Shown here piece after piece: positions 1 through 49,616 of a stretch of 49,616 nt of DNA. The DNA comes from a virus. The notes below the pieces were generated by a model that made no database searches, was not told the DNA's origin, and worked only from the letters and a program-made list of their open reading frames with translations. Within the stretch, counting starts at the first letter, position 1, and the number at the start of each line of letters is the position of its first letter. The stretch lies in IMG/VR virus record IMGVR_UViG_3300045988_013611; one strand, written 5' to 3'. The translations under genes and the position numbers were made by a program.

Positions 1-141
1 GTAAGGGTCTGGACGCCTGCTGTAAGGACTTCACCTGTATTGAGTATCATTTTTGTTGCATCCGTGCGCAGAGTGTCCTTATCGGTCAGGGAAAGATCGC
101 GTGCATCATATTCCCCTGAAGAGTTCGGGCCAAAAAAAAAC
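1..141. repeat. Terminal overlap, copy 1 (identical to 49476-49616); marks closure of a circular or circularly permuted genome
   Basis: Direct base-by-base comparison of the two contig ends. Both copies end in the same CA9C run. Confidence 0.95.
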
Positions 142-932
142 TTTATTGACATCGCGTCAAAGCCGAGATACACCTTATCATCGGGAGTAGAGATGTCTGC
201 GGCTATGGACTCCGTGTTGAAGTGATACAGTACGAATGGCCAGTCTGTAAATGCAACACCAATATCGTAGTTTTGTGAATTGTGGTACCCGGACACAACT
301 CTTGCACCATCCCATATGACAGTCGCTCCGTTGTTTTTAAAAGCATCAATTGCCTCTTTTAAGTCATCCATTGGTACAGATTCAGGCAAATTGTATACTT
401 TGGACACCTGCTTGGTAGTGACCATGCCGTAGTTGTCATCGGAGGCCACCGGGAGACATTTCAGGTCTATGGGAATAATCTTATCGATAAAGGCTTTTAT
501 AATGACAGAATGTTGTGACCCTGTTTGTGATGTCGCAATCGCCTGTTGTTCAGCGGAAAGCGCAACCATAAATGGTTCGCCGGTATCCGGGGTTTGCCCT
601 ACGAGTGCCAAATTGCCAAGATACTTGACTGTGTTTATCGTGCCACAAACACAGTCGTACTCCACGTTATCCCATGTTACTTTGTATGTTTTGCCAACAT
701 CAAATAGCTCATACGAAACCGACACAACTCCAATCCATTGAGAGTTTGAGTTGGTAAAAGTAACCGTTCGGTTGAAAACGTCGCTCCATTCCGCTCCATC
801 CACATATCCCCCCGGCCTGTTCTTCACATAGTCCGCAGCGGTCGCGTCGTTCTGGTTCCAGTCGGGTTGCACCAGCTTCGCCTTGATCTTACCCCACAGG
901 TACGCAAGGCCCGTGTTGTCCAAATAACCCAT
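1..932 (-). CDS. Tail fibre protein, 5' portion (ATG at 932). It runs off the window start and continues in frame at 49475..49118, about 429 aa in total.
   Basis: Manual translation found no stop in frame from 932 to 1. The N-terminus MGYLDNTGLAYLWGKIKAKL is paralogous to the fibre gene at 944-1567. The frame joins MILNTGEVLTAGVQTLT of ORF 49118-49525 across the overlap. It is absent from the ORF track because no stop lies in the window. Confidence 0.8.
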   Translation of the reverse strand, partial: MGYLDNTGLAYLWGKIKAKLVQPDWNQNDATAADYVKNRPGGYVDGAEWSDVFNRTVTFTNSNSQWIGVVSVSYELFDVGKTYKVTWDNVEYDCVCGTINTVKYLGNLALVGQTPDTGEPFMVALSAEQQAIATSQTGSQHSVIIKAFIDKIIPIDLKCLPVASDDNYGMVTTKQVSKVYNLPESVPMDDLKEAIDAFKNNGATVIWDGARVVSGYHNSQNYDIGVAFTDWPFVLYHFNTESIAADISTPDDKVYLGFDAMSIKFFFGPNSSGEYDARDLSLTDKDTLRTDATKMILNTGEVLTAGVQTL

Positions 933-943
933 AGGGCACCTCC

Positions 944-1567
944 TTACGCGTCAGCCGTGATGGTGTCGATCTCCCCGTTGGTGATGGCCTCGACCTCAAA
1001 CGCGGCACCCAGGGCGTCCCACGCCTCACCCGTCCAGGCGTAGTTCATGCCGGTGTCCTCCACGTTCCACACGTCGCCCACCTCGTTGCCTTCCGTGGGC
1101 AACAGGGAGTAGCTGGCCTTGCTGCCCTTGTACTTATACAGGCCGGAGATATCGGCCTTTTTGGCGTAGTCACTGGCCGGGGAAAACCCCGCCAGTTTGG
1201 CATAGTCCGCCGCCGACATCAGCCCCGGGGAACTGACCGTGGCGTTCTCATAGGTTGTGTCCGTGAACACCGCGTTCTCCGGCACGTCCTTGCCCACCGT
1301 GTGGCCGCCCACCTTCTCGGCGTTGTCCACGATGCCGTTGCCGTTGGTATCGTACACGCTTTTCAGCATGTCGCCGCCGCCCGCGCTGGCCACGGAATCG
1401 TCCACATACTTCTTGGTGGCCGCGTCCATGTCCTCGGTGGGCGTGCCGGACAGCTTCAGCTTGCCGGTCATGGTGCCGCCCGCCAGCGGGACATACTTAC
1501 TCAGCACGGGCTTGATCTTGCTGTTCCACAGATACAGCAGGCCATTGGAATCCAGATATTTACTCAT
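944..1567 (-). CDS. Tail fibre protein
   Basis: 207 aa. LDSNGLLYLWNSKIK and PLAGGTMTGKLKL motifs are typical of phage fibre N-termini. Overlaps its neighbours. Confidence 0.75.
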   Translation of the reverse strand: MSKYLDSNGLLYLWNSKIKPVLSKYVPLAGGTMTGKLKLSGTPTEDMDAATKKYVDDSVASAGGGDMLKSVYDTNGNGIVDNAEKVGGHTVGKDVPENAVFTDTTYENATVSSPGLMSAADYAKLAGFSPASDYAKKADISGLYKYKGSKASYSLLPTEGNEVGDVWNVEDTGMNYAWTGEAWDALGAAFEVEAITNGEIDTITADA

Positions 1568-1785
1568 TTCAGCAACTCCTCTATTTCAGAATTTGTAAGG
1601 CTCTCCGCGATAGGTACTTTGGCGTACAGCGCCTGATCCGGCGTTACGCCCAGGTTGTCCCCGATGGTCTCAAAGGGTTTGTTCAGCAGCTCGCTCCACT
1701 CCGTCGCGCCGCCGGTACTGCTGGGGATGACCACGCGGCCCACCAGCTCGCCGGAGGGCTGCCGCGTGCCTTTCAGCTCTCTCAT
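1564..1785 (-). CDS. Hypothetical tail-module protein
   Basis: 73 aa. 4-nt overlaps on both sides within the fibre operon. Confidence 0.55.
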   Translation of the reverse strand: MRELKGTRQPSGELVGRVVIPSSTGGATEWSELLNKPFETIGDNLGVTPDQALYAKVPIAESLTNSEIEELLK

Positions 1786-2117
1786 GCCATCGTCACCTCT
1801 TTCGTCAACACAAGATCACCGCACGGGACGACCGTATATACATCGTCCCCGCTGCGCAGTTCCACGTCGTACTTATAGGTGCCGTATTTCAGCGCCGCCG
1901 TGTCGCCAGGTTTCAGGTGAAAGATGTTGCCGCCCGTCAGCGTCTTTTCGATCAGCACTGCCGCCTCCTTATAGGGGTACTTCCGCACCGTGAAGATCAG
2001 CTTGTCGGTTTCTGACATGGCGTAATCCTCGCCGGTGGCGGAGTTGGTGATCTCCACCGCGATATCGGCGCTGTCTCCACGGGTCAGGTAGATGGAGCCG
2101 CCGTCGATTTCCAGCAT
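1782..2117 (-). CDS. Hypothetical tail-module protein (beta-rich)
   Basis: 111 aa. Coupled to its neighbours; no recognisable motif. Confidence 0.55.
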   Translation of the reverse strand: MLEIDGGSIYLTRGDSADIAVEITNSATGEDYAMSETDKLIFTVRKYPYKEAAVLIEKTLTGGNIFHLKPGDTAALKYGTYKYDVELRSGDDVYTVVPCGDLVLTKEVTMA

Positions 2118-2127
2118 AGCGCCCTCC

Positions 2128-2424
2128 TTACTTCTTGCCCAGGATCACCGTCACGCTGTACTCCTTCGTGCGGGAGTTGTAGGCGGCGGAGGAATCCAAC
2201 ACCGCGTTGTAATCCCCCTGCACCGGCACGGAGATAGCGCCGTCGGCAATGTCCACCGTGGAAAACGTGTCTTTCAGCGTGCTCAAATCGGGCACGGCGG
2301 CGTCCTCCGCGCTCAATACCTTGCTCAACGTAGCGTTCAGCGCATTCCGGGAGATATTCTCGCCGAAAAAGCTGATGGTCACGGCGTTCTGGGTCTCAAG
2401 CCCTCTGTCAAAAACGATCTGCAT
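2128..2424 (-). CDS. Hypothetical tail-module protein
   Basis: 98 aa. Good spacing to its neighbours in the tail operon. Confidence 0.5.
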   Translation of the reverse strand: MQIVFDRGLETQNAVTISFFGENISRNALNATLSKVLSAEDAAVPDLSTLKDTFSTVDIADGAISVPVQGDYNAVLDSSAAYNSRTKEYSVTVILGKK

Positions 2425-2436
2425 ACTTTGCCCTCC

Positions 2437-2985
2437 TTACTTGTCAATGTAATTGATGCTGCTGATGATACACAGCTTGTCGTAGTCGATCAGGCTCACC
2501 GTCTCGTGCCAGTTGTTCAACACCAGAAGGAATCTCGCCTGCTCATACTCCTCCGCGCCGATGATCGTCACGCTGTGGTCTTTGTAGTAGCCCCTGCCGT
2601 CCTTCCACAGGTTGAGGACGATGGGAATATTCCGGCTTACGATGTCCTTTACCGCGTGCCACGTCCAGCCCACGCCCTTGCCGTAGGCGCTCTTTACCTT
2701 GCCGGGCACACCCCACCGCCGCATGAACTCCCGCATGATGGCCTTGACGGCCAGCGGATTGGTGCCCCATTTGTCGCCGTTGTAGCCGTATTTTTCGGCG
2801 ATTTTTTCAATGTCGCCGTAGTACCGCTCCCCGAAGATGCAGGCCAGCGAGGTCAGCGTGCAGTCCAGCCGCTTGCCGTAGTTCTTTTGCAGCAGCCCCT
2901 TCAGGGGGATCAGCTTCCGGAACGTCTGCTTACCCCGTTTAGGGTACTCCATTTCCAGCCATGAATAATCCAGTCTGTGTGCCAT
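2437..2985 (-). CDS. Putative papain-like (C39-like) cysteine peptidase in the tail module
   Basis: 182 aa. Candidate Cys in DCTLTSLACIF and candidate His in KDHSVTIIG followed by LVLNNW. Pattern only. Confidence 0.35.
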   Translation of the reverse strand: MAHRLDYSWLEMEYPKRGKQTFRKLIPLKGLLQKNYGKRLDCTLTSLACIFGERYYGDIEKIAEKYGYNGDKWGTNPLAVKAIMREFMRRWGVPGKVKSAYGKGVGWTWHAVKDIVSRNIPIVLNLWKDGRGYYKDHSVTIIGAEEYEQARFLLVLNNWHETVSLIDYDKLCIISSINYIDK

Positions 2986-2994
2986 ATGGGCCTC

Positions 2995-4536
2995 CTAACT
3001 GTTGTTGTAGTGGTTGATGGCGGCGTTCAAGGCGGATTTCAGCGAACCGGAACCCTCGAACAGCGCCGCCTTGATCTCGTTGCCCTTGTTCTGCGCGGCA
3101 GGCAGTGTCCCGTAGCCTGTCCGGTTACTAATGGCCGACCGCGCCCCGTTGAACGTAGCGGCGTAGATGGTAGCGCCGGAACTGACACCCGTATAGGGAG
3201 CGCTGCCGCCCTCGGCCTCTGCCAATTCCTTGATTTTCGCCAGCAGATTGTTCCACCGCGTGGCCGTCAGGTTGCTGATGGGCTGTCCTTTCTTGATGTT
3301 GGCCGCATCCCATGTGGCATTATTCCAGTAGAACAAATCAATTTGTGTCTTTGTCGCCGTCAGTTCCGCGTAGAACCGGCTGGTGCTGTAGCCGTAGTAC
3401 GGCTCGTCCATATCCCTGACCAGCGTCGCCGTGGGCGTGGTAGCTGTGGAATTCTGATAGAAATTGAAGGTATACGGTCTGCCGTACCCCGTGGCCTTTG
3501 CAATGCCCTTCACGGTGATGGTGGAATCCGCGTTTACCGCGATATCGTGGTACACCTTGTCCCGGATGTCCGCCTTGAGGGAGTTGTCCACATACACCGA
3601 AGCGGAGTTGATGCCCGCACCCAGCTTGATGTGCATGGTGTACGTCGTTTTCTCCCAGATGGCGTACAGGTTGATGATAGTGGGACTGCTGGAACTCTGC
3701 GATGTGGCACTGATGGGGATCGTCGTGTCTTTGTAATACGTCGTGGCATTGGAGGTGTAGCCCCAGCCCAGAAACGTATATCCTGCCCGATACGGTGTTT
3801 CCAGTGTCCCCACGTTGAAGTTGATCGACGTGGTGGTACTGCTGGCCAGCGCGGTGTAGTAGTTGTCTGCGCCGCTCTGGTTGGTGAAGGTGCCGCCGTT
3901 GCCCCAAGCCCTCACCCGGTACCAGTACGCCAGCCTTGTGGCTGTCAGGGCAATGTACCGCACTCCGCTGGAATACACATAACCGTCGCCCTCTGAGAAG
4001 TACTTTTTCACAGAGGAAAACGCGCTGTTGGTGTACTCCACGAATTGGTATGGCTCACCGTATCCGCTGTCGTAGTTCAGGCCATACAGCACCGCGTTTG
4101 TGCCGTCCCGCACCGACAGCACCGTGGACTGGTAATCCGAGTTGATGTAGCCGCTCAGCAGACCCGTACTCGTTGCGTTGGCGTACTGCATCCGGTAGCT
4201 TGCCACACCGGTGCCCACGCGGAAGTAGATGCTGTTGGTGTCGTAGCCGGAGCTTCCGCCCGAAGCGTATACCGTAATACTTCGTTTGACGCTGGTGCCC
4301 ACAGAAGGGTCGGACACGATGTTCCAGTCGTTGCCGTTACTGGCGCACTTGGCTCTGGCCCCGGAATAGCCGCTTTTGTAGACGATGCCGTCGATCCAGC
4401 AGTTTGCGCCGGTGGTGACGAACCACGCCTGATACACCGTGGACGTAATGGTCTTGGGGAACCGGCTGTCGTTGCTGACGTGAACAACAAATGAGCTGAT
4501 ACCTGTGCCGCAGCGGAAGGAGATTTCAGTGGACAT
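2995..4536 (-). CDS. Tail/receptor-binding protein with a Listeria-Bacteroides-type (Flg_new-like) repeat
   Basis: 513 aa. YTFLGWGYTSNATTYY...INLYAIWEK repeat signature. Lies downstream of Tal. Confidence 0.55.
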   Translation of the reverse strand: MSTEISFRCGTGISSFVVHVSNDSRFPKTITSTVYQAWFVTTGANCWIDGIVYKSGYSGARAKCASNGNDWNIVSDPSVGTSVKRSITVYASGGSSGYDTNSIYFRVGTGVASYRMQYANATSTGLLSGYINSDYQSTVLSVRDGTNAVLYGLNYDSGYGEPYQFVEYTNSAFSSVKKYFSEGDGYVYSSGVRYIALTATRLAYWYRVRAWGNGGTFTNQSGADNYYTALASSTTTSINFNVGTLETPYRAGYTFLGWGYTSNATTYYKDTTIPISATSQSSSSPTIINLYAIWEKTTYTMHIKLGAGINSASVYVDNSLKADIRDKVYHDIAVNADSTITVKGIAKATGYGRPYTFNFYQNSTATTPTATLVRDMDEPYYGYSTSRFYAELTATKTQIDLFYWNNATWDAANIKKGQPISNLTATRWNNLLAKIKELAEAEGGSAPYTGVSSGATIYAATFNGARSAISNRTGYGTLPAAQNKGNEIKAALFEGSGSLKSALNAAINHYNNS

Positions 4537-4547
4537 GGTTCACCACC

Positions 4548-6635
4548 TCACCCGAAAACCGCCGCCGCGCCGCTGCCGCTTAAGATTTGCGCCCATGTCT
4601 TGGACGTGCCGCCTGCCGATACGCCGGAATAGGTCAGTTCCGCGCCGATGGCCTCGCCGGAGTACAGCCGCACCCCGCCGCCTACCGTCACATCGTTGGT
4701 GCCCAACGTACCGCTGAAAGACCCGTCCTTGGAATAGAAGTAGTCCAGCCGCCGCCCCGTGTCGGAGATGGCCGCCTGGGGCAGATAGCCGCCAGACGTA
4801 CCCCCGCCGCCCACGATCTTCGACGCATACAGACTTTCGATCTGCGCGTTTCGGATCGTCGCGTTCTCAATGTCGATGTACTGCGCGCTCAGCGTACCCG
4901 TGATGTTGGCTGTGCTCAAATTGATGGACGTTGCCACGATCTCGCCGTCCACGTTCAGGGCATTAACGTGCAAGTCTACCTTGTCGGACGAAATTTCCAC
5001 GCCGTCCTTCTTGATGACGAAGGTGGAGCCGGTGGAATCGCTGGACACCTCCAGCGAGATTTTGTCCACCGTCTGATCAATCAGGCTTTGGGCCTGATTT
5101 CCATCGAGCTTGCCGCTGATCTGCGTCCGCAGTTCGCTGGCCGTCACTTCCAGCGTGGCCACGTTGCCTTTCACGTCGCCGATCTCGCTGTGGATGCCCT
5201 CGATATCCACTTCCAGCTTGTGATAGGCTCTGTAAGCGGCAAACTCCCGCCGTTTACTTTGCGGCGCGGGTTTTCGCCCCGTCCCGCCGGTACATTCGTA
5301 AGTAGCCCGCGCCCAGCCGCCGCCCCACTTCAATGTCATTCGGAAGATGGGCAGCGTTCTGGTAGTACCGTCGCCGCCTACCACCTGAATGATGTCGCCC
5401 GGCTCCATAGACCAGTCGCACACCGCGTCTACCGAGTTAGGCGTGTAGGCCGGGAACGCGATCAGTTTCTCATACAGGTCTTGCGCTTTTCCTCTGATCT
5501 CCGCCTCCGTGGAGCCGTAATACAGGGGATTGTCCAGCACCTGATACTCGTTGCCCGTTCCACCTTCCGGCAGCATCACGCCTAAGTCCGTGTTGGCCAC
5601 CTGCACATGCAGCGCCTGAACAGCAGGGGTCTCATACTCGGCGGGAGAATCGCCAAAGTGCTGATTTTGCGTCAGCTTGACGTTTTGGGCAGTAAACCAC
5701 ACCAACTCAAGCTTGTCGTCCCGGCTCATCCGTGCGTAGGCACACGCCGTTTCCGAGATCCAACCCAATACATCCTTGCCCACAAGGCCGTTTCCTGCCA
5801 TTGGAGCCGATGCAATAGACTCTGCGCTGCCGGGGAAAGTGGCGGTCTTTAACGTCACTCCTACTTCTGTACACAGGCTTTGGAGAAGCTGTCCCCGTGT
5901 CAGCGGCCATGTGAGACCAGCCCACCAGTCGTCCACGTCCACGTTGAACTTCTGCATCCCGTCCAGCGCTTCGCAGGAAATATTTGCTACCCGCCGCTGC
6001 TCCGGTGTCGAGAAGTAGAACGTCCCCAGCGGAACATACTCGTACTTGTTCACCGCGTCGGCGAACTCATACGCCATGTTCCCCTGATAGCTGATGCCTT
6101 TTCCCGACCATTTCCCCAGCTTATACGCCAGAAAATCGTTGTCCACGGCTTTTGCTGTCAGGGTCGTACCGTCAATGGTAGCTGCCCACAGGTTTGTCCC
6201 GTCCCCCGCGTATAACGTGTTGTTGACGATAACAAGACATAAGGGGGCAAATGTGGGCTGGTCACCCGTGACGCCGCTCAGATACGGCGCTGTGGCATTT
6301 GCCGTAATGGTCACCGCACTCTCTGTGCCGTAGCCGTACACCACGCCTAATCCGCCGCTCCATGCATCTGTGCCTACCAACGTGCCGAGAGAAACATCGC
6401 ACTTTCCGAACCCGAAACCGCTCAACAGCCCGTGGTAGTTCAAAACTGACGTTTTCAGCTCCGCCGATACGCATTTACCGACAGATACGTCCGTTTCCTC
6501 ATTCAGCGGATAAGTGACTTCAATATCGCCCACATCTTCGCCCGTCAGAAACGTGTTGGGAAACTGCATCAGCAGCCGCTTTTCCGCAGTCTCGGACATG
6601 GCCGATGTATGAAATGCCGTGCTTGCCTGATACAA
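4548..6635 (-). CDS. Tail-associated lysin-like / baseplate hub protein (Tal position)
   Basis: 695 aa. Lies directly after the Dit-position gene and TMP; size and position fit a siphovirus Tal. Confidence 0.6.
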   Translation of the reverse strand: MYQASTAFHTSAMSETAEKRLLMQFPNTFLTGEDVGDIEVTYPLNEETDVSVGKCVSAELKTSVLNYHGLLSGFGFGKCDVSLGTLVGTDAWSGGLGVVYGYGTESAVTITANATAPYLSGVTGDQPTFAPLCLVIVNNTLYAGDGTNLWAATIDGTTLTAKAVDNDFLAYKLGKWSGKGISYQGNMAYEFADAVNKYEYVPLGTFYFSTPEQRRVANISCEALDGMQKFNVDVDDWWAGLTWPLTRGQLLQSLCTEVGVTLKTATFPGSAESIASAPMAGNGLVGKDVLGWISETACAYARMSRDDKLELVWFTAQNVKLTQNQHFGDSPAEYETPAVQALHVQVANTDLGVMLPEGGTGNEYQVLDNPLYYGSTEAEIRGKAQDLYEKLIAFPAYTPNSVDAVCDWSMEPGDIIQVVGGDGTTRTLPIFRMTLKWGGGWARATYECTGGTGRKPAPQSKRREFAAYRAYHKLEVDIEGIHSEIGDVKGNVATLEVTASELRTQISGKLDGNQAQSLIDQTVDKISLEVSSDSTGSTFVIKKDGVEISSDKVDLHVNALNVDGEIVATSINLSTANITGTLSAQYIDIENATIRNAQIESLYASKIVGGGGTSGGYLPQAAISDTGRRLDYFYSKDGSFSGTLGTNDVTVGGGVRLYSGEAIGAELTYSGVSAGGTSKTWAQILSGSGAAAVFG

Positions 6636-6647
6636 ACGGCCACCTCC

Positions 6648-7052
6648 TTAGTATTCGATGAATGCGTATCGGATTGGGGAGTAGTGGATCACCTTTTTCT
6701 CGTTGTCGATCCAATCGATAGAGTATTCCAGATTGGGAATATAGCACCGCGCCGTCTCGTATCCGTCCGTTTCTGTGTTGTATAACTCAATGGTAACGTC
6801 CCGCGCCCGGTTGGACGGGCCAAGACCTGTGATCCGCGTGATCTCCGCCACCTCGGTGTTGGTCAGCGAAATGGTATTAAACTCCACCTTGTTTGGCATG
6901 TGGCTCACCACTTGGCGGTGCAGAACGCCCGTCGCGTCTCGCTCACTGTCCAGGTCAAGACGCTGGTCGGGGTGCGCGGTGTATGACTTTTCTGCGATGT
7001 ATTTCATGGGGAACACCGTCCCGTTGACCTTTACCAGATAGCCGTTATACAT
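6648..7052 (-). CDS. Distal tail protein (positional call)
   Basis: 134 aa. Immediately downstream of the tape measure gene. Confidence 0.45.
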   Translation of the reverse strand: MYNGYLVKVNGTVFPMKYIAEKSYTAHPDQRLDLDSERDATGVLHRQVVSHMPNKVEFNTISLTNTEVAEITRITGLGPSNRARDVTIELYNTETDGYETARCYIPNLEYSIDWIDNEKKVIHYSPIRYAFIEY

Positions 7053-7056
7053 CCCG

Positions 7057-9345
7057 TCACCCCCTTACCGCTTCATATGCCTCCATGCTTTGGCTGACCC
7101 ACCGCCCAGCAGAGGACGAAGGTTTGCCCAGCGTGAAATCCTTCTGTGCCGTCACTCTTGCGTAGTCCTCGATAGCCCGGATGTTGCCCAGCATACCGGC
7201 CTCCACAAACGCCTGCACAATGTACCGCGCGAACTCCGGCCCCATTTCCGCAAACGCCTGAACAGCCGCCTGTTGAATAGTACTCAAGGGAGCCTCTACG
7301 TTTGTTCCGTTGGTCTGGTCGCCCAACACCGCCAGAAACTTCTTGTTGGCAGGGATGACCGCGCCCTGTGCTAGGGCAGGCACCTCAACGCGACGCAGCG
7401 CGGGCATAGTTTGCTTCTTGTATCCACCGATACCACCGGAGCCAAGATTATTTCGTGAGGCAAACGTGCCTTTACCGCCGCTCAGAAAATTCAGTACGCT
7501 GCTAAAAGCGTTGGTGATCCATTTCACTGCGTTTGTCACCCAAGTAACTACGCCTTTCCACTTGTTGATTAGCCCCGCCAAAAGACCACCGATTATTTTT
7601 AAGCCCAGCTGCGCCCACCAGTGTTCAGACACAAACTTTTTTACCTTTGTGTTCCACCAGTTTTTGATGCTTTCCCAGCATCCAACCAACTTTTCTTTTA
7701 AAAAGTTCCAGTTGGGTGCGATGGCCGCTGCCAAGCCTGTTGCGCCAATCAGAATTAAGCCTAGTCCAAGCGGAACGCCAACGCCGGTAAATAAAAGAAC
7801 AATGCCAAGCACTAACAGCGCCGCGCCCAGCAAGCCAACAACCAATCCAAGCGGCCCTTGCAGTGCTTCCACAATGTAGTTCCAGTTGGCCGCCACAGCA
7901 GACGCAAGGCCGATAGCCCCCATAATTAGTAGTCCCAAGCCAAGCGGAACATTTGCACCGGAAAAGATTAGGATGGCGCCAATGACCAGCACTGCCACAC
8001 TAAGAATGGAAACCGCCCAGCCCAGCGGCCCTTGCAGCATTTCTTTTATCGCGTCCCAGTTCTCCGAAATGGCGTCCCAGATGGCGATAGCGCCTAACAC
8101 CATCAGCGCGATACCCAGCGGGATATTTGCGCCGGAGAAGGTCAGGATAGCACCCAGCGCCAGCAGCGCCGCGCCGGTGAACAGTTCCAGAATGGCGCTC
8201 AACCCATCGTCTATCATGCTGGTAAAGTCCGGCGCGATTCCACCGCTGGCGTCAAGTCCCATGTCGCCAAGTCCGCCGCCGGAGGATTTGTTGTCGGAGT
8301 AAGAGATCGTGGTCAGCTCGTCAAAGTCTGCCAGACTGCCAGACGCTTCCTCCGCCGCTTCGCCTACGTCCTGGATGGCGTTTTTCTGCTTGTTCAGCGC
8401 TTTTGCGCCTGCCGCCGATTTTTGGATCGTGGTGCCGAACAGCATAGAAACCAGCTTTGCCACCGCCGTTACAATGCGGGTCAGCACGTTGATCAGCAAT
8501 GTAAACGCCGGTATCACCACCTCTACAATGGGCTGCGCCAGCGTCATCAACGCGCCTTTCAGCCTCGCGATGGCCGCCACTGCCTCGTTGTTTGTCTTGA
8601 TGGCTTCCCACAGGTAATCTTTCAGCGCTCTTAATCCGGCCGTGATCAGCGAAAAAACCAGAACGCGCCTGGCAAGCGTTTTTACATGCTGACCGAATTT
8701 GTCCATGCGCTTTGCCGCTTCCTCTGCCGCGTCGCTCATGCCGTTTGTTTGGTTTTTGGCTCCAGCAAGCGCTGTCTCTGCGCCCGTAGCGGCGGATTCG
8801 ACCGACTGTACATTTTTCGCTGTTGCGTTTGCCGCATCGCCAAGCTCGTTTGTTGTGCTGGCAGCGGCTTCTACTTTTTCTGCGACCGCTTTCGCCGCAT
8901 TTTCAGCCGCAACGACACCTTGGGCGATGCCGCCAATTTTTTCTTTCTGGACATCCAGCCGGACATTGATTGCTTTCAGTTTTTCATCGTAGTTTTCAGC
9001 TTTTGTGCCAAGCTTGTCATATTCGGCTTGCAGTTCTTTGATTTTTTCTCTTTCAAGGACAGTGTCGGAGCTTTCGATTTTGCGCATGATCGCGTCTCGT
9101 TCTGCGTCTGTGTTCGCCATAAGACGCCTTGTCACTTCCGCGTCTTCTTCAAGCTTGCTGATGCTTGTTTTTAAACGCCCGATTTCTTTTTCAGCGTCAG
9201 AAACGTCCATGTTGAAAGTGATTGGCTTGCTATTCTCAAGACTTTTTTGAACCTGCTCGGCTTTCTTTGTCAGGTCTTCAAGCTTTTTTTCTGCTTTTTT
9301 GTTTTCAAGATCAACTTGAATAACGACGGAACCGTCAGCGCTCAC
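7057..9345 (-). CDS. Tape measure protein
   Basis: 762 aa with a GTG start. Coiled-coil N-terminal third, then a long block of G/A/L/I-rich helices. Canonical position. Confidence 0.85.
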   Translation of the reverse strand: MSADGSVVIQVDLENKKAEKKLEDLTKKAEQVQKSLENSKPITFNMDVSDAEKEIGRLKTSISKLEEDAEVTRRLMANTDAERDAIMRKIESSDTVLEREKIKELQAEYDKLGTKAENYDEKLKAINVRLDVQKEKIGGIAQGVVAAENAAKAVAEKVEAAASTTNELGDAANATAKNVQSVESAATGAETALAGAKNQTNGMSDAAEEAAKRMDKFGQHVKTLARRVLVFSLITAGLRALKDYLWEAIKTNNEAVAAIARLKGALMTLAQPIVEVVIPAFTLLINVLTRIVTAVAKLVSMLFGTTIQKSAAGAKALNKQKNAIQDVGEAAEEASGSLADFDELTTISYSDNKSSGGGLGDMGLDASGGIAPDFTSMIDDGLSAILELFTGAALLALGAILTFSGANIPLGIALMVLGAIAIWDAISENWDAIKEMLQGPLGWAVSILSVAVLVIGAILIFSGANVPLGLGLLIMGAIGLASAVAANWNYIVEALQGPLGLVVGLLGAALLVLGIVLLFTGVGVPLGLGLILIGATGLAAAIAPNWNFLKEKLVGCWESIKNWWNTKVKKFVSEHWWAQLGLKIIGGLLAGLINKWKGVVTWVTNAVKWITNAFSSVLNFLSGGKGTFASRNNLGSGGIGGYKKQTMPALRRVEVPALAQGAVIPANKKFLAVLGDQTNGTNVEAPLSTIQQAAVQAFAEMGPEFARYIVQAFVEAGMLGNIRAIEDYARVTAQKDFTLGKPSSSAGRWVSQSMEAYEAVRG

Positions 9346-9393
9346 ATGATCACCACGCTTTCGTTAATTTGTGTGGACTTATTTGTGCAAAAG

Positions 9394-9402
9394 TGATATA
9401 AT
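9394..9402 (+). promoter_or_regulatory. Extended -10 promoter (TGaTATAAT) for the plus-strand moron, bracketed by ATTTGTG(T/C) repeats
   Basis: TG at 9394-9395 and TATAAT at 9397-9402. TTTGTGC at 9382-9388 is inverted as GCACAAA at 9413-9419, and a third copy lies at 9368-9375. Confidence 0.5.
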
Positions 9403-9444
9403 CCGTATACGCGCACAAATTATGTTTATGGAGGGGTTATAAAA

Positions 9445-10020
9445 ATGGCAAAACTTGTAAAATGCAAAACCTGCGGCGCTGAAATAGCGAAATCTGCAAA
9501 AGTCTGTCCGAAGTGCGGAGCAAAACAGCACATCGGGGCCTTGAGCGCCTGCGCCATCATTATTGTCATCACGCTTTGCGCCGTTATTGGCATTATGGCA
9601 AAGTCTTGCAGCGGGGGTTATACGCCGCAGGGAACCAATAATTCCACAGGTGGAGAATCGCCCACAGTCGAAGAATTAACAATAACCACCAGCAGCTTTA
9701 CCGCCAAAGTTGAAAAGTGTTTTGCTCCAGATTTTATAAATGGCGCTTTTTATATCAAGATGAGCATTGAAAACACCAGTGATACCGAATGCTTTTATAT
9801 GCTCGATGATGTTTATGTCGATGACTCGCATTGCTACTGCGCCACTGGAATGCCGATTACAACAATGGCAGGGAAAAAGGTAACAGGGTCTTTTATTATC
9901 ACTTGCGAAACGCCGCTTTCTGATGTGGAAAAGATAGATTTTTCCCTTGTCGCTTACGACAACAACAGCGTTTCCACAGTGGAAAAAAGCGAACCCGTCA
10001 CCATTTACCCAAACAAATAA
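9445..10020 (+). CDS. Zinc-ribbon / single-TM / extracytoplasmic beta-domain protein (moron)
   Basis: 191 aa. CKTCGAEI...CPKCGAK zinc ribbon, a hydrophobic helix, RBS GGAGGGG. AT-rich, and opposite in orientation to the tail operon. Confidence 0.75.
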   Translation: MAKLVKCKTCGAEIAKSAKVCPKCGAKQHIGALSACAIIIVITLCAVIGIMAKSCSGGYTPQGTNNSTGGESPTVEELTITTSSFTAKVEKCFAPDFINGAFYIKMSIENTSDTECFYMLDDVYVDDSHCYCATGMPITTMAGKKVTGSFIITCETPLSDVEKIDFSLVAYDNNSVSTVEKSEPVTIYPNK

Positions 10021-10030
10021 GTTTTCGGAA

Positions 10031-10059
10031 AAGCCGCCCCATTTTGGGGCGGCTTTTTC
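10031..10059 (+). terminator. Intrinsic terminator after the moron (partly bidirectional)
   Basis: 10-bp stem AAGCCGCCCC/GGGGCGGCTT, loop ATTTT, then TTTTT. Confidence 0.75.
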
Positions 10060-10606
10060 ACACCCATTCCTGAATCTTATCGTTCTCCCAATCGGTGTAT
10101 CTCTGCTTCAGGTCAACAAGATTCCGGTTGTTCCGGTAAAACTCTCTCTCGCTTTTGTCCAAAGCCTTTCCGTTGGCAAGCTTCTGCCGGATGCCTACAA
10201 TCTGAGCAAACAGGCAATCGCCGATCTCCTGATACGCCCCGATGAACGTCCACCAATGCAGATAATCCATCAACCGAACTTCTGTTCCCATCACGCGGTT
10301 CACCGGCGCTACGATCACGGGAAAATCCTGCTGCCAGTCCACCAGCTTTTTGGGCTTCTTGCCGGTTTCTTCCATCTGCCCGCAGTTGATGAACCACATG
10401 CATTTTGCAATGGCTTCCTCATAATCGTCGGCAGGCATGTCTTCAAATCCGGGATAGAAGATATCCAGCACCACCACCGCCCGCTGCTGGTCATCCAGTT
10501 CCACGTCACCAATGGCCTCCAGAATGTCCAGAATGACCCGGAAATCTGACCGCACCTCGTACTCCTGCCCGTTGATCTCAACGGATGTCGGCAGCGTGTA
10601 CGTCAT
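10058..10606 (-). CDS. Gp15-like tail-module protein (A118/SPP1-type position between chaperone and TMP)
   Basis: Start moved to ATG 10606, which forms an ATGA overlap with the upstream stop. The 55-aa N-terminal extension in the track is R/H-rich and has no RBS. Confidence 0.55.
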   Translation of the reverse strand: MTYTLPTSVEINGQEYEVRSDFRVILDILEAIGDVELDDQQRAVVVLDIFYPGFEDMPADDYEEAIAKCMWFINCGQMEETGKKPKKLVDWQQDFPVIVAPVNRVMGTEVRLMDYLHWWTFIGAYQEIGDCLFAQIVGIRQKLANGKALDKSEREFYRNNRNLVDLKQRYTDWENDKIQEWV

Positions 10607-11022
10607 CTGTGGTACTTCTTGGTGTACTTGGCAATGCGGGGATCGGCGGCTTTCTTTTCCCGCAGCATCGTGGCATCGATCTCGTCCATGATGGCAAGCA
10701 TCAAATTCGCCCAGATGGGCAGGCCGTCTGCCAGCGCGTACACATTCAGCGCTCCGAAAAGGCCGGTGCATACGTCAAAGCCGAACACATCGTTGACGAT
10801 CTCCCGCATTTCGCTGTCCAGTTTCCGGGCCACCTCAAAAAGCTCCTTCTTGCCAGCGGTCTTTTCCACCTCGGCCTTATAGGATTCCTGCCGCTTGTCC
10901 AGCGTGTCAAAGGCGTTAAAAAGCTTTTCCACAAACGCGCCGTCTGTGGGGTTGAAAGAAACCTCAACGGAATCGTTCAACTTATAGGTTTCAACGCCTG
11001 TTGCGATTTTCAGTTCCTTCAT
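10603..11022 (-). CDS. Tail assembly chaperone
   Basis: 139 aa, acidic, directly after the major tail protein gene. Confidence 0.6.
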   Translation of the reverse strand: MKELKIATGVETYKLNDSVEVSFNPTDGAFVEKLFNAFDTLDKRQESYKAEVEKTAGKKELFEVARKLDSEMREIVNDVFGFDVCTGLFGALNVYALADGLPIWANLMLAIMDEIDATMLREKKAADPRIAKYTKKYHR

Positions 11023-11044
11023 TTGTCGCGCCTCCTTCGGTCAA

Positions 11045-11572
11045 TTACTCCGAATCTGCCGTAAACGTCACCACACCGGCGGTCACGGAAGCTGTACCTG
11101 TGGTGCGGGTGCCGCCGTAAGTAACGTCAATAGGCATGCCCACAAAGCCGCCGCCCTCACCACCAAGGCTGGAGGGCTTCACCATCGCGCCCTCGTAGCG
11201 CTCGGCAAACACCGCCGTCTTTGCGGTGCCAGCGTAGTGGTGGACGATCAGCACGTCCTGATTTGCCAGTGCTGCCGCGTCCTGCTTCTTCACGGCCAAC
11301 TCCCAAATCTTCGTCAGCGCCTTGTCTCCGCTGTCCAGATCGCAGGGGTCAAAGGTCTGCGTGACAATGGGCTTTTTCATGGTGGTGCGGGTGGTGCCCA
11401 GAATGTCCTTGCTGGAATCCTCCTGCCAATCGTACTCCATGCTGGAGTCCGTCACGCGGGTGCCAAAGGCCGACCACTCCGGGGAAGCACTGGTGCCGGT
11501 GTTTGAGTATGCGATCAGAAGCTCACGGTCAATGGTCTGGCCCGCTGTCGTGTTAAAAGTGTTATCAGGCAT
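11045..11572 (-). CDS. Major tail protein
   Basis: 175 aa. Position, size and beta-rich composition fit. Confidence 0.7.
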   Translation of the reverse strand: MPDNTFNTTAGQTIDRELLIAYSNTGTSASPEWSAFGTRVTDSSMEYDWQEDSSKDILGTTRTTMKKPIVTQTFDPCDLDSGDKALTKIWELAVKKQDAAALANQDVLIVHHYAGTAKTAVFAERYEGAMVKPSSLGGEGGGFVGMPIDVTYGGTRTTGTASVTAGVVTFTADSE

Positions 11573-12026
11573 TTGTTATCACCTCGTAAGTCATTTTCAT
11601 GAGGATCTGATGATCCTCGTCGCCGTTGTCGTATGCGCCGAACAATGCGGATCGCGTCGTAGCTTCTACGCGGATCACCCGTGCGTCGTCCCCGATGTCC
11701 GGCCCGCCGTCTGCCGCCCAATCTGCCAGACTGTCTAACATTTCGTCGGCTTTCAGGCGCTTGTCGTTGCTGTTGCCCGGTTTCAGCCGGTAGATCACCT
11801 TGAACTGGTACTCTGCCTGATGGCCGCCCAAGATGTAGCGCCGTGTAATGTAAGTTCCCTGAATGGTGGAAAGAGCCATTGCGCCCTCGCTGTCAGCCGG
11901 AAGGAACTCGTACCGGATCACATCCACCGGCTTGTCCGGCCAGGTGTTCAGCCATACCAGCATCGCACGGGAAATTTTGTCCTCCTCTGCCGCTGAAACC
12001 AGCTTTTTCGGTTTGTCATTTGCCAT
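11565..12026 (-). CDS. Head-tail joining / tail terminator-position protein
   Basis: Start moved to ATG 12026. The track extension is R/K junk. Confidence 0.55.
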   Translation of the reverse strand: MANDKPKKLVSAAEEDKISRAMLVWLNTWPDKPVDVIRYEFLPADSEGAMALSTIQGTYITRRYILGGHQAEYQFKVIYRLKPGNSNDKRLKADEMLDSLADWAADGGPDIGDDARVIRVEATTRSALFGAYDNGDEDHQILMKMTYEVITNA

Positions 12027-12471
12027 ACTTCGCCACCGCCTTTTGCGCCACGCGCACCCATTTTTCCAGGTTCTGCGCCTTGGATGCCTCGCACCAATGC
12101 GCTTGCGCGTTCGGGTGCACGGCTGTTTTGAAAACAAGGTCTCTGTCCGTTGCGTGAAGCTTGGAGCCTTTCGGGAACTTGATCACCTCGTTGCCGTCTT
12201 TGCCCACAAAATGCATCGGCCCGTTTCCGTTGGCGTCCACCATGACCTTGCCGTAGTAGAGGTATCTGGCGTAAGGCCCTGGGTACACCACCGTGTTCCC
12301 GATAGCCCGTGTCCGATTCGTCAAAGATTCATTCAGCGCCGGAACGTACGGCACCGTGTCGGCTTCCACCTGAATAGCAAGAACGTGTTCGGCCTTATCA
12401 CAGGCAAGCGCCAGCTGCCGCCGCACATCGTCCATGCCCTCGGTGTGTACGCTGAATTTCAGCCCCATCAC
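12016..12471 (-). CDS. Head-tail joining protein (HK97 gp10-like position)
   Basis: 151 aa. Lies in the connector gene series. Confidence 0.55.
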   Translation of the reverse strand: MMGLKFSVHTEGMDDVRRQLALACDKAEHVLAIQVEADTVPYVPALNESLTNRTRAIGNTVVYPGPYARYLYYGKVMVDANGNGPMHFVGKDGNEVIKFPKGSKLHATDRDLVFKTAVHPNAQAHWCEASKAQNLEKWVRVAQKAVAKYGK

Positions 12472-12914
12472 TTACCTCCCACGGCCCAGTGTTTCAGGTC
12501 GCCGTAGTCCTTCATATCCACTTTTGTCACCTCGTAGCAGTCGTCATGCGCCCTTGCCACAGTCTCGTTGTCTGTGACAAATCGCCCCTTGACGAAAAAG
12601 CTCTCTCCGCCGTTGCCGTTGGTGGAAAGTGTCCACAGTCCGGACTTTTCCTCCGCGTTCCAGAAGTCCTGCGGCCCTGCATACCGTTTCTTTTTGCCAG
12701 TCGTTGCATCTTTTGCAACAACTAAAAACGGGATGTACAGGTTTACCGCATCGGCTCCTTCAAGGCCGCTGGCCCGCACGTTGGCCGCTTTGGAAGCGGA
12801 CAGCAGCACACCCTCAAGCACCGTCACATAGAGCTTTGTCATGTCCTGCATGGTGCTGGTGTCCACCTCGCGGGTCACATTATAGAGCGTTACCGTGTGG
12901 GAGAACATGGACAT
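12468..12914 (-). CDS. Head-tail adaptor / head closure protein
   Basis: 148 aa. Lies in the connector gene series. Confidence 0.55.
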   Translation of the reverse strand: MSMFSHTVTLYNVTREVDTSTMQDMTKLYVTVLEGVLLSASKAANVRASGLEGADAVNLYIPFLVVAKDATTGKKKRYAGPQDFWNAEEKSGLWTLSTNGNGGESFFVKGRFVTDNETVARAHDDCYEVTKVDMKDYGDLKHWAVGGK

Positions 12915-13306
12915 GATCCGTACCCCCTTGCTTTCAGTAGTCCGTAAGGCGCCAGATACATGGCCGCGATCTCCCGCTTTCTGGCTTCCAGCAGCTGCAT
13001 ATCGGCGGCAGATACCGCTTTCGTGCCGTAGCTTTTTGACCAGTCGCCCACGGATTCGCTTGCTACAGGTCTTTCGGCGTTAAAGGCGACGCTGTTCAGC
13101 CGTTCGCCGTCCTGCATCACCTCTGCCAGGGCGCACACCGCGTTTTTCACGGCGGTCATGGTTTCGCCGGTGACGTTTCTGGCGCGGTTCATGGTCACAT
13201 AGTCCACATAGGCCGATGCCCTACCAGCCAAAGCCGGGAAAACGTCATCGTCGATGGCCGTGCCGTAGAACTCGGTGGCGTAGTATTCATAATCTGCGTA
13301 TGCCAT
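12890..13306 (-). CDS. Head-tail connector (gp6-like position)
   Basis: Start moved to ATG 13306 with RBS AAGGAGG. N-terminus MAYADYEYYATEFYG. Confidence 0.6.
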   Translation of the reverse strand: MAYADYEYYATEFYGTAIDDDVFPALAGRASAYVDYVTMNRARNVTGETMTAVKNAVCALAEVMQDGERLNSVAFNAERPVASESVGDWSKSYGTKAVSAADMQLLEARKREIAAMYLAPYGLLKARGYGSCPCSPTR

Positions 13307-13331
13307 GTTTTCCGCCTCCTTTATATCGTTT

Positions 13332-13369
13332 CCTCCCCACCCGTCAGGTTTCCCATCGGGGCGGGGAGG
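13332..13369 (-). other. GC-rich stem-loop just downstream of the capsid gene (attenuator or mRNA stabiliser candidate)
   Basis: About 11 bp, CCTCCCCACCCG/CGGGGCGGGGAGG, with one mismatch. No U-tract follows. Confidence 0.35.
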
Positions 13370-13377
13370 AGGCGCGC

Positions 13378-14415
13378 TTACTTGCTGGTGTCGGCTGCGA
13401 TAAACAGGCCGTTGGGATTGGGCACAACGGGGATAAACACGCCGCTGGCCTTCGTCCACACCGCCACGGGGTCAGGAGTGGCCCACTGGGTAATGGTGAT
13501 AAACTGGTTGGCGCTCTTTTCGTTGTACTGGCCGTAGTCGGCTTCCTCGGGAGTCACGCCCCACAGGCCAACGCCGAAGGAGGAAGATGTGCCATTGCAC
13601 AGGAACGCCATCTTGTCTTCGGGGAAAAAGCGCTTGGTGGCCTCGTTGCCGCTGGCGGTCTGGGTCTTATAGCGCAGATCGTTGGTGGTGATCACGCCAA
13701 AGCCGAACAGCTCTGCAAACAGAGAGCGGATTCTCTCGGCAGGAACATAAGTGCCAGCACCCACGGTGCCGTAGATCAGCGTCTGAATGCCCTTGTTGGC
13801 AGCCAGCTTTCGCAGAATCTTGGTGGAGGTCACGATCTCTGTCAGTGCGTTGCCGGACTCAGCGGCAGCGTCAGCCACGGCCATGATCTGGCCCACGATA
13901 TCGGCATCGGGTCCAAAATCGATCTTGAAGCCGGTGTTCTTGGTGGGAACGCCGTAGTCCACCTTGAGATTCAGGTTGTTTTCATTGATGGTCATTTTGC
14001 CGGTGGCCAGCACTTCCATCTTGGCGACTTCGGTGCGGGTCTTGACGGCCTCGGCCATCTGGCGCATATCGTCAAAGACATAGCGAATGATCTCGTTCTC
14101 GTCGCTCACGCCGTTTTCGATCATCAGCCGCACGCGCTCGGTCTGGTTGATCTTGCGCTTGATCAGCAGCTTTTCCACCTCGGTCTTCTCAAACACGGGG
14201 CGGGTTCCGATCTCGGCCTCAGTGTCAAAAGCGTGTACGGTTGCCATCACGGGGATGTTGGCACCGTCAGCCAGACGCAGATACTCCGCCTTGAGGTTGG
14301 CGGTCTTCTGGTCAGGGAAAATGCGGTCGCCGATGTAAGCAGGCCGCGCGACAGACAGATTCTGTGCAAATTCCAGGCGCTCGGCGCTGGAGATCATGTT
14401 CAGGATATCAGGCAT
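13378..14415 (-). CDS. Major capsid protein (capsid protein E-like)
   Basis: 345 aa. The N-terminus LNMISSAERLEFAQNL...FPDQKT and its position after the scaffold and decoration genes fit the E-like family. Confidence 0.8.
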   Translation of the reverse strand: MPDILNMISSAERLEFAQNLSVARPAYIGDRIFPDQKTANLKAEYLRLADGANIPVMATVHAFDTEAEIGTRPVFEKTEVEKLLIKRKINQTERVRLMIENGVSDENEIIRYVFDDMRQMAEAVKTRTEVAKMEVLATGKMTINENNLNLKVDYGVPTKNTGFKIDFGPDADIVGQIMAVADAAAESGNALTEIVTSTKILRKLAANKGIQTLIYGTVGAGTYVPAERIRSLFAELFGFGVITTNDLRYKTQTASGNEATKRFFPEDKMAFLCNGTSSSFGVGLWGVTPEEADYGQYNEKSANQFITITQWATPDPVAVWTKASGVFIPVVPNPNGLFIAADTSK

Positions 14416-14433
14416 AGTTTCTTACCTCCTTAC

Positions 14434-14991
14434 TTAGCCGTTGGTCGTCCACACGGGGTACAGGGTCACATCGCCGGTGATCTCCACTTCGGTCACAGCG
14501 GCGCCGCCCTTGCTGGTGCTCCAGCCGGTCTGCTTGTTGCTGGCCTTAGTCAGCGGGTAGCTGGTGGAAACCTGGGCCATAGAGCCCTCAAAGTAGCTGT
14601 TGCCATCCACGGGAGGCGTACCGGTACCGTCGTTCTTGTCATAAGTCACGGTGTAGCCGCGAGTAATGGCGGGGGTGTCGACGAACACGATGCCCTTACC
14701 GGCCAGCGCGGTCTTGGCGGCGGTCGCCAGCTTCAGGTTTTCCGCCAGCACACGGCCAGCCACCAGAACGGAGCCGGGCATGTCGCCGCTGGTCACGTCC
14801 ACGGCCTCAAACACGATGCCAACAGCGTTGCCGTCGTTGGAGGGATAAGGGGTGCCGGGTGCGACGATCTTATAAATGCCGTCCTGCACGCCCATAGAGG
14901 CGGGAATCTCGCGGGTCTTCAGCACCAAACCAACTTCGCTTTCCAGGAAATTAGGCCGCTTGGTGCATGCGGTATTGGTCACAAAAGACAT
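14434..14991 (-). CDS. Head decoration protein with a C-terminal Flg_new-like repeat
   Basis: 185 aa. YTVTYDKNDGTGTPP...GWSTSKGG...VTLYPVW repeat. Lies between the scaffold and MCP genes. Confidence 0.6.
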   Translation of the reverse strand: MSFVTNTACTKRPNFLESEVGLVLKTREIPASMGVQDGIYKIVAPGTPYPSNDGNAVGIVFEAVDVTSGDMPGSVLVAGRVLAENLKLATAAKTALAGKGIVFVDTPAITRGYTVTYDKNDGTGTPPVDGNSYFEGSMAQVSTSYPLTKASNKQTGWSTSKGGAAVTEVEITGDVTLYPVWTTNG

Positions 14992-14999
14992 GGATCAAA

Positions 15000-15590
15000 T
15001 CACTCCTTCGTAGTTGTCTGCGCATACTGCGCGTTGAATTGTTTTGCGTACATTGCGCCCAGACCCTCCGCTTTAGGAGCGCCGCCGGTACCGACGGGCT
15101 TTGCAAACGTAGGTGCGGGCTTGCCGGTCTGAAACGCGCTGGGGTCTGCGTCCATCTGCGCCTTGTGCCACTCGTCAAAGCCCTCAAACACGCCGTTTTC
15201 CAGCTTCAATCCCTTGGTTTTCAGGTCTGCGACATAGGCACGTTCCGCCGCCTTGGAGCTGAATTTGATGCCCTTCTCTCCAATCACCTTGTGAATGGCA
15301 TCGGAATAGTCCCGGTCAGCGATATGGGCCTTGTACTCGGCGGTTTCCTTGGTGTACTTGCCCTGCAGCTCCTCCAGCTGCTTGCGGATGCCCTCCGCGT
15401 CGCCGCTGGATTTCTTCAGCTCCTCGATGTCCTTGTCACGGTCGGCAAGATTCTTCTGTGCCGCCGCCAAGTCCTCCTTGGCCTGATCCGCTTTCTGCTT
15501 CTCCCGGCCAATGTCCCGGCTGTTTTCGTCGAGGATCTTGTCCACAACGTCCTTTTCCAGCCCCAGACCTTCCAAAAAATCGCGTTTCAT
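15000..15590 (-). CDS. Scaffolding protein
   Basis: 196 aa. Charged coiled coil (DKILDENSRDIGREKQKADQAKEDL). Position fits. Confidence 0.75.
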   Translation of the reverse strand: MKRDFLEGLGLEKDVVDKILDENSRDIGREKQKADQAKEDLAAAQKNLADRDKDIEELKKSSGDAEGIRKQLEELQGKYTKETAEYKAHIADRDYSDAIHKVIGEKGIKFSSKAAERAYVADLKTKGLKLENGVFEGFDEWHKAQMDADPSAFQTGKPAPTFAKPVGTGGAPKAEGLGAMYAKQFNAQYAQTTTKE

Positions 15591-15680
15591 GTCTGCTCCT
15601 TCGCCACTTCGCTTTTTTCGCGTGGGTCGCGTCCACTGTGGCCCCGTAGTTTTGCGACTTCGGGCCGGTCAAAAATTTTG

Positions 15681-15733
15681 AAAAAAAGAAAGAGGGGCTA
15701 ACCAACTACAATTCGTAGTCAGTTAGCCCCTCT
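15681..15733 (-). terminator. Strong intrinsic terminator (minus sense)
   Basis: 12-bp stem AGAGGGGCTAAC/GTTAGCCCCTCT followed, in minus sense, by TTCTTTTTTTC. Confidence 0.75.
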
Positions 15734-15783
15734 CGGCTCTTCTCACTCACCGCTTAGAGCGAGGTCGAATATTTGTTTGATTT

Positions 15784-15812
15784 ATTATACCATACCACAC
15801 AGCCGATGGCAA
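15784..15812 (-). promoter_or_regulatory. Near-consensus sigma-A type promoter (TTGCCA-17-TATAAT with TGg extension)
   Basis: In plus coordinates the -10 is at 15784-15789 and the -35 at 15807-15812, with a 17-nt spacer. Confidence 0.55.
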
Positions 15813-15816
15813 GCGC

Positions 15817-15984
15817 CTATTGCTTCATTTTGCACCTGTTTATGTCCACATTCTCGCGCCGAATATGTATCACCCTTACCCCGTCTTTGGTGGGGATCAG
15901 CTCCACCCGGTCGCCCTTTTTCAAAACGCTGTTAATAGCCCGCAAGATATCATTGTTTGCGCCCAACACCGCGTTTTCGTTCAT
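15817..15984 (-). CDS. Small hypothetical protein (55 aa)
   Basis: Not in the track because it is under 60 aa. The ATG at 15984 forms an ATGA overlap with the upstream stop. Translation MNENAVLGANNDILRAINSVLKKGDRVELIPTKDGVRVIHIRRENVDINRCKMKQ. Confidence 0.5.
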   Translation of the reverse strand: MNENAVLGANNDILRAINSVLKKGDRVELIPTKDGVRVIHIRRENVDINRCKMKQ

Positions 15985-16187
15985 GTAAGCACCTCAATGC
16001 TTTCAATATCTTCCGGAAAAAAGGACTTAATTTCTCCATTATCAAGTTCAACATCTATGCAGTCCTGTGCGCTTTCTATCTCGTCAGCGTCAAAAACCGC
16101 AACAACATTCCCGATAAGCTCAGTCCCGTTTACCGTTTTAAGCTTTATGCGGGGCAGCTCATTGGCATAATCCCAAATATTAACCAT
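15981..16187 (-). CDS. Small acidic protein; candidate immunity partner of the upstream toxin-like domain
   Basis: Start moved to ATG 16187 with RBS AAGGAGG. 8-nt overlap with the upstream gene. 68 aa, D/E-rich, AT-rich DNA. Confidence 0.5.
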   Translation of the reverse strand: MVNIWDYANELPRIKLKTVNGTELIGNVVAVFDADEIESAQDCIDVELDNGEIKSFFPEDIESIEVLT

Positions 16188-17844
16188 GTTGATCCTCCTT
16201 TGGAATCGTCGGAATAATGTGTGTCCCCTTTTTTGCGTACACAATTATGGCACGTTTTGTGCTGTGGAAAGCATTGTTTTTGTAGTATTGCCCAATCACC
16301 TTATCCACGTTCTTATACTCTCTGATTTCTATTGGAGCGTCTTTCGGCGTTTTAATAGTCACAGTTCCCGTGCAGGCGTATTTATCAACGATTTCTTGAG
16401 CTTCCTTCGCGTTAATCGTTAAAATGCTTTGCGGAGTCTGCCCCTTTGCAAATCTTTGCACCTTATACCGCTCAAACTCCGCCGTTCCTTCGATATGACG
16501 TGCTTGCACCTGTGGCCTGATTGCTGTGGATATCTCGCCGTTGGCGATCTTCTCTTTCAGTATAGCGATATTCTTCTCGTTTTGCAACGCTGCCTGTGCT
16601 GCTTCTGCTTGCCGCTGCGCCTTAAGCGCTTGAGCGGCGGCAGTGCTTTTTGTATCGCCATAAAGCACCTTCAACCGCTCCGGTTGCTCCGGCAGTTCCG
16701 CCGCCTTGCTGAACTCCTTGTATTTGGCGTTCAGGCGACGCAACTTGATGTTGGCGGCGGTCTCATCATCTTTCAGCCCTGCGGCCTTATAAGCGTCTCT
16801 GAGACGCCTCTGCTTGCGTATTTGGCGCTCTATGCTGCGCTGCATCTGTGTAGCTGTGTACCCGTCGTATTCCTTGCCATCAAACACAAACTTGCGGTTT
16901 TCGCCTTTCATGGCGTCAAGATCGGCCTGTGAATATGTCGGCTCACTGACACCCTCCACGAACGGGTAAAAGGTGTGTCGGCAGTTCCAACCGCCCAGGC
17001 CGGCGCCCTGGCCGTAGCCCGTGGTGGCAACAAAATCCTTGTACTCGCCCTTTGAATCTCCAAGCTTCTCAGCCCACCGATACACGCCGCCTTGCCAACT
17101 CTCATGGTTTTCCAGCCCGTTTCCTGTGTTTCTCGCCCCAATATGGGCGCTCACTTCCACAAGATCGGTTTCCAAATAGTCGGCAGATTGCTCCGCATAC
17201 TTCTGGTTGAGAGCGTTCACGCCGGTCATTACGGCCCGTCTTGCAGCCACGTCTACCTGATCCCGATGCCCACTTTCGTAGTCCACCGTTTTTAGGCCAC
17301 TGTCCGCCAGCTGCTTGACCGCGTTGGAAATAGCTTGATTGTAGGAAATCGCGCCGCTCTGCACTTGCATAAGGGCCGAATCGCAACACCATTGGTATGC
17401 TTTTGCAGGCGGCAGCGTCGTGCGCCCATTGTCCACCAAAAAGCCCATGCTTCTGGTGATGTTCCGGCACTCCTGCTTTGTCTGTGCGTAGATTGCCGCG
17501 ATAGCCGCCGCATCCACCAGCACATCAGGCCGCGTCATATCCGCCAGCGCGATAAGCTCGGTGTAATACGCCTGATTCCGCGCCACCACATCGTCCAGCA
17601 GCTTCTTGAGCTTCTGCTCACTGATGCCCGTGGTCTTGCGTATGGCTTTCTCGATATCCTTTAGGTCAATGCCATGCGCCCGTAGCGCCTTGATGTCCTG
17701 CACCGTGACCTCATTCAACTCGTCCGCAGCTTTGAGCCGGGCGCATATCTCCATCAGCAAGGTATCTTCCAACCCGCGATAAAGTTCCGCCAATTCCTCC
17801 GGCAGCGCATCAAGCAGTTCGGGTGTGAAATCGTACTTTCTCAT
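16180..17844 (-). CDS. Minor capsid / head morphogenesis protein (Phage_min_cap2-like) with a C-terminal polymorphic-toxin-like extension
   Basis: 554 aa. SAHIGARNTG..HESWQGGVY and GGWNCRHTFYP motifs lie in the first ~300 aa. The last ~150 aa (ARHIEGTAEFERY...GTGTV...VYAKKGTHIIP) resemble the family I recall as toxin type 50. Confidence 0.7.
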   Translation of the reverse strand: MRKYDFTPELLDALPEELAELYRGLEDTLLMEICARLKAADELNEVTVQDIKALRAHGIDLKDIEKAIRKTTGISEQKLKKLLDDVVARNQAYYTELIALADMTRPDVLVDAAAIAAIYAQTKQECRNITRSMGFLVDNGRTTLPPAKAYQWCCDSALMQVQSGAISYNQAISNAVKQLADSGLKTVDYESGHRDQVDVAARRAVMTGVNALNQKYAEQSADYLETDLVEVSAHIGARNTGNGLENHESWQGGVYRWAEKLGDSKGEYKDFVATTGYGQGAGLGGWNCRHTFYPFVEGVSEPTYSQADLDAMKGENRKFVFDGKEYDGYTATQMQRSIERQIRKQRRLRDAYKAAGLKDDETAANIKLRRLNAKYKEFSKAAELPEQPERLKVLYGDTKSTAAAQALKAQRQAEAAQAALQNEKNIAILKEKIANGEISTAIRPQVQARHIEGTAEFERYKVQRFAKGQTPQSILTINAKEAQEIVDKYACTGTVTIKTPKDAPIEIREYKNVDKVIGQYYKNNAFHSTKRAIIVYAKKGTHIIPTIPKEDQHG

Positions 17845-19229
17845 TCAATCTCGCTTTGAGCTTCAGTCACAACGTCCTGCATCTTCGGCAGCGCCGCCTT
17901 TGCGGTCGCCTCATCCTCGTTGAAATATTTTGCTCTAAACTCCCAGTCATTCATGATCCCGGCGTTCAGCAGCTGCAAATCGCGGGCAAACTCGTTGCCC
18001 TTGGTTTCCTGATCGTCAAGGATGCTGTCACCCCAATCGTAAGTAACCTCATACTCGCCATCCGCAGCCAGACCGTAGAGCGTGGCATACACATCCATTG
18101 CGTAAATCAACGCATCAAACGTGTGTTCAAGCGCCGTCTGGATGCTGCTAATCAGCACATACTTTCGCTGCTTGCCGCTTCTGATCTCTGTTGCAGTCTT
18201 TTCTACCGTCTGGGGGTCAGAAATGTCACCGTAAGACAAGCCGACGTTAAACTCAATACGCCGAAGAACGTCCTGAAAGCCCTTGTAAACCGCATCGTTT
18301 CGCAATTCAGGGTTAAGGAACTGGTAGAAGTCACCGTCAGCCGTAAAAGCGCCAATCTCAAACAGCCGCTTGTCAAACATGTTGGCCGTGCTTGTGTTGC
18401 CGTCCATCAGCACCTTGCGCTCACCAGATTTAAACTCCCACCACAGACGCTCCCACTGTTCATCGGCCTGTTTGATCAGCTCCATTGTCGCCGCATCGCC
18501 GTAGATGGACATGCCGCACAGGCTGTTTGTGTCTGCTGTGTTGGCAATGGGCGGTTTGAAATAGGCGAACAACGGCCCGTCCATGTTCTGGATGGTCACT
18601 TCCTCCTGAATGTCCGCCCATTCCGGCACCACTTCCAGCGGCGCAGGCGCACCCACAGAGCCGGTGGAATCACTATAATACGCCTTGTTCTTGATGGTGT
18701 AAACAGTATCGGTCAGATCGTGGGATTCCAGACGCACATAATACTTGCCATTGACCTTCACCGGCTTGTCGCGGAACACGCCGCCGATGCATCGCCCGGT
18801 CGGGTCAAACTTCGTCGGCTGAAAACCCGCCGCGCCGGTCATGTCCACCAGGAGCTTGTCGCCGTAGATGTACGGCTTCAAGGCCACGCCACCCAGCGCA
18901 AGTCCCAGCTCCAGCGCATTGCCAAAGCGCTCCTTTGCCAGCTTAAAACTATCGTTTAAGTAGTCCGCCCGCCGGCTGCCCGTGATGTTGGCCGTGAACT
19001 CCACCAGCGTTGGCCGCGTCACCTCTCGGCAAATGGCGGCAGGCAGTCCCACCGCTTTCACATTGCAGTCCTGCCAGGGCGGCGTATTGACCAGCATCGC
19101 ATACCATAGCGCGATCTGCTGCTCCATCGTCATACTGATGGCGGGAGATACACCAAATTCCCGCTCGGCCACAGCCTGCGGGAATAATGCGCGTCTTACC
19201 GCATTTACGAAACTGCCCAAAAAGCTCAT
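17841..19229 (-). CDS. Portal protein
   Basis: 462 aa. Lies directly after terL, and its size fits an SPP1-type portal. Confidence 0.8.
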   Translation of the reverse strand: MSFLGSFVNAVRRALFPQAVAEREFGVSPAISMTMEQQIALWYAMLVNTPPWQDCNVKAVGLPAAICREVTRPTLVEFTANITGSRRADYLNDSFKLAKERFGNALELGLALGGVALKPYIYGDKLLVDMTGAAGFQPTKFDPTGRCIGGVFRDKPVKVNGKYYVRLESHDLTDTVYTIKNKAYYSDSTGSVGAPAPLEVVPEWADIQEEVTIQNMDGPLFAYFKPPIANTADTNSLCGMSIYGDAATMELIKQADEQWERLWWEFKSGERKVLMDGNTSTANMFDKRLFEIGAFTADGDFYQFLNPELRNDAVYKGFQDVLRRIEFNVGLSYGDISDPQTVEKTATEIRSGKQRKYVLISSIQTALEHTFDALIYAMDVYATLYGLAADGEYEVTYDWGDSILDDQETKGNEFARDLQLLNAGIMNDWEFRAKYFNEDEATAKAALPKMQDVVTEAQSEIE

Positions 19230-20467
19230 CTTAACTCTCTCCTAATAACGGTACTACATAAATAGCGTGTCTGGTCTAGGGAATGGTCGTTCTCTTTTAT
19301 CACTTTATCTTCCGCCGCTTCGGAATCCCAGCTGTAAAGCCCGAATTCCTCAAACGTTTTCACGCAGCTCTCGTGGAATTTCAGCTTCCCCGCCTTGAGC
19401 AAAGCACCAGTCAAGCGGATACCGTCCAACACCGCATTATTAGCGTTCCACACGGCGAATTTTCCGTGCCGCCGTATGCACTCGGCAAACGATGCGGCGC
19501 TGGGATCAATGATGATCCGCTCGATCTTGTACCCATCCGCAAAACATTCCAGGTCTTGATAATACTCCTCGTCTGTCTTCTGCCGGTTGGTTTCGCGCCC
19601 GCTGTGATAGTATTCCTTCTCCATCACAGCTTCTCCCTTGTGTACGCGCCACAGCCCAAGTACCGTAGGGTTCTGCGTACCGTAGTCGCAGCTGATGTAA
19701 TACGTCCCCGGCCCGCCCCGTTCGCTCGTCACGTTGACCTCGCGGGAAAACATGGGGTACACCAGACCCTCGGCAATACAACGCTCGCCAAGAATATCAC
19801 GACGATACCAGATGCTACTTGTGTCATACTGGCTCTCGATCTCCGCCAACCGTTGCGCTGTAATTGTCGCATTGTCGCGGATGGTGAAGTGACGATAATT
19901 ATATCGTTCTCCAAATTGGGAACGAAACCGGTCAATATACCGCTGGTATATCCAATGCCCCGGCGATGATGGGTTCAAATCCCAAAAAACGCGGCGCACC
20001 TTTGCCGCAAGCTGGCGGTTAAATGCTTCTTTGATCGTATCCTCGTGATGTAGGTTGATCTCCGTGGCAATCCACATCCCATACGAGTTGCCTCGTATTT
20101 TCTTGAAACTGTCCGCCTTTGCGCCACCTGCAAAGATTACAACATAATCGCGTCCGCAAGACTTTATCACAAGGGCTTCGTTCCCTTTATATTTCGTCCA
20201 CCGGCACCGGCCACGGAAGATATACTCAAGCCCGAATCCGTTTGCATCGCCAATGTTGAGCTTTGCATTTGCCGCCGTGGAACCTGTGGCGAGATGAATC
20301 CTATCCGGGGTTCCTTTTTCTATCAGCGCCGCAAAAGCAGCAATGTTGTCGATGGTCTTACCAGCACGAACGGCACCTTCTGCAACAGAAATTGTGCATC
20401 GTGTAGCGTCCTGAATGTACGCCTTGTGCTTTTCGCCAAAAGCAGGGCGAATTGTCACCGTCTTCAT
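19226..20467 (-). CDS. terL: Terminase large subunit (PBSX-like)
   Basis: 413 aa. Walker A-like GAVRAGKT near the N-terminus. Confidence 0.85.
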   Translation of the reverse strand: MKTVTIRPAFGEKHKAYIQDATRCTISVAEGAVRAGKTIDNIAAFAALIEKGTPDRIHLATGSTAANAKLNIGDANGFGLEYIFRGRCRWTKYKGNEALVIKSCGRDYVVIFAGGAKADSFKKIRGNSYGMWIATEINLHHEDTIKEAFNRQLAAKVRRVFWDLNPSSPGHWIYQRYIDRFRSQFGERYNYRHFTIRDNATITAQRLAEIESQYDTSSIWYRRDILGERCIAEGLVYPMFSREVNVTSERGGPGTYYISCDYGTQNPTVLGLWRVHKGEAVMEKEYYHSGRETNRQKTDEEYYQDLECFADGYKIERIIIDPSAASFAECIRRHGKFAVWNANNAVLDGIRLTGALLKAGKLKFHESCVKTFEEFGLYSWDSEAAEDKVIKENDHSLDQTRYLCSTVIRRELR

Positions 20468-20802
20468 TCGATGCCTGCTTCTTTCAGATAGGCGTCGGTG
20501 TCCTCCACGTCAACGGTTTCCTCCGGCTCGTCTCGCTGACCAAGATATTGCTTACCAAGCCAGATCGCCATTGTGGCGTTCTTTTCGGCAAGCCGCCACT
20601 GCATTCTTCGTAGCGATATTTTACCGCGCCCTCTCTTTTGGGCGAATACCTCGGAAAAATGTTTCCCGTATGTGCGCTTACACCAAGCGTCCAGCGTTTT
20701 ATCTGTGACGTCAAGCGCGTCGCAAAACTCCGGAAGGGTGCATTGCAGCCCGCAAAGGGTCTCGAACTGCTTCTGATCTATTTCTTTTCTCGGTCTTGCC
20801 AC
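20464..20802 (-). CDS. terS: Terminase small subunit
   Basis: 112 aa with a GTG start and RBS AGGAGGG. HTH-like N-terminus; overlaps terL. Confidence 0.7.
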   Translation of the reverse strand: MARPRKEIDQKQFETLCGLQCTLPEFCDALDVTDKTLDAWCKRTYGKHFSEVFAQKRGRGKISLRRMQWRLAEKNATMAIWLGKQYLGQRDEPEETVDVEDTDAYLKEAGIE

Positions 20803-20897
20803 ACATACCCTCCTTTCTCCTTTGACGTTTTATAAACTTCTCCATGTCCCGCTTTAAGTACGGGCTGGTTGTTTTCTGCATTATGGCCTGTGCTTCT

Positions 20898-22091
20898 TTA
20901 ATCGTCACTGACCAGCACCGCCTTTTCTCCTGTAAACTTCTCCCAACGATCAATGATTACATCGGCATACTTTGGGTCAAACTCCATGCAGTATGCGTGC
21001 CTGCCGTTCTGCTCTGCCGCCATTATCGTTGTGCCGGAACCAGCAAACAGATCGAGGACATTCTCGCCCGGTTTGCTGGAACACTGCATCTGATAATCAA
21101 ACAGCTTAATCGGCTTCATGGTCGGATGCTCCGCAGACTTAATCGGCTTATCAAAATTAAGAACAGTTGTCTGTCTGCGGTTCTTGAAGAAGTAATGCTT
21201 CTTTCCTTCCGTCCATCCGTAAAGGCAAGGCTCATGCGCATCCTCTTCAATTTCACTCTCACCGTACAGGCACGGCTCATGTTTCCACTGATAATCTTGC
21301 CGACCGAACGCAGATATATTCTTTACCCATATAAGCATCTGATGAACACGCAAAGCAGCATCTTTGCAAGCTCCAAAAAAATTATATCCTTCGAGCCCTG
21401 CATGCCAGATATAGAACGGAGCGCCGGGCTTCATGACCATCGCCGCATTGGAGAAGGCATCCGTCAGGAACCGCCTAAAGGTTGCATCTTCCATGTTATC
21501 GTTTTTGATTTTGCCGGCGGTGCCCTGATAGTCCACGTTGTAAGGAGGGTCAGTAAGCAGTAAATCAATTTGTGCCCCACCCAGAAGCTTTTGTACGTCC
21601 GTCAAAGACGTGCTGTCTCCGCACATAAGGCGATGGTCTTCCAGCTGGTACACATCTCCAAGCTTGCTCTTAGGATTCGCTGGGATGACAGGTTCATAAT
21701 CATCCTCGACAACGGAATCGTCCAGCTCGTCGCGCAATCCCCAATCGAAATCAAATCCTGACAGGTCAAGCCCGGGCAGTTCATCTGCCAGCAAATCAAA
21801 GTCCCAATCGCTCTCGTTGCTCTTGTTATCCACCAGCCGCAGGGCGTTCACCTGCTCCGGTGTCAGATCGTCCACGCAGACGCAAGGCACTTCTTCCATG
21901 CCCAACTTCTTTGCCGCCATAGCGCGGCAGTGGCCGATGACAATAACACCCTCTCGGTCAATCACAATCGGCTGCACGAACCCGTACTGTTTAATGCTTT
22001 CGGCCACATTGTTGATTTGCCGTCTGTCGTGCTTCTTGGCATTTGCAGCATACGGCATAATATCCGCCAGCCGCTTGTTTTTTACTTCCAT
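20898..22091 (-). CDS. ParB-like nuclease domain fused to an N6A/N4C DNA methyltransferase
   Basis: Start moved to ATG 22091 with RBS AAGGAGG. ParB-like N-terminus (KHDRRQINNVAESIKQYGFVQPIVI), DPPY motif (LLLTDPPYNV), then FAGSGTT. Confidence 0.8.
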   Translation of the reverse strand: MEVKNKRLADIMPYAANAKKHDRRQINNVAESIKQYGFVQPIVIDREGVIVIGHCRAMAAKKLGMEEVPCVCVDDLTPEQVNALRLVDNKSNESDWDFDLLADELPGLDLSGFDFDWGLRDELDDSVVEDDYEPVIPANPKSKLGDVYQLEDHRLMCGDSTSLTDVQKLLGGAQIDLLLTDPPYNVDYQGTAGKIKNDNMEDATFRRFLTDAFSNAAMVMKPGAPFYIWHAGLEGYNFFGACKDAALRVHQMLIWVKNISAFGRQDYQWKHEPCLYGESEIEEDAHEPCLYGWTEGKKHYFFKNRRQTTVLNFDKPIKSAEHPTMKPIKLFDYQMQCSSKPGENVLDLFAGSGTTIMAAEQNGRHAYCMEFDPKYADVIIDRWEKFTGEKAVLVSDD

Positions 22092-22849
22092 GTGGCCTCC
22101 TTTGTCTGACGCACCGTCCTCCCACCACTGGCCTTTGTCATTGGCACGTCTGTACCCGGCTTTCGCCTCACCTGAATATAACGTCTTCCCTGGGACACAT
22201 TGCCAAGAGGTGCGGGAAGTCCTATACGAAGTAAGCAGACTATTTGGGACGCATCCCATACAGCGGTCTGCCAGCGCAATCACACCGCGCTGCGCCTTTT
22301 CATCAGCCGCACACTGTTTTTGCGGATTAACTGTCCGCCGCTGTGGCCACAGCTTGTGTGCACTTAACTTCTCGCGCTTCCTCGCCCGCTTGTGTGGTTG
22401 GTGCGGCATTGCAGTCCTGCCCTGCTTTAGCGCTTCAGGGAAAGTCCCCGTCACTCGCTGTGGTCTCCCCTTACGGGGCACCTATGCCGCATACAGTGCG
22501 TTTTCTTTCGGCTTCCGCCTATCCGCCTTGAGGAATACGCACAACCCTTCGGAACTCCATGGTAAACGCATGGCGGAGCGCCTACCGCTTCAATGTTCTG
22601 GCACACTTTCGGGCGGGACGCTATGCCACTTGCCCACGGTAGTGCCGCACCGCTTTTTTCGTCGCGGATTCCGTCTCTACAGGCTCCGTATTACCCAGCC
22701 GTTTTCTATGTGTCGGCACACTGTGGCCGGATGGGAGGCGCGACCTCCCGCCCCTGATCGTGGGGTAGCTCACGCAGTCCGGCGTATGCCCGTCATATAC
22801 CGCTGGCGGGAAAGCGGTTGAAAGGAAAACAATACCGTAAAAGGCGGTA
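22092..22849 (-). ncRNA. Candidate large structured non-coding RNA (class unknown; ROOL/GOLLD-like context)
   Basis: About 760 nt with no RBS-led ORF, in a genome that is otherwise densely coding. Many GC helices carry GNRA or UNCG loops. It lies adjacent to a tRNA-like gene. See findings. Confidence 0.45.
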
Positions 22850-22933
22850 TGGAGGCATTGGCGGGAATCGAACCCTGCATCGTCCATCGGCGGCGGTTTC
22901 CGCCGTGCGCTCTTCCAACTGAGCTACAATGCC
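22850..22933 (-). tRNA. tRNA-like gene with a non-canonical anticodon arm and an 11-12 nt variable region
   Basis: Perfect 7-bp acceptor stem (GGCATTG/CAATGCC) plus an encoded CCA. Canonical D arm GCTC-AGTTGGAA-GAGC and T loop TTCGATT. The anticodon region CGGCGG-AAA-CCGCCG lacks U33. Confidence 0.6.
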
Positions 22934-23042
22934 GTGTGTGCCCGCCGCCGTGCAACGACGGGACACAGAAAGGAGAATGAAAAATGAATGCAAGCAAGAT
23001 GATGAATAGGAGGTGTCATAGGGTCCGCACGTCCCCGTGACT

Positions 23043-23051
23043 ATTGTACCA
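23043..23051 (-). promoter_or_regulatory. Extended -10 promoter (TGgTACAAT) upstream of the tRNA-like gene
   Basis: The reverse complement of 23043-23051 reads TGGTACAAT. It lies about 110 nt upstream of the tRNA-like 5' end. Confidence 0.4.
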
Positions 23052-23119
23052 CACTTTTTGCAATGTTTATAGTGCAAAAACGCGGATTTTCTAAAGTAGT
23101 TATTCTAATTAAACACTTT

Positions 23120-23704
23120 TCACACTTCCTCGAAATACTTCACATCTCCGATGCTGCAAACGTAAATCTGCCCCTCATGGTATTCACTGTGTCCGGCGAT
23201 CTGGGGATTATAAAACACCGTCGCATTGCCGATGTCGGTAAATGTTTCACCGTACACAAACACCTCGCAAAAGGCGTTTCGCGCCGCGTCAGACACCCAG
23301 CTTGCTGGGGTGGTATACTGATACTCCCTGCATACGTCCTCCGGCGTGTAGCGGTTCCTGTGGCGATTGCAAGCGTTAAACAGGGCTTGTACAATGCCGC
23401 GGCACTGGTCGGCATCGTTTCCCGCTTCTGCCGTAACGATCTGAAGCACCTTCGTCACGTCGTAGCCGAAGGTCTCAAACTCCCGGTCTGTTCCGATGGC
23501 TGAAATCACCGCCTCCGCGCTTTTCTTCGCTTCGTCCTGGTCTTCGTATGGTTCTTCGTGTGGGCCGCCCTCGATCACCAGAATCGTGCGCTCCTCGCGC
23601 TCCGGCTCCTTTGCAGAAAAGCCGGTCAGCACCACCAGCGCCGCCGCCAGTATCAGCAGCACCCACGCAGCGGCAATAATGCGGTCATTTGTCGTTGGTT
23701 TCAT
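23120..23704 (-). CDS. Membrane-anchored SleB/CwlJ-type cell wall hydrolase
   Basis: Start moved to ATG 23704. An N-terminal TM helix, then VTAEAGNDADQCRGIVQALFNACNRH...ATVFYNP, which resembles the Hydrolase_2 fold. Confidence 0.6.
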   Translation of the reverse strand: MKPTTNDRIIAAAWVLLILAAALVVLTGFSAKEPEREERTILVIEGGPHEEPYEDQDEAKKSAEAVISAIGTDREFETFGYDVTKVLQIVTAEAGNDADQCRGIVQALFNACNRHRNRYTPEDVCREYQYTTPASWVSDAARNAFCEVFVYGETFTDIGNATVFYNPQIAGHSEYHEGQIYVCSIGDVKYFEEV

Positions 23705-23717
23705 TTGTTTTATGACG

Positions 23718-23984
23718 CTATTCCTCCTTTCTCTTACCGTAGGAGCAGAAGTCCTCCGGCTTGCGGCTCTGGAACCCGCAAATAACGCAGCTCCCGCCAA
23801 ACTCATGCTTACAGTCCTTGCAACGCACCACGACCGCCACATCGTCCGGCGTTTTGACTTTTTTATCAATCACGTCCTGACATACCTTTTCAACCGCCTT
23901 TGCCCTCTCGTAATATTTGCTACCAAAAGTGATTTCGTTGTCGCCATCGCCGTTCGTGTATTTTGCGTTCCACCAAGACATCAC
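23718..23984 (-). CDS. Hypothetical Cys-rich protein
   Basis: 88 aa. CKDCKH...CVIC motif. Confidence 0.5.
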   Translation of the reverse strand: MMSWWNAKYTNGDGDNEITFGSKYYERAKAVEKVCQDVIDKKVKTPDDVAVVVRCKDCKHEFGGSCVICGFQSRKPEDFCSYGKRKEE

Positions 23985-23987
23985 TTT

Positions 23988-24317
23988 TCATCCCCTTCCG
24001 TCCATTTTCGCACCGCAGTTGGGGCAGTAGTTCGCACCATACGGCAAACATTCGCCGCACAGAGAGCACAGCCAAAAACACCCCATGTCTCCGTCTTCAA
24101 TTTTTCTCCCACGTACCACGTCAGCCCTCCTGTTCCATGCCTCGATTGCATTCTCAATGGCAACATAGACTCTACTCGTAGCACCACATACTTTGCATTT
24201 CACGTAGACGTAATGTGTGTTGTAAGGAAAGCGCATAGAGGCGAATAACTTATTTCTCTTAATAGATCTTTTTTCTGCATCACCGCCGCAGAACGGGCAC
24301 GGTTTTAAGTCATTCAT
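23988..24317 (-). CDS. Lar-family restriction-alleviation-like protein with an extra C-terminal zinc ribbon
   Basis: 109 aa. LKPCPFCGG...C..CG...AIEAWNRR signature. Confidence 0.6.
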   Translation of the reverse strand: MNDLKPCPFCGGDAEKRSIKRNKLFASMRFPYNTHYVYVKCKVCGATSRVYVAIENAIEAWNRRADVVRGRKIEDGDMGCFWLCSLCGECLPYGANYCPNCGAKMDGRG

Positions 24318-24798
24318 CCGTCATCGCCTCCAGTGCTTTTTCCGCCTCCTCGCTCAACGGTGAAATGTACCCAGCAGCAGTATTTTCAAGGAAGATGTTG
24401 TATGGCTGGTGAAACACGACCCCTTCGCTCACATAGGCGACTGCAAAGTGCACCCTTTTTATAAGTCGCGGATTCTCTGGATAACTTGTATCAAGCATTG
24501 CGCCGTCAGTCCCGACCGGCAGCACCGCCACGCGCCCGTCCTTGTCGGCCTCGGCAAGCTCCCGCAGGCTGGTATAGTTGCAAAAGCTTTCTAAATCAGC
24601 AAGACGCATTAGCTTCAGTGCGATCTCGTCTGCCTTATCTTTCGGCAAGACTTCCTCCGGCGTCAGCCCCGTGTCTAAATACTGACGCAGTAACGGGCAG
24701 TAGGCAGCCGGAACCGCCGTGCAGAACCCGCCAACCGCGGTACAATTCCCATTGTCCGTATGGCGAAAATTACAACGCAAGCAATTGTTCTTTTCCAT
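24310..24798 (-). CDS. Hypothetical Cys-rich protein with a YxDTGLTPEEV motif
   Basis: Start moved to ATG 24798 with RBS GGAGGTGGAG. TGATG overlap with the upstream gene. Confidence 0.55.
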   Translation of the reverse strand: MEKNNCLRCNFRHTDNGNCTAVGGFCTAVPAAYCPLLRQYLDTGLTPEEVLPKDKADEIALKLMRLADLESFCNYTSLRELAEADKDGRVAVLPVGTDGAMLDTSYPENPRLIKRVHFAVAYVSEGVVFHQPYNIFLENTAAGYISPLSEEAEKALEAMTDE

Positions 24799-25157
24799 CA
24801 CTCCACCTCCTGACCCCAAAAATCTTTACGACAGTCAGAGCATTGGCGCTGCATATTTGCGCAGTTACCGTCGTTGTTCCTGTACGACGCGGAAATCAAT
24901 AAAGGGCATCCTTTGAGCACGCCGTCATCTCCAATTCTTGCCTCCGGATACTGCTCCAGAAACACGCTCTGCCGTGTTTTGCGCGGGTGTGCGGCAGACC
25001 ATTCCTCAACGACCCTCACGACTTCTCCCGCTGTTTCCTGCGATTGCTCCTCCACATTTACCGTGCAAAAGTCAGTCATGAATGCAGGACATTCCTCACA
25101 GTCAGAAACTTTGCCGCACATACGCAGATATTCCTTTACAAACTTCACAGCATCCAT
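24798..25157 (-). CDS. Hypothetical Cys-rich protein
   Basis: Start moved to ATG 25157 with a TGATG overlap. N-terminus MDAVKFVKEYLRMCG. Confidence 0.5.
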   Translation of the reverse strand: MDAVKFVKEYLRMCGKVSDCEECPAFMTDFCTVNVEEQSQETAGEVVRVVEEWSAAHPRKTRQSVFLEQYPEARIGDDGVLKGCPLLISASYRNNDGNCANMQRQCSDCRKDFWGQEVE

Positions 25158-25270
25158 CACATTTCCCCCCATTTGCACCCGTCACAGGCGCCCTCGTGTG
25201 CTTTTTTGTACTTCCCGCAGTATTGGCATAGCTCGTTGATAAGTGCCTTGCGATCTGCCGCCAGCTTCAT
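25157..25270 (-). CDS. Small Cys-rich protein (37 aa)
   Basis: ATG 25270 forms an ATGA overlap with the upstream stop. Contains CQYCGKYKKAHEGACDGC. Confidence 0.4.
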   Translation of the reverse strand: MKLAADRKALINELCQYCGKYKKAHEGACDGCKWGEM

Positions 25271-25821
25271 GTTGCTGCCAAACAGCGTTTCATTGATGGC
25301 GGCGTACTGCTCGGCGGTGTTCTTTGCAGTTCCTCTTTCAGTTTCACGATTTCGCAAATTGCATTGCCGTTTGCCGCCATCATGTCGGTCACATCGTTCG
25401 GCGTCAGCCCCGTATCCTCATAAGCAGCGAGACGCTCCCACACCTTCCGCGCCGAACACGCGCCGTTATACGGGCACGGAAGCTCCCGGCATTGCGCGAT
25501 ATCGCAGAAGTTCCCCTCAAACGTCAGTCGTTCCATGTTTTTCCTCCTTTGCCTCCTCAATCCGACCGCCAGCCGTTCCAGCTTGTACCGGCGGTACTTG
25601 TCAACAGTCTCTTTGCAGTCGAACAGCATTACCATCTGCTGAAGCATGATCTCCACGTCGGCGATCTCCTCCGCAATGTGGGTGGTGTTCTCCTGCCCTC
25701 TGCTGTTTTTGCAAAGCTCCTTTGTCAGCTCGCTCATTTCCTCGATGGCCATTGTCACCTGTAATTCCTTCCCGAAGGTTTCCAGCGCCGCCTGACAAAT
25801 TACGTTATCGTGTAGCATCAT
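25267..25821 (-). CDS. MazG-like NTP pyrophosphohydrolase fused to, or overlapping, a Cys-rich YEDTGLTP module
   Basis: 184 aa. EEMSELTKEL...EEIADVEIML is MazG-like. An internal ATG at 25536 has a perfect RBS, AAAGGAGG. Confidence 0.6.
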   Translation of the reverse strand: MMLHDNVICQAALETFGKELQVTMAIEEMSELTKELCKNSRGQENTTHIAEEIADVEIMLQQMVMLFDCKETVDKYRRYKLERLAVGLRRQRRKNMERLTFEGNFCDIAQCRELPCPYNGACSARKVWERLAAYEDTGLTPNDVTDMMAANGNAICEIVKLKEELQRTPPSSTPPSMKRCLAAT

Positions 25822-26678
25822 TTTGCGGTCACCACCGTATCAGCGCCCTGTACAGTCACCCAGCCATGCTTGAGACGCGCCTCTGCTTCCTTCATCTGGA
25901 TTAGCTCCGGCGTAATGGATTCCGCAATGGTCTTGTTGGCTTTTGCCTCAGCTTCCGCCTCAATGATCTTTACAGCAGCCTCAGATTCAGCGATAACGCG
26001 ATTTGTTTCTGCCTGCGCTTCCGCCGTCTGTTTGGCAAGTTCTGCGATCTCTGCATCCTGCTTGGCCTGCTCTTTTGCCCGTACTTTTTCCTGCAACGCG
26101 GAATCCAGTTCCACGTCAATAATCAAAGCGCTGGACACGTTGATACCATACTCAGTACTGAGCTTCTCATTCAGGTAGTCGGTAATAGCCTTGTTCACCT
26201 CCGATTTTTTGTCGGAATAGATGTCCATAACAGAGAATCTGGGGGTAACTTCCTTCACATAGGCGATAATGCTGTTCTGCACGCGACCCTCTACAATGGC
26301 CTCTCCGTCCATGCCATTAAATTTCTCGTACAGGCTCACCACGCGGTCAGGCAGGAAATTGTAGTTGACCGTCAGGTTAATGCCCACCATGCCGCCGTTG
26401 GCAGGGGCATCAATATGCCAATCTGCATGTTCGTCTGTGTTGTAGTCAGATGGATCGTCGGAAAAAACAATCTGCTGCTGACTAACGGGAAACTGCTTGA
26501 CGTGCTTCAAGGGTGATAGCCAATGCCAGCCCTGCGTCAGCGTGTTTTGCTCCACGCCCTTTGCGGAATACACAACGCCCACATAGCCCACTTTTATTCT
26601 TGTCAGGCAGATGATGCAGAAAACAGCAACAACAACCGCCAGCACGGCGGAAACAGCAATAGCGATACCTTTTTTCAT
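25818..26678 (-). CDS. SPFH/band-7 (prohibitin-like) membrane protein
   Basis: 286 aa. N-terminal TM helix, SPFH-like core, and a C-terminal AEAQ/EAEA coiled coil. Confidence 0.7.
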   Translation of the reverse strand: MKKGIAIAVSAVLAVVVAVFCIICLTRIKVGYVGVVYSAKGVEQNTLTQGWHWLSPLKHVKQFPVSQQQIVFSDDPSDYNTDEHADWHIDAPANGGMVGINLTVNYNFLPDRVVSLYEKFNGMDGEAIVEGRVQNSIIAYVKEVTPRFSVMDIYSDKKSEVNKAITDYLNEKLSTEYGINVSSALIIDVELDSALQEKVRAKEQAKQDAEIAELAKQTAEAQAETNRVIAESEAAVKIIEAEAEAKANKTIAESITPELIQMKEAEARLKHGWVTVQGADTVVTAK

Positions 26679-26761
26679 GACTTTTTACCTCCAAAAATGT
26701 TATAAATTACGACAAACGATACGCCAAATACAATGATGAATAGTGTGATAATCTCTTTCAT
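26675..26761 (-). CDS. 28-aa hydrophobic micro-protein
   Basis: Translation MKEIITLFIIVFGVSFVVIYNIFGGKKS. ATGA overlap with the SPFH gene start. Confidence 0.35.
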   Translation of the reverse strand: MKEIITLFIIVFGVSFVVIYNIFGGKKS

Positions 26762-26991
26762 CTTTTTCCCTCCGGCGTACTTAACGCCGCCAGATTAAAC
26801 CGCAGCCCCTCATTGGCCTGCCGCAGCGCTTCTATCTCCCGCTGCTGGTTCTCGATCAGGTCAGCGGCGGCAAACTGCAATTCACTTTCGCAATCATCGC
26901 CCGCCGCAGGGCACTCTGTACAGTGTTTGCAAGAATCTTCACCGTTAAATGCACAGCACCGCAGCGCGGTCACGATCTCGTCTCTTGTCAT
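26758..26991 (-). CDS. Hypothetical Cys-rich protein
   Basis: Start moved to ATG 26991 with RBS GAGGAGGAA. Confidence 0.5.
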   Translation of the reverse strand: MTRDEIVTALRCCAFNGEDSCKHCTECPAAGDDCESELQFAAADLIENQQREIEALRQANEGLRFNLAALSTPEGKR

Positions 26992-26992
26992 G

Positions 26993-27493
26993 TCATTCCT
27001 CCTCGCCAAATTTCATGAAACACCCCCAAAATGTCTGTGATTTCTTCCCGCTGTGGTGTCCAAACAGAGGACGTTCTCCGATTGCCGCCCACACATCTGC
27101 GGCGGGTATCTGAGTTTCAGCCCATTTGAAAATCAGTACGCCGTCAGGCTTCAATACGCGCATACACTCTTGAAATCCGTCATGCAGCATTTCGCGCCAG
27201 TTCTCGCCGAGCTGTCCGTACTTCTTCCGCATCCACGCATTTTCTCCAACGCGGCGCAAATGCGGTGGGTCAAAAACAACAAGAGAAAATGTGTTGTCCG
27301 AAAACGGCAGATCCGTAAAATCACACTGTATGTCTGGATGCACGACGCAGGTTCGTTCTGAATCGCGGTTTGTGCTTTTCCAAATACCCGTATATTCCTC
27401 GTCCCGAGCATCGCAGTAGATTGCGGCAGGATGGCTTTTGTTAAACCATATCGTCCGAGATCCGCAGGTGGCATCAAGAATTTTCTTTGTCAT
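26993..27493 (-). CDS. Small SAM-dependent DNA methyltransferase (DPPH type)
   Basis: 166 aa. ILDATCGSRT (motif I-like) and VVFDPPH (motif IV-like). Confidence 0.65.
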   Translation of the reverse strand: MTKKILDATCGSRTIWFNKSHPAAIYCDARDEEYTGIWKSTNRDSERTCVVHPDIQCDFTDLPFSDNTFSLVVFDPPHLRRVGENAWMRKKYGQLGENWREMLHDGFQECMRVLKPDGVLIFKWAETQIPAADVWAAIGERPLFGHHSGKKSQTFWGCFMKFGEEE

Positions 27494-27494
27494 G

Positions 27495-28094
27495 TCATTC
27501 CTCCCCAAACCATTTTTTCGTCACCGCGATGGGAAATGGCTCGATCTCGCTTGCCCAGCGCGCCGTACCTTTCCCGTGTATGCGCTCAAGTTGTTTAATT
27601 TCTGTCTCAAGGTCATGTATTCTTTGCAGTAGGGCTACGTCAACCATTTCTTTAGTAACCGCATTATGTATGGCTCGATTATGATGGACAACCTCGCTCC
27701 GGCTGTCCCGTTGGCCAAACCACCTCAAAGGTCTGCCTATCATCTCTTCTGCAATCAAGTCGTGTTCCCGAACGTAACCGTTTGACCTTGCCTTGTGATG
27801 TCCCGGAATGTAAAGGCATTTATACCCATTTTCAATTCTTACTCCGCCTTTCCAGTAAGCATTATTCTCGCGGGTTTGCTCTCTTTTCGCCGCCGAGCGC
27901 GCCTTAATGCCGTGCCTTCTCATAAAGTTAAAAACGATTTTTTGCGTTGTATGTAACTCTGCGGCTATTTCCATCTGAGTCATGCCTCGTTCATACATTG
28001 CTTCCACGGCATTTAAATCTAATTTTGTCCCCCGGTTTTTCTGAGCCTCAATCCAAGCCGGATCGGCGCATCTTTTCTTTGCGCTTTCAGACAT
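27495..28094 (-). CDS. HNH homing endonuclease (HTH plus HNH_3-like), with a C-terminal 19-22 aa copy of the upstream methyltransferase segment
   Basis: GYVREHDLIAEEMIGRPL...EVVHHN. Probable start ATG 28094 (RBS AAGGAAA), overlapping the stop of the upstream gene. AT-rich. Confidence 0.7.
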   Translation of the reverse strand: MSESAKKRCADPAWIEAQKNRGTKLDLNAVEAMYERGMTQMEIAAELHTTQKIVFNFMRRHGIKARSAAKREQTRENNAYWKGGVRIENGYKCLYIPGHHKARSNGYVREHDLIAEEMIGRPLRWFGQRDSRSEVVHHNRAIHNAVTKEMVDVALLQRIHDLETEIKQLERIHGKGTARWASEIEPFPIAVTKKWFGEE

Positions 28095-29862
28095 TTTCCT
28101 TATTGTTTCTTCCGAAAAACTTTTCAAAGTCTCCCTCCTTCCCCACTTCTTCATCGCCGAAATGCTTTTTGGTCACGGCAATGGGGAATTGCTCAATTTC
28201 AGAACTCCACCGGCAGCACTCTGCTCCGTATATTCTCGCCCAGCAGACATTAAACCCCGAAATGCCGTCGAACAAGCTCCCCAGCGTCGCGCCCTCCGGC
28301 AAATACCGCGCCATGCGCCGTAGCATCCAGTCCCAGAATGGCAGGGCGATGGAGTTACCCAGCGCCTTGTACTTCGGGCTGTCCGCGTCCTTGTGTTTCT
28401 TGCCCTTCTCATCCGTCCAGTCGCCAATGTCCACCCATCCGTCCGGGTATCCCTGCAAGCGGGTACATTCCAACGGCGTCAATCGGCGCACCACCATTTT
28501 CTGCACCGGGTATGTCTCCGCGTCCTCCCGGTACGCACAGTTCGCCTTTGCCCGAAGCGTGTGCGCCACGTCCGGTGTTGCCCCGCACACCAGCATATCG
28601 TTGTATGCGTCCTGCCCGTTGTAGCTCCCTGCATGAGCGCCGGGGGAGAGCGTACCCGTCACATCTTGGTATGTCAGAGGCACTTGATTGCCACCTGTCC
28701 ACATTCGAGCCTGCAACGCAGGGACCTGCTCTCCGCACTCGCGGATGACGTCACAGGCGTGTGTCATGTCCAGCGCCACCACCGCCGGGGTTTGGTTCGT
28801 CCCGCTGGGCGCAGCCGCCAGCGTGGGCGACACTTCCTCACCGTACCCGATGCCGGCCGCCTGTGCGCCCTGTCCGGCCTTAAAACCGGCACACAGTACG
28901 GCCTCGCGGTTCAGACCACTGTTTTCACGGGAACTGAGCGTAGGTGAAACGCCGTTACCATCGTACACGCGCTGGCTCTGTGCGTCCCAAGGTGTCATGC
29001 ACATTACCCCGTGGCGGTCGCCAGCGGTCAGTGTAGGGGACGGGTCGCCCTCTTTTCCGATGCCAAGACCGTTGCCGCTGCCGTCATGATTGCGGCTCTC
29101 TCCGCCGCCCTGCCATCTGGTGGCTTTGTCGTTGATGGGGATAGCCACAAATATGGCAGGATTGTTCACACCACCGCCAACACCGCCTTGCAGTGTGGGA
29201 GATTTTCCGTTTGTGTCAAAAATGCGCTTGCTTTGGCAATCCCAAGCCGTCATGCAGTCCCCGACTGCCGGATTAAAACCGCTTTCAGCCGCTCCGGCAG
29301 GTTCTTCCCCCGACGCTCCGCTCTCCGCAATATCCCCTGGCAGGCTTTCGCCGTCAAATTGTATTTCGGATGCGGTGTCTCCTCCAAAATCTGCGACAAC
29401 CGAGATACGACGACGGCGTTGGGGCACTCCCCAGTATTGCGCGTCGTGAGTTCGCCACACCACGCTCCATCGTCCTCCCACTTCATCGTGATAGCCCCCC
29501 CAACTTGGCCAGCCTTTTTCAGGCACTTCAATACCGGGGGCTTCCGGCTCGACGATTTTGATGATCTCTTCGAGCACGGCTGCGAAGTCTTTTCCTTTGT
29601 TGCTACTAAAGGCGCCGACCACGTTTTCCCACACGAGATACCGAGGTCTGACCATGTCACCTGTCCGTCCATTCCGTTTGTCCTCCGCTCTCATTTCTTT
29701 TACGATGCGCACCTGCTCCATAAACAGGCCGCTTCGCGCTCCCGCCAAACCGGCGCGTTTCCCGGCGATGGATAAATCCTGACAGGGGCTACCGCCGGTG
29801 ATGCACCACACTGGCTCGATCTCCGCACCGTTTATCTTGCAGATGTCTCCCAAATGAACCAT
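28087..29862 (-). CDS. DNA cytosine-5 methyltransferase with circularly permuted motif order and an expanded multi-TRD region
   Basis: HLGDI (III), GGSPCQ (IV), LVWENV (VI), QRRRR (VIII), RLQGYPDGW (IX), LGNSIALP (X), then LFDGISGF (I, 28252-28272) and SEIE (II) at the C-terminus. Confidence 0.8.
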   Translation of the reverse strand: MVHLGDICKINGAEIEPVWCITGGSPCQDLSIAGKRAGLAGARSGLFMEQVRIVKEMRAEDKRNGRTGDMVRPRYLVWENVVGAFSSNKGKDFAAVLEEIIKIVEPEAPGIEVPEKGWPSWGGYHDEVGGRWSVVWRTHDAQYWGVPQRRRRISVVADFGGDTASEIQFDGESLPGDIAESGASGEEPAGAAESGFNPAVGDCMTAWDCQSKRIFDTNGKSPTLQGGVGGGVNNPAIFVAIPINDKATRWQGGGESRNHDGSGNGLGIGKEGDPSPTLTAGDRHGVMCMTPWDAQSQRVYDGNGVSPTLSSRENSGLNREAVLCAGFKAGQGAQAAGIGYGEEVSPTLAAAPSGTNQTPAVVALDMTHACDVIRECGEQVPALQARMWTGGNQVPLTYQDVTGTLSPGAHAGSYNGQDAYNDMLVCGATPDVAHTLRAKANCAYREDAETYPVQKMVVRRLTPLECTRLQGYPDGWVDIGDWTDEKGKKHKDADSPKYKALGNSIALPFWDWMLRRMARYLPEGATLGSLFDGISGFNVCWARIYGAECCRWSSEIEQFPIAVTKKHFGDEEVGKEGDFEKFFGRNNKENV

Positions 29863-29865
29863 GTC

Positions 29866-30141
29866 TCAATCTCCAAACACCACGCCGCACTCGTCCTTCA
29901 GCACATCCTTGATGTGCTTGCGCTTGATACGGCCCTCGTTGATCTCCTCCGCCAGCTTCTCCAGGCACTCGTACAGGTACGCGATGCTCTGCGTGTCCCG
30001 GCTGTCCGCTGTCTCCTCTTGGACGTGCCAGCCGCACTTGTCCATCAGCACCATCGCCACCATGTCCATGTTTTCCTGCGTACCCTTCAATCGGCCTTGC
30101 ATGACCAGCCGTTCATCGCGGGACAGATGTTGCTTGCCCAT
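29866..30141 (-). CDS. Hypothetical protein (91 aa), paralogous at its N-terminus to 31009-31161
   Basis: Start moved to ATG 30141 with a TGATG overlap. N-terminus MGKQHLSRDERLVMQGRLKGTQE. Confidence 0.55.
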   Translation of the reverse strand: MGKQHLSRDERLVMQGRLKGTQENMDMVAMVLMDKCGWHVQEETADSRDTQSIAYLYECLEKLAEEINEGRIKRKHIKDVLKDECGVVFGD

Positions 30142-30995
30142 CATTCGGCCTCCACCGGTTTGCCATCTACCAGTTTGTACCAGGTGTCTGCCTTGATGTC
30201 CTCGCCATCTACGACAAAAGCTTTCCACTCTTTGATGTCCCAATTGTCCGCGTTTTCCTCACAGATCACCAGCACAGCACCAAGACCGCCTTTAATCTTC
30301 ACATCGTTACCGCGAACAAGGCCGCATCCGTTTTTGCCAACAGAAACAGATCCTTTTGCGGTGGCTGCGCCGCTATCGCCTGCGGTGGCTGCGCCGCTAT
30401 CGCCTGCGGTGGCTGCGCCGCTATCGCCTGCGGTGGCTGCGCCGCGATAGCCTGCGGTGGCTGCGCCGCTATCGCCTGCGGTGGCTGCGCCGCGATCGCC
30501 TGCGGTGGCTGCGCCGCTATCGCCTGCGGTGGCTGCGCCGAGATAGCCTGCGGTGGCTGCGCCGCGATAGCCTGCGGTGGCTGCGCCGCTATCGCCTGCG
30601 GTGGCTGCGCCGCTATCGCCTGCGGTGGCTGCGCCGCGATAGCCTGCGGTGGCTGCTTTCTGGTCGGTATGTTCCATTGTGGTATGCGCCTTGACGTACT
30701 CAACGTGAGCCTTTACCAGACCGGGAATACCGATCTCCGCGCCCACCGTAAGCTTCTTGGCAACGCGCTTGCTATCATCTTCGCGTTCGTCGCTCACGCC
30801 GTCCATTTCCACTTCGCAATACCGGCTTCCTTCGCCGGGCGCGTAATAACTGAGCACATCCAACGGCGCTTCACAAGCGTGCAAGCCCTGATTGCACAGT
30901 TTCACTTTGTCAACTTCCTGCGTGCCGCCGATCTCATACTGCAAACCTCTGCACTGCAAATTCTTGTCGAAACCCTTGTAAGCTTTCATTCTCAT
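30141..30995 (-). CDS. Phage protein with a conserved N-terminal domain (KAYKGF..L.CRG.QY...GLHAC..PLDVLSYY) and 12 octapeptide repeats
   Basis: 284 aa. The repeat is AATAG(D/Y)(S/R/L)G. I recognise the N-terminal domain as a recurrent phage DUF but do not assert its number. Confidence 0.65.
   Translation of the reverse strand: MRMKAYKGFDKNLQCRGLQYEIGGTQEVDKVKLCNQGLHACEAPLDVLSYYAPGEGSRYCEVEMDGVSDEREDDSKRVAKKLTVGAEIGIPGLVKAHVEYVKAHTTMEHTDQKAATAGYRGAATAGDSGAATAGDSGAATAGYRGAATAGYLGAATAGDSGAATAGDRGAATAGDSGAATAGYRGAATAGDSGAATAGDSGAATAGDSGAATAKGSVSVGKNGCGLVRGNDVKIKGGLGAVLVICEENADNWDIKEWKAFVVDGEDIKADTWYKLVDGKPVEAE
30358..30656 (-). repeat. Tandem 24-bp repeat, 12 full units plus an 11-nt partial unit (coding)
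   Basis: The plus-strand unit is GCGGTGGCTGCGCCGCTATCGCCT. As read by eye, variation is confined to 3 nucleotide positions within two codons. Confidence 0.95.
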
Positions 30996-31008
30996 TCTCC
31001 TGTTGTCA

Positions 31009-31161
31009 TTATCTTTTTACCGAAATTTCTGTAATGGCGTAGCCATATTTTGCATGAAACATTTTCGCCTTAATGGCATACTTGTCCATGCATTCCTGCG
31101 TACCTTTCAGGCGGTCTTGCCGTATCAGCCGCTCATCGCGGGATAGGTGCTGCTTACCCAT
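31009..31161 (-). CDS. 50-aa protein sharing its first ~23 aa with 29866-30141
   Basis: Not in the track. N-terminus MGKQHLSRDERLIRQDRLKGTQE... The ATG at 31161 overlaps the upstream gene end. Confidence 0.45.
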   Translation of the reverse strand: MGKQHLSRDERLIRQDRLKGTQECMDKYAIKAKMFHAKYGYAITEISVKR

Positions 31162-31387
31162 TTTCTCGCCCCCTTGCCATCAGTCCTGCCCTGTTCATGG
31201 TGTACCTCCGCAGCTTGGTCATGCTCTGTTTCCGCCCGCAGCGCTCACACACGCCGCTCTCCCAGCGATCCTTCACTGGGTCGCGCCGCTGTTCGCGGGT
31301 GGGCTGGATAATATACTCGTGGATCATGTCTATCTGGCAGGCCCAGCAAAGCCTCGCCGTCTCCACTTTCCATATCCCGTTTTTCAT
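31154..31387 (-). CDS. Hypothetical zinc-binding protein
   Basis: 77 aa. CWAC...CERCG motif. Confidence 0.5.
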   Translation of the reverse strand: MKNGIWKVETARLCWACQIDMIHEYIIQPTREQRRDPVKDRWESGVCERCGRKQSMTKLRRYTMNRAGLMARGRENG

Positions 31388-31770
31388 GGTTCCACCTCCG
31401 TGACCGTCACGCGTATGTAGGGCTTGTCGTGGAAATAGTGCTCAATGCCCCTCACCCACCGGCGGCTGTCGTCGTGGAGCAGAATGCCCTTCATGCCGTC
31501 CTCGATCAGCTTCGCCATGTAAGCGTGGTTGGAGCAATCCAAGCGGTCATTCCACTGGAAGGTCAGCACCACAGGCTTGTCGAACGGCCTTTTCCGGATA
31601 TGGGCGGCGTTGATGGCGCTTACCGTCAGCGTGTGCCACAGCCCCACGTCGTCCCGCCGCTTTGACCAGTGCTTTCCCGCATAGATGGCGTTCAGCCCAT
31701 ATGCCTTGTTCCACGCCTTCTTTCCGGCGTCGGTGTCCGGATAGCGGATGATGAATGATTCTCTGCTCAT
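31384..31770 (-). CDS. RusA-like Holliday junction resolvase (tentative)
   Basis: Start moved to ATG 31770 with an ATGA overlap. NAIYAGKHWSKRRDD...LTFQWNDRLDCSNH..KLIEDGM..LLHDD pattern. Confidence 0.45.
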   Translation of the reverse strand: MSRESFIIRYPDTDAGKKAWNKAYGLNAIYAGKHWSKRRDDVGLWHTLTVSAINAAHIRKRPFDKPVVLTFQWNDRLDCSNHAYMAKLIEDGMKGILLHDDSRRWVRGIEHYFHDKPYIRVTVTEVEP

Positions 31771-32132
31771 GTCCTGCCCTCCAGCGCCTTTTTCGCCTCG
31801 CCCCAGGTGATTCCATGTTCCGAAGCATACCGGGTGATGGGATGGGGCGTGTGGGGCGGCATTTTCTCCAGCAGCGCGTCGATCCAGTCCGGCCCGGAAT
31901 TCTCCGGCTCCGAGATCTCCGGCGTCAAACCTGCCGTCAGGTTCGCCACATCCGGAAAAAAGTTCCCTTTCGGCGACCGGGCATAGGCGATGATCTTCTC
32001 CCGCACGCCGCCCTGATAGGGGTACGGCTTCAGCGCCAGCCACCACGCCGCCTTCCGGCTGTCCGACACGGTTTCCCTGGGCCAGAACAGCCCCAGCGCC
32101 GTGAAAACCTGTTCAAATTCTTCTTTCGTCAT
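31767..32132 (-). CDS. Hypothetical replication-module protein (weak G39P-loader-like pattern)
   Basis: Start moved to ATG 32132 with RBS GGAGAAGGAGAG. The track extension covers the G5/C5 tract region. Confidence 0.35.
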   Translation of the reverse strand: MTKEEFEQVFTALGLFWPRETVSDSRKAAWWLALKPYPYQGGVREKIIAYARSPKGNFFPDVANLTAGLTPEISEPENSGPDWIDALLEKMPPHTPHPITRYASEHGITWGEAKKALEGRT

Positions 32133-32203
32133 GTTCTCTCCTTCTCCCGTACTCTGTATCCCCCAACCCACAAGAAGAAATCTCTCCTGTTGTGGGTGTG
32201 TCA

Positions 32204-32260
32204 GGGGGATATAGGGGGATAGATAGGGGGTGTGGGGGAAAGGAAGGGGGACAAAGGGGG
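32204..32260 (+). repeat. Six phased G5 tracts (starts at 32204, 32214, 32226, 32234, 32246, 32256)
   Basis: Read directly from the sequence. Spacings are 10, 12, 8, 12 and 10 nt. The tracts lie in the intergenic gap between ssb and the downstream gene. Confidence 0.95.
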
Positions 32261-32366
32261 ATTTTCGCCAGCGCCGCCGTCGTGCGCTGGCTCGATCCCG
32301 GCCAGCCGTCACGGTTCGCGCCCACGATACGCCCCGCTGTGTTGTTCCCTTCCTCCCGCATTTGCC

Positions 32367-32813
32367 TCAAAACGGAAAATCTTCTTCGTCGTCTATCTCG
32401 GCAAACTCTCCTTCGTCCGGCTCCACGTCCACGGCCTTGCCTGCCGCCTTGTAGCCGCCAACAGGAGCGCCTCCATAGTCGCCGCCGTACTCCTTCTTGC
32501 TGTCACCGAAATACACGTTGTCAGCAATGACCTCTGCGCTGCGGCGCTTGTTGCCGTCCTTGTCCTGCCAGTCGCGGATCTGCAGACGCCCCTCTACCAC
32601 GGCCATGCGGCCCTTGGTAAAGTATTTGGAGACAAACTCAGCGGTGCTGCGCCATGCCACCACGTCGATGAAATCCGTCTCCTTGGTGCCGTCAGCGTTC
32701 TTATAGTCCCGGTCGACCGCCAGCGCGAACCCGGCCACCGCCGTACCGTTCTGAGTCCGCCGCAGCTCCGGATCACGGGTCAGGCGACCCATGATGAAAA
32801 TCTTGTTCAGCAT
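32367..32813 (-). CDS. ssb: Single-stranded DNA-binding protein
   Basis: 148 aa. N-terminal OB-fold signature MLNKIFIMGRLTRDPELR and an acidic tail ending in DDEEDFPF. Confidence 0.9.
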   Translation of the reverse strand: MLNKIFIMGRLTRDPELRRTQNGTAVAGFALAVDRDYKNADGTKETDFIDVVAWRSTAEFVSKYFTKGRMAVVEGRLQIRDWQDKDGNKRRSAEVIADNVYFGDSKKEYGGDYGGAPVGGYKAAGKAVDVEPDEGEFAEIDDEEDFPF

Positions 32814-33025
32814 TTTTTCTCCTCCAATCTGTATTCAGCGAAGCTCACGCTCTCGCCGAACCTGTTTTTCTCTGATACCATCCGCTTCCGGATGGCGTGG
32901 CCCGCTTTCTTCAGATCCCATATCCGAGCCCCCAGCCGGTAGCAGCCAAACTCGCGGGCGGCGTCCAGCTGTGTAATGGGGCCAATATCCCGCATATACC
33001 GCAGGATTCGTTCACACTGTGTCAT
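32807..33025 (-). CDS. Winged-helix DNA-binding protein
   Basis: Start moved to ATG 33025 with RBS TAGGAGG. MTQCERILRYMRDIGPITQLDAAREFGCYRLGARIWDLKKAGH. Confidence 0.55.
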   Translation of the reverse strand: MTQCERILRYMRDIGPITQLDAAREFGCYRLGARIWDLKKAGHAIRKRMVSEKNRFGESVSFAEYRLEEKKC

Positions 33026-33033
33026 AGGGCCTC

Positions 33034-33318
33034 CTATAAGTATCTCTTGCCGAACGCCCGGATGAACTCCGCTTCTGTCCAGCCCTGTTCCTGCATGATC
33101 TTCGCCTGAAACTCCCGGCGCAGGCGGCGCATCACGTCCCCATCCCGGTGGACGGCGTGTTCTCCGTTCCGGTGGCACGCATTGCCGCACAGGTCGACCA
33201 CAGCGCCGTATTTCTCGCTTTTCTTCCGGTCAGCGTGGTTCCCGCCGAACACATGGTGCCGTTCCAGCGGGTCGGTGCTGCCGTTCCTGCGGCAGAAATA
33301 GCACCGTCTCTCACCCAT
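33034..33318 (-). CDS. Hypothetical HNH-like/zinc-binding protein
   Basis: 94 aa. CYFC...HHVFGG...LCGNACH...AVH pattern. Confidence 0.45.
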   Translation of the reverse strand: MGERRCYFCRRNGSTDPLERHHVFGGNHADRKKSEKYGAVVDLCGNACHRNGEHAVHRDGDVMRRLRREFQAKIMQEQGWTEAEFIRAFGKRYL

Positions 33319-33874
33319 TCACCAGCACCTCCGTTCCATCCGGAATATACTCCGGGCAGTAGTGGATGGCGAAGGACGTGATCTCGCCCGCGTTCCCCTG
33401 GTATTTCGTGGTAGGCGTGGCGTCCCAGCCCTTCACAGGCTCCGGGGGCTTCCGTGACCAGCTGCACCCTCCGGCGTAGTTCTGGCACGTCCAGCAGGGT
33501 TGTGGATGGCCGTGGCGGCGGTCTGCATTCCTCCGTGCCGCACAGCCGCAGCTGAACGTACCCTTCAGATTCTTCGCCAGCACCACCCGCGTCTTGCCGC
33601 AGTCGCACACACAGAGCCATTTCGGCCCGTCCGGCCCCGATCCGACGTAGTGATCCACCACCAGCATCCCGTTCCGCTCTCCCGTGCGGTCAATGCGGCG
33701 CGCCCCTGTTGTGCCGCGCCGTTGCAGCTGCCTCCCCGGCGTGAAGGTCGCTTCCCACGTCCACCCTCTGCCCAGCCGGTTCCGCAGCGTCTTTTGCGGC
33801 AGATCCAGTTCTTTCGACCATTGTCCTATCGTCAGGGATTTCCCGTGGGCCGTGTAGATTTTGGCTGTACTCAT
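33311..33874 (-). CDS. Hypothetical DNA-binding protein (HTH plus Cys clusters)
   Basis: Start moved to ATG 33874 with an ATGA overlap. Confidence 0.5.
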   Translation of the reverse strand: MSTAKIYTAHGKSLTIGQWSKELDLPQKTLRNRLGRGWTWEATFTPGRQLQRRGTTGARRIDRTGERNGMLVVDHYVGSGPDGPKWLCVCDCGKTRVVLAKNLKGTFSCGCAARRNADRRHGHPQPCWTCQNYAGGCSWSRKPPEPVKGWDATPTTKYQGNAGEITSFAIHYCPEYIPDGTEVLVNG

Positions 33875-34416
33875 ACGCTCACCTCGCCCCAACGGGACAC
33901 CAGCGCGTCCAGCTCTCTGGGCGTCATGGTCTCGATGCCATTCTCCTTGCAGTCCGCCACCACCAACTCAATGAGCTGGGACATCTGGGCCGTGTCATAA
34001 TCGCTGGAAGATATGTACGACCGGACATTGTGATAGCCCTTGATGTTGCGGCACGGCCCCATGTCCTCGATCATCCGACCGATGTGGCCGCTGCACCAAA
34101 TCTTTTCCCATGCGTCAATGCGATCCTCCCGTACCGGCACCACCTCATAGCCGCCGCCGATATCCGGGATGTAGGCCCGGTAGATACCCTCCGGCTCGAT
34201 TTTCAGTTTGTCCGCCAGCCGGTTCACCAGCACCCAGAAATAGGCGTTGGCGTCCAGACTGCGGCCCTTGCGCTTCAACGTCAGGTTGTATTCCTTCCCG
34301 GCTTTCAGGCGGTCGCACACGTCCATGGCCGTCTTGTCGCTGCCTACCCGGAAGGCCAGCCACGCCCCGTCGCCGTCCCGCAGCCACCGGGCGGCGTCCA
34401 CCGTCACCTGCTGCAT
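33871..34416 (-). CDS. Conserved recombination-module protein (RSLDANAYFW motif; NinB/putative-nuclease-like, uncertain)
   Basis: Start moved to ATG 34416 with RBS AAAGGAGGAAG. Confidence 0.4.
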   Translation of the reverse strand: MQQVTVDAARWLRDGDGAWLAFRVGSDKTAMDVCDRLKAGKEYNLTLKRKGRSLDANAYFWVLVNRLADKLKIEPEGIYRAYIPDIGGGYEVVPVREDRIDAWEKIWCSGHIGRMIEDMGPCRNIKGYHNVRSYISSSDYDTAQMSQLIELVVADCKENGIETMTPRELDALVSRWGEVSV

Positions 34417-34988
34417 GGCGCTTCCTCCTTTCGGGGCCACCGGCCTGTTTTCAGGCATGTGGCCAAATACCGCAGGCGGGGCAGGTACTTCTCCTCCACC
34501 CACGTCTCATCGTACTCGATGGGCCACAGGCTGATCCTGCCGGGGTCGACGGGCAAAAAGAAGTTCTGCTTCTCCGCCTCGCCGATCTGATAGGCCGCGA
34601 TCCGGCAGGCTTTCCGCCGCCGCAGGCCCCACCCGCTGGCGAACATCTCCACCTGACACTGCATCCAGTAGGCGTGGCTCACCTTGAAGGGAGCCTTGCT
34701 GTAGGTCTTGACCTCCGTAATGGTCTGGGCGTCGTCCCCGTCGTAGTTCACCCGCAGCCGCAGGGCGTAAACCTTGATCTGCCGGTCGCGGGTCTTTACC
34801 CCCAGCGCATCGAGGATTTTGTGTTCGTAGGCCGTCCCCGCTTGCATGGCGGCGTTGGTGTAGTGATCCTGCCGGATGCCCAGCTTCACCGCCCACCACT
34901 TCCGGAACGTCTCCGTCTCCCACGATCCCATGATGGTGGCCGTGTCCGATGCCCCGAACCACCCGCTCCTGTCCTGATCGTGGATCAC
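34404..34988 (-). CDS. YqaJ/lambda-Exo-like recombination exonuclease
   Basis: 194 aa. GWFGASDTATIMG motif near the N-terminus. Adjacent to the annealase gene. Confidence 0.7.
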   Translation of the reverse strand: MIHDQDRSGWFGASDTATIMGSWETETFRKWWAVKLGIRQDHYTNAAMQAGTAYEHKILDALGVKTRDRQIKVYALRLRVNYDGDDAQTITEVKTYSKAPFKVSHAYWMQCQVEMFASGWGLRRRKACRIAAYQIGEAEKQNFFLPVDPGRISLWPIEYDETWVEEKYLPRLRYLATCLKTGRWPRKEEAPCSR

Positions 34989-35635
34989 AGCTTGTTCACC
35001 GCTTTCTCAAGGCCGTCCAGCTTGGCGAAGTAGCCCATCAGCTGGTTCAGCTGCTTGTCGTTGATCCGCAGGGCGGCCAGCAGGTCTTTGTGATCCAGCC
35101 CTGCCTTTTCCTTGGCGGTAATGGCCCGCTCCAGCCGTTCCCGGATGGCCCAGATGCTGTGGCGGCTCAGATCGTCCTCGCCGTCGTCTCCGTCGCCGCT
35201 CTCGGCCCACAGGTCAAAGCCCAGTCCCGTCCGCAGCGCCACGCCCTTCACAAAGGCGCGGGCCTGCGCGTTGGAAATGCGCAGCTGGTTCAGCGTGTCC
35301 TCATAGACCACCAGCGCCCCGTTCAGCAGCGGCGTGTCCATATTGAATACCAGCTCGTCGATATGGATCTCCACGCTGACGAACCAGCACTGCGTCTTGT
35401 AGCCCTTCCGGGTGGTCACATCCGCCTGGGGCCACAGGTAGGTTTTCGTCTCCGGGCAGACGCGGGGTGCAAACCATACGTCCTTCGCGCCGTTCTCATG
35501 CAGCAGCTTCACGCACTTGGCCCAGTTCAGATAGGGGATATCCACCATGTTGCCGTTGTCGTCCTTAGCCTTCCGCGTCTCGCAGAAGGGTCTCACATCG
35601 ACTTCAATCAGTTCTTCAAAGGGTAACAGTGCCAT
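34985..35635 (-). CDS. Rad52/Sak-like single-strand annealing protein
   Basis: 216 aa. IPYLNWAKCVKLL...VKGVALRTGLGFDLW pattern, followed by an acidic linker. Confidence 0.6.
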   Translation of the reverse strand: MALLPFEELIEVDVRPFCETRKAKDDNGNMVDIPYLNWAKCVKLLHENGAKDVWFAPRVCPETKTYLWPQADVTTRKGYKTQCWFVSVEIHIDELVFNMDTPLLNGALVVYEDTLNQLRISNAQARAFVKGVALRTGLGFDLWAESGDGDDGEDDLSRHSIWAIRERLERAITAKEKAGLDHKDLLAALRINDKQLNQLMGYFAKLDGLEKAVNKL

Positions 35636-35984
35636 TTTTCTTTGCCTCCTTATAAATTTTCTTCAAACTCGCCCAGCTGTTGCCGTCCAGCACATCATCC
35701 AGCCAAGCTTCTTCCGTGTCGCCCAGCTCCTGAGCGCCCTTCTCAAACAGGTTGATAATGGCGATCTTGCGGCAGTCCGGACACAGAAAACTCTTGTCAT
35801 ACCGGCTGCCGACGTGACCATCGTCCCACGACACATGGGCGCGGCAGATGTCGCACTCAAACATTTCGTCATAGTGGGTATCGCCGCAGCAGGGACACAC
35901 CTTCGCCCCGTCGCCTTTGTTCCAGAAATCCGGGTCATACCGGGGTTCCTCGAACTCCCGCCCGGTCTCATTGCATCGGTACAT
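35616..35984 (-). CDS. Hypothetical zinc-ribbon protein
   Basis: Start moved to ATG 35984 with RBS GAGGAG. CPCCG...CDIC...CPDC motifs. Confidence 0.5.
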   Translation of the reverse strand: MYRCNETGREFEEPRYDPDFWNKGDGAKVCPCCGDTHYDEMFECDICRAHVSWDDGHVGSRYDKSFLCPDCRKIAIINLFEKGAQELGDTEEAWLDDVLDGNSWASLKKIYKEAKKNGTVTL

Positions 35985-36058
35985 ACGCTTCTCCTCTTGA
36001 CAGGCAGACCAAAAGCCGCTATCATAAGCTTGTAAAATCTTTTTCAAGGGTTTTGCCC

Positions 36059-36095
36059 GCCCCGACGGAGTGCCAGCTCCGCCGGGGCTTTTTTT
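36059..36095 (+). terminator. Plus-oriented intrinsic terminator inside the minus-strand early operon
   Basis: 11 bp plus one mismatch, GCCCCGACGGAG/CTCCGCCGGGGC, followed by T7 on the plus strand only. Confidence 0.55.
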
Positions 36096-36097
36096 AC

Positions 36098-36364
36098 TTA
36101 CATCATCACGACCACACGGCCATCGTCGATCATATCCTTCAGCGCTTCCTCCAGATAGGCCTTGATGGTCTTGCGGGCCTTCTTCGCGGAGGCTTTCCGT
36201 TTTCCGGCGCTGGCGTCCCGCGAAGCCTCGGCAGCTGCGGCCCGTGCGGCATACACCTTGTCCCGCGCCGCCCGATACTCGGCGTACCCGTGGGAGCAGT
36301 GCAGCATGCAGTCGCCTCTTCTGTCCGGGCAGTCCGGCGTACAGGGGCTTTGCGGTACGCTCAT
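36098..36364 (-). CDS. Hypothetical Cys-rich / basic protein
   Basis: 88 aa. Confidence 0.45.
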   Translation of the reverse strand: MSVPQSPCTPDCPDRRGDCMLHCSHGYAEYRAARDKVYAARAAAAEASRDASAGKRKASAKKARKTIKAYLEEALKDMIDDGRVVVMM

Positions 36365-36678
36365 ACCGCCACCCCCAGCACCTCCAGCAGCTTGTCCCGC
36401 TTGCGGAAGGTCTCCAGCGGCTGCGCCCCGGTCTCCAGCCGTGTGATCGTCGCCTGACTCACGCCCACATCCGCAGCAACGGCGGCCTGCGACCAGCCCA
36501 GACGTATGCGGGCCTCTTGCAAAAACCGCTGTCCCTCCGCATACCGGCGCTGATTCTCCCGGTAATATCCGCTGGCATACTTGGCGATCAGCACGGAATT
36601 TGCCCTGCGGTACGCGGCGAAATACGGCTTGTTGGCCTCGTAGTACGCCTTCTGATAGGCGTTTCTTGCGTCGCTCAT
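36361..36678 (-). CDS. XRE-type HTH protein
   Basis: Start moved to ATG 36678. C-terminal RLGWSQAAVAADVGVSQATITRLETG. Confidence 0.6.
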   Translation of the reverse strand: MSDARNAYQKAYYEANKPYFAAYRRANSVLIAKYASGYYRENQRRYAEGQRFLQEARIRLGWSQAAVAADVGVSQATITRLETGAQPLETFRKRDKLLEVLGVAV

Positions 36679-36769
36679 CACCGCCGTCCTTCCAGCCGGT
36701 CGATCAGGTGCATGAACTGCACGGCCACGGTCAGCGCACCGATATAGATCATGATGTAGGCGATCATGT

Positions 36770-36970
36770 TTACACCGTCCTTTCTTCGATCCATTTGTCC
36801 AGCAGCGCCCGGAAGATCTGAAACGACCGTCGGCCCTGATCGTTGACGATGCAAAAGCCAAACTCGAACTTACCTTGTTCCAGTCCGTTTGCCAGCACCA
36901 CGTTTCCAATCTTAAAGCCGTGGCCGCGCAAATACTCCGCCGCCTGATTCAAACTCAATGTTTCGATCAT
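36770..36970 (-). CDS. Small DNA-binding protein (excisionase/HTH_17-like, tentative)
   Basis: 66 aa. LSLNQAAEYL...FRALLDKWIEE. Confidence 0.35.
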   Translation of the reverse strand: MIETLSLNQAAEYLRGHGFKIGNVVLANGLEQGKFEFGFCIVNDQGRRSFQIFRALLDKWIEERTV

Positions 36971-37079
36971 ATCTCTTGCCTTTCTCTTGGCCCTGTGTTA
37001 CAATAGGGTAAACACAAGGGATTGTGTTTCCATTCTCTCGCCCTGCTCGGTCTGCTACACCGGGCAGGGCTTCTCCATT

Positions 37080-37721
37080 TTATTCCACGCCGACGACGTG
37101 GTATCTGCCGTAGCCGCTTGACCGTCCGGAACCAATACCCAAGCCAAACCCGGCCATATTAATAATGTTTACGATTTGGTCAAGCGTGTAAACGTTCTCG
37201 GTGTATGTAATGTGGATTTGCGATGACCACCCGGAAAATCGATTGATGTACACCAGAACAGGTGCGCCTCGCTTCGGAGACATCAGCGTTTTGTCAACAA
37301 AATGCTCCGCAAACTTAATGGGTTCCAGTCTTGCCGTTACATTCATGGCGTTGTCAAACTTCGTCGCGTAAGTGTCGATCTCGTTTCGCACAACTGCCTG
37401 ACAGAAGGACTTTTTCAGCCCAAACCCGGTAATGCACGGCGCGTTGTTCGCCAGCATATCCCGCAGCGTTTCCTCGGTCATGCCCTGATATGTATCCTCG
37501 CAGGGGTATCCGTCCCGCCAGTGGATGGCTGTGATAATGTCCTCCCAAATGTTGGGGACTTCCTTGATGGTCTTTTTACCGTCGCGGGCGGCGGTCAGCT
37601 CTCGGACGGTGCGGGCGTTCATCTTATTCAACACAAGGTCGCCGTCGCCCTCGATCAAGATGGTTGCCTGTTCGATTTTTACAGGCTGGACTTCAATAAC
37701 GCGTTCCTTTTTCATTTTCAT
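37080..37721 (-). CDS. Hypothetical protein with a RAMP/Cas6-like C-terminal glycine-rich loop
   Basis: 213 aa. The C-terminus NIINMAGFGLGIGSGRSSGYGRYHVVGVE follows a beta-alpha pattern. Confidence 0.6.
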   Translation of the reverse strand: MKMKKERVIEVQPVKIEQATILIEGDGDLVLNKMNARTVRELTAARDGKKTIKEVPNIWEDIITAIHWRDGYPCEDTYQGMTEETLRDMLANNAPCITGFGLKKSFCQAVVRNEIDTYATKFDNAMNVTARLEPIKFAEHFVDKTLMSPKRGAPVLVYINRFSGWSSQIHITYTENVYTLDQIVNIINMAGFGLGIGSGRSSGYGRYHVVGVE

Positions 37722-37765
37722 TCTCCTTTTTTCGTTTCGTGCGCTTGATGTGACTTATGATATGC

Positions 37766-38002
37766 TTTGCTGTGATGTTTTTTAGTATCGTTTTCTTTTC
37801 TGATAAGTTCTTTGCTACAGCGTTTTTTGCTGTTGAGATATTTGCTGTCTACGTGGCTTTCATAAGCCACAGCAAGCGCACGATGTTGTTTTGTTCTGCG
37901 GTGTACTTTAGCGTGTTTTGGTGTTTTATCCTTATGTTTGGTGTTTTTCTGCGGTAAGCAGAAACAGAAGCATATAGTGCGGTATACTGTTCTTTTCTGC
38001 GC
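37766..38002 (+). repeat. Iteron-like short repeats in an AT-rich 370-bp gap
   Basis: TTTGCT(G/A)(T/C) at 37766, 37811, 37826 and 37841. TTCTGCG(G/C) at 37894, 37947 and 37995. Hairpin TTTCTGC-GGTAA-GCAGAAA at 37945-37963. Confidence 0.8.
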
Positions 38003-38093
38003 TGTCCTGTTCTTTTATGTAATGTGGTTTGGTTGGTTTGCTTATGCAGTACAAGAGCTATATGCTCCTGTTTCCGCTTACCGCTTGGATATT

Positions 38094-38537
38094 TTACCCC
38101 GCCAATTGGTCGATGGCGGCAAATACGCCCTCAAGCTCCGCCAGCGTCTGGTACTTGGTCTTGAAGCTGCTCAGTTCTGCCAGCGCTCTGTCCAGAAGCT
38201 TTTGATACTCGTCCTTGTCCTGCATAATCAGGACAGTGGGCTTATAGCCGCTGTCGCTGTCCGTCTTGTAGAACACGCGGACTTCCGGCTTCGGCGTCTC
38301 TGCCTGTTCACGGATGACCAGACTGCAAACCACTTTTCTGGCCTGATGCATCCGCCACTTTTCGGCGGCGGTGGTGTCGTTCCAGTCAAAGCACTTGTGA
38401 AGCTCCGTAGTTTCATCCCGTGCCTTGTCCAGAATTTGAGCGGTCGTTGCCGAGCTTCCGATAGCAGCGATCTCGTCCGCCACCTTCTGCGCATCGGCGG
38501 CGATATGGCACCCGCTCCGCCATGCTGCAATAATCAT
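38094..38537 (-). CDS. Hypothetical early protein
   Basis: 147 aa. RBS cassette AAAGGAGAATGAAAAATG. Confidence 0.6.
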   Translation of the reverse strand: MIIAAWRSGCHIAADAQKVADEIAAIGSSATTAQILDKARDETTELHKCFDWNDTTAAEKWRMHQARKVVCSLVIREQAETPKPEVRVFYKTDSDSGYKPTVLIMQDKDEYQKLLDRALAELSSFKTKYQTLAELEGVFAAIDQLAG

Positions 38538-38555
38538 TTTTCATTCTCCTTTGAC

Positions 38556-38702
38556 TTAGTAGTTGCACAGCTGCTCGCACAGGTCATGGCACGGGCAGTT
38601 CTTGCAATCGCATTCCAGCGGGTTCTTGTGTTCGCACAGAGCGTCAGGCCGAGCCAGAAACTCCCGTTCAAGCGCCTGATATTCGGGATCGCTGTACTTC
38701 AT
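38556..38702 (-). CDS. 48-aa Cys-rich protein
   Basis: Not in the track. Translation MKYSDPEYQALEREFLARPDALCEHKNPLECDCKNCPCHDLCEQLCNY. Same RBS cassette. Confidence 0.5.
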   Translation of the reverse strand: MKYSDPEYQALEREFLARPDALCEHKNPLECDCKNCPCHDLCEQLCNY

Positions 38703-38719
38703 TTTTCATTCTCCTTCGT

Positions 38720-38926
38720 TCATTTGCCCTCCCTTGCCAGACGTACCGCCGCAATGATGTCATCTTCGGTCACGCGGTACATTTTGGCCAGCTTAGAAAT
38801 GTACTTTGTCGCCATTCCGTTCTGGCCGCGTTCCCACTGCGATACAGCGTTGTCGCAAATAGAAAGTTTCTTTGCAACAAGCGTCTGCGTGTATCCCACA
38901 CGTTCGCGCATTTCCTTTAGTGTCAA
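38720..38926 (-). CDS. Cro-like XRE HTH regulator
   Basis: 68 aa with a TTG start after AAGGAG. GYTQTLVAKKLSICDNAVSQWERG. Confidence 0.7.
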   Translation of the reverse strand: MTLKEMRERVGYTQTLVAKKLSICDNAVSQWERGQNGMATKYISKLAKMYRVTEDDIIAAVRLAREGK

Positions 38927-38962
38927 CCGTTATCACTCCTTTACAATGTGAAGAACTTAACC

Positions 38963-38991
38963 TTGACAAACGTCGCCAACGCCGTTATTAT
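38963..38991 (+). promoter_or_regulatory. Rightward promoter TTGACA-17-TATTAT (lysogeny operon)
   Basis: -35 at 38963-38968 and -10 at 38986-38991. Confidence 0.55.
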
Positions 38992-39090
38992 GTAAGTGTC
39001 AGCCAACAAAATATCGGCTATAAGCCCGCAAAACGGAGATTTCCGATGGGGGTCTGGTTTTTTTGTTGTCTCGTTAAGTGCTATGTGAGT

Positions 39091-39119
39091 ATTATAACTG
39101 CTAAATTCGCAGTTGTCAA
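39091..39119 (-). promoter_or_regulatory. Leftward consensus promoter TTGACA-17-TATAAT (cro/early operon) with operator palindromes
   Basis: In plus coordinates the -10 is at 39091-39096 and the -35 at 39114-39119. The inverted repeat AACTGC(39096-39101)/GCAGTT(39109-39114) lies in the spacer, and a second pair lies at 39126-39131/39148-39153. Confidence 0.65.
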
Positions 39120-39192
39120 CGCAATAACTGCGAAAAATATAGTTTTAGCAGTTTGCACAAAATTTGCTAATTTGTTTTGATGCTTGACGCCT

Positions 39193-39867
39193 ATGCTTAG
39201 ATTGTTTAAGAAAACAGAAAAGATTTTTCAAGAAAAAAACTTGTTTGTTGCCGCTGCAAATGTTGTTTTTGATACCGACCAAGCGTCGGCATCTATGCTA
39301 CAAAGACGGTTAAAAATTAACTACGAAAAAGCGGCACAGCTAATGAACGAATTGGAGACGGCAGGAATTGTGAGCGCTTTTGACGGGGCAACTCCTCGAC
39401 AAATATTAGCTTCTGCTCAAGATTTTCAATCGGCAATTTTTAAGATTGGGACGCAAAACATTACTCCATCAAAAATAAAAACTGCCATTTCCGAAAAGCA
39501 TCAAATAAATGCTGTTGATGGAATGGATGGCCACGAATTTGAATATTGGTGCGCCGACTTGCTGCGAAAAAATGGTTTTTCTGACGTAAAAGTAACGCAA
39601 GGCAGCGGAGATCAGGGCGTTGATGTGCTTGCCAAAAAGGACGGAATAAAGTACGCCATCCAGTGCAAATGCTATTCTTCGGATTTAAGCAATAAGCCGG
39701 TTCAAGAAGTCAACGCCGGAAAAACCATTTATCATTGCCATGTCGGTGCGGTAATGACAAATCGCTTTTTTACTCCCGGAGCGAAAGAAGCGGCAGAAGC
39801 AACCGGCGTCCTGCTTTGGGACAGAAATAAGTTGACGGAGTTTTTAGAAACCGCAAAAAAAGGTTAA
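39193..39867 (+). CDS. FtsK-gamma winged-helix domain fused to an Mrr-like restriction endonuclease domain
   Basis: QASASMLQRRLKINYEKAAQLMNELETAGIV is gamma-like. GHEFEYWCADLL..GDQGVDVLA...AIQCKCY is Mrr_cat-like. The track starts at TTG 39184. Confidence 0.65.
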   Translation: MLRLFKKTEKIFQEKNLFVAAANVVFDTDQASASMLQRRLKINYEKAAQLMNELETAGIVSAFDGATPRQILASAQDFQSAIFKIGTQNITPSKIKTAISEKHQINAVDGMDGHEFEYWCADLLRKNGFSDVKVTQGSGDQGVDVLAKKDGIKYAIQCKCYSSDLSNKPVQEVNAGKTIYHCHVGAVMTNRFFTPGAKEAAEATGVLLWDRNKLTEFLETAKKG

Positions 39868-39871
39868 TTTT

Positions 39872-40288
39872 ATGAAAAGAAATACCGTAGCTGTTGATTG
39901 CGAAAAAATAAATCCTAAGATAAAAGAAAATGGATGGAGCAACGCGTCATTTTCAAGACTTGTCGGGAAATACCCGTCATGGTACGGAGAGGTAAAGCGC
40001 GGAAACAATCTCCCCTCTCCGGAAGAAGCTATGCGGATGTGCGTCCTGCTGCAAACCACACCGGAGGAAATTCTTCTTGATCCGGAAGATATTGCGCTGG
40101 TAAATGACCTGCTGGAACAGGAAAAGGGCGCAAAAAAAGCGCCCACTGAAACCAGTGAGCGCGAATTTGTACCATCTTATGAAGATTGGGAAAAGCAGGC
40201 TGAAAACTGGACGATAGACCAGCTGGATAACGCCATCTGGAAGCTGTTCCAGATCAAGAGGAAAAGAGAAGGTAAACATGGCGATTGA
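39872..40288 (+). CDS. HTH protein, candidate CI-type repressor
   Basis: 138 aa. WSNASFSRLVGKYPSWYGEVKRG is HTH-like. Lies in the plus-strand lysogeny operon. Confidence 0.5.
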   Translation: MKRNTVAVDCEKINPKIKENGWSNASFSRLVGKYPSWYGEVKRGNNLPSPEEAMRMCVLLQTTPEEILLDPEDIALVNDLLEQEKGAKKAPTETSEREFVPSYEDWEKQAENWTIDQLDNAIWKLFQIKRKREGKHGD

Positions 40289-40562
40289 ATTGACCAAAAG
40301 CGCAAAGAAATCTCTGGCGACACTCTACCGTGAGTATTGCCAGAGATTAAACGCGGGTGAAAAGAAAGCGCAGGCTGCGTCTCTTCAGCCTTACAGTGAA
40401 TTTGTGATGGACAATCGGAAAGAGCTGAAAGACGCGGGATTTATTCGAGTTGACCTTTTGGGTAACATTTATTTGACGGACAAGGCCATTATTTATATGG
40501 AAAATAAGACGGCAGACGCCATCAAAGAATGGCTGTCATTCGGCACACAATTTATACCCTAA
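40278..40562 (+). CDS. Hypothetical protein
   Basis: 94 aa. Overlaps the upstream gene by 11 nt. Confidence 0.5.
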   Translation: MAIELTKSAKKSLATLYREYCQRLNAGEKKAQAASLQPYSEFVMDNRKELKDAGFIRVDLLGNIYLTDKAIIYMENKTADAIKEWLSFGTQFIP

Positions 40563-40760
40563 ATTGTTTTCGATGAAATCAAGGAACTGCTTCCCGGTAA
40601 ACAGGTTCCCGGCGTGGGCTTTTTCAATGCTGAAAGATACGTCGCATCCATCAGCGTAAAATTTGAATTCTTCGCAGCGGATCGGCAGGCCGTTTACAAT
40701 GACATACGTCTTGTCCCCGTCAGACGCGATCAGGATTTTCGGGTTTGATAGTTCCATCAT
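40536..40760 (-). CDS. Hypothetical 74-aa protein (second gene of a small convergent cassette)
   Basis: ATG 40760 preceded by GGAAGGAG. Confidence 0.5.
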   Translation of the reverse strand: MMELSNPKILIASDGDKTYVIVNGLPIRCEEFKFYADGCDVSFSIEKAHAGNLFTGKQFLDFIENNLGYKLCAE

Positions 40761-40893
40761 TTTCAAGCTCCTTCCACAATTTGATCTGTTCCTCTTTTGT
40801 CAGCGTTGCCACGGCAGAAAGAAATTTCTCCCGCAGCGCCATGATCATTGTACCACAGTTTTCGTTTTGTCTCAAGTGTACCTGTTCCGTCAT
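40720..40893 (-). CDS. Hypothetical 57-aa protein (first gene of the cassette)
   Basis: Not in the track. RBS GGAGGAAAGG. Translation MTEQVHLRQNENCGTMIMALREKFLSAVATLTKEEQIKLWKELENDGTIKPENPDRV. Confidence 0.4.
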   Translation of the reverse strand: MTEQVHLRQNENCGTMIMALREKFLSAVATLTKEEQIKLWKELENDGTIKPENPDRV

Positions 40894-40950
40894 GATTCCT
40901 TTCCTCCGTCCAAATTCCTGCGTTAGAACAAGCGTTTTGTTTGTGTGCTT

Positions 40951-40979
40951 ATTGTAACATAGCCTTAACTGTTTTGCAA
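40951..40979 (-). promoter_or_regulatory. Consensus-like promoter TTGCAA-17-TACAAT for the 57/74-aa cassette
   Basis: In plus coordinates the -10 is at 40951-40956 and the -35 at 40974-40979. Confidence 0.55.
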
Positions 40980-41039
40980 CCGCCAGATGCGGTATAATTT
41001 TTGTGAAAGACCACTATTGTCAAGGGAGGCGTTCCGCCC

Positions 41040-41069
41040 ATGTCCCATCATTATAACTGGCCTGTGTAA
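41040..41069 (+). CDS. 9-codon mini-ORF (MSHHYNWPV) with a strong RBS, abutting a terminator
   Basis: AAGGGAGG lies 9 nt upstream of the ATG. The stop codon lies in the 5' arm of the hairpin. Confidence 0.25.
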   Translation: MSHHYNWPV

Positions 41070-41107
41070 GCCCTCCGCCGTCTCCGCAACAACGGCGGAG
41101 GGCTTTT
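41068..41107 (+). terminator. 13-bp perfect hairpin plus TTTT (terminator/attenuator candidate)
   Basis: AAGCCCTCCGCCG (41068-41080) pairs with CGGCGGAGGGCTT (41093-41105). Confidence 0.5.
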
Positions 41108-41254
41108 CCCGACGGGCACCCACCATGCCCGCCGTGCAAAAACAGGGTAGCAACAACAACTTGGGTAGGTCAATGCCGAAGGCGGGTATTCGACAAAACT
41201 AGACATGCCGACATTCGGGTATCTCCTACCCAACAATGGGGAGAGGAACAGAAA

Positions 41255-41806
41255 ATGAGCAAGTCTTTACAGGATATATGCAGAGAGGCCAGAGACCGAC
41301 AGGGTATGACCAATCAGGACGTTGCAGACAATTCCAACGTGCCGCTTTCCAGTGTGCAAAACTTTTTTGCATCTACATCTAAAACGCCAACTGTAAATAA
41401 TTCCGGCAACATATGCCGGGCCTGTGGTGTTTCGCTGGACAAGTATTTTAGCATCACGCCGGATGTTCTGCCGGAAGAGCAAATAGAACAAATGGAACGC
41501 GATCACAAAGCGGAGCTGGTAATGGCAAATCTGGAAGGACGGATAGAACAGCTTTCCAAGACCGAGAAGCGTATGCGAATATCGCTTTACAGTATCTCCG
41601 TCCTTGCTGTGGTTTTGCTAATGACGTTAATCGGCTATGTGGCGTTTGACTATCAGTTGCCCAACGTCGGCCTTATTCAGGGTAGACAGGCCAGCACTTT
41701 AGCGTGGATCGTTATTGTACTGCTGGCCGTCGGCGTTGGCGTGATCGTATCTGCGTTTTTGAGCGCCCTGCGATACGGTAAATTTATTGCACCGAAGGAA
41801 AAATAG
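41255..41806 (+). CDS. Membrane-anchored XRE-type HTH protein
   Basis: 183 aa. N-terminal HTH (GMTNQDVADNSNVPLSSVQNF) and two C-terminal TM helices. Confidence 0.65.
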   Translation: MSKSLQDICREARDRQGMTNQDVADNSNVPLSSVQNFFASTSKTPTVNNSGNICRACGVSLDKYFSITPDVLPEEQIEQMERDHKAELVMANLEGRIEQLSKTEKRMRISLYSISVLAVVLLMTLIGYVAFDYQLPNVGLIQGRQASTLAWIVIVLLAVGVGVIVSAFLSALRYGKFIAPKEK

Positions 41807-41808
41807 AC

Positions 41809-42900
41809 ATGGAGTGTAAGAGCTGCAAAAAAGAAATACCGAACGGCGCGGTGTTTTGCCTCTGGTGCGGCAAGAAACAGGCCACAGCGCCCCGCAAGGC
41901 GTTGAAGCGTCCCAACGGAGCCGGGACTGTTTATAAGCTCTCAGGCCGCCGTACAAGGCCGTGGGTGGCCGCGAAAAACAAGGTCATCATCGGATACTAC
42001 GAGAAGAAAACGGACGCTCTGGCGGCCTTGGAAAAGCTTTCCGGCAAGGACTTGGATGAGCGGTACAACATGACGTTTGCGGAAGTCTTTACAGAGTGGA
42101 AAGCGGAGCATTACCGCGAGATTGGTGAAAAGGGCATTGAGACTTACGAACACGCTTATGTGATCTTTCAACCGCTGCACGATAAAAAATTCCGCAGTCT
42201 GCGCACCGCCGACTTCCAAGCGGTGATCGACCAGCATATGAGCAAAAGCCACTCCACCGTCAACAAGTACAAGCAGCTCATTACCCAGATGTCCACATGG
42301 GCCGTGCGTGAGGAGATCTGCACCACCAACTTTGCCCGGTTTGTGAAGCTTCCGGAAAACGTCAAAAAAGAAAAGGACGTGTTCACTTCCGCCGAAATCA
42401 AAAAGCTGGAAAAGGACGGCAGCGACGCCGCCAAGATTGTCCTCATGCTCCTTGCCACCGGCATGCGCATCGGCGAGTTGTTCAGCCTGCCGCTCAAGGA
42501 CTACCACAAGGATTATGTGGTGGGCGGCGAGAAAACGGAAGCCGGCCGGAACCGTATTATTCCCATCAGGCCGGAGGGCAAAGCCTACTTTGAATACTTC
42601 GCCCAGAAGGCCGAGGGCGATCTGCTCCTGTCAGGCTACGAGGGGCAAAAAGTCCCCGCTAATTTCCGCAGGCGGGAATATTACCCCTTGCTGGAAAAGC
42701 TCAAGATAGCAAAAAAGACCCCCCATGCCACGCGGCACACTTACGCCACCCGCGCAGTTAAGGAAGGTCTTGCCCCTGAATATCTGCAAAAAATTCTTGG
42801 CCATGCCAATTATGCCACCACCGCCGACGTTTACACCCACATTGACGCCGAAACGCTGGTTGGTGCGGTTACTAGCACGTTACTAACAAAGCAAAAATAG
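41809..42900 (+). CDS. int: Tyrosine integrase with an N-terminal zinc ribbon
   Basis: 363 aa. HATRHTYATRAV and LGHANYATTADVYTH catalytic-region motifs. CKSC...CLWCG at the N-terminus. Confidence 0.9.
   Translation: MECKSCKKEIPNGAVFCLWCGKKQATAPRKALKRPNGAGTVYKLSGRRTRPWVAAKNKVIIGYYEKKTDALAALEKLSGKDLDERYNMTFAEVFTEWKAEHYREIGEKGIETYEHAYVIFQPLHDKKFRSLRTADFQAVIDQHMSKSHSTVNKYKQLITQMSTWAVREEICTTNFARFVKLPENVKKEKDVFTSAEIKKLEKDGSDAAKIVLMLLATGMRIGELFSLPLKDYHKDYVVGGEKTEAGRNRIIPIRPEGKAYFEYFAQKAEGDLLLSGYEGQKVPANFRRREYYPLLEKLKIAKKTPHATRHTYATRAVKEGLAPEYLQKILGHANYATTADVYTHIDAETLVGAVTSTLLTKQK
42869..42889 (+). repeat. Arm-type direct repeat, copy 1 (TACTAGCACGTTACTAACAA)
   Basis: 16/20 identity with 43107-43126. 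TTACTAACAA is identical at 42880-42889 and 43117-43126. Confidence 0.6.
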
Positions 42901-42913
42901 CAGGAAAAGAAAA

Positions 42914-42947
42914 ATCCCCGTAACCCGCATGGTTACGAGGATTTTCT
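42914..42947 (+). terminator. Terminator after int
   Basis: 11 bp plus one mismatch, ATCCCCGTAACC/GGTTACGAGGAT, followed by TTTTCTT. Confidence 0.6.
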
Positions 42948-42995
42948 TGGTGGAGACTGCTGGACTCGAACCAGTGACCTCCTGCGTGTGAAGCA
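42948..42995 (-). other. attP core: the 3' ~48 nt of a tRNA-Val(CAC) (from the anticodon stem to CCA)
   Basis: The reverse complement reads TGC-TTCACAC-GCAGG-AGGTC-ACTGG-TTCGAGT-CCAGC-AGTCTCC-A-CCA. No D arm or 5' acceptor strand lies upstream. Confidence 0.7.
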
Positions 42996-43105
42996 TAGTC
43001 CGCGCTTCAAAATCAACCACAAAGTGATATTTTCCGGCAATACTCAGAAATATTGCAAACATTTGCCTCGAAAATGTTTCCTTGTTCCTGCGTGTTTTCG
43101 CCGGG

Positions 43106-43126
43106 TAGCTAGCAAATTACTAACAA
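43106..43126 (+). repeat. Arm-type direct repeat, copy 2 (AGCTAGCAAATTACTAACAA)
   Basis: See copy 1. The two copies flank the tRNA-derived core. Confidence 0.6.
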
Positions 43127-43128
43127 TT

Positions 43129-43455
43129 TTACCGCCCCAGCTTTGCCATCACGCTGTTGTACACTCGGCTATTGGAAATGATCAGCGCATCCATTAGCTC
43201 ATCCATCACGCCCCACGCCTTTTCCGGCGACACTTTGGCAACCGTTTGTAAAAACGGGCTGTCTCCGTACTCGCCTACCATCTGCACTTCCGGAGCGGAC
43301 GCGGCGGAGTACATGACCGGCATTTCCGAAAGGCTTACCTTTTTGTGTTGATTTGCGATGGTGTATAACGCGGCTAACTTTTCATAGTTGCTCCAGCTGG
43401 ATTCTTCGGTTTCAAGCCTACTAATCCATAGCTGCACTTCCTTCTCGTCGATCAC
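43129..43455 (-). CDS. Hypothetical cargo protein (108 aa)
   Basis: Last gene before attP. No recognisable domain. Confidence 0.55.
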   Translation of the reverse strand: MIDEKEVQLWISRLETEESSWSNYEKLAALYTIANQHKKVSLSEMPVMYSAASAPEVQMVGEYGDSPFLQTVAKVSPEKAWGVMDELMDALIISNSRVYNSVMAKLGR

Positions 43456-43469
43456 GGGGGCGCACCCCC

Positions 43470-43844
43470 TTACATGTTCTCCATCTGCGTCATGCAGCGC
43501 CGAAGAACTTCACGCACGTTGTCATCGTCGGTGTCGCGAATCATGTCCTGTAGCTGGCGGCGCATATGCTCACGGGCGTCATCCCGGCTATAGCGGCCCA
43601 TAGAATCGCGGTGGCGGCCACGGTAAGAACTGCCCCGCCCGTAAGTGCCGCGAATGTTGGCGTCCCAATCGCCGCTGCGAGAATAGCCACCGTCGTACAT
43701 TTCGATCTTGTCGATGTTCTTGATGGAAGAAACGGCCTTGTGGATGATCTCCAGATCACCGGCGCCCAGCTCGCCCTTGCGGGCCAGCTCGTCTAGTTCC
43801 TCGCACAGCATATCCCGGATATCGTTTAATGCTTTCATGCTCAT
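43470..43844 (-). CDS. Hypothetical cargo protein with a helical N-terminus and an R/G/S/Y-rich centre
   Basis: Start moved to ATG 43844 with RBS AAAGGAG. Contains GGYSRSGDW...SYRGRHRDSMGRYSRDD. Confidence 0.55.
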   Translation of the reverse strand: MSMKALNDIRDMLCEELDELARKGELGAGDLEIIHKAVSSIKNIDKIEMYDGGYSRSGDWDANIRGTYGRGSSYRGRHRDSMGRYSRDDAREHMRRQLQDMIRDTDDDNVREVLRRCMTQMENM

Positions 43845-43857
43845 GTTATCGCTCCTT

Positions 43858-44280
43858 TCAAGAAATTCGGTCAACGGCCATGTTGGAGTTGGCAAAGCTG
43901 ACGGCCTGCGTGCTGGTGTTTTCCATTGCCACAGTCAGGCAGCAGTTGCGCGGTACCTCCACGATGGTGCTGACGTAGATATTGAAGTAGTTTTCCACCG
44001 CTGCAGGCGTAACAATAGCTGTCGCGCTGTTCAGCGGTTCACCGTTAATCGCCAGAGCTGCGCTGATCGCCTCCACCGTGCCGCCGGTGGGGATGGCGAT
44101 GTTGCCGCCAAAAGCGACGCGGAATCGGGCTTTACACTGGTTGGTTAAACCCCGCAATGTTACAATTCCAGCGCCAGGACGGTGAACGATGCAAGGCTTG
44201 CTATTGACCGCAGTTTCAGTTAGCGGAACATTCTGACTGGCGGCAACAGTCTGAATTGCCACAGAAGTAAATTCTGCCAT
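43858..44280 (-). CDS. Hypothetical beta-rich protein (pattern reminiscent of C1q/TNF-like BclA-C-terminal or ExsF-type domains)
   Basis: 140 aa. Alternating hydrophobic beta pattern; ends in AVDRIS. Pattern-level resemblance only. Confidence 0.5.
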   Translation of the reverse strand: MAEFTSVAIQTVAASQNVPLTETAVNSKPCIVHRPGAGIVTLRGLTNQCKARFRVAFGGNIAIPTGGTVEAISAALAINGEPLNSATAIVTPAAVENYFNIYVSTIVEVPRNCCLTVAMENTSTQAVSFANSNMAVDRIS

Positions 44281-44298
44281 TTATATCATTCCTTTCTC

Positions 44299-44332
44299 AA
44301 AAAATACAGCGGCGGAGCCAAAGCCCCGCCGC
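44299..44332 (-). terminator. Intrinsic terminator inside the cargo island
   Basis: Stem GCGGCGGAGC/GCCCCGCCGC (one mismatch), loop CAAA, then TGTATTTTTT in minus sense. Confidence 0.65.
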
Positions 44333-44399
44333 GTTGGTGTCAGTATCAGCACGGGGCTGAACAGTTCGGAAATTCCGAACAGCTGATGCTATGCAGTTT

Positions 44400-45125
44400 T
44401 CAGCAGCCGCAACCGGTTCCGCATCCGCCATAGCTGCTGCCCGACCAAGGATTACAAGTGATGTAAGCCGGGGTGGGGCAAGGGCGCAGCTGGGAGATCA
44501 GGTAGTTGTTCTGTGCAGCCTGAGAAGCGGCAAGGCGCAGCTCCTGATTGGCACTTTCCAGATCGCGCATCTTGCTCTGCGTCAGGAAGTCAAGGATGGC
44601 GCGGCTATTCTGGTTCTGGTTGTCGATGATGTCACGCGCAGCGGTGTTGACCGTGTTGCGGGTATCGCACGCCTGCGCCGCCATGTCGTACCGCACCTGG
44701 GCAATAGCCGCCCGGTTCTCGCAGCAGCACTCCTGGTTCTGCATCTGCATGGCGTTGAGCTGCTGCATCAGCGCCGCCTGCTGGTTGCTGCGGGAAAGCT
44801 CGGCCTGTGCAAAGCCGTTTGCCATTGCCATGTTGGTGCCGTTGACAAGCTGCGCCTGCTGGTAAAATCCGTCGCAAAGACCCTGATTTACGCTGTCGAT
44901 CTTGCGCTCGACATTAGCAAAATCAGAGGTCAGCACATAACCGTCGACCACGCCGCCGGAATTGCCGTTGTTGCCCCAGCTGTTGCCGCCCCAGCCAAAG
45001 ACGGCAAAAATGAGGAAGAGAATAATGAGCCATGCGCCGTCACCGCCCCAGCCGAAACCGCCGCCGTTGTTGGTAGGCGAAACCGGCATGGTCAGCATGG
45101 GAGCGCCGCCATCGGAAAGAGACAT
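44400..45125 (-). CDS. Membrane protein with a G/W-rich YjcZ-like N-terminus, a Q/N-rich coiled coil and a Cys-rich C-terminus
   Basis: 241 aa. GGGFGWGGDGAWLIILFLIFAVFGWGG; QECCCEN; ends GGCGTGCGC. Confidence 0.6.
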   Translation of the reverse strand: MSLSDGGAPMLTMPVSPTNNGGGFGWGGDGAWLIILFLIFAVFGWGGNSWGNNGNSGGVVDGYVLTSDFANVERKIDSVNQGLCDGFYQQAQLVNGTNMAMANGFAQAELSRSNQQAALMQQLNAMQMQNQECCCENRAAIAQVRYDMAAQACDTRNTVNTAARDIIDNQNQNSRAILDFLTQSKMRDLESANQELRLAASQAAQNNYLISQLRPCPTPAYITCNPWSGSSYGGCGTGCGC

Positions 45126-45208
45126 AGTATCACTCCTTTTAATTAAAGTCAGTTTTATCTAAATCGTGGCCACGATAAAGAATTAAAGAAAACGCTGTAA
45201 ACATTTAA

Positions 45209-45421
45209 TTACTGCATCAGGCTTTGGAACTGCTTTGCCATCTGCTGAAGCTGGTTAAGCTGCTGCTGATTCAGCTTACCGCTCTGCAAGAGCTTCTCGA
45301 CCTCTGCTTTTGGATCACCCTGAAAATTCGCCTTGAACTGCTGAAACTGCTGCATCATCTGGGCAAAGTTGCCCATAGGGCCATGCCCGCCGCCCAGCGC
45401 GGCCATGAACGGATTACTCAT
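45209..45421 (-). CDS. Small Q-rich protein (70 aa)
   Basis: 8-nt overlap with the upstream gene. RBS GAGGAAGAGG. Confidence 0.55.
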   Translation of the reverse strand: MSNPFMAALGGGHGPMGNFAQMMQQFQQFKANFQGDPKAEVEKLLQSGKLNQQQLNQLQQMAKQFQSLMQ

Positions 45422-45863
45422 CGTCCTCTTCCTCCTCCGCCTTGCGTTTCTTCTTACCCTTTATTTCGCCCACAAGTGCCGCCAGCGCGTCGAACTCTTT
45501 ACGGGTCACATATTCCGGGGTGGGAGTTTTCTGCGCGTCAGAGGCGCTTGCAAGGCGTTCTACAAGGTCATACGTCTTGAGCGTCGGCTTGCCGCTTGCA
45601 TCTGCCTGTTTAAGGTACACCACGGGAGCCGTGCTGTCCCACAGCGCAATGGCGGAGTTAGGCGCGATCAGCCAGTTTTCCGCCTCCGGCCTACCAGCCA
45701 CCCACTGCACGCCGCCCTGCGCTACCGGGTTCTGCATGAGCGGCATCTGCGGTATCTGCGGTATCTGCGGTGGCATAGTCTGCATCTGCTGCTGCCGAAG
45801 CTGGGCGAGGTTGTCCTGCATCGGCTGCGGGTAATAAGGGTTGAAATACGAGTTAAATGCCAT
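45414..45863 (-). CDS. Hypothetical protein with a P/Q-rich N-terminus and an acidic/basic tail
   Basis: 149 aa. Confidence 0.55.
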   Translation of the reverse strand: MAFNSYFNPYYPQPMQDNLAQLRQQQMQTMPPQIPQIPQMPLMQNPVAQGGVQWVAGRPEAENWLIAPNSAIALWDSTAPVVYLKQADASGKPTLKTYDLVERLASASDAQKTPTPEYVTRKEFDALAALVGEIKGKKKRKAEEEEDDE

Positions 45864-45865
45864 TG

Positions 45866-46249
45866 TTACGCCTCACTTTCTTTTTGCCAGTAATACAAAA
45901 CAATTTCGTTTTCGCTGTTCCAGCTGTCGTAAATCACGCCGTCCTGAACGCACACGACGTGCCCAGATAGCGCAAGGATAAACGTCCCGTCCGGGTGGTC
46001 GTCGGAGAACCTACCGACCGTGTAGCAATCCGGGCAAGTGTCCGGCACAATGTACCGCCGGTAGCCTATTCGCCGCAGATATGCACCCCACACTGCGTTG
46101 GCCGACGGCATATCCCCTTCCAGATAACCCTGCACCGCCATAGCAAGGTACGTTTCGCCCCACTCTTTCCCTGTGGCTTTTGAGATTGCCCTTACCGTGC
46201 AGTCCCCCACATTTTTGCCTCGTGGATTTTTGTTGAAATAGCTATACAT
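45866..46249 (-). CDS. Putative papain-like Cys/His hydrolase (tentative)
   Basis: Start moved to ATG 46249, which overlaps the stop of the upstream 49-aa ORF. GDCTVRAISKATG and SGHVVCVQDGVIYDSW motifs. Confidence 0.45.
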   Translation of the reverse strand: MYSYFNKNPRGKNVGDCTVRAISKATGKEWGETYLAMAVQGYLEGDMPSANAVWGAYLRRIGYRRYIVPDTCPDCYTVGRFSDDHPDGTFILALSGHVVCVQDGVIYDSWNSENEIVLYYWQKESEA

Positions 46250-46391
46250 ATTCCCGCCTGTCATCGAAAAACAGTTCGATGATGTGGACAAACATAGAGA
46301 GACCTGATTCGTCGTTTTCATACAGTCGGCAGATATCCGCTGCCATTTCCTCTGTGTATCCGCACTCGATCAATCGCTCTCTGTTGCTCAT
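46242..46391 (-). CDS. 49-aa acidic protein
   Basis: Not in the track. RBS AAGGAGGTG. Translation MSNRERLIECGYTEEMAADICRLYENDESGLSMFVHIIELFFDDRREYV. Confidence 0.5.
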   Translation of the reverse strand: MSNRERLIECGYTEEMAADICRLYENDESGLSMFVHIIELFFDDRREYV

Positions 46392-46420
46392 GTCTGCACC
46401 TCCTTGTTGATAAAATCATA

Positions 46421-46470
46421 AAACAAAAAAGACCCAACAAAGGGCCTGAAATGGGTCCCCGTTGGGTCTT
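46421..46470 (-). terminator. Intrinsic terminator after the regulator gene
   Basis: 10-bp stem AAGACCCAAC/GTTGGGTCTT followed by TTTTTGTTTT in minus sense. Confidence 0.65.
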
Positions 46471-46474
46471 TCTT

Positions 46475-46714
46475 TCACTTGTCCTTGACGGCGTCCGCGA
46501 TCTTGCGGTAGCCTCTGCGCCTGCACTTCTTCACGTATTCCTGCGACGCGAAAAGCTGGTCGGCCACCTGCTGGCGGGACTTCCCCCGCACGTCGCACTC
46601 GATGATACAGAACGCCTCGTCCCCCGGCAGCTCCAGCCCGGTGATGAAACTCACCGCCCGCTGGGGCGCCATAGAATGTAGCTTTGCCCGGATATCACGA
46701 TGTATCGGATTCAT
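46475..46714 (-). CDS. Small sigma-70 region-4-like transcriptional regulator
   Basis: 79 aa from ATG 46714 (the track starts at GTG 46726). SRQQVADQLFASQEYVKKCRRRGYRKI. Confidence 0.45.
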   Translation of the reverse strand: MNPIHRDIRAKLHSMAPQRAVSFITGLELPGDEAFCIIECDVRGKSRQQVADQLFASQEYVKKCRRRGYRKIADAVKDK

Positions 46715-46799
46715 GCTGATTCCCACGCCGTGAGCTTGCGGAGCTTTCGCGGAGACGGAGGGCGGCGGATCGTAGCCTCGCGCCTCGCTCAGATGTGAT

Positions 46800-47513
46800 T
46801 TACACCCTCACTTCGGTGATGAACGCTTCCGGCAGCACCTTGCGCACCTTTGCCAGATACGCTTCCGCGTTCTCTTTAACCTTGAACGCGCCCACCTGCA
46901 CCCGGTACAGCGTGCCCGAATCGGGCACCGGCTCCGGCTCAAGGTCGATCTGCTTGTCCGGCGCGATGTACGGGATGCCGAAGAACTCGCACACCGCCTG
47001 ACAGGTCTGCTCCGCGATGGCCTCCATGTTGTCGATGAGCCACTGAGCCTCCTCCGGATTGTCGTGGAAACCAAACTCCGGCAGCACGGCGGGCATGGTG
47101 GGTGCCCGCAGCTCGTACAGGCGCGTGTCCTCGATCAGCCGCTCGGAGGTGCCCGGCGACATGGGCGCGATACGATCCTGAATCAGCTTGCCTATTTTCC
47201 GGCTCTTCTCGCTGGGGTAGCAATGCACCCGCGTGCCCGCCACCTTGCCGTTGAAGCCGTTGGTGTGCAGCGCAATATGCAGGTCGGCGGGCCAGTTATT
47301 GGAGGCCCGCACCCGGTCATACATGCCGCCGTACTGGGCGTTGATCACCTCGCAGCCGCAGCGCTTGAGGGCGATCTCCAGATAGTCGGCGCAGCGGCCC
47401 ATCTGTTCCTTCTCGTTGGTGGTCTTGCCGTTCCACAGGGCCTCGCTGGCGTAGACGTTGCTGGCCCGGTCTTCCGGGCTGAGGAATACCTTAGGCATTG
47501 TCGCCGCCCTCAT
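46800..47513 (-). CDS. Endolysin: N-acetylmuramoyl-L-alanine amidase (Amidase_3-like) plus a C-terminal SPOR-like domain
   Basis: 237 aa. DLHIALHTNGF...AVLPEFGFHDNPEEA, and YRVQVGAFKVKENAEAYL at the C-terminus. An alternative start is ATG 47498. Confidence 0.8.
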   Translation of the reverse strand: MRAATMPKVFLSPEDRASNVYASEALWNGKTTNEKEQMGRCADYLEIALKRCGCEVINAQYGGMYDRVRASNNWPADLHIALHTNGFNGKVAGTRVHCYPSEKSRKIGKLIQDRIAPMSPGTSERLIEDTRLYELRAPTMPAVLPEFGFHDNPEEAQWLIDNMEAIAEQTCQAVCEFFGIPYIAPDKQIDLEPEPVPDSGTLYRVQVGAFKVKENAEAYLAKVRKVLPEAFITEVRV

Positions 47514-47718
47514 TGGCCTTGTCCTTGTTGTACTGGGCCGTGGAAATGCCCAACACAGCGCCTACGAAGGCCGTCACGGCGTTCAGCGTCAGCACCACAT
47601 CATCGGGCCGGGGCCAGCCCCAGACGGGCGCCAGCGCGGCATACAGCGTGGCGATGGCGGGCAGCACGATCATCACCACCCACTTGAGGGTATCATAGAT
47701 TTTGTCATTCAGCTTCAT
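47491..47718 (-). CDS. Holin (phi LC3 / Phage_holin_1-like)
   Basis: 75 aa. KIYDTLKWVVMIVLPAIATLYAALAPVWG pattern and two TM helices. Confidence 0.75.
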   Translation of the reverse strand: MKLNDKIYDTLKWVVMIVLPAIATLYAALAPVWGWPRPDDVVLTLNAVTAFVGAVLGISTAQYNKDKANEGGDNA

Positions 47719-47751
47719 GTTCTTGTCCTTTCCGGGCTTTCGCCCTGTCCG

Positions 47752-48054
47752 TTATTTTCGGATCGGCAGCCTGCGCACTTCTTCCATCACGCGCTTGGCG
47801 CTGCCGTTTCCACCCATTTTTTCATACGGCGCGTACAGATAGTCGTTGAGGTTTTCGTATTCGTCCTGCGTGATCTCGCCCCGCTGGACGTAGGTCATGC
47901 CCAGATGGATGATCCGGTCATGGGCCAGCCCCACCAGCATTTTCCGCTCCGCGTCGTTTTTGTCGCTGCGTTTGGCTACCAGCGCCCACAGGCCGCCACT
48001 GGTCAGCGCGGCCACCACGATAGCGCTGATGGCCGGGATAATATACTGCCACAT
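47752..48054 (-). CDS. Single-TM protein upstream of the holin gene
   Basis: Start moved to ATG 48054. N-terminus MWQYIIPAISAIVVAALTSGGLWALV. Confidence 0.5.
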   Translation of the reverse strand: MWQYIIPAISAIVVAALTSGGLWALVAKRSDKNDAERKMLVGLAHDRIIHLGMTYVQRGEITQDEYENLNDYLYAPYEKMGGNGSAKRVMEEVRRLPIRK

Positions 48055-48055
48055 A

Positions 48056-48460
48056 TCAGACCTCTTCCCATCCATATACACCCGGCTCCCACACGTTGTT
48101 GTCAATGGTAGACTGCCATGTTTTGCCGCCGTGTGTCACCTTGTCGCCCTTCATGTAGGGATTGGTGCTCTCAGGCTGTTGCCACTCGGGGATCACAGTA
48201 GGATCAGGGATTAGTATCTTTGCCCACAGGCTGACAGCGTCCTTTGGCGTCCAGGTTTTCTGCGAGGTGTGTCCTTGCAAGCACTTGTACAACACGCCGC
48301 CGTACAAGCATCTGTCACCTACCGCATAGGCCACGCTATCACTGCTCCACGTGCGATAGATCATCGGCGCTTTTACCGCTTGCTCATCTGTCAGGGCGGC
48401 CGCTGCCGCATCCATACTGGCACGAATTGCTTTTGCTTGTTCAAGAATGTCAGTTCTCAT
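48056..48460 (-). CDS. Protein with two CBM5/12-like carbohydrate-binding repeats
   Basis: YAVGDRCLYGGVLYKCLQGHTSQKTWTP..SLW and YMKGDKVTHGGKTWQSTIDNNVWEP. Confidence 0.55.
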   Translation of the reverse strand: MRTDILEQAKAIRASMDAAAAALTDEQAVKAPMIYRTWSSDSVAYAVGDRCLYGGVLYKCLQGHTSQKTWTPKDAVSLWAKILIPDPTVIPEWQQPESTNPYMKGDKVTHGGKTWQSTIDNNVWEPGVYGWEEV

Positions 48461-49115
48461 TTGATTCCTCCTCTGTTCTCACCCCCAGCATCATCAGCGC
48501 CGCCGCGTACTGCGCCGCCTCCATCTGCGCCGCCTCCGCCGCCGTGGTGGGATAAAACGCTTTGATATAGCCGGAAGAATCACTTATGACCGACAGGTTG
48601 ATATCTACCGGCCCGTGCGACGGCGTAATGTCGTAGGTTTTGCTTACATTCGAGGTCACTACGCGAGTATTGTTCACCTCAATAATGCCCAGCGGGGACG
48701 GCGTACCCACAACACTGAGGGTGATCTTCGTCCCCGGCTCCACCACAAGCGTTGCGGGATTGTAATACGTTGTTCCGTTGATGATCGCGCTGGCCTTAAT
48801 GGTTGTGTGGTTAGCAAGGCCAGTGCCTGTGATATTCACCGTCATGCCGTATTCCAGCGTCACACTGTACACGCCGCCCTCCTGCGTCACCTCCACCGTG
48901 GCGGTGTCGCTGTCGGTGCCCCGGGTGGCTGTCACGGTGTACGTCCCCAGGGCGTCCGCATAGATGCCCCAGCGGCCGTTATGCTCCGCGGCGGTGTAGC
49001 TCTTGCCATTGCATACCGCCGTCACAGCGGAGCCGGTGGGCGCAGTGACGACGATCACCGCCACCGGGGGCTTCGAGGTTCCACCACCGCCGCCCAGTCT
49101 CATAATATTTGCCAT
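48450..49115 (-). CDS. Hypothetical tail-associated beta-rich protein
   Basis: 221 aa. Follows the fibre gene. Confidence 0.5.
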   Translation of the reverse strand: MANIMRLGGGGGTSKPPVAVIVVTAPTGSAVTAVCNGKSYTAAEHNGRWGIYADALGTYTVTATRGTDSDTATVEVTQEGGVYSVTLEYGMTVNITGTGLANHTTIKASAIINGTTYYNPATLVVEPGTKITLSVVGTPSPLGIIEVNNTRVVTSNVSKTYDITPSHGPVDINLSVISDSSGYIKAFYPTTAAEAAQMEAAQYAAALMMLGVRTEEESNEN

Positions 49116-49117
49116 TT

Positions 49118-49616
49118 TTAATCCCCCCTCAGTATGATTCGAATCGGCAGGTCGATGGTGGGCTTGGTGCCGAACGCTTTCAGGGTAACGGTGCCCGCCG
49201 CCTGTCCGCCGTCCTGAATGTTGGCCGCCTGCAATGCCGCCAGCTGCTCCGCCGTGATGTCCAGCGCGGGCAGCAGCTCCTGATGGCTGTCCGCCGTCAC
49301 GCCTGTTACGCTCAGTGTGTAGCTGTAAGGTGCGCTGTCACCCGTCCAGCCGGAGGCCAGCAGCGTGGCTTCAGTCGTGGTGGTGGTCGGCGTATTGCTC
49401 AAGCTGTTATAGTCGCCGTCAAAGCTGCTGGTACCAGCGCCAATATTCTCCCTTGCCTGCTGTTTTTGCGCATCGGTAAGGGTCTGGACGCCTGCTGTAA
49501 GGACTTCACCTGTATTGAGTATCATTTTTGTTGCATCCGTGCGCAGAGTGTCCTTATCGGTCAGGGAAAGATCGCGTGCATCATATTCCCCTGAAGAGTT
49601 CGGGCCAAAAAAAAAC
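49118..49616 (-). CDS. Tail fibre protein, 3' portion (continuation of 1..932 across the circular junction)
   Basis: Same frame across the 141-bp overlap. Stop at 49118. Confidence 0.8.
   Translation of the reverse strand, partial: FFFGPNSSGEYDARDLSLTDKDTLRTDATKMILNTGEVLTAGVQTLTDAQKQQARENIGAGTSSFDGDYNSLSNTPTTTTTEATLLASGWTGDSAPYSYTLSVTGVTADSHQELLPALDITAEQLAALQAANIQDGGQAAGTVTLKAFGTKPTIDLPIRIILRGD
49476..49616. repeat. Terminal overlap, copy 2
   Basis: Identical to 1-141. Confidence 0.95.

What the first reader, a model, noticed from the sequence alone, without database searches (positions are those of the whole stretch)
22092..22849. A roughly 760-nt ORF-free, hairpin-dense gap beside a tRNA-like gene: candidate large structured phage RNA
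Elsewhere, genes abut or overlap. Here the ParB-methyltransferase clearly starts at ATG 22091 (RBS AAGGAGG), and nothing with an RBS occupies the next ~760 nt up to the tRNA-like gene.

In minus sense the region is full of short GC helices with stable loops:
- CCCC-GUAA-GGGG (22467-22478)
- UGGGA-UGCG-UCCCA (22245-22258)
- GGGAGG-UCGCG-CCUCCC (22733-22749)
- GCGGA-CAGUUAA-UCCGC (22322-22338)
- CAGCGC...GCGCUG (22272-22292)
- the palindrome GCUGUGGCCACAGC (22340-22353)
- CCCUG/CAGGG (22436-22440 with 22420-22424)
- an 8-bp long-range pairing UGCGGCAU/AUGCCGCA (22484-22491 with 22402-22409) that encloses a multi-helix junction

The GOLLD and ROOL classes of large ornate RNAs are 500-800 nt, occur in Firmicute prophages and typically sit next to tRNAs. 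This locus has exactly that context. It could be a member of one of those classes or something new.
Basis: partly seen in the sequence, partly recalled or inferred. Interest (0 to 1): 0.8.

Follow-up and report, generated by a model that had tools for sequence, protein, structure and literature searches.

The report
Phage array of small tRNA-like RNAs
The 760-base gap is not one giant RNA but a string of small folded RNA genes in a gut phage: one known family of unknown function (drum) and several unclassified tRNA look-alikes, which may belong to an RNA-level arms race over tRNA cutting.

Summary
The gap (22092-22849) is real, non-coding and structured, but it is not a ROOL/GOLLD-type large RNA. 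Rfam places a full-length drum RNA (RF02958, 76 bits against a threshold of 43) at 22493-22598(-). It gives no ROOL, GOLLD, intron, RNase P or tmRNA match even at E<=10.

Comparison with about 215 related viral and genomic loci shows a mosaic of independently shuffled modules, all on the minus strand:
- an aberrant tRNA
- a mini-cloverleaf (module C)
- a short covarying module (D)
- drum
- a 92-nt cloverleaf ending in ACCA (module A)
- a three-way junction (B)
- a long hairpin (E)

Modules A and C have covariation support. Module A occurs in more than 150 gut-phage loci and is always co-oriented with nearby tRNAs.

Elsewhere, stand-alone drum genes end in an intrinsic terminator and often precede a PBECR4 RNase gene. 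In tRNA arrays the terminator is missing and a tRNA or module A follows instead; it abuts drum within 5 nt in the window, 16 relatives and two tRNA cases.

Best reading: a polycistronic small-RNA array cut up by tRNA-processing enzymes. An anti-RNase or tRNA-mimic role is inferred, not shown. Modules A and C may already sit in an uncharacterised 2023 catalogue.

The parts
23043..23051 (-). Candidate promoter for the array: extended -10 element TGgTACAAT, about 100 nt upstream of the first RNA gene
   Evidence: Read from the sequence. It is invariant in 14 distinct related sequences, and a -10-like TGgTATAGT sits at the same place in the divergent L178. A similar TGcTACAAT lies upstream of the array in L165. 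The consensus scan did not list it, so this is inferred.
22850..22933 (-). Aberrant tRNA-like gene (tRNA-like 1). It has the acceptor, D and T arms of a tRNA-Asn and an encoded CCA. The anticodon arm is replaced by CGGCGG-AAA-CCGCCG (loop GGAAACC, no U33, C37), with a variable region of about 15 nt.
   Evidence: ARAGORN calls 'Phe(aaa)', 84 nt. Rfam tRNA scores 35.9 bits against a threshold of 29. Sister phages carry a canonical 75-nt tRNA-Asn(GUU), 67.5 bits, at the same position with the same acceptor stem. Other relatives carry two further non-canonical central domains.
22822..22850 (-). Hairpin plus U-rich tail directly after tRNA-like 1 (weak terminator-like site; dispensable)
   Evidence: Terminator-like site. 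It is removed by a 27-nt deletion in L025.
22725..22784 (-). Module C, a ~60-nt mini-cloverleaf: a closing stem of 6-7 bp, a 4-bp stem with the conserved loop ACGAUCA, and a 6-bp stem with loop UCGCR. Relatives end in A-CCA, A-CAA or A-CAG; the window copy ends in C-ACA with a C/C mismatch in the first pair.
   Evidence: Alignment A3, 33 distinct sequences. 96.4% of cells are paired against 87.1% in shuffles, and 47 cells change on both sides against 15.6 (0/500). Slid controls give 45-51%. ARAGORN at a lowered threshold calls a tRNA-??? at 22725-22794.
22665..22721 (-). Linker block. In the L002/L003/L007/L021 lineage it lies directly upstream of drum, so it may hold a drum promoter or leader.
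   Evidence: BLAST block map and the L002 sequence. No function was tested.
22600..22653 (-). Module D, a ~54-nt structured element: closing helix GGCAC/GUGCC, inner helix GGGC/GCCC, and a possible pseudoknot GCGG/CCGU
   Evidence: Both helices covary (GGCAC/GUGCC against GCCGC/GCGGC; GGGC/GCCC against GGAC/GUCC) in 17 distinct sequences. In at least 17 other loci it directly follows the CCA of module A; here it directly precedes drum.
22493..22598 (-). drum RNA (Rfam RF02958), full length, with no terminator and no PBECR4 gene
   Evidence: 76 bits against a gathering score of 43, model positions 1-112, E = 1.3e-12. Homologues in relatives score 71-82 bits. The window holds no PBECR4. No T-tract follows it.
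22399..22490 (-). Module A, a 92-nt cloverleaf-shaped RNA. It has a 7-bp acceptor-like stem, discriminator A and CCA at 22401-22399. Arm 1 has a GNRA loop. Arm 2 has the conserved internal loop AGUGA/AAG and a hypervariable tip. Arm 3 has the loop GGCAGGA. It is not in Rfam.
   Evidence: z = -3.75. Alignment A2, 62 distinct sequences: 97.3% of cells paired, 11 pairs with changes on both sides against 2.6 +/- 1.2 in shuffles (0/500), slid controls 34-44%. The conserved block ends exactly at the CCA. 129 of 150 copies end in CCA, and base -1 is U or C. Covariance model R1 gives 121 bits here.
22279..22398 (-). Block B. It holds a 37-nt trailer of module A (22398-22362, motif AGCGGGCGAGGAAGCG) and a three-way junction core at 22361-22309. 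The core has closing stem GCACAC/GUGUGC, the palindromic hairpin CUGU-GGCC-ACAG, and GCGGA-CAGUUAA-UCCGC.
   Evidence: 24 copies, 14 distinct. The closing stem shows G-C, A.C, A-U and G.U states and one A-U to G-C swap. The palindrome changes to CUAU-CCGG-AUAG and stays a perfect palindrome. ARAGORN in mitochondrial mode calls an armless 'Asn(gtt)' at 22303-22355. Support is weak because there are few variants.
22234..22272 (-). Long hairpin E (GGCAGAC...UGGGA-UGCG-UCCCA...GUCUGC) followed by UUACUU.
   Evidence: Sequence. By my reading of the two sequences, a similar hairpin with a different tip lies between drum and tRNA-Trp in L002; they were not aligned. The block 22228-22278 recurs on its own in other loci.
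22092..22233 (-). Leader of the ParB-methyltransferase gene, with RBS AAGGAGG at 22102-22096 and a conserved AAGGCCA..GGUGGG motif just upstream
   Evidence: The block 22102-22278 directly follows module A in L030, L031, L048 and L126. The motif is also seen upstream of the downstream gene in L113, L165 and L128.

Best explanation
The gap is a co-oriented array of at least five separate small structured-RNA genes. It sits between the early/replication genes and the packaging genes of a temperate Clostridia phage (related copies occur in Oscillospiraceae genomes).

In minus-sense order the array reads: promoter, aberrant tRNA, mini-cloverleaf C, module D, drum RNA, cloverleaf A ending in ACCA, three-way junction B, hairpin E, then the ParB-methyltransferase and terminase genes.

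**Shown**
- The identity of drum.
- The folds of modules A and C, from covariation.
- The non-coding nature of the gap.
- The independent shuffling of the modules among phages.
- The strict co-orientation of module A with tRNA genes.
- The replacement of drum's usual terminator by a tRNA or by module A, directly abutting in the window and its closest relatives.

**Inferred**
- The array is transcribed as one precursor and cut by the host's tRNA-maturation enzymes. RNase P would cut at the 5' end of each acceptor-like stem, followed by 3' trimming and CCA repair.
- The cut at G22490 would then create both the 3' end of drum and the 5' end of module A.

**Speculative**
- The released RNAs are non-decoding tRNA mimics, plus an 'orphan' drum RNA.
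- They would act in RNA-level conflict by binding or diverting tRNA-directed nucleases such as the colicin-like PBECR4 RNase, which is drum's usual neighbour.
- They would work alongside the replacement tRNAs and RNA-repair genes that accompany drum in other phages.
For: **drum**
- Rfam RF02958, 76 bits against 43, full length.

**Modularity**
- BLAST block maps show modules A, C, D, B, the linker and drum in different combinations and orders.
- In 8 loci (L014, L015, L018, L019, L061, L121, L178 and others) about 895 nt separate drum from module A; in L015 that stretch holds a 229-codon ORF. L010 has a 155-nt insert.
- In L001 module A sits between real tRNA genes.
- In L009 the Rfam family int-alpA lies downstream of drum, and no module A was found there.

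**Folds**
- Module A: 97.3% of cells paired, 11 pairs with changes on both sides against 2.6 +/- 1.2. Further compensatory changes appear in the genome copies.
- Module C: 96.4% paired against 87.1%, 47 double-change cells against 15.6.
- Module D helices covary.

**Strand**
- G.U pairs are frequent on the minus-sense reading, for example pair 1-72 of module A (27 GU, 21 GC, 12 AU). They would be A/C mismatches on the other strand.

**tRNA-likeness and processing**
- Module A has a 7-bp terminal stem plus N-CCA in 129 of 150 copies, with U or C at position -1.
- The conserved block ends at the CCA.
- All 91 tRNA calls within 1.5 kb of module A lie on the same strand, and 55 of 159 loci have one within 500 nt.
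- A 7-bp acceptor stem is a major RNase P determinant, and tRNA-like Y RNAs are cut by RNase P and receive CCA (PMC4201824).

**drum 3' end**
- A T-tract follows drum in 18 of 20 copies that stand alone or precede PBECR4.
- A T-tract follows drum in 0 of 34 copies that sit beside tRNAs or module A.
- In those 34, the next element downstream is module A at 2 nt in the window and 16 relatives, a tRNA at 1 nt (L215) or 5 nt (L191), and a tRNA or module A at 69-900 nt in the rest; three have a tRNA upstream only.

**Conflict context**
- PF18813 PBECR4 lies just downstream of drum in 11 loci, in the order promoter, drum, terminator, RNase gene.
- PBECRs are colicin-like BECR RNases, a group whose characterised members mostly cut tRNAs.
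- In L012, drum and three tRNAs are flanked by RtcB ligase, a metallophosphoesterase and a reverse transcriptase.

**Non-coding**.
Against: - No expression data were available, so transcription, the promoter and every processing site are inferred.
- All module A copies are at least 88% identical. The covariation therefore rests on few events, and shuffle controls overstate significance for related sequences.
- Arm 3 of module A lacks the T-loop consensus, a single A separates arm 3 from the acceptor strand, and the coaxial stack would be 11 bp rather than 12. Its quality as an RNase P substrate is uncertain.
- The window copy of module C has a mismatched first pair and no CCA, so it may be decaying.
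- A terminator-like hairpin follows tRNA-like 1 and could split the array into more than one transcript.
- Decoys without an anticodon loop would not bind classical anticodon nucleases.
- The window phage has no PBECR4, RtcB or other RNA-repair gene.
- Nothing shows that drum binds PBECR4. Where the two are adjacent, a cis-regulatory leader role fits equally well.
Confidence: 0.55

Rival explanations
1. One large ornate RNA (a ROOL/GOLLD member or a new class of about 760 nt) that folds as a unit.
For: - The gap is long, non-coding, next to a tRNA-like gene and in a Firmicute phage, which is the context described for ROOL and GOLLD (PMC5737381).
- The whole-gap fold is slightly more stable than shuffles (z = -2.09).
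- The whole stretch 22496-23100 is conserved as a block in close relatives.
Against: - No ROOL, GOLLD or other large-RNA model matches at E<=10.
- 106 nt of the gap are the small RNA drum.
- Modules occur apart, re-ordered and interrupted by ORFs in other phages.
- Module A's conservation stops exactly at its CCA.
- The flanking stretches fold no better than shuffles.
Confidence: 0.04
2. A cis-acting leader of the late (packaging) operon. The structured modules would control read-through, stability or translation of the ParB-methyltransferase/terminase mRNA, for example through put-like processive antitermination or attenuators, rather than being released as separate RNAs.
For: - The array is on the same strand as, and directly upstream of, the first late genes.
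- A ParB-methyltransferase homologue lies 196-918 nt downstream of module A in 49 of 129 loci, and a TerL homologue lies downstream in 55.
- A conserved motif sits just before the RBS.
- Hairpins with U-rich tails occur inside the array.
- Stand-alone drum lies in the 5' leader of PBECR4 with a terminator.
Against: - Most module A loci do not have these genes downstream, and the distance varies five-fold.
- Module A sits inside tRNA clusters far from any such gene, as in L001.
- The CCA ends and acceptor-like stems are not explained by this reading.
- The modules shuffle independently of the downstream gene.
Confidence: 0.17
3. A decaying phage tRNA cluster. The aberrant tRNA, modules A, C and B would be pseudogenes or remnants of tRNA genes with no present function, lying next to a functional drum gene.
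For: - Sister phages have a canonical tRNA-Asn where the window has the aberrant copy.
- The window's module C has a mismatched first pair and no CCA.
- Lenient ARAGORN modes see degenerate tRNA shapes in modules C and B.
- The tip of arm 2 in module A has no conserved loop.
Against: - Module A is at least 88% identical across more than 150 phage loci whose flanks are unrelated, with compensatory changes that keep four helices. That is purifying selection on a fold, not decay.
- Module C likewise keeps its helices and an invariant loop through three different stem versions.
- The replaced anticodon arms are perfect GC-rich hairpins, not eroded ones.
Confidence: 0.12
4. DNA-level signals. The palindromes and hairpins would be protein-binding sites such as operators, late-activator sites or pac/cos-related sites next to the terminase genes.
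For: - GCUGUGGCCACAGC changes to CUAUCCGGAUAG in relatives and stays a perfect palindrome, including its centre.
- The location is immediately upstream of the packaging module.
Against: - This could apply only to parts of block B.
- The helices of modules A, C and D tolerate G.U but not A/C pairs on one strand only.
- drum is an RNA family supported by covariation in Rfam.
Confidence: 0.07

Closest known systems
drum RNA (Rfam RF02958; Weinberg et al. 2017, PMC5737381)
   Same: The stretch 22493-22598(-) is a full-length member (76 bits). Like other drum RNAs it is highly conserved, is not obviously a riboswitch, and lies in a phage or Firmicute context.
   Different: - Published drum RNAs are described as ending in a Rho-independent terminator and as being associated with one particular protein.
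- Here there is no terminator, no PBECR4 gene in 49.6 kb, and the RNA is wedged between two other structured modules.
Whether that is the protein meant in the 2017 supplement could not be checked.
Phage tRNA gene clusters that also encode small stable RNAs of unknown function (phage T4 tRNA region with RNAs C and D; from my own knowledge, no paper retrieved)
   Same: Small non-tRNA structured RNAs are interleaved with tRNA genes on one strand. In T4 they are released from a common precursor by tRNA-processing enzymes.
   Different: - The host and phage type are different, and there is no sequence relationship.
- Most of the 'tRNAs' here are themselves non-decoding mimics.
Bacterial and phage Y RNAs of the YrlA type (Chen et al. 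2014, PMC4201824)
   Same: - These are non-coding RNAs with a tRNA-like module.
- A copy with a 7-bp acceptor stem is cut by RNase P and receives CCA.
- They are linked to RNA-repair operons (RtcB). Compare the RtcB next to drum and tRNAs in L012.
   Different: - No Ro60/Rsr gene was seen among the ORFs that were scanned.
- There is no T-arm or D-arm consensus and no Ro-binding stem.
- No Rfam match was found.
ROOL and GOLLD large ornate RNAs
   Same: The genomic setting is the same: prophages of Firmicutes, near tRNAs, function unknown.
   Different: - Those are single RNAs of 500-800 nt with many junctions and pseudoknots.
- Here no model matches, and the region is made of separable units of 50-110 nt.
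Type III toxin-antitoxin systems (ToxIN) and phage pseudo-antitoxin RNAs (from my own knowledge)
   Same: - Stand-alone drum cassettes have the order promoter, structured RNA, terminator, endoRNase gene.
- Orphan drum copies in other phages would parallel phage-encoded pseudo-ToxI.
   Different: - drum is a single complex fold, not a tandem repeat.
- No toxicity, binding or processing has been shown.
- PBECR4 is not in PADLOC.
Candidate structured RNAs catalogued from IMG/VR (Fremin et al. 2023, PMC10690425)
   Same: That survey predicted 8,495 candidate RNAs in the same collection, including tRNA-like ones that overlap ARAGORN Cys and Asp calls. Modules A, C and D and the aberrant tRNAs may be among them.
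   Different: The catalogue gives no function. Its supplementary models were not available here, so identity could not be checked.

Membership tests
ROOL RNA | [quoted passage not shown] | tested here: not met
   No ROOL match in the window at gathering thresholds, nor in 21900-23200 at E<=10 with permissive filters.
GOLLD RNA | Match to the Rfam covariance model; a single RNA of about 800 nt | tested here: not met
   No match.
Group I/II introns, RNase P RNA, tmRNA | Match to the Rfam models; for tmRNA, also an ARAGORN call | tested here: not met
   No match. ARAGORN found no tmRNA.
drum RNA (RF02958) | Covariance-model score at or above 43 bits over the full model | tested here: met
   76 bits, model positions 1-112 of 112, E = 1.3e-12.
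drum RNA (RF02958) | A Rho-independent terminator at the 3' end (PMC5737381) | tested here: not met
   No minus-strand terminator-like site was found after 22493, and there is no T-tract within 60 nt. Module A starts 2 nt downstream. The same holds for all 34 drum copies that sit beside tRNAs or module A.
drum RNA (RF02958) | Association with one particular protein-coding gene nearby (PMC5737381, supplement) | tested here: not met
The window's six-frame translation has no match at E<=0.01. The 2017 supplement was not available, so the partner's identity could not be confirmed.
tRNA (for 22850-22933) | Rfam tRNA model at or above 29 bits, and a cloverleaf called by ARAGORN | tested here: met
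   35.9 bits. ARAGORN nt with CCA.
tRNA (for 22850-22933) | A canonical 7-nt anticodon loop with U33 and a purine at position 37 | tested here: not met
   The loop is GGAAACC and can close to a 3-nt loop. Sister loci carry CUGUUAA (Asn) at the same site.
tRNA (for module A, 22399-22490) | Detection by tRNA models; D-loop and T-loop consensus; an anticodon loop | tested here: not met
   There is no Rfam tRNA match at E<=10 and no ARAGORN call in any mode. The loops are GUAA, CUU (variable) and GGCAGGA. Only the 7-bp acceptor-like stem, the discriminator and the CCA are shared.
YrlA-type Y RNA | Encoded next to a Ro60/Rsr gene; Ro-binding stem; tRNA-like T and D arms | tested here: inconclusive
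   No Rfam match. No Ro60 was seen among the ORFs scanned, but the window was not scanned exhaustively. The T/D consensus is absent by inspection.
Type III toxin-antitoxin (for drum with PBECR4 elsewhere) | An RNA antitoxin gene, then a terminator, then an endoRNase toxin gene; the RNA neutralises the toxin | not testable with these tools
   The gene order matches in L207. Neutralisation and toxicity need experiments. The RNA is not a tandem repeat.

The most novel reading that the evidence does not exclude
The island would be an RNA 'anti-tRNase kit'.
- drum would be the RNA partner (inhibitor or antitoxin) of colicin-like PBECR4 RNases.
- Phages that lack the RNase would carry orphan drum copies as molecular mimics.
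- These would be bundled with a new, widespread class of non-decoding tRNA mimics: module A, module C, and tRNAs whose anticodon domain has been swapped out. The mimics would divert or block tRNA-directed nucleases or tRNA-end-modifying toxins.
- The tRNA-like units would double as RNase P cutting signals that release each RNA.
Probability: 0.2. Interest if true: 0.85.

Novelty: new variant of a known kind. Interest (0 to 1): 0.6.

Why it matters
**drum RNA.** drum is one of the highly conserved bacterial RNA motifs singled out in 2017 as likely to have a sophisticated but unknown function. This locus and its relatives give two concrete handles.
- Its frequent neighbour in the stand-alone copies sampled is a predicted colicin-like RNase (PBECR4), in an arrangement like a type III toxin-antitoxin system.
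- In other phages it is embedded in tRNA arrays, where a tRNA or tRNA-like element follows it and the terminator is absent.

Both points are directly testable.

**tRNA mimics.** The same arrays carry at least two unclassified RNAs with covariation support and tRNA-like ends. Module A occurs in more than 150 gut-phage contigs. The arrays also carry tRNAs whose anticodon domain has been replaced.

If these are functional mimics, gut phages would carry a layer of RNA-based interference with tRNA biology that tRNA finders and Rfam do not capture.

If they are only processing signals or remnants, the locus is still a useful caution. A long hairpin-rich gap beside a tRNA is not necessarily a giant RNA.

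Tried and rejected
- **Large-RNA and ribozyme families.** An Rfam scan of the window and a permissive scan of the gap found none. The sub-threshold hits (mir-2331, HOTTIP_2, NEAT1_1, CRISPR-DR36, sR52) are chance matches.
- **Protein coding in the gap.** The 334-codon + strand frame, the 130-codon upstream extension of the methylase frame and three shorter ORFs have no Pfam or PHROG match. Substitutions are evenly spread over codon phases, and relatives have frameshifting indels.
- **More module A copies or distant relatives.**
  - Covariance model R1 found one copy in the window.
  - It found no hit below 84 bits in 100 loci.
  - A degenerate genome-collection scan gave only 4 true, near-identical copies among 14 hits.
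- **The upstream 249-aa neighbour (23120-23869).** It has no Pfam, NCBIfam, PADLOC or PDB match, shows no similarity to PBECR4, and matches only an unannotated PHROG. It was left unassigned.
- **PBECR4 as a catalogued defence gene.** It is not in PADLOC.
- **A protein immunity gene next to PBECR4.** None was recognised.
- **Supplements.** Those of Weinberg 2017 and Fremin 2023 are not held. As a result, the published drum-associated protein and any earlier listing of modules A, C and D could not be checked.
- **Literature searches.** Searches for phage tRNA-like arrays found no direct description. A search for the T4 stable RNAs found no usable paper.
Full report
**1. The observation**

The window is a phage genome segment with almost all genes on the minus strand. 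The gene order is:
- Sak-type annealing protein, NinB, SSB
- several DNA methylases, a Band-7 protein, a MazG-like pyrophosphatase, a Lar-like protein
- an unassigned 249-aa protein
- the gap
- a ParB_N + N6_N4 methyltransferase, small and large terminase subunits, and the ORF in the portal position (no family match)

The methyltransferase starts at ATG 22091 with AAGGAGG at 22102-22096. The 130 in-frame codons upstream are Arg/Pro/Gln-rich and match nothing. The next gene call upstream is the tRNA-like gene at 22850-22933(-). So the 758-nt gap is real.

It is not literally ORF-free. A 334-codon frame is open on the + strand (21817-22821), and the methylase frame stays open up to 22481. Neither frame behaves like a gene:
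- Substitutions against five relatives fall 55/52/53 on the three codon phases.
- Relatives carry 2-nt indels at 22226 and 22437.
- There is no Pfam or PHROG match.

The whole gap folds only slightly better than shuffled sequence: z = -2.09 on the minus strand and -1.34 on the plus strand.

**2. What Rfam says**

At gathering thresholds the window has three RNA matches:
- drum RNA (RF02958) at 22493-22598(-), 76 bits against a threshold of 43, covering the whole model
- the tRNA-like gene, 35.9 bits against 29
- gut-2 RNA at 15719-15766(-), far from the gap

A permissive scan of 21900-23200 at E<=10 adds only chance-level hits. It finds no ROOL, GOLLD, group I/II intron, RNase P or tmRNA. So 106 nt of the gap are a known small RNA, and membership of the large-RNA classes is rejected.

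drum was described in 2017 as a highly conserved motif followed by a terminator and associated with a particular protein. Its function is unknown (PMC5737381).

**3. The gap is a mosaic**

I fetched about 215 related loci, using drum-core and module-specific patterns on viral contigs and one scan of the genome collection. BLAST block maps show that the gap is made of pieces with sharp, recurring boundaries. These pieces occur in different combinations.

- 22399-22493 occurs in about 157 loci. The flanks on either side occur in only about 25-55.
- In 8 loci about 895 nt separate this piece from drum; in L015 the stretch holds a 229-codon ORF. In L010 a 155-nt insert separates them.
- In MT836871 the piece sits between real tRNA-Gln and tRNA-Thr/Trp genes.
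- In L009 the Rfam family int-alpA lies downstream of drum, and no copy of this piece was found there.
- The piece 22604-22657 lies just before drum here. In at least 17 other loci it directly follows 22399-22493.
- The piece 22726-22766 occurs in 54 loci with unrelated flanks.

A single folded RNA would not behave like this.

**4. Module A (22490 to 22399, minus sense)**

*Fold.* It forms a four-way junction:
- a 7-bp closing stem, GCGGCAU/AUGCCGC
- arm 1, with a GUAA loop
- arm 2, with an internal loop AGUGA/AAG and a distal hairpin
- arm 3, with loop GGCAGGA
- then a discriminator A and CCA

The fold is much more stable than shuffles (z = -3.75, 0 of 200).

I recovered 150 copies, 88 of them distinct and all at least 88% identical.

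*Covariation (62 distinct sequences).*

| Measure | Observed | Control |
|---|---|---|
| Cells forming a standard pair | 97.3% | 34-44% with partners slid |
| Pairs with changes on both sides | 11 | 2.6 +/- 1.2 in shuffles (0/500) |

Pair 1-72 runs through GC, GU and AU. The tip of arm 2 is replaced wholesale while staying paired: CGGGGA-CUU-UCCCUG, GCC-GAAUGAU-GGC and CGGCGG-CGUU-CCGCCG. There is therefore no conserved anticodon. Copies in Oscillospiraceae and Clostridiales genomes add further compensatory changes.

*Ends and context.*
- The conserved block stops exactly at the CCA.
- 129 of 150 copies end in CCA and 16 in CAA. The base before G1 is U in 110 copies and C in 37.
- Every one of the 91 ARAGORN tRNA calls within 1.5 kb lies on the same strand as module A. 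55 of 159 loci have one within 500 nt.

*Detection.* Neither Rfam nor ARAGORN recognises module A. My covariance model finds one copy in the window and no divergent relatives.

*Caveat.* The sequences are closely related, so the shuffle statistics overstate independence. The slid-partner control and the multi-state pairs are the more reliable evidence.

**5. The other modules**

*Module C (22784 to 22725).* It is a ~60-nt mini-cloverleaf.
- The closing stem exists in three versions: GCCGGA/UCCGGC, GCCGUG/CACGGC and GCCGCA/UGCGGC.
- The second stem exists in two versions (CCCC/GGGG, GCCC/GGGC) and the third in three. The loop ACGAUCA is invariant.
- 96.4% of cells are paired against 87.1% in shuffles. 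47 cells change on both sides against 15.6.
- Relatives end in A-CCA, A-CAA or A-CAG.
- The window copy ends in C-ACA and has a C/C first pair, so it may be degenerate. ARAGORN at a lowered threshold calls it a tRNA of unknown type.

*Module D (22653 to 22600).* It has two covarying helices and a possible pseudoknot.

*Block B (22398 to 22279).*
- It contains a trailer that travels with module A in about 28 loci.
- It also contains a three-way junction with a few compensatory changes.
- One of its hairpins is a perfect palindrome that stays a perfect palindrome when it changes. A DNA-level role for that piece cannot be excluded.

By my reading of the sequences (not aligned), it resembles a hairpin between drum and tRNA-Trp in L002.

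**6. The neighbouring tRNA-like gene**

It shares its acceptor, D and T arms with a canonical tRNA-Asn(GUU) that occupies the same position in five sister loci. Its anticodon arm, however, is CGGCGG-AAA-CCGCCG, with no U33 and a longer variable region.

Other relatives carry two more non-canonical centres in the same body.

Across the fetched loci there is a whole set of such genes. Their acceptor, D and T arms are normal and they end in ACCA, but their central domain is replaced. One class of 91-93 nt has a probable pseudoknot.

**7. drum in context**

A degenerate drum-core scan plus an nhmmer profile gave 57 drum copies. They fall into two groups.

| Group | What follows drum | T-tract within 60 nt |
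|---|---|---|
| Stand-alone, highest Rfam scores (93-102 bits) | PF18813 PBECR4 gene on the same strand in 11 loci; neither element in 9 | 18 of 20 |
| Array-embedded (window lineage, L002 lineage, L191, L206, L215) | tRNA or module A, at distances given below | 0 of 34 |

*Stand-alone group.*
- The PBECR4 matches have E values from 1e-27 to 1e-41.
- In L207 the order is a near-consensus promoter, drum, a strong terminator, then the RNase start codon 28 nt later.

*Array-embedded group.* The next element downstream of drum is:
- module A at 2 nt, in the window and 16 relatives
- a tRNA at 1 nt (L215) or 5 nt (L191)
- a tRNA at 69-336 nt, or module A at 155-900 nt, in the rest

Three copies have a tRNA upstream only.

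*Further context.*
- In L206 the array also holds a skipping-rope RNA 2 nt after a tRNA.
- In L012, drum and three tRNAs are flanked by RtcB ligase, a metallophosphoesterase and a reverse transcriptase.
- PBECRs are predicted phage RNases of the barnase/EndoU/colicin/RelE fold (PMC5512222). A recent classification puts them in the colicin-like group, whose characterised members mostly cut tRNAs.
- The window has no PBECR4.

**8. How it most likely works**

*Shown:*
- the composition of the gap
- the folds of modules A and C
- the strand
- the modularity
- the association with tRNA genes
- the terminator/tRNA dichotomy for drum

*Inferred:*
- A promoter (TGgTACAAT, 23051-23043, invariant in the lineage) drives a precursor through the array.
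- The host's RNase P and 3'-end enzymes cut at the tRNA-like units. A 7-bp acceptor stem is a major RNase P determinant, and tRNA-like Y RNAs are processed this way (PMC4201824).
- The cut at G22490 would make drum's 3' end and so replace the terminator used elsewhere.

*Speculative:* the products act on tRNA-directed enzymes. The orphan drum would mimic the RNA partner of PBECR4-type RNases. The non-decoding tRNA mimics would divert enzymes that recognise the acceptor/T half or the CCA end.

*Rivals:*
- a cis-acting late-operon leader
- a decaying tRNA cluster
- DNA-level sites (possible for the palindrome only)
- a single large RNA, which the data largely exclude

**9. Comparison and novelty**

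- drum itself is already known.
- The arrangement resembles the phage T4 tRNA cluster with its stable RNAs C and D (my own knowledge), and also the tRNA-like Y RNAs.
- Modules A, C and D are absent from Rfam 15. I found no description of them.
- A 2023 survey predicted 8,495 candidate RNAs from the same viral collection, including tRNA-like ones. Its models were not available to me. The modules may therefore already be listed there without a function.
- I classify the finding as a new variant of a known kind: small tRNA-like and partner RNAs in a phage tRNA-type array.
- Its value lies in the testable link between drum, a colicin-like RNase and tRNA arrays.

Noticed in passing
window 15719-15766 (-): gut-2 RNA (Rfam RF02990, 47 bits against a threshold of 39.8) lies in the structural-gene region. 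The same family is also present in L006 and L009 (its position there was not compared).
   Followed up: no
related loci, e.g. L114/L161 (93 nt), L054/L060/L093 (84 nt), L116/L154/L156 (80 nt), L056/L132 (77 nt): A set of aberrant tRNA-like genes. The acceptor stem (GCAGGCG/CGCCUGC), D arm, T arm and ACCA are normal, but the anticodon and variable region is replaced by diverse inserts. One class has a probable H-type pseudoknot (AUCGC/GCGAU with AAUGG/CCAUU, the latter covarying with AAGGG/CCCUU). ARAGORN gives them odd anticodons (cgc, atc, aat, aaa).
   Followed up: partly
L012 3384-9310: drum and three tRNAs are flanked by an RtcB RNA ligase, a calcineurin-like phosphoesterase and a reverse transcriptase. 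This is an RNA-repair neighbourhood in a different phage lineage.
   Followed up: partly
L189, L192, L200, L207, L202, L187, L205, L203, L201, L198, L193 (e.g. L207 13775-14663): Stand-alone drum cassettes have the order promoter, drum, intrinsic terminator, PBECR4 RNase gene (PF18813). In some they are placed divergently from the small terminase subunit gene. The layout resembles a type III toxin-antitoxin system. PBECR4 is not in PADLOC.
   Followed up: partly
L206 2064-8424; L215 2101-3610: L206 has a 14-tRNA array that holds both drum and a skipping-rope RNA (RF02924); the skipping-rope RNA starts 2 nt after a tRNA. L215 has drum abutting tRNA-Val, with a group I intron match 330 nt further on.
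   Followed up: no
L009 13760-13832 (-): int-alpA RNA (RF02996, 38.2 bits against 35.8) lies downstream of drum, and no module A was found in that locus.
   Followed up: no
L015 5542-6231 (-), also L014, L018, L019, L061, L121, L178: About 895 nt separate drum from module A; in L015 the stretch carries a 229-codon ORF. By eye the ORF looks like a Rha/antirepressor-type phage regulator, but it was not checked against any library.
   Followed up: no
window 22340-22353; L045/L062/L076 equivalents: The palindrome GCUGUGGCCACAGC changes to CUAUCCGGAUAG in relatives and remains a perfect palindrome, centre included. This hints at a DNA site for a dimeric protein inside block B.
   Followed up: partly
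window 22110-22135; L113, L165, L128 upstream of the downstream gene: A conserved motif, AAGGCCA(A/G)NGGUGGG(A/G)G..GGU, lies just upstream of the ribosome-binding site of the ParB-methyltransferase (or equivalent first gene) in otherwise unrelated leaders.
   Followed up: no
window 21817-22821 (+): A 334-codon open frame on the + strand, antisense to the start of the methylase gene and running through most of the gap. It has only one stop across 758 nt in that frame. It is not coding by phase, indel and family tests, and probably reflects the strand's low A content.
   Followed up: yes
window 23120-23869 (-): The 249-aa gene just upstream of the array is conserved with it in the window lineage. 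Its only match is to an unannotated PHROG (18750); it has no Pfam, NCBIfam, PADLOC or PDB match.
   Followed up: partly

Follow-up and report, generated by a model that had tools for sequence, protein, structure and literature searches.

The 49,616-nucleotide viral stretch analysed here (IMG/VR record IMGVR_UViG_3300045988_013611, hereafter the window) carries on its minus strand an ORF of 591 aa (28087..29862) that encodes a real circularly permuted cytosine-5 DNA methyltransferase, which is probably active. The motifs run in the order III-IV-VI-VIII-TRD-IX-X-I-II-III', in which III' is a degenerate second motif III. The gene belongs to a large and stable family that occurs in the phages and prophages of gut Clostridia. 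The enzyme, the family, an origin by duplication and truncation and a mosaic 3' end are taken together as one best explanation, which we consider quite probable. A broader joint reading, in which an abundant natural Type B family preserves stages of permutation and also hides a translated gene in the +1 frame, is given about an even chance.

The ORF opens with MVHLGDICK, and all motifs lie on the minus strand. Motif III (HLGDI, residues 3-7, 29842..29856) is N-terminal and aligns to G59-D60-I61 of M.HhaI and to Pfam columns 46-50. It is followed by motif IV (GGSPCQ, 29779..29796), which holds the catalytic Cys27 and matches the PCQ of M.HhaI, by motif VI (ENV, residues 79-81, 29620..29628) and by motif VIII (QRRRR, residues 148-152, 29407..29421). 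A variable region (28528..29346) then carries several short TRD-like modules with repeated ..SPTL..-type units, and relatives have or lack modules as entire units, seen as module-sized indels in the family alignment A1. Motif IX (RRLTPLECTRLQGYPDGW, 28435..28488, containing RLQGYPDGW) was placed by the M.HhaI alignment and by family conservation, and motif X (LGNSIALP, 28339..28362) includes G502, N503 and S504, invariant in 114 sequences. A linker of about 20 residues (509-529) directly after motif X leads to motif I (LFDGISGF, residues 530-537, 28252..28275) near the C-terminus, and then to motif II with helix B (SEIEQFPIAVTKKHF, residues 554-568, 28159..28203), which aligns to the E40 region of M.HhaI. 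The protein thus contains the catalytic motifs IV, VI and VIII, the SAM motifs I, II and III, and motifs IX and X, in an order that departs from the canonical linear order I to X.

Profile and pairwise alignments to M.HhaI agree on this placement. Residues 528-573 of the query match residues 15-58 of M.HhaI (motifs I and II), 5-58 match 59-112 (motifs III and IV), 141-157 match 154-170 (motif VIII) and 457-476 match 270-289 (motif IX). The first-pass annotation, made from the letters alone, had listed the same motifs in the same order and had put the break between motifs II and III; the alignments bear this out and locate the break at M.HhaI residues 58/59. Its reading of FDGISGF as motif I was equally sound, as this segment aligns to F18-F24 of M.HhaI. 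The window has G-I-S-G here rather than G-x-G-G, and G, A and S alternate at this position across the family. A separate upstream ORF supplying motifs I-II was looked for by profile searches of the window ORFs, and none was found. The Pfam profile PF00145 scores 103.3 bits in two stretches, above its cut-off of 22. TIGR00675 (dcm) falls marginally short (98.2 against a cut-off of 100.65), which is ascribed to the profile being matched as two out-of-order pieces in a permuted protein.

The N-terminus between motifs II and III, the joined native termini and the cyclic order of the other motifs place the gene among Type B permutants. Among engineered enzymes, the permutants with this break, cp62M.MpeI and cp58M.SssI, surpassed all others made in activity (PMC5944983). 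The same work surveyed REBASE and found no Type B enzyme in nature (Slaska-Kiss et al. 2018, PMC5944983); the natural permutants reported there were all of one topology, broken in the variable region. These are the Type H enzymes M.BssHII, M.Alw26I, M2.Eco31I, M.Esp3I and M2.BsaI, where motif X comes ahead of motif I as in the window gene, whereas their break (IX-X-I..VIII) differs from that between II and III. The window protein has its N-terminus at motif III and keeps its TRD in one internal block, so the first-pass annotation was right that the order is unlike that of M.BssHII. Compared with the engineered Type B constructs, which share its break and its joined native termini, the window gene is natural, has an X-I linker of about 20 residues and carries a long multi-module TRD. 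Within the literature collection searched, no subsequent paper described Type B enzymes from nature or an ORF overlapping a cytosine methyltransferase gene.

More distant rearrangements of the same Rossmann-like fold are found in plant DRM2, where motifs VI-X come before I-V, and in the beta-class amino-methyltransferases (IV-VIII, TRD, X, I-III). The beta-class enzymes methylate an exocyclic nitrogen via a DPPY-type motif instead of by PCQ chemistry. The closest canonical likeness is to phage Dcm-type enzymes, such as those of Streptococcus phage Javan191 and Christensenellales phage NatCom_6392 and the C5 half of P1 Dmt. They show the same subfamily signatures as the window protein (LGSLFDG.GGF, SEIE.FP..VT, HLGD, GSPCQDLS, WENVPGA, DAQ.WGV.QRRRR and RRLTP.EC.RLQG.PD). 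They are about 27-41% identical to the window protein and have the same embedded +1-frame ORF, but their motifs run from I to X.

The permuted order was found in 120 of the 120 closest homologues and in all 150 representatives examined of 50%-identity clusters, where the median distance from motif X to the following motif I is 29 residues; at the IX-X-I-II junction, 668 cluster representatives match with E<=1e-30. It was also found in the 80 IMG/VR loci retained from 584 confirmed relatives, nearly all of which cover query residues 1-571. A scan of genome contigs with the junction peptide returned nine loci, in MAGs binned mostly to Clostridia, a number that is no census since the patterns were very specific. 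The four loci L001-L004 share the order and include the isolated Faecalibacterium phage FP_Toutatis. The idea that two methyltransferase genes were joined by chimeric assembly has nothing for it apart from the unusual order; it was ruled out because the same junction sequence occurs in FP_Toutatis, an isolated and sequenced phage, as well as in assemblies made independently, hundreds in number, by different studies and from different hosts, and it is given virtually no weight.

Within the relocated segment, F531, G533, G536 and F537 of motif I and S554 and E555 of motif II do not vary across 114 sequences, the most distant of them at 34% identity. The PCQ, ENV and QRRRR of motifs IV, VI and VIII are invariant in alignment A1. 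This conservation bears on whether the gene is instead a pseudogene, inactive and in decay, or a remnant that binds DNA without catalysis. Relatives do carry lesions: about 20 of 84 related loci have a 4-nt insertion (TAGA or TAGC) directly after the catalytic Cys codon, and a few are frameshifted at G-tracts, so that part of the family tolerates loss of function or is perhaps selected for it. Stop-codon recoding was considered for the insertion and rejected, as reading TAG as an amino acid leaves the frame unrestored. The window ORF, however, is intact, it has every catalytic and SAM-binding motif, none of which varies in sets of 22 to 114 homologues, an identical protein occurs on a second contig with 99%-identical proteins elsewhere, and engineered enzymes of this topology can be fully active (PMC5944983). 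A pseudogene or remnant is therefore regarded as improbable.

AlphaFold predicts the catalytic domain with confidence. A first AlphaFold run with a 22-sequence alignment reached a pLDDT of 34 and was discarded; the model used was built with a 114-sequence alignment. Here, pLDDT is about 90 or more over most of residues 1-170 and 455-580, and low over the variable TRD region (residues 173-445). A strand-helix-strand-helix unit is predicted at residues 527-568, and the best Foldseek matches are M.HhaI, M.MpeI and M.HaeIII. Judged by confidence scores and secondary structure, motifs I and II would pack against motif X. Strand 1 with motif I and strand 2 with motif II, the first two elements of the SAM-binding half, are relocated to the C-terminus behind the motif X helix, and the chain begins at strand 3 (motif III) and ends past motif II with a short redundant motif III' tail. 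As the native termini of the C5 methyltransferase fold adjoin, the linker of roughly 20 residues (..RMARYLPEGATLGS..) connects X to I, and the usual catalytic domain is predicted to form.

The C-terminal tail (GDEEVGKEGDFEKFFGRNNKENV, 28090..28158, minus strand) carries the degenerate motif III' (G-D-F). The first-pass annotation had noted its likeness to the N-terminus, and this likeness goes beyond chance: 19 of 36 nucleotides are identical, where the null gives 10.1 +/- 2.6, and a single one of 560 in-frame windows does equally well. Pfam places the tail G-D-F on profile columns 48-50, the columns of the N-terminal G-D-I, so that the tail is homologous to motif III. Mere read-through into the HNH insertion was considered for the tail and rejected, since the same tail family is found with no HNH gene, a different HNH gene or a Dam-like gene downstream, and since Pfam aligns the tail to motif III.

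From this likeness, it had been proposed that the locus is a rare intermediate of a recent duplication and truncation, with decaying remnants at both ends. The tail is truly homologous to motif III, and such intermediates are known from the laboratory (PMC5944983): the start of evolved M.HaeIII permutants matches that of the window protein (Peisajovich et al. 2006, as described in PMC5944983), and the redundant terminal peptides that some of them bear are comparable to the III' tail. The distribution of the tail nevertheless speaks against a rare and recent state. About a quarter of the family has a motif III' tail (some 30 of 150 cluster representatives, and 31 of 120 close homologues), and its motif G..GD[IVWFY]..[KE][YF] is kept at 50%-cluster distances, as would not be expected of a decaying scar. 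The permuted architecture is fixed throughout a very large family, and the same architecture and tail type in hundreds of diverged clusters indicate an old, maintained state.

The supposed remnant at the other end fares no better. The string VFGD-stop-D upstream of the start is indeed in the sequence, but it is not a scar: it is the conserved end of an unrelated protein of 125 aa (29866..30243, minus strand, C-terminus ..VVFGD-stop), for which neither Pfam nor PHROG gave a match. This protein is limited to the clade of the window, and other clades have a quite different sequence before the same start. With these points, a rare intermediate is considered as improbable as a pseudogene. A further idea considered, that FG[DE]EE-stop is a mere RBS-encoded junction motif, proved only partly true. 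FGDEE is read as native sequence since M.HhaI itself has NFGEK after motif II, while an 18-nt repeat at two junctions is real: TTGTCATGTCATTCCTCC occurs as an exact direct repeat at 27487..27504 and 26985-27002, spanning RBS and start.

The wider part of the earlier proposal, an origin by tandem duplication followed by truncation, is plausible and has been strengthened by a sister gene. This gene, P0133, is complete and has the X-to-I linker of the window family, whereas its termini lie inside the TRD. Its N-terminus in the variable region is a Type H feature, which makes it more Type H-like than the window gene, yet the linker is shared. A common linker with a different break favours an origin in which truncation came after duplication. 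Most likely, the family would have had a single origin, by in-frame tandem fusion of two copies and subsequent trimming at both ends. Variant B, represented by the window gene, would have retained the redundant C-terminal motif III'; variant A would have lost it and been trimmed to unit length; and the P0133 lineage would have been truncated within the TRD instead.

The 3' end of the gene has a history of its own. The interval first annotated as methyltransferase (27495-29880) does contain that gene, but also a separate free-standing HNH endonuclease ORF of 219 aa (27495..28154, minus strand), the start of which overlaps the methyltransferase tail in another frame. The ORF matches PHROG HNH families 7545, 20891, 8446 and 10730 (E 1e-12 to 5e-10), with no Pfam match at E<=0.01. 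Among 85 loci, only the window has this HNH gene, which is absent from the 84 related ones; L012 and L053 have a different HNH gene at this site. The final 30 codons of the ORF are a second, more ancestral methyltransferase 3' end, a variant A remnant (ERIHGKGTARWASEIEPFPIAVTKKWFGEE-stop, 27495..27587, minus strand) fused to it in frame, and residues 159-218 match phrog_16427. The remnant is 93% identical in nucleotides to the 3' end of the gene in L026 and 85% to that in L002. The duplicated flank has diverged, with 79% versus 93% identity to the ancestral type. A cassette of a variant B 3' end and a putative HNH homing endonuclease probably replaced part of a variant A 3' end, with 30 codons of the old end staying behind the HNH gene. 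Free-standing phage HNH homing endonucleases, which move together with a resistant version of the adjoining gene segment, likewise have the HNH ORF directly after the host gene and a duplicated, diverged flank; in the window, the putative homing is represented by this insertion footprint. Further downstream, a small SAM-dependent DNA methyltransferase gene (26993..27493, minus strand, phrog_954, E 2.5e-68) appears as a cargo cassette flanked by the two copies of the 18-nt repeat. It is missing from L002 and L026 and contiguous with a variant A end in L017.

Inside the methyltransferase gene, a second ORF of 140 aa is embedded in the +1 frame (29250..29672, minus strand). In the family, this ORF (B-ORF) comprises about 130-160 codons and extends from motif VI to just beyond motif VIII. 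Its C-terminal part is under purifying selection and forms a module, LSQILE..P.KY.LS.KAC.GILRRA.RRGK.LP..L..AL. The ORF is conserved in permuted and canonical relatives, including those of Faecalibacterium, Streptococcus, Vibrio and Mycobacterium phages and dmt of coliphage P1. Searches of Pfam, NCBIfam and PDB with it found nothing.

Eight nucleotides upstream of an in-frame ATG of this ORF lies a G7 homopolymer (29495..29501, minus strand; C7 on the plus strand). This raises the possibility that slippage at G-tracts toggles part-time between the 591-aa chain and a split form consisting of III-VIII and B-module-TRD-IX-X-I-II, as in M.AquI or phase-variable methyltransferases. The ORFs of M.AquI overlap; the relatives L002 and L103 are split at the same place into two ORFs, whereas the window gene is a single chain. 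G7 to G9 is found at the equivalent site in 42 of 84 loci, the G9 of FP_Toutatis shifts the frame, and in 6 of 85 loci, as well as in L103, the part from the TRD to the C-terminus is in the frame of the +1 ORF. The engineered fragments Mpe[62-279] and Mpe[280-61] complement each other (PMC5944983). On the other hand, the window has the first tract only, across which its frame stays open, phase is kept in 77 of 85 loci, and canonical relatives that carry the +1 ORF have no G-tracts. Toggling is thus held to be unlikely, if less so than decay of the gene, and the single permuted chain is preferred.

Multispecific phage C5 methyltransferases of the SPR and phi3T type have several tandem TRDs, with one target specificity each. 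By means of its string of small TRD modules, the window enzyme would methylate the phage genome at several sites, and this methylation would guard against host restriction.

Circularly permuted C5 methyltransferases serve as a textbook example for studying the evolution of new protein topologies. A large natural Type B family removes the puzzle of why this type was absent from the 2018 survey and provides material for testing the SAM-affinity idea. The window family, the sister topology and the variant with a redundant tail are natural counterparts of duplication-truncation intermediates known until now from directed evolution only. If translated, the +1-frame ORF would be an unrecognised gene in phages as well studied as P1. 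Profile-based annotation splits or truncates genes of this kind: the annotation of FP_Toutatis lists two methyltransferases, and in PHROGs the fragments form families of their own. Methylome predictions for the phages of gut Clostridia will therefore be affected.

The permuted cytosine-5 methyltransferase is encoded by a 591-aa ORF at 28087..29862 on the minus strand. Its N-terminal part starts with MVHLGDICK and continues through GGSPCQ, ENV and QRRRR into a long variable region, while its C-terminal part presents RRLTPLECTRLQGYPDGW and LGNSIALP, then LFDGISGF and SEIEQFPIAVTKKHF, and ends with the residues GDEEVGKEGDFEKFFGRNNKENV. The Pfam profile PF00145 matches this ORF with 103 bits in two stretches, residues 3-101 corresponding to profile positions 46-131. 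The permutation was mapped by phmmer against solved structures, using M.HhaI as the reference. Motifs III and IV (query 5-58) aligned with HhaI 59-112, motif VIII (141-157) with 154-170, motif IX (457-476) with 270-289 and motifs I and II (528-573) with 15-58. The break therefore lies at HhaI 58/59, between motifs II and III, as the first-pass annotation had claimed from the sequence. A separate upstream ORF that supplies motifs I and II, the alternative raised there, was looked for and not found: a stop codon lies two codons 5′ of the methyltransferase start, and the upstream 125-aa ORF is unrelated, with no methyltransferase similarity found in it, so that motifs I and II are not supplied by a separate ORF.

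An AlphaFold2 model based on a 114-sequence alignment gave a pLDDT of mostly about 90 or more for residues 1-170 and 455-580, with residues 527-568 modelled as strand-helix-strand-helix; the variable region is of low confidence. The best Foldseek matches, over the colinear part, were M.HhaI, M.MpeI and M.HaeIII. In the same alignment, which reaches down to 34% identity, F531, G533, G536 and F537 of motif I and S554 and E555 of motif II are invariant, and PCQ, ENV and QRRRR do not vary among the 22 closer sequences. We infer that the enzyme is catalytically active. In the variable region (28528-29346, minus strand), short modules that each contain a ..SPTL..-like core follow one another, and whole modules are present or absent among relatives, a pattern suggesting that the enzyme is multispecific and that its targets may be shuffled via module exchange.

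The first-pass annotation suggested that the locus might be a rare intermediate, a view that does not hold, as the same architecture is common to a large family. The motif order recurs in related human-gut phage contigs and in the isolated Faecalibacterium phage FP_Toutatis, the gene usually ending directly after motif II. In a collection of 5.8 billion proteins, the III..X-I-II order is shared by every one of the 120 best homologues, whose best local alignments show 57-100% identity. At E<=1e-30, a junction query of 118 residues spanning IX-X-linker-I-II retrieved the representatives of 668 clusters built at 50% identity. Among the matches listed, the junction is colinear in 150/150 representatives, the distance from motif X to motif I has a median of 29 residues, and the chain ends shortly past motif II in 147. 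A scan of IMG/VR confirmed at least 584 relatives; nearly all of the 80 loci kept span query residues 1-571. Nine further loci came from MAGs of human, rabbit and ruminant guts; most of these MAGs were binned to Clostridia (Oscillospiraceae, Lachnospiraceae), one to Kiritimatiellae and one to Staphylococcaceae. The gene is neither an artefact nor a one-off relic. Some family members contain an intein within the methyltransferase: for protein P0071, Pfam Hint, LAGLIDADG and intein-splicing domains are recorded, and in P0263 an insert that directly follows ENV was judged intein-like by sequence alone.

Both ends of the gene had been read as scars of a duplication. The C-terminal tail belongs to a type, HFGDE..G..GD[IVWFYL]..[KE][YF].., that is present in 31 of the 120 close homologues and in 30 of the 150 cluster representatives listed. 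The Pfam alignment of the C-terminal segment extends through profile positions 50-60 in tailed proteins and halts at position 37 in the tail-less variant; the G-D-[F/I] of the tail occupies profile columns 48-50, the identical columns to the N-terminal G-D-I. The corresponding scores are 12.4 bits without a tail, 13.4 bits for the window and up to 30.3 bits for the best-preserved tails. At the nucleotide level, the window tail shares 19/36 positions with the N-terminus (null 10.1 +/- 2.6), a match reached by only one of 560 in-frame windows. Residues 571-580 of the tail have a pLDDT of about 90. The Pfam columns, the nucleotide similarity and the distribution of the tail together therefore identify it as a true duplicate of motif III, though a somewhat degenerate one. 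The homology implied by the scar is thus confirmed; the decay is not, and the tail is a conserved feature of the subfamily. That it might stem from read-through into the HNH insertion was also considered and proved wrong, because the same tail type is found in front of a different HNH gene, a Dam-like gene or no notable neighbour alike.

The supposed N-terminal scar, VFGD-stop-D, is not supported. These residues are where the upstream protein ends (..KDECGVVFGD), a conserved C-terminus found in the window's clade only, and other clades have unrelated sequence 5′ of the same M.HLGDI start. In the IMG/VR relative L005 (locus about 560-630), an upstream ORF of the 125-aa type runs without a stop into the methyltransferase start (..EEYGVVFGDLDMVHLGDI..), possibly a gene fusion in this one relative. 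Two genes upstream of the methyltransferase, a DUF7666 protein (30141-30995, minus strand) contains a long near-perfect run of a 7-residue repeat (GAATAGD/Y..).

The II-III region of canonical relatives reads ..SEIEPFP.RVT.KR...V.HLGDV... A homologous protein, P0133, is a complete 540-aa gene seen on three contigs with unrelated flanking genes, and its motif order is TRD-IX-X-I-II-III-IV-VI-VIII-TRD with RFPG-MKHLGDI at the II-III join. Its X-to-I linker is the same as in the window (79% identity over the junction). There are therefore at least two natural permutation topologies, sharing one fusion linker, in one subfamily, and the subfamily also includes the variant with a redundant motif III′ (variant B, the window gene) and the trimmed variant (variant A). 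Such variants would be expected if an in-frame tandem fusion had later been truncated in alternative ways. Both this order of events and a single origin are what we infer from the sequences compared.

The region downstream is a mosaic. The window gene is 92% identical to that of the relative L026 over most of its length and 78% identical to relatives across IX-X-I. From about 28262 to 27587 there is no match in the compared relatives, and identity returns to 93% at 27587-27487, the stretch in which a variant-A gene ends (ERIHGKGTARWASEIEPFPIAVTKKWFGEE-stop). An HNH endonuclease ORF (27495-28154, minus strand; PHROG HNH families, E 1e-12 to 5e-10) ends in 60 residues that match the methyltransferase fragment family phrog_16427. 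In the simplest reading, a segment with a variant-B 3′ end and the HNH gene would have taken the place of part of a variant-A 3′ end, of which 30 codons remain, fused in frame to the HNH ORF. Such a replacement fits homing with co-conversion of a diverged, presumably cleavage-resistant flank. The 3′ site is an insertion hot spot: two related loci (L012, L053) match the window's variant-B 3′ end as far as 28130 and then have a different 173-aa HNH gene there, and two others (L010, L043) have a Dam-like gene. A further cargo cassette is a small SAM-dependent DNA methyltransferase gene (171 aa, 26993-27493); the two exact copies of an 18-nt direct repeat, TTGTCATGTCATTCCTCC, at 26985-27002 and 27487-27504 bracket it and span the RBS and start codon. 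The gene is missing in L002 and L026, and in L017 the 171-aa methyltransferase lies directly 3′ of the variant-A end.

Within the methyltransferase gene lies a +1-frame ORF of 140 codons (29250-29672, minus strand). Of 63 distinct relatives, 62 keep the +1 frame open, and the third frame is interrupted by stop codons in every one of the 63. Over the last 24-44 codons, close relatives show a conservation of 0.77-0.81 in the +1 frame versus 0.56-0.74 in the methyltransferase frame; deep pairs give 0.50-0.67 in the +1 frame, 0.08-0.38 in the methyltransferase frame and 0.12-0.29 in the third. The N-terminal 'motifs' of the ORF are out-of-frame shadows of conserved methyltransferase motifs. Its C-terminal module, LSQILE..P.KY.LS.KAC.GILRRA.RRGK.LP..L..AL, overlies the linker 3′ of motif VIII, and the ORF with its motif ..LS.ILE..P.KY.LS..AC.GIL.R..RRGK.LP..L..AL is also present when canonical genes of Streptococcus phage Javan191 and Christensenellales phage NatCom_6392 are read in the +1 frame. 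By tblastn the ORF matched 134 phage records; the annotated matches listed lie mostly under methyltransferase genes, and the phages listed include those of Vibrio, Mycobacterium, Pseudomonas and Caulobacter as well as coliphage P1 (dmt). In P1 dmt (L102, locus 1567-2060) the +1 frame was checked directly and holds a 163-codon open stretch with the motif. The ORF is also present in L091 and L092, its length being about 130-160 codons, and the match coordinates in Salmonella phage SJ46 imply the same offset. A conserved GAGG-N9-11-ATG precedes its first Met in four divergent genes. No match to the ORF was found in Pfam, NCBIfam or PDB.

A G7 tract lies at 29495-29501 (C7 on the plus strand), and G7, G8 or G9 is found at this site in 42/84 related loci. 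The G9 tract of FP_Toutatis shifts the frame, which is why the gene is annotated there as gp14 and gp15. Indels in a second G-tract of relatives (e.g., L002 gene nt 682) place the part from the TRD to the C-terminus in the frame of the +1 ORF in 6/85 loci, and in L103 this part is likewise in that frame. The G-tract may mediate phase variation, provide the +1 ORF with a ribosome-binding site, or do both. In about 20 of 84 loci, the catalytic Cys codon of PCQ is separated from the Gln codon by an insertion of 4 nt (TAGA, n = 18; TAGC, n = 2), as in L002 (3060-3087) and L085 (about 3395-3405); in the window this region (29779-29796) is intact. The sequence immediately around the insertion is always the same, and beyond it the reading frame continues without a stop for >550 codons. 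Recombination may have spread the insertion as a null allele, or it may reflect some recoding.

As known natural permuted C5 enzymes, Slaska-Kiss et al. (2018, PMC5944983) list M.BssHII, M.Alw26I, M2.Eco31I, M.Esp3I and M2.BsaI, to which a REBASE search added 22. Among the permutants of M.MpeI and M.SssI that these authors constructed, those of Type B, whose chain begins between motifs II and III, were the most active, with wild-type-like activity. As summarised there, directed evolution of a tandem-duplicated M.HaeIII gave active permutants that begin between II and III or within III, some with redundant peptides (Peisajovich et al. 2006). In the literature, the Type B topology is that of engineered enzymes only, and no later report of natural ones was found in the literature searched. 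The window gene and its relatives are natural Type B enzymes, and together they form a large family of permuted C5-methyltransferases.
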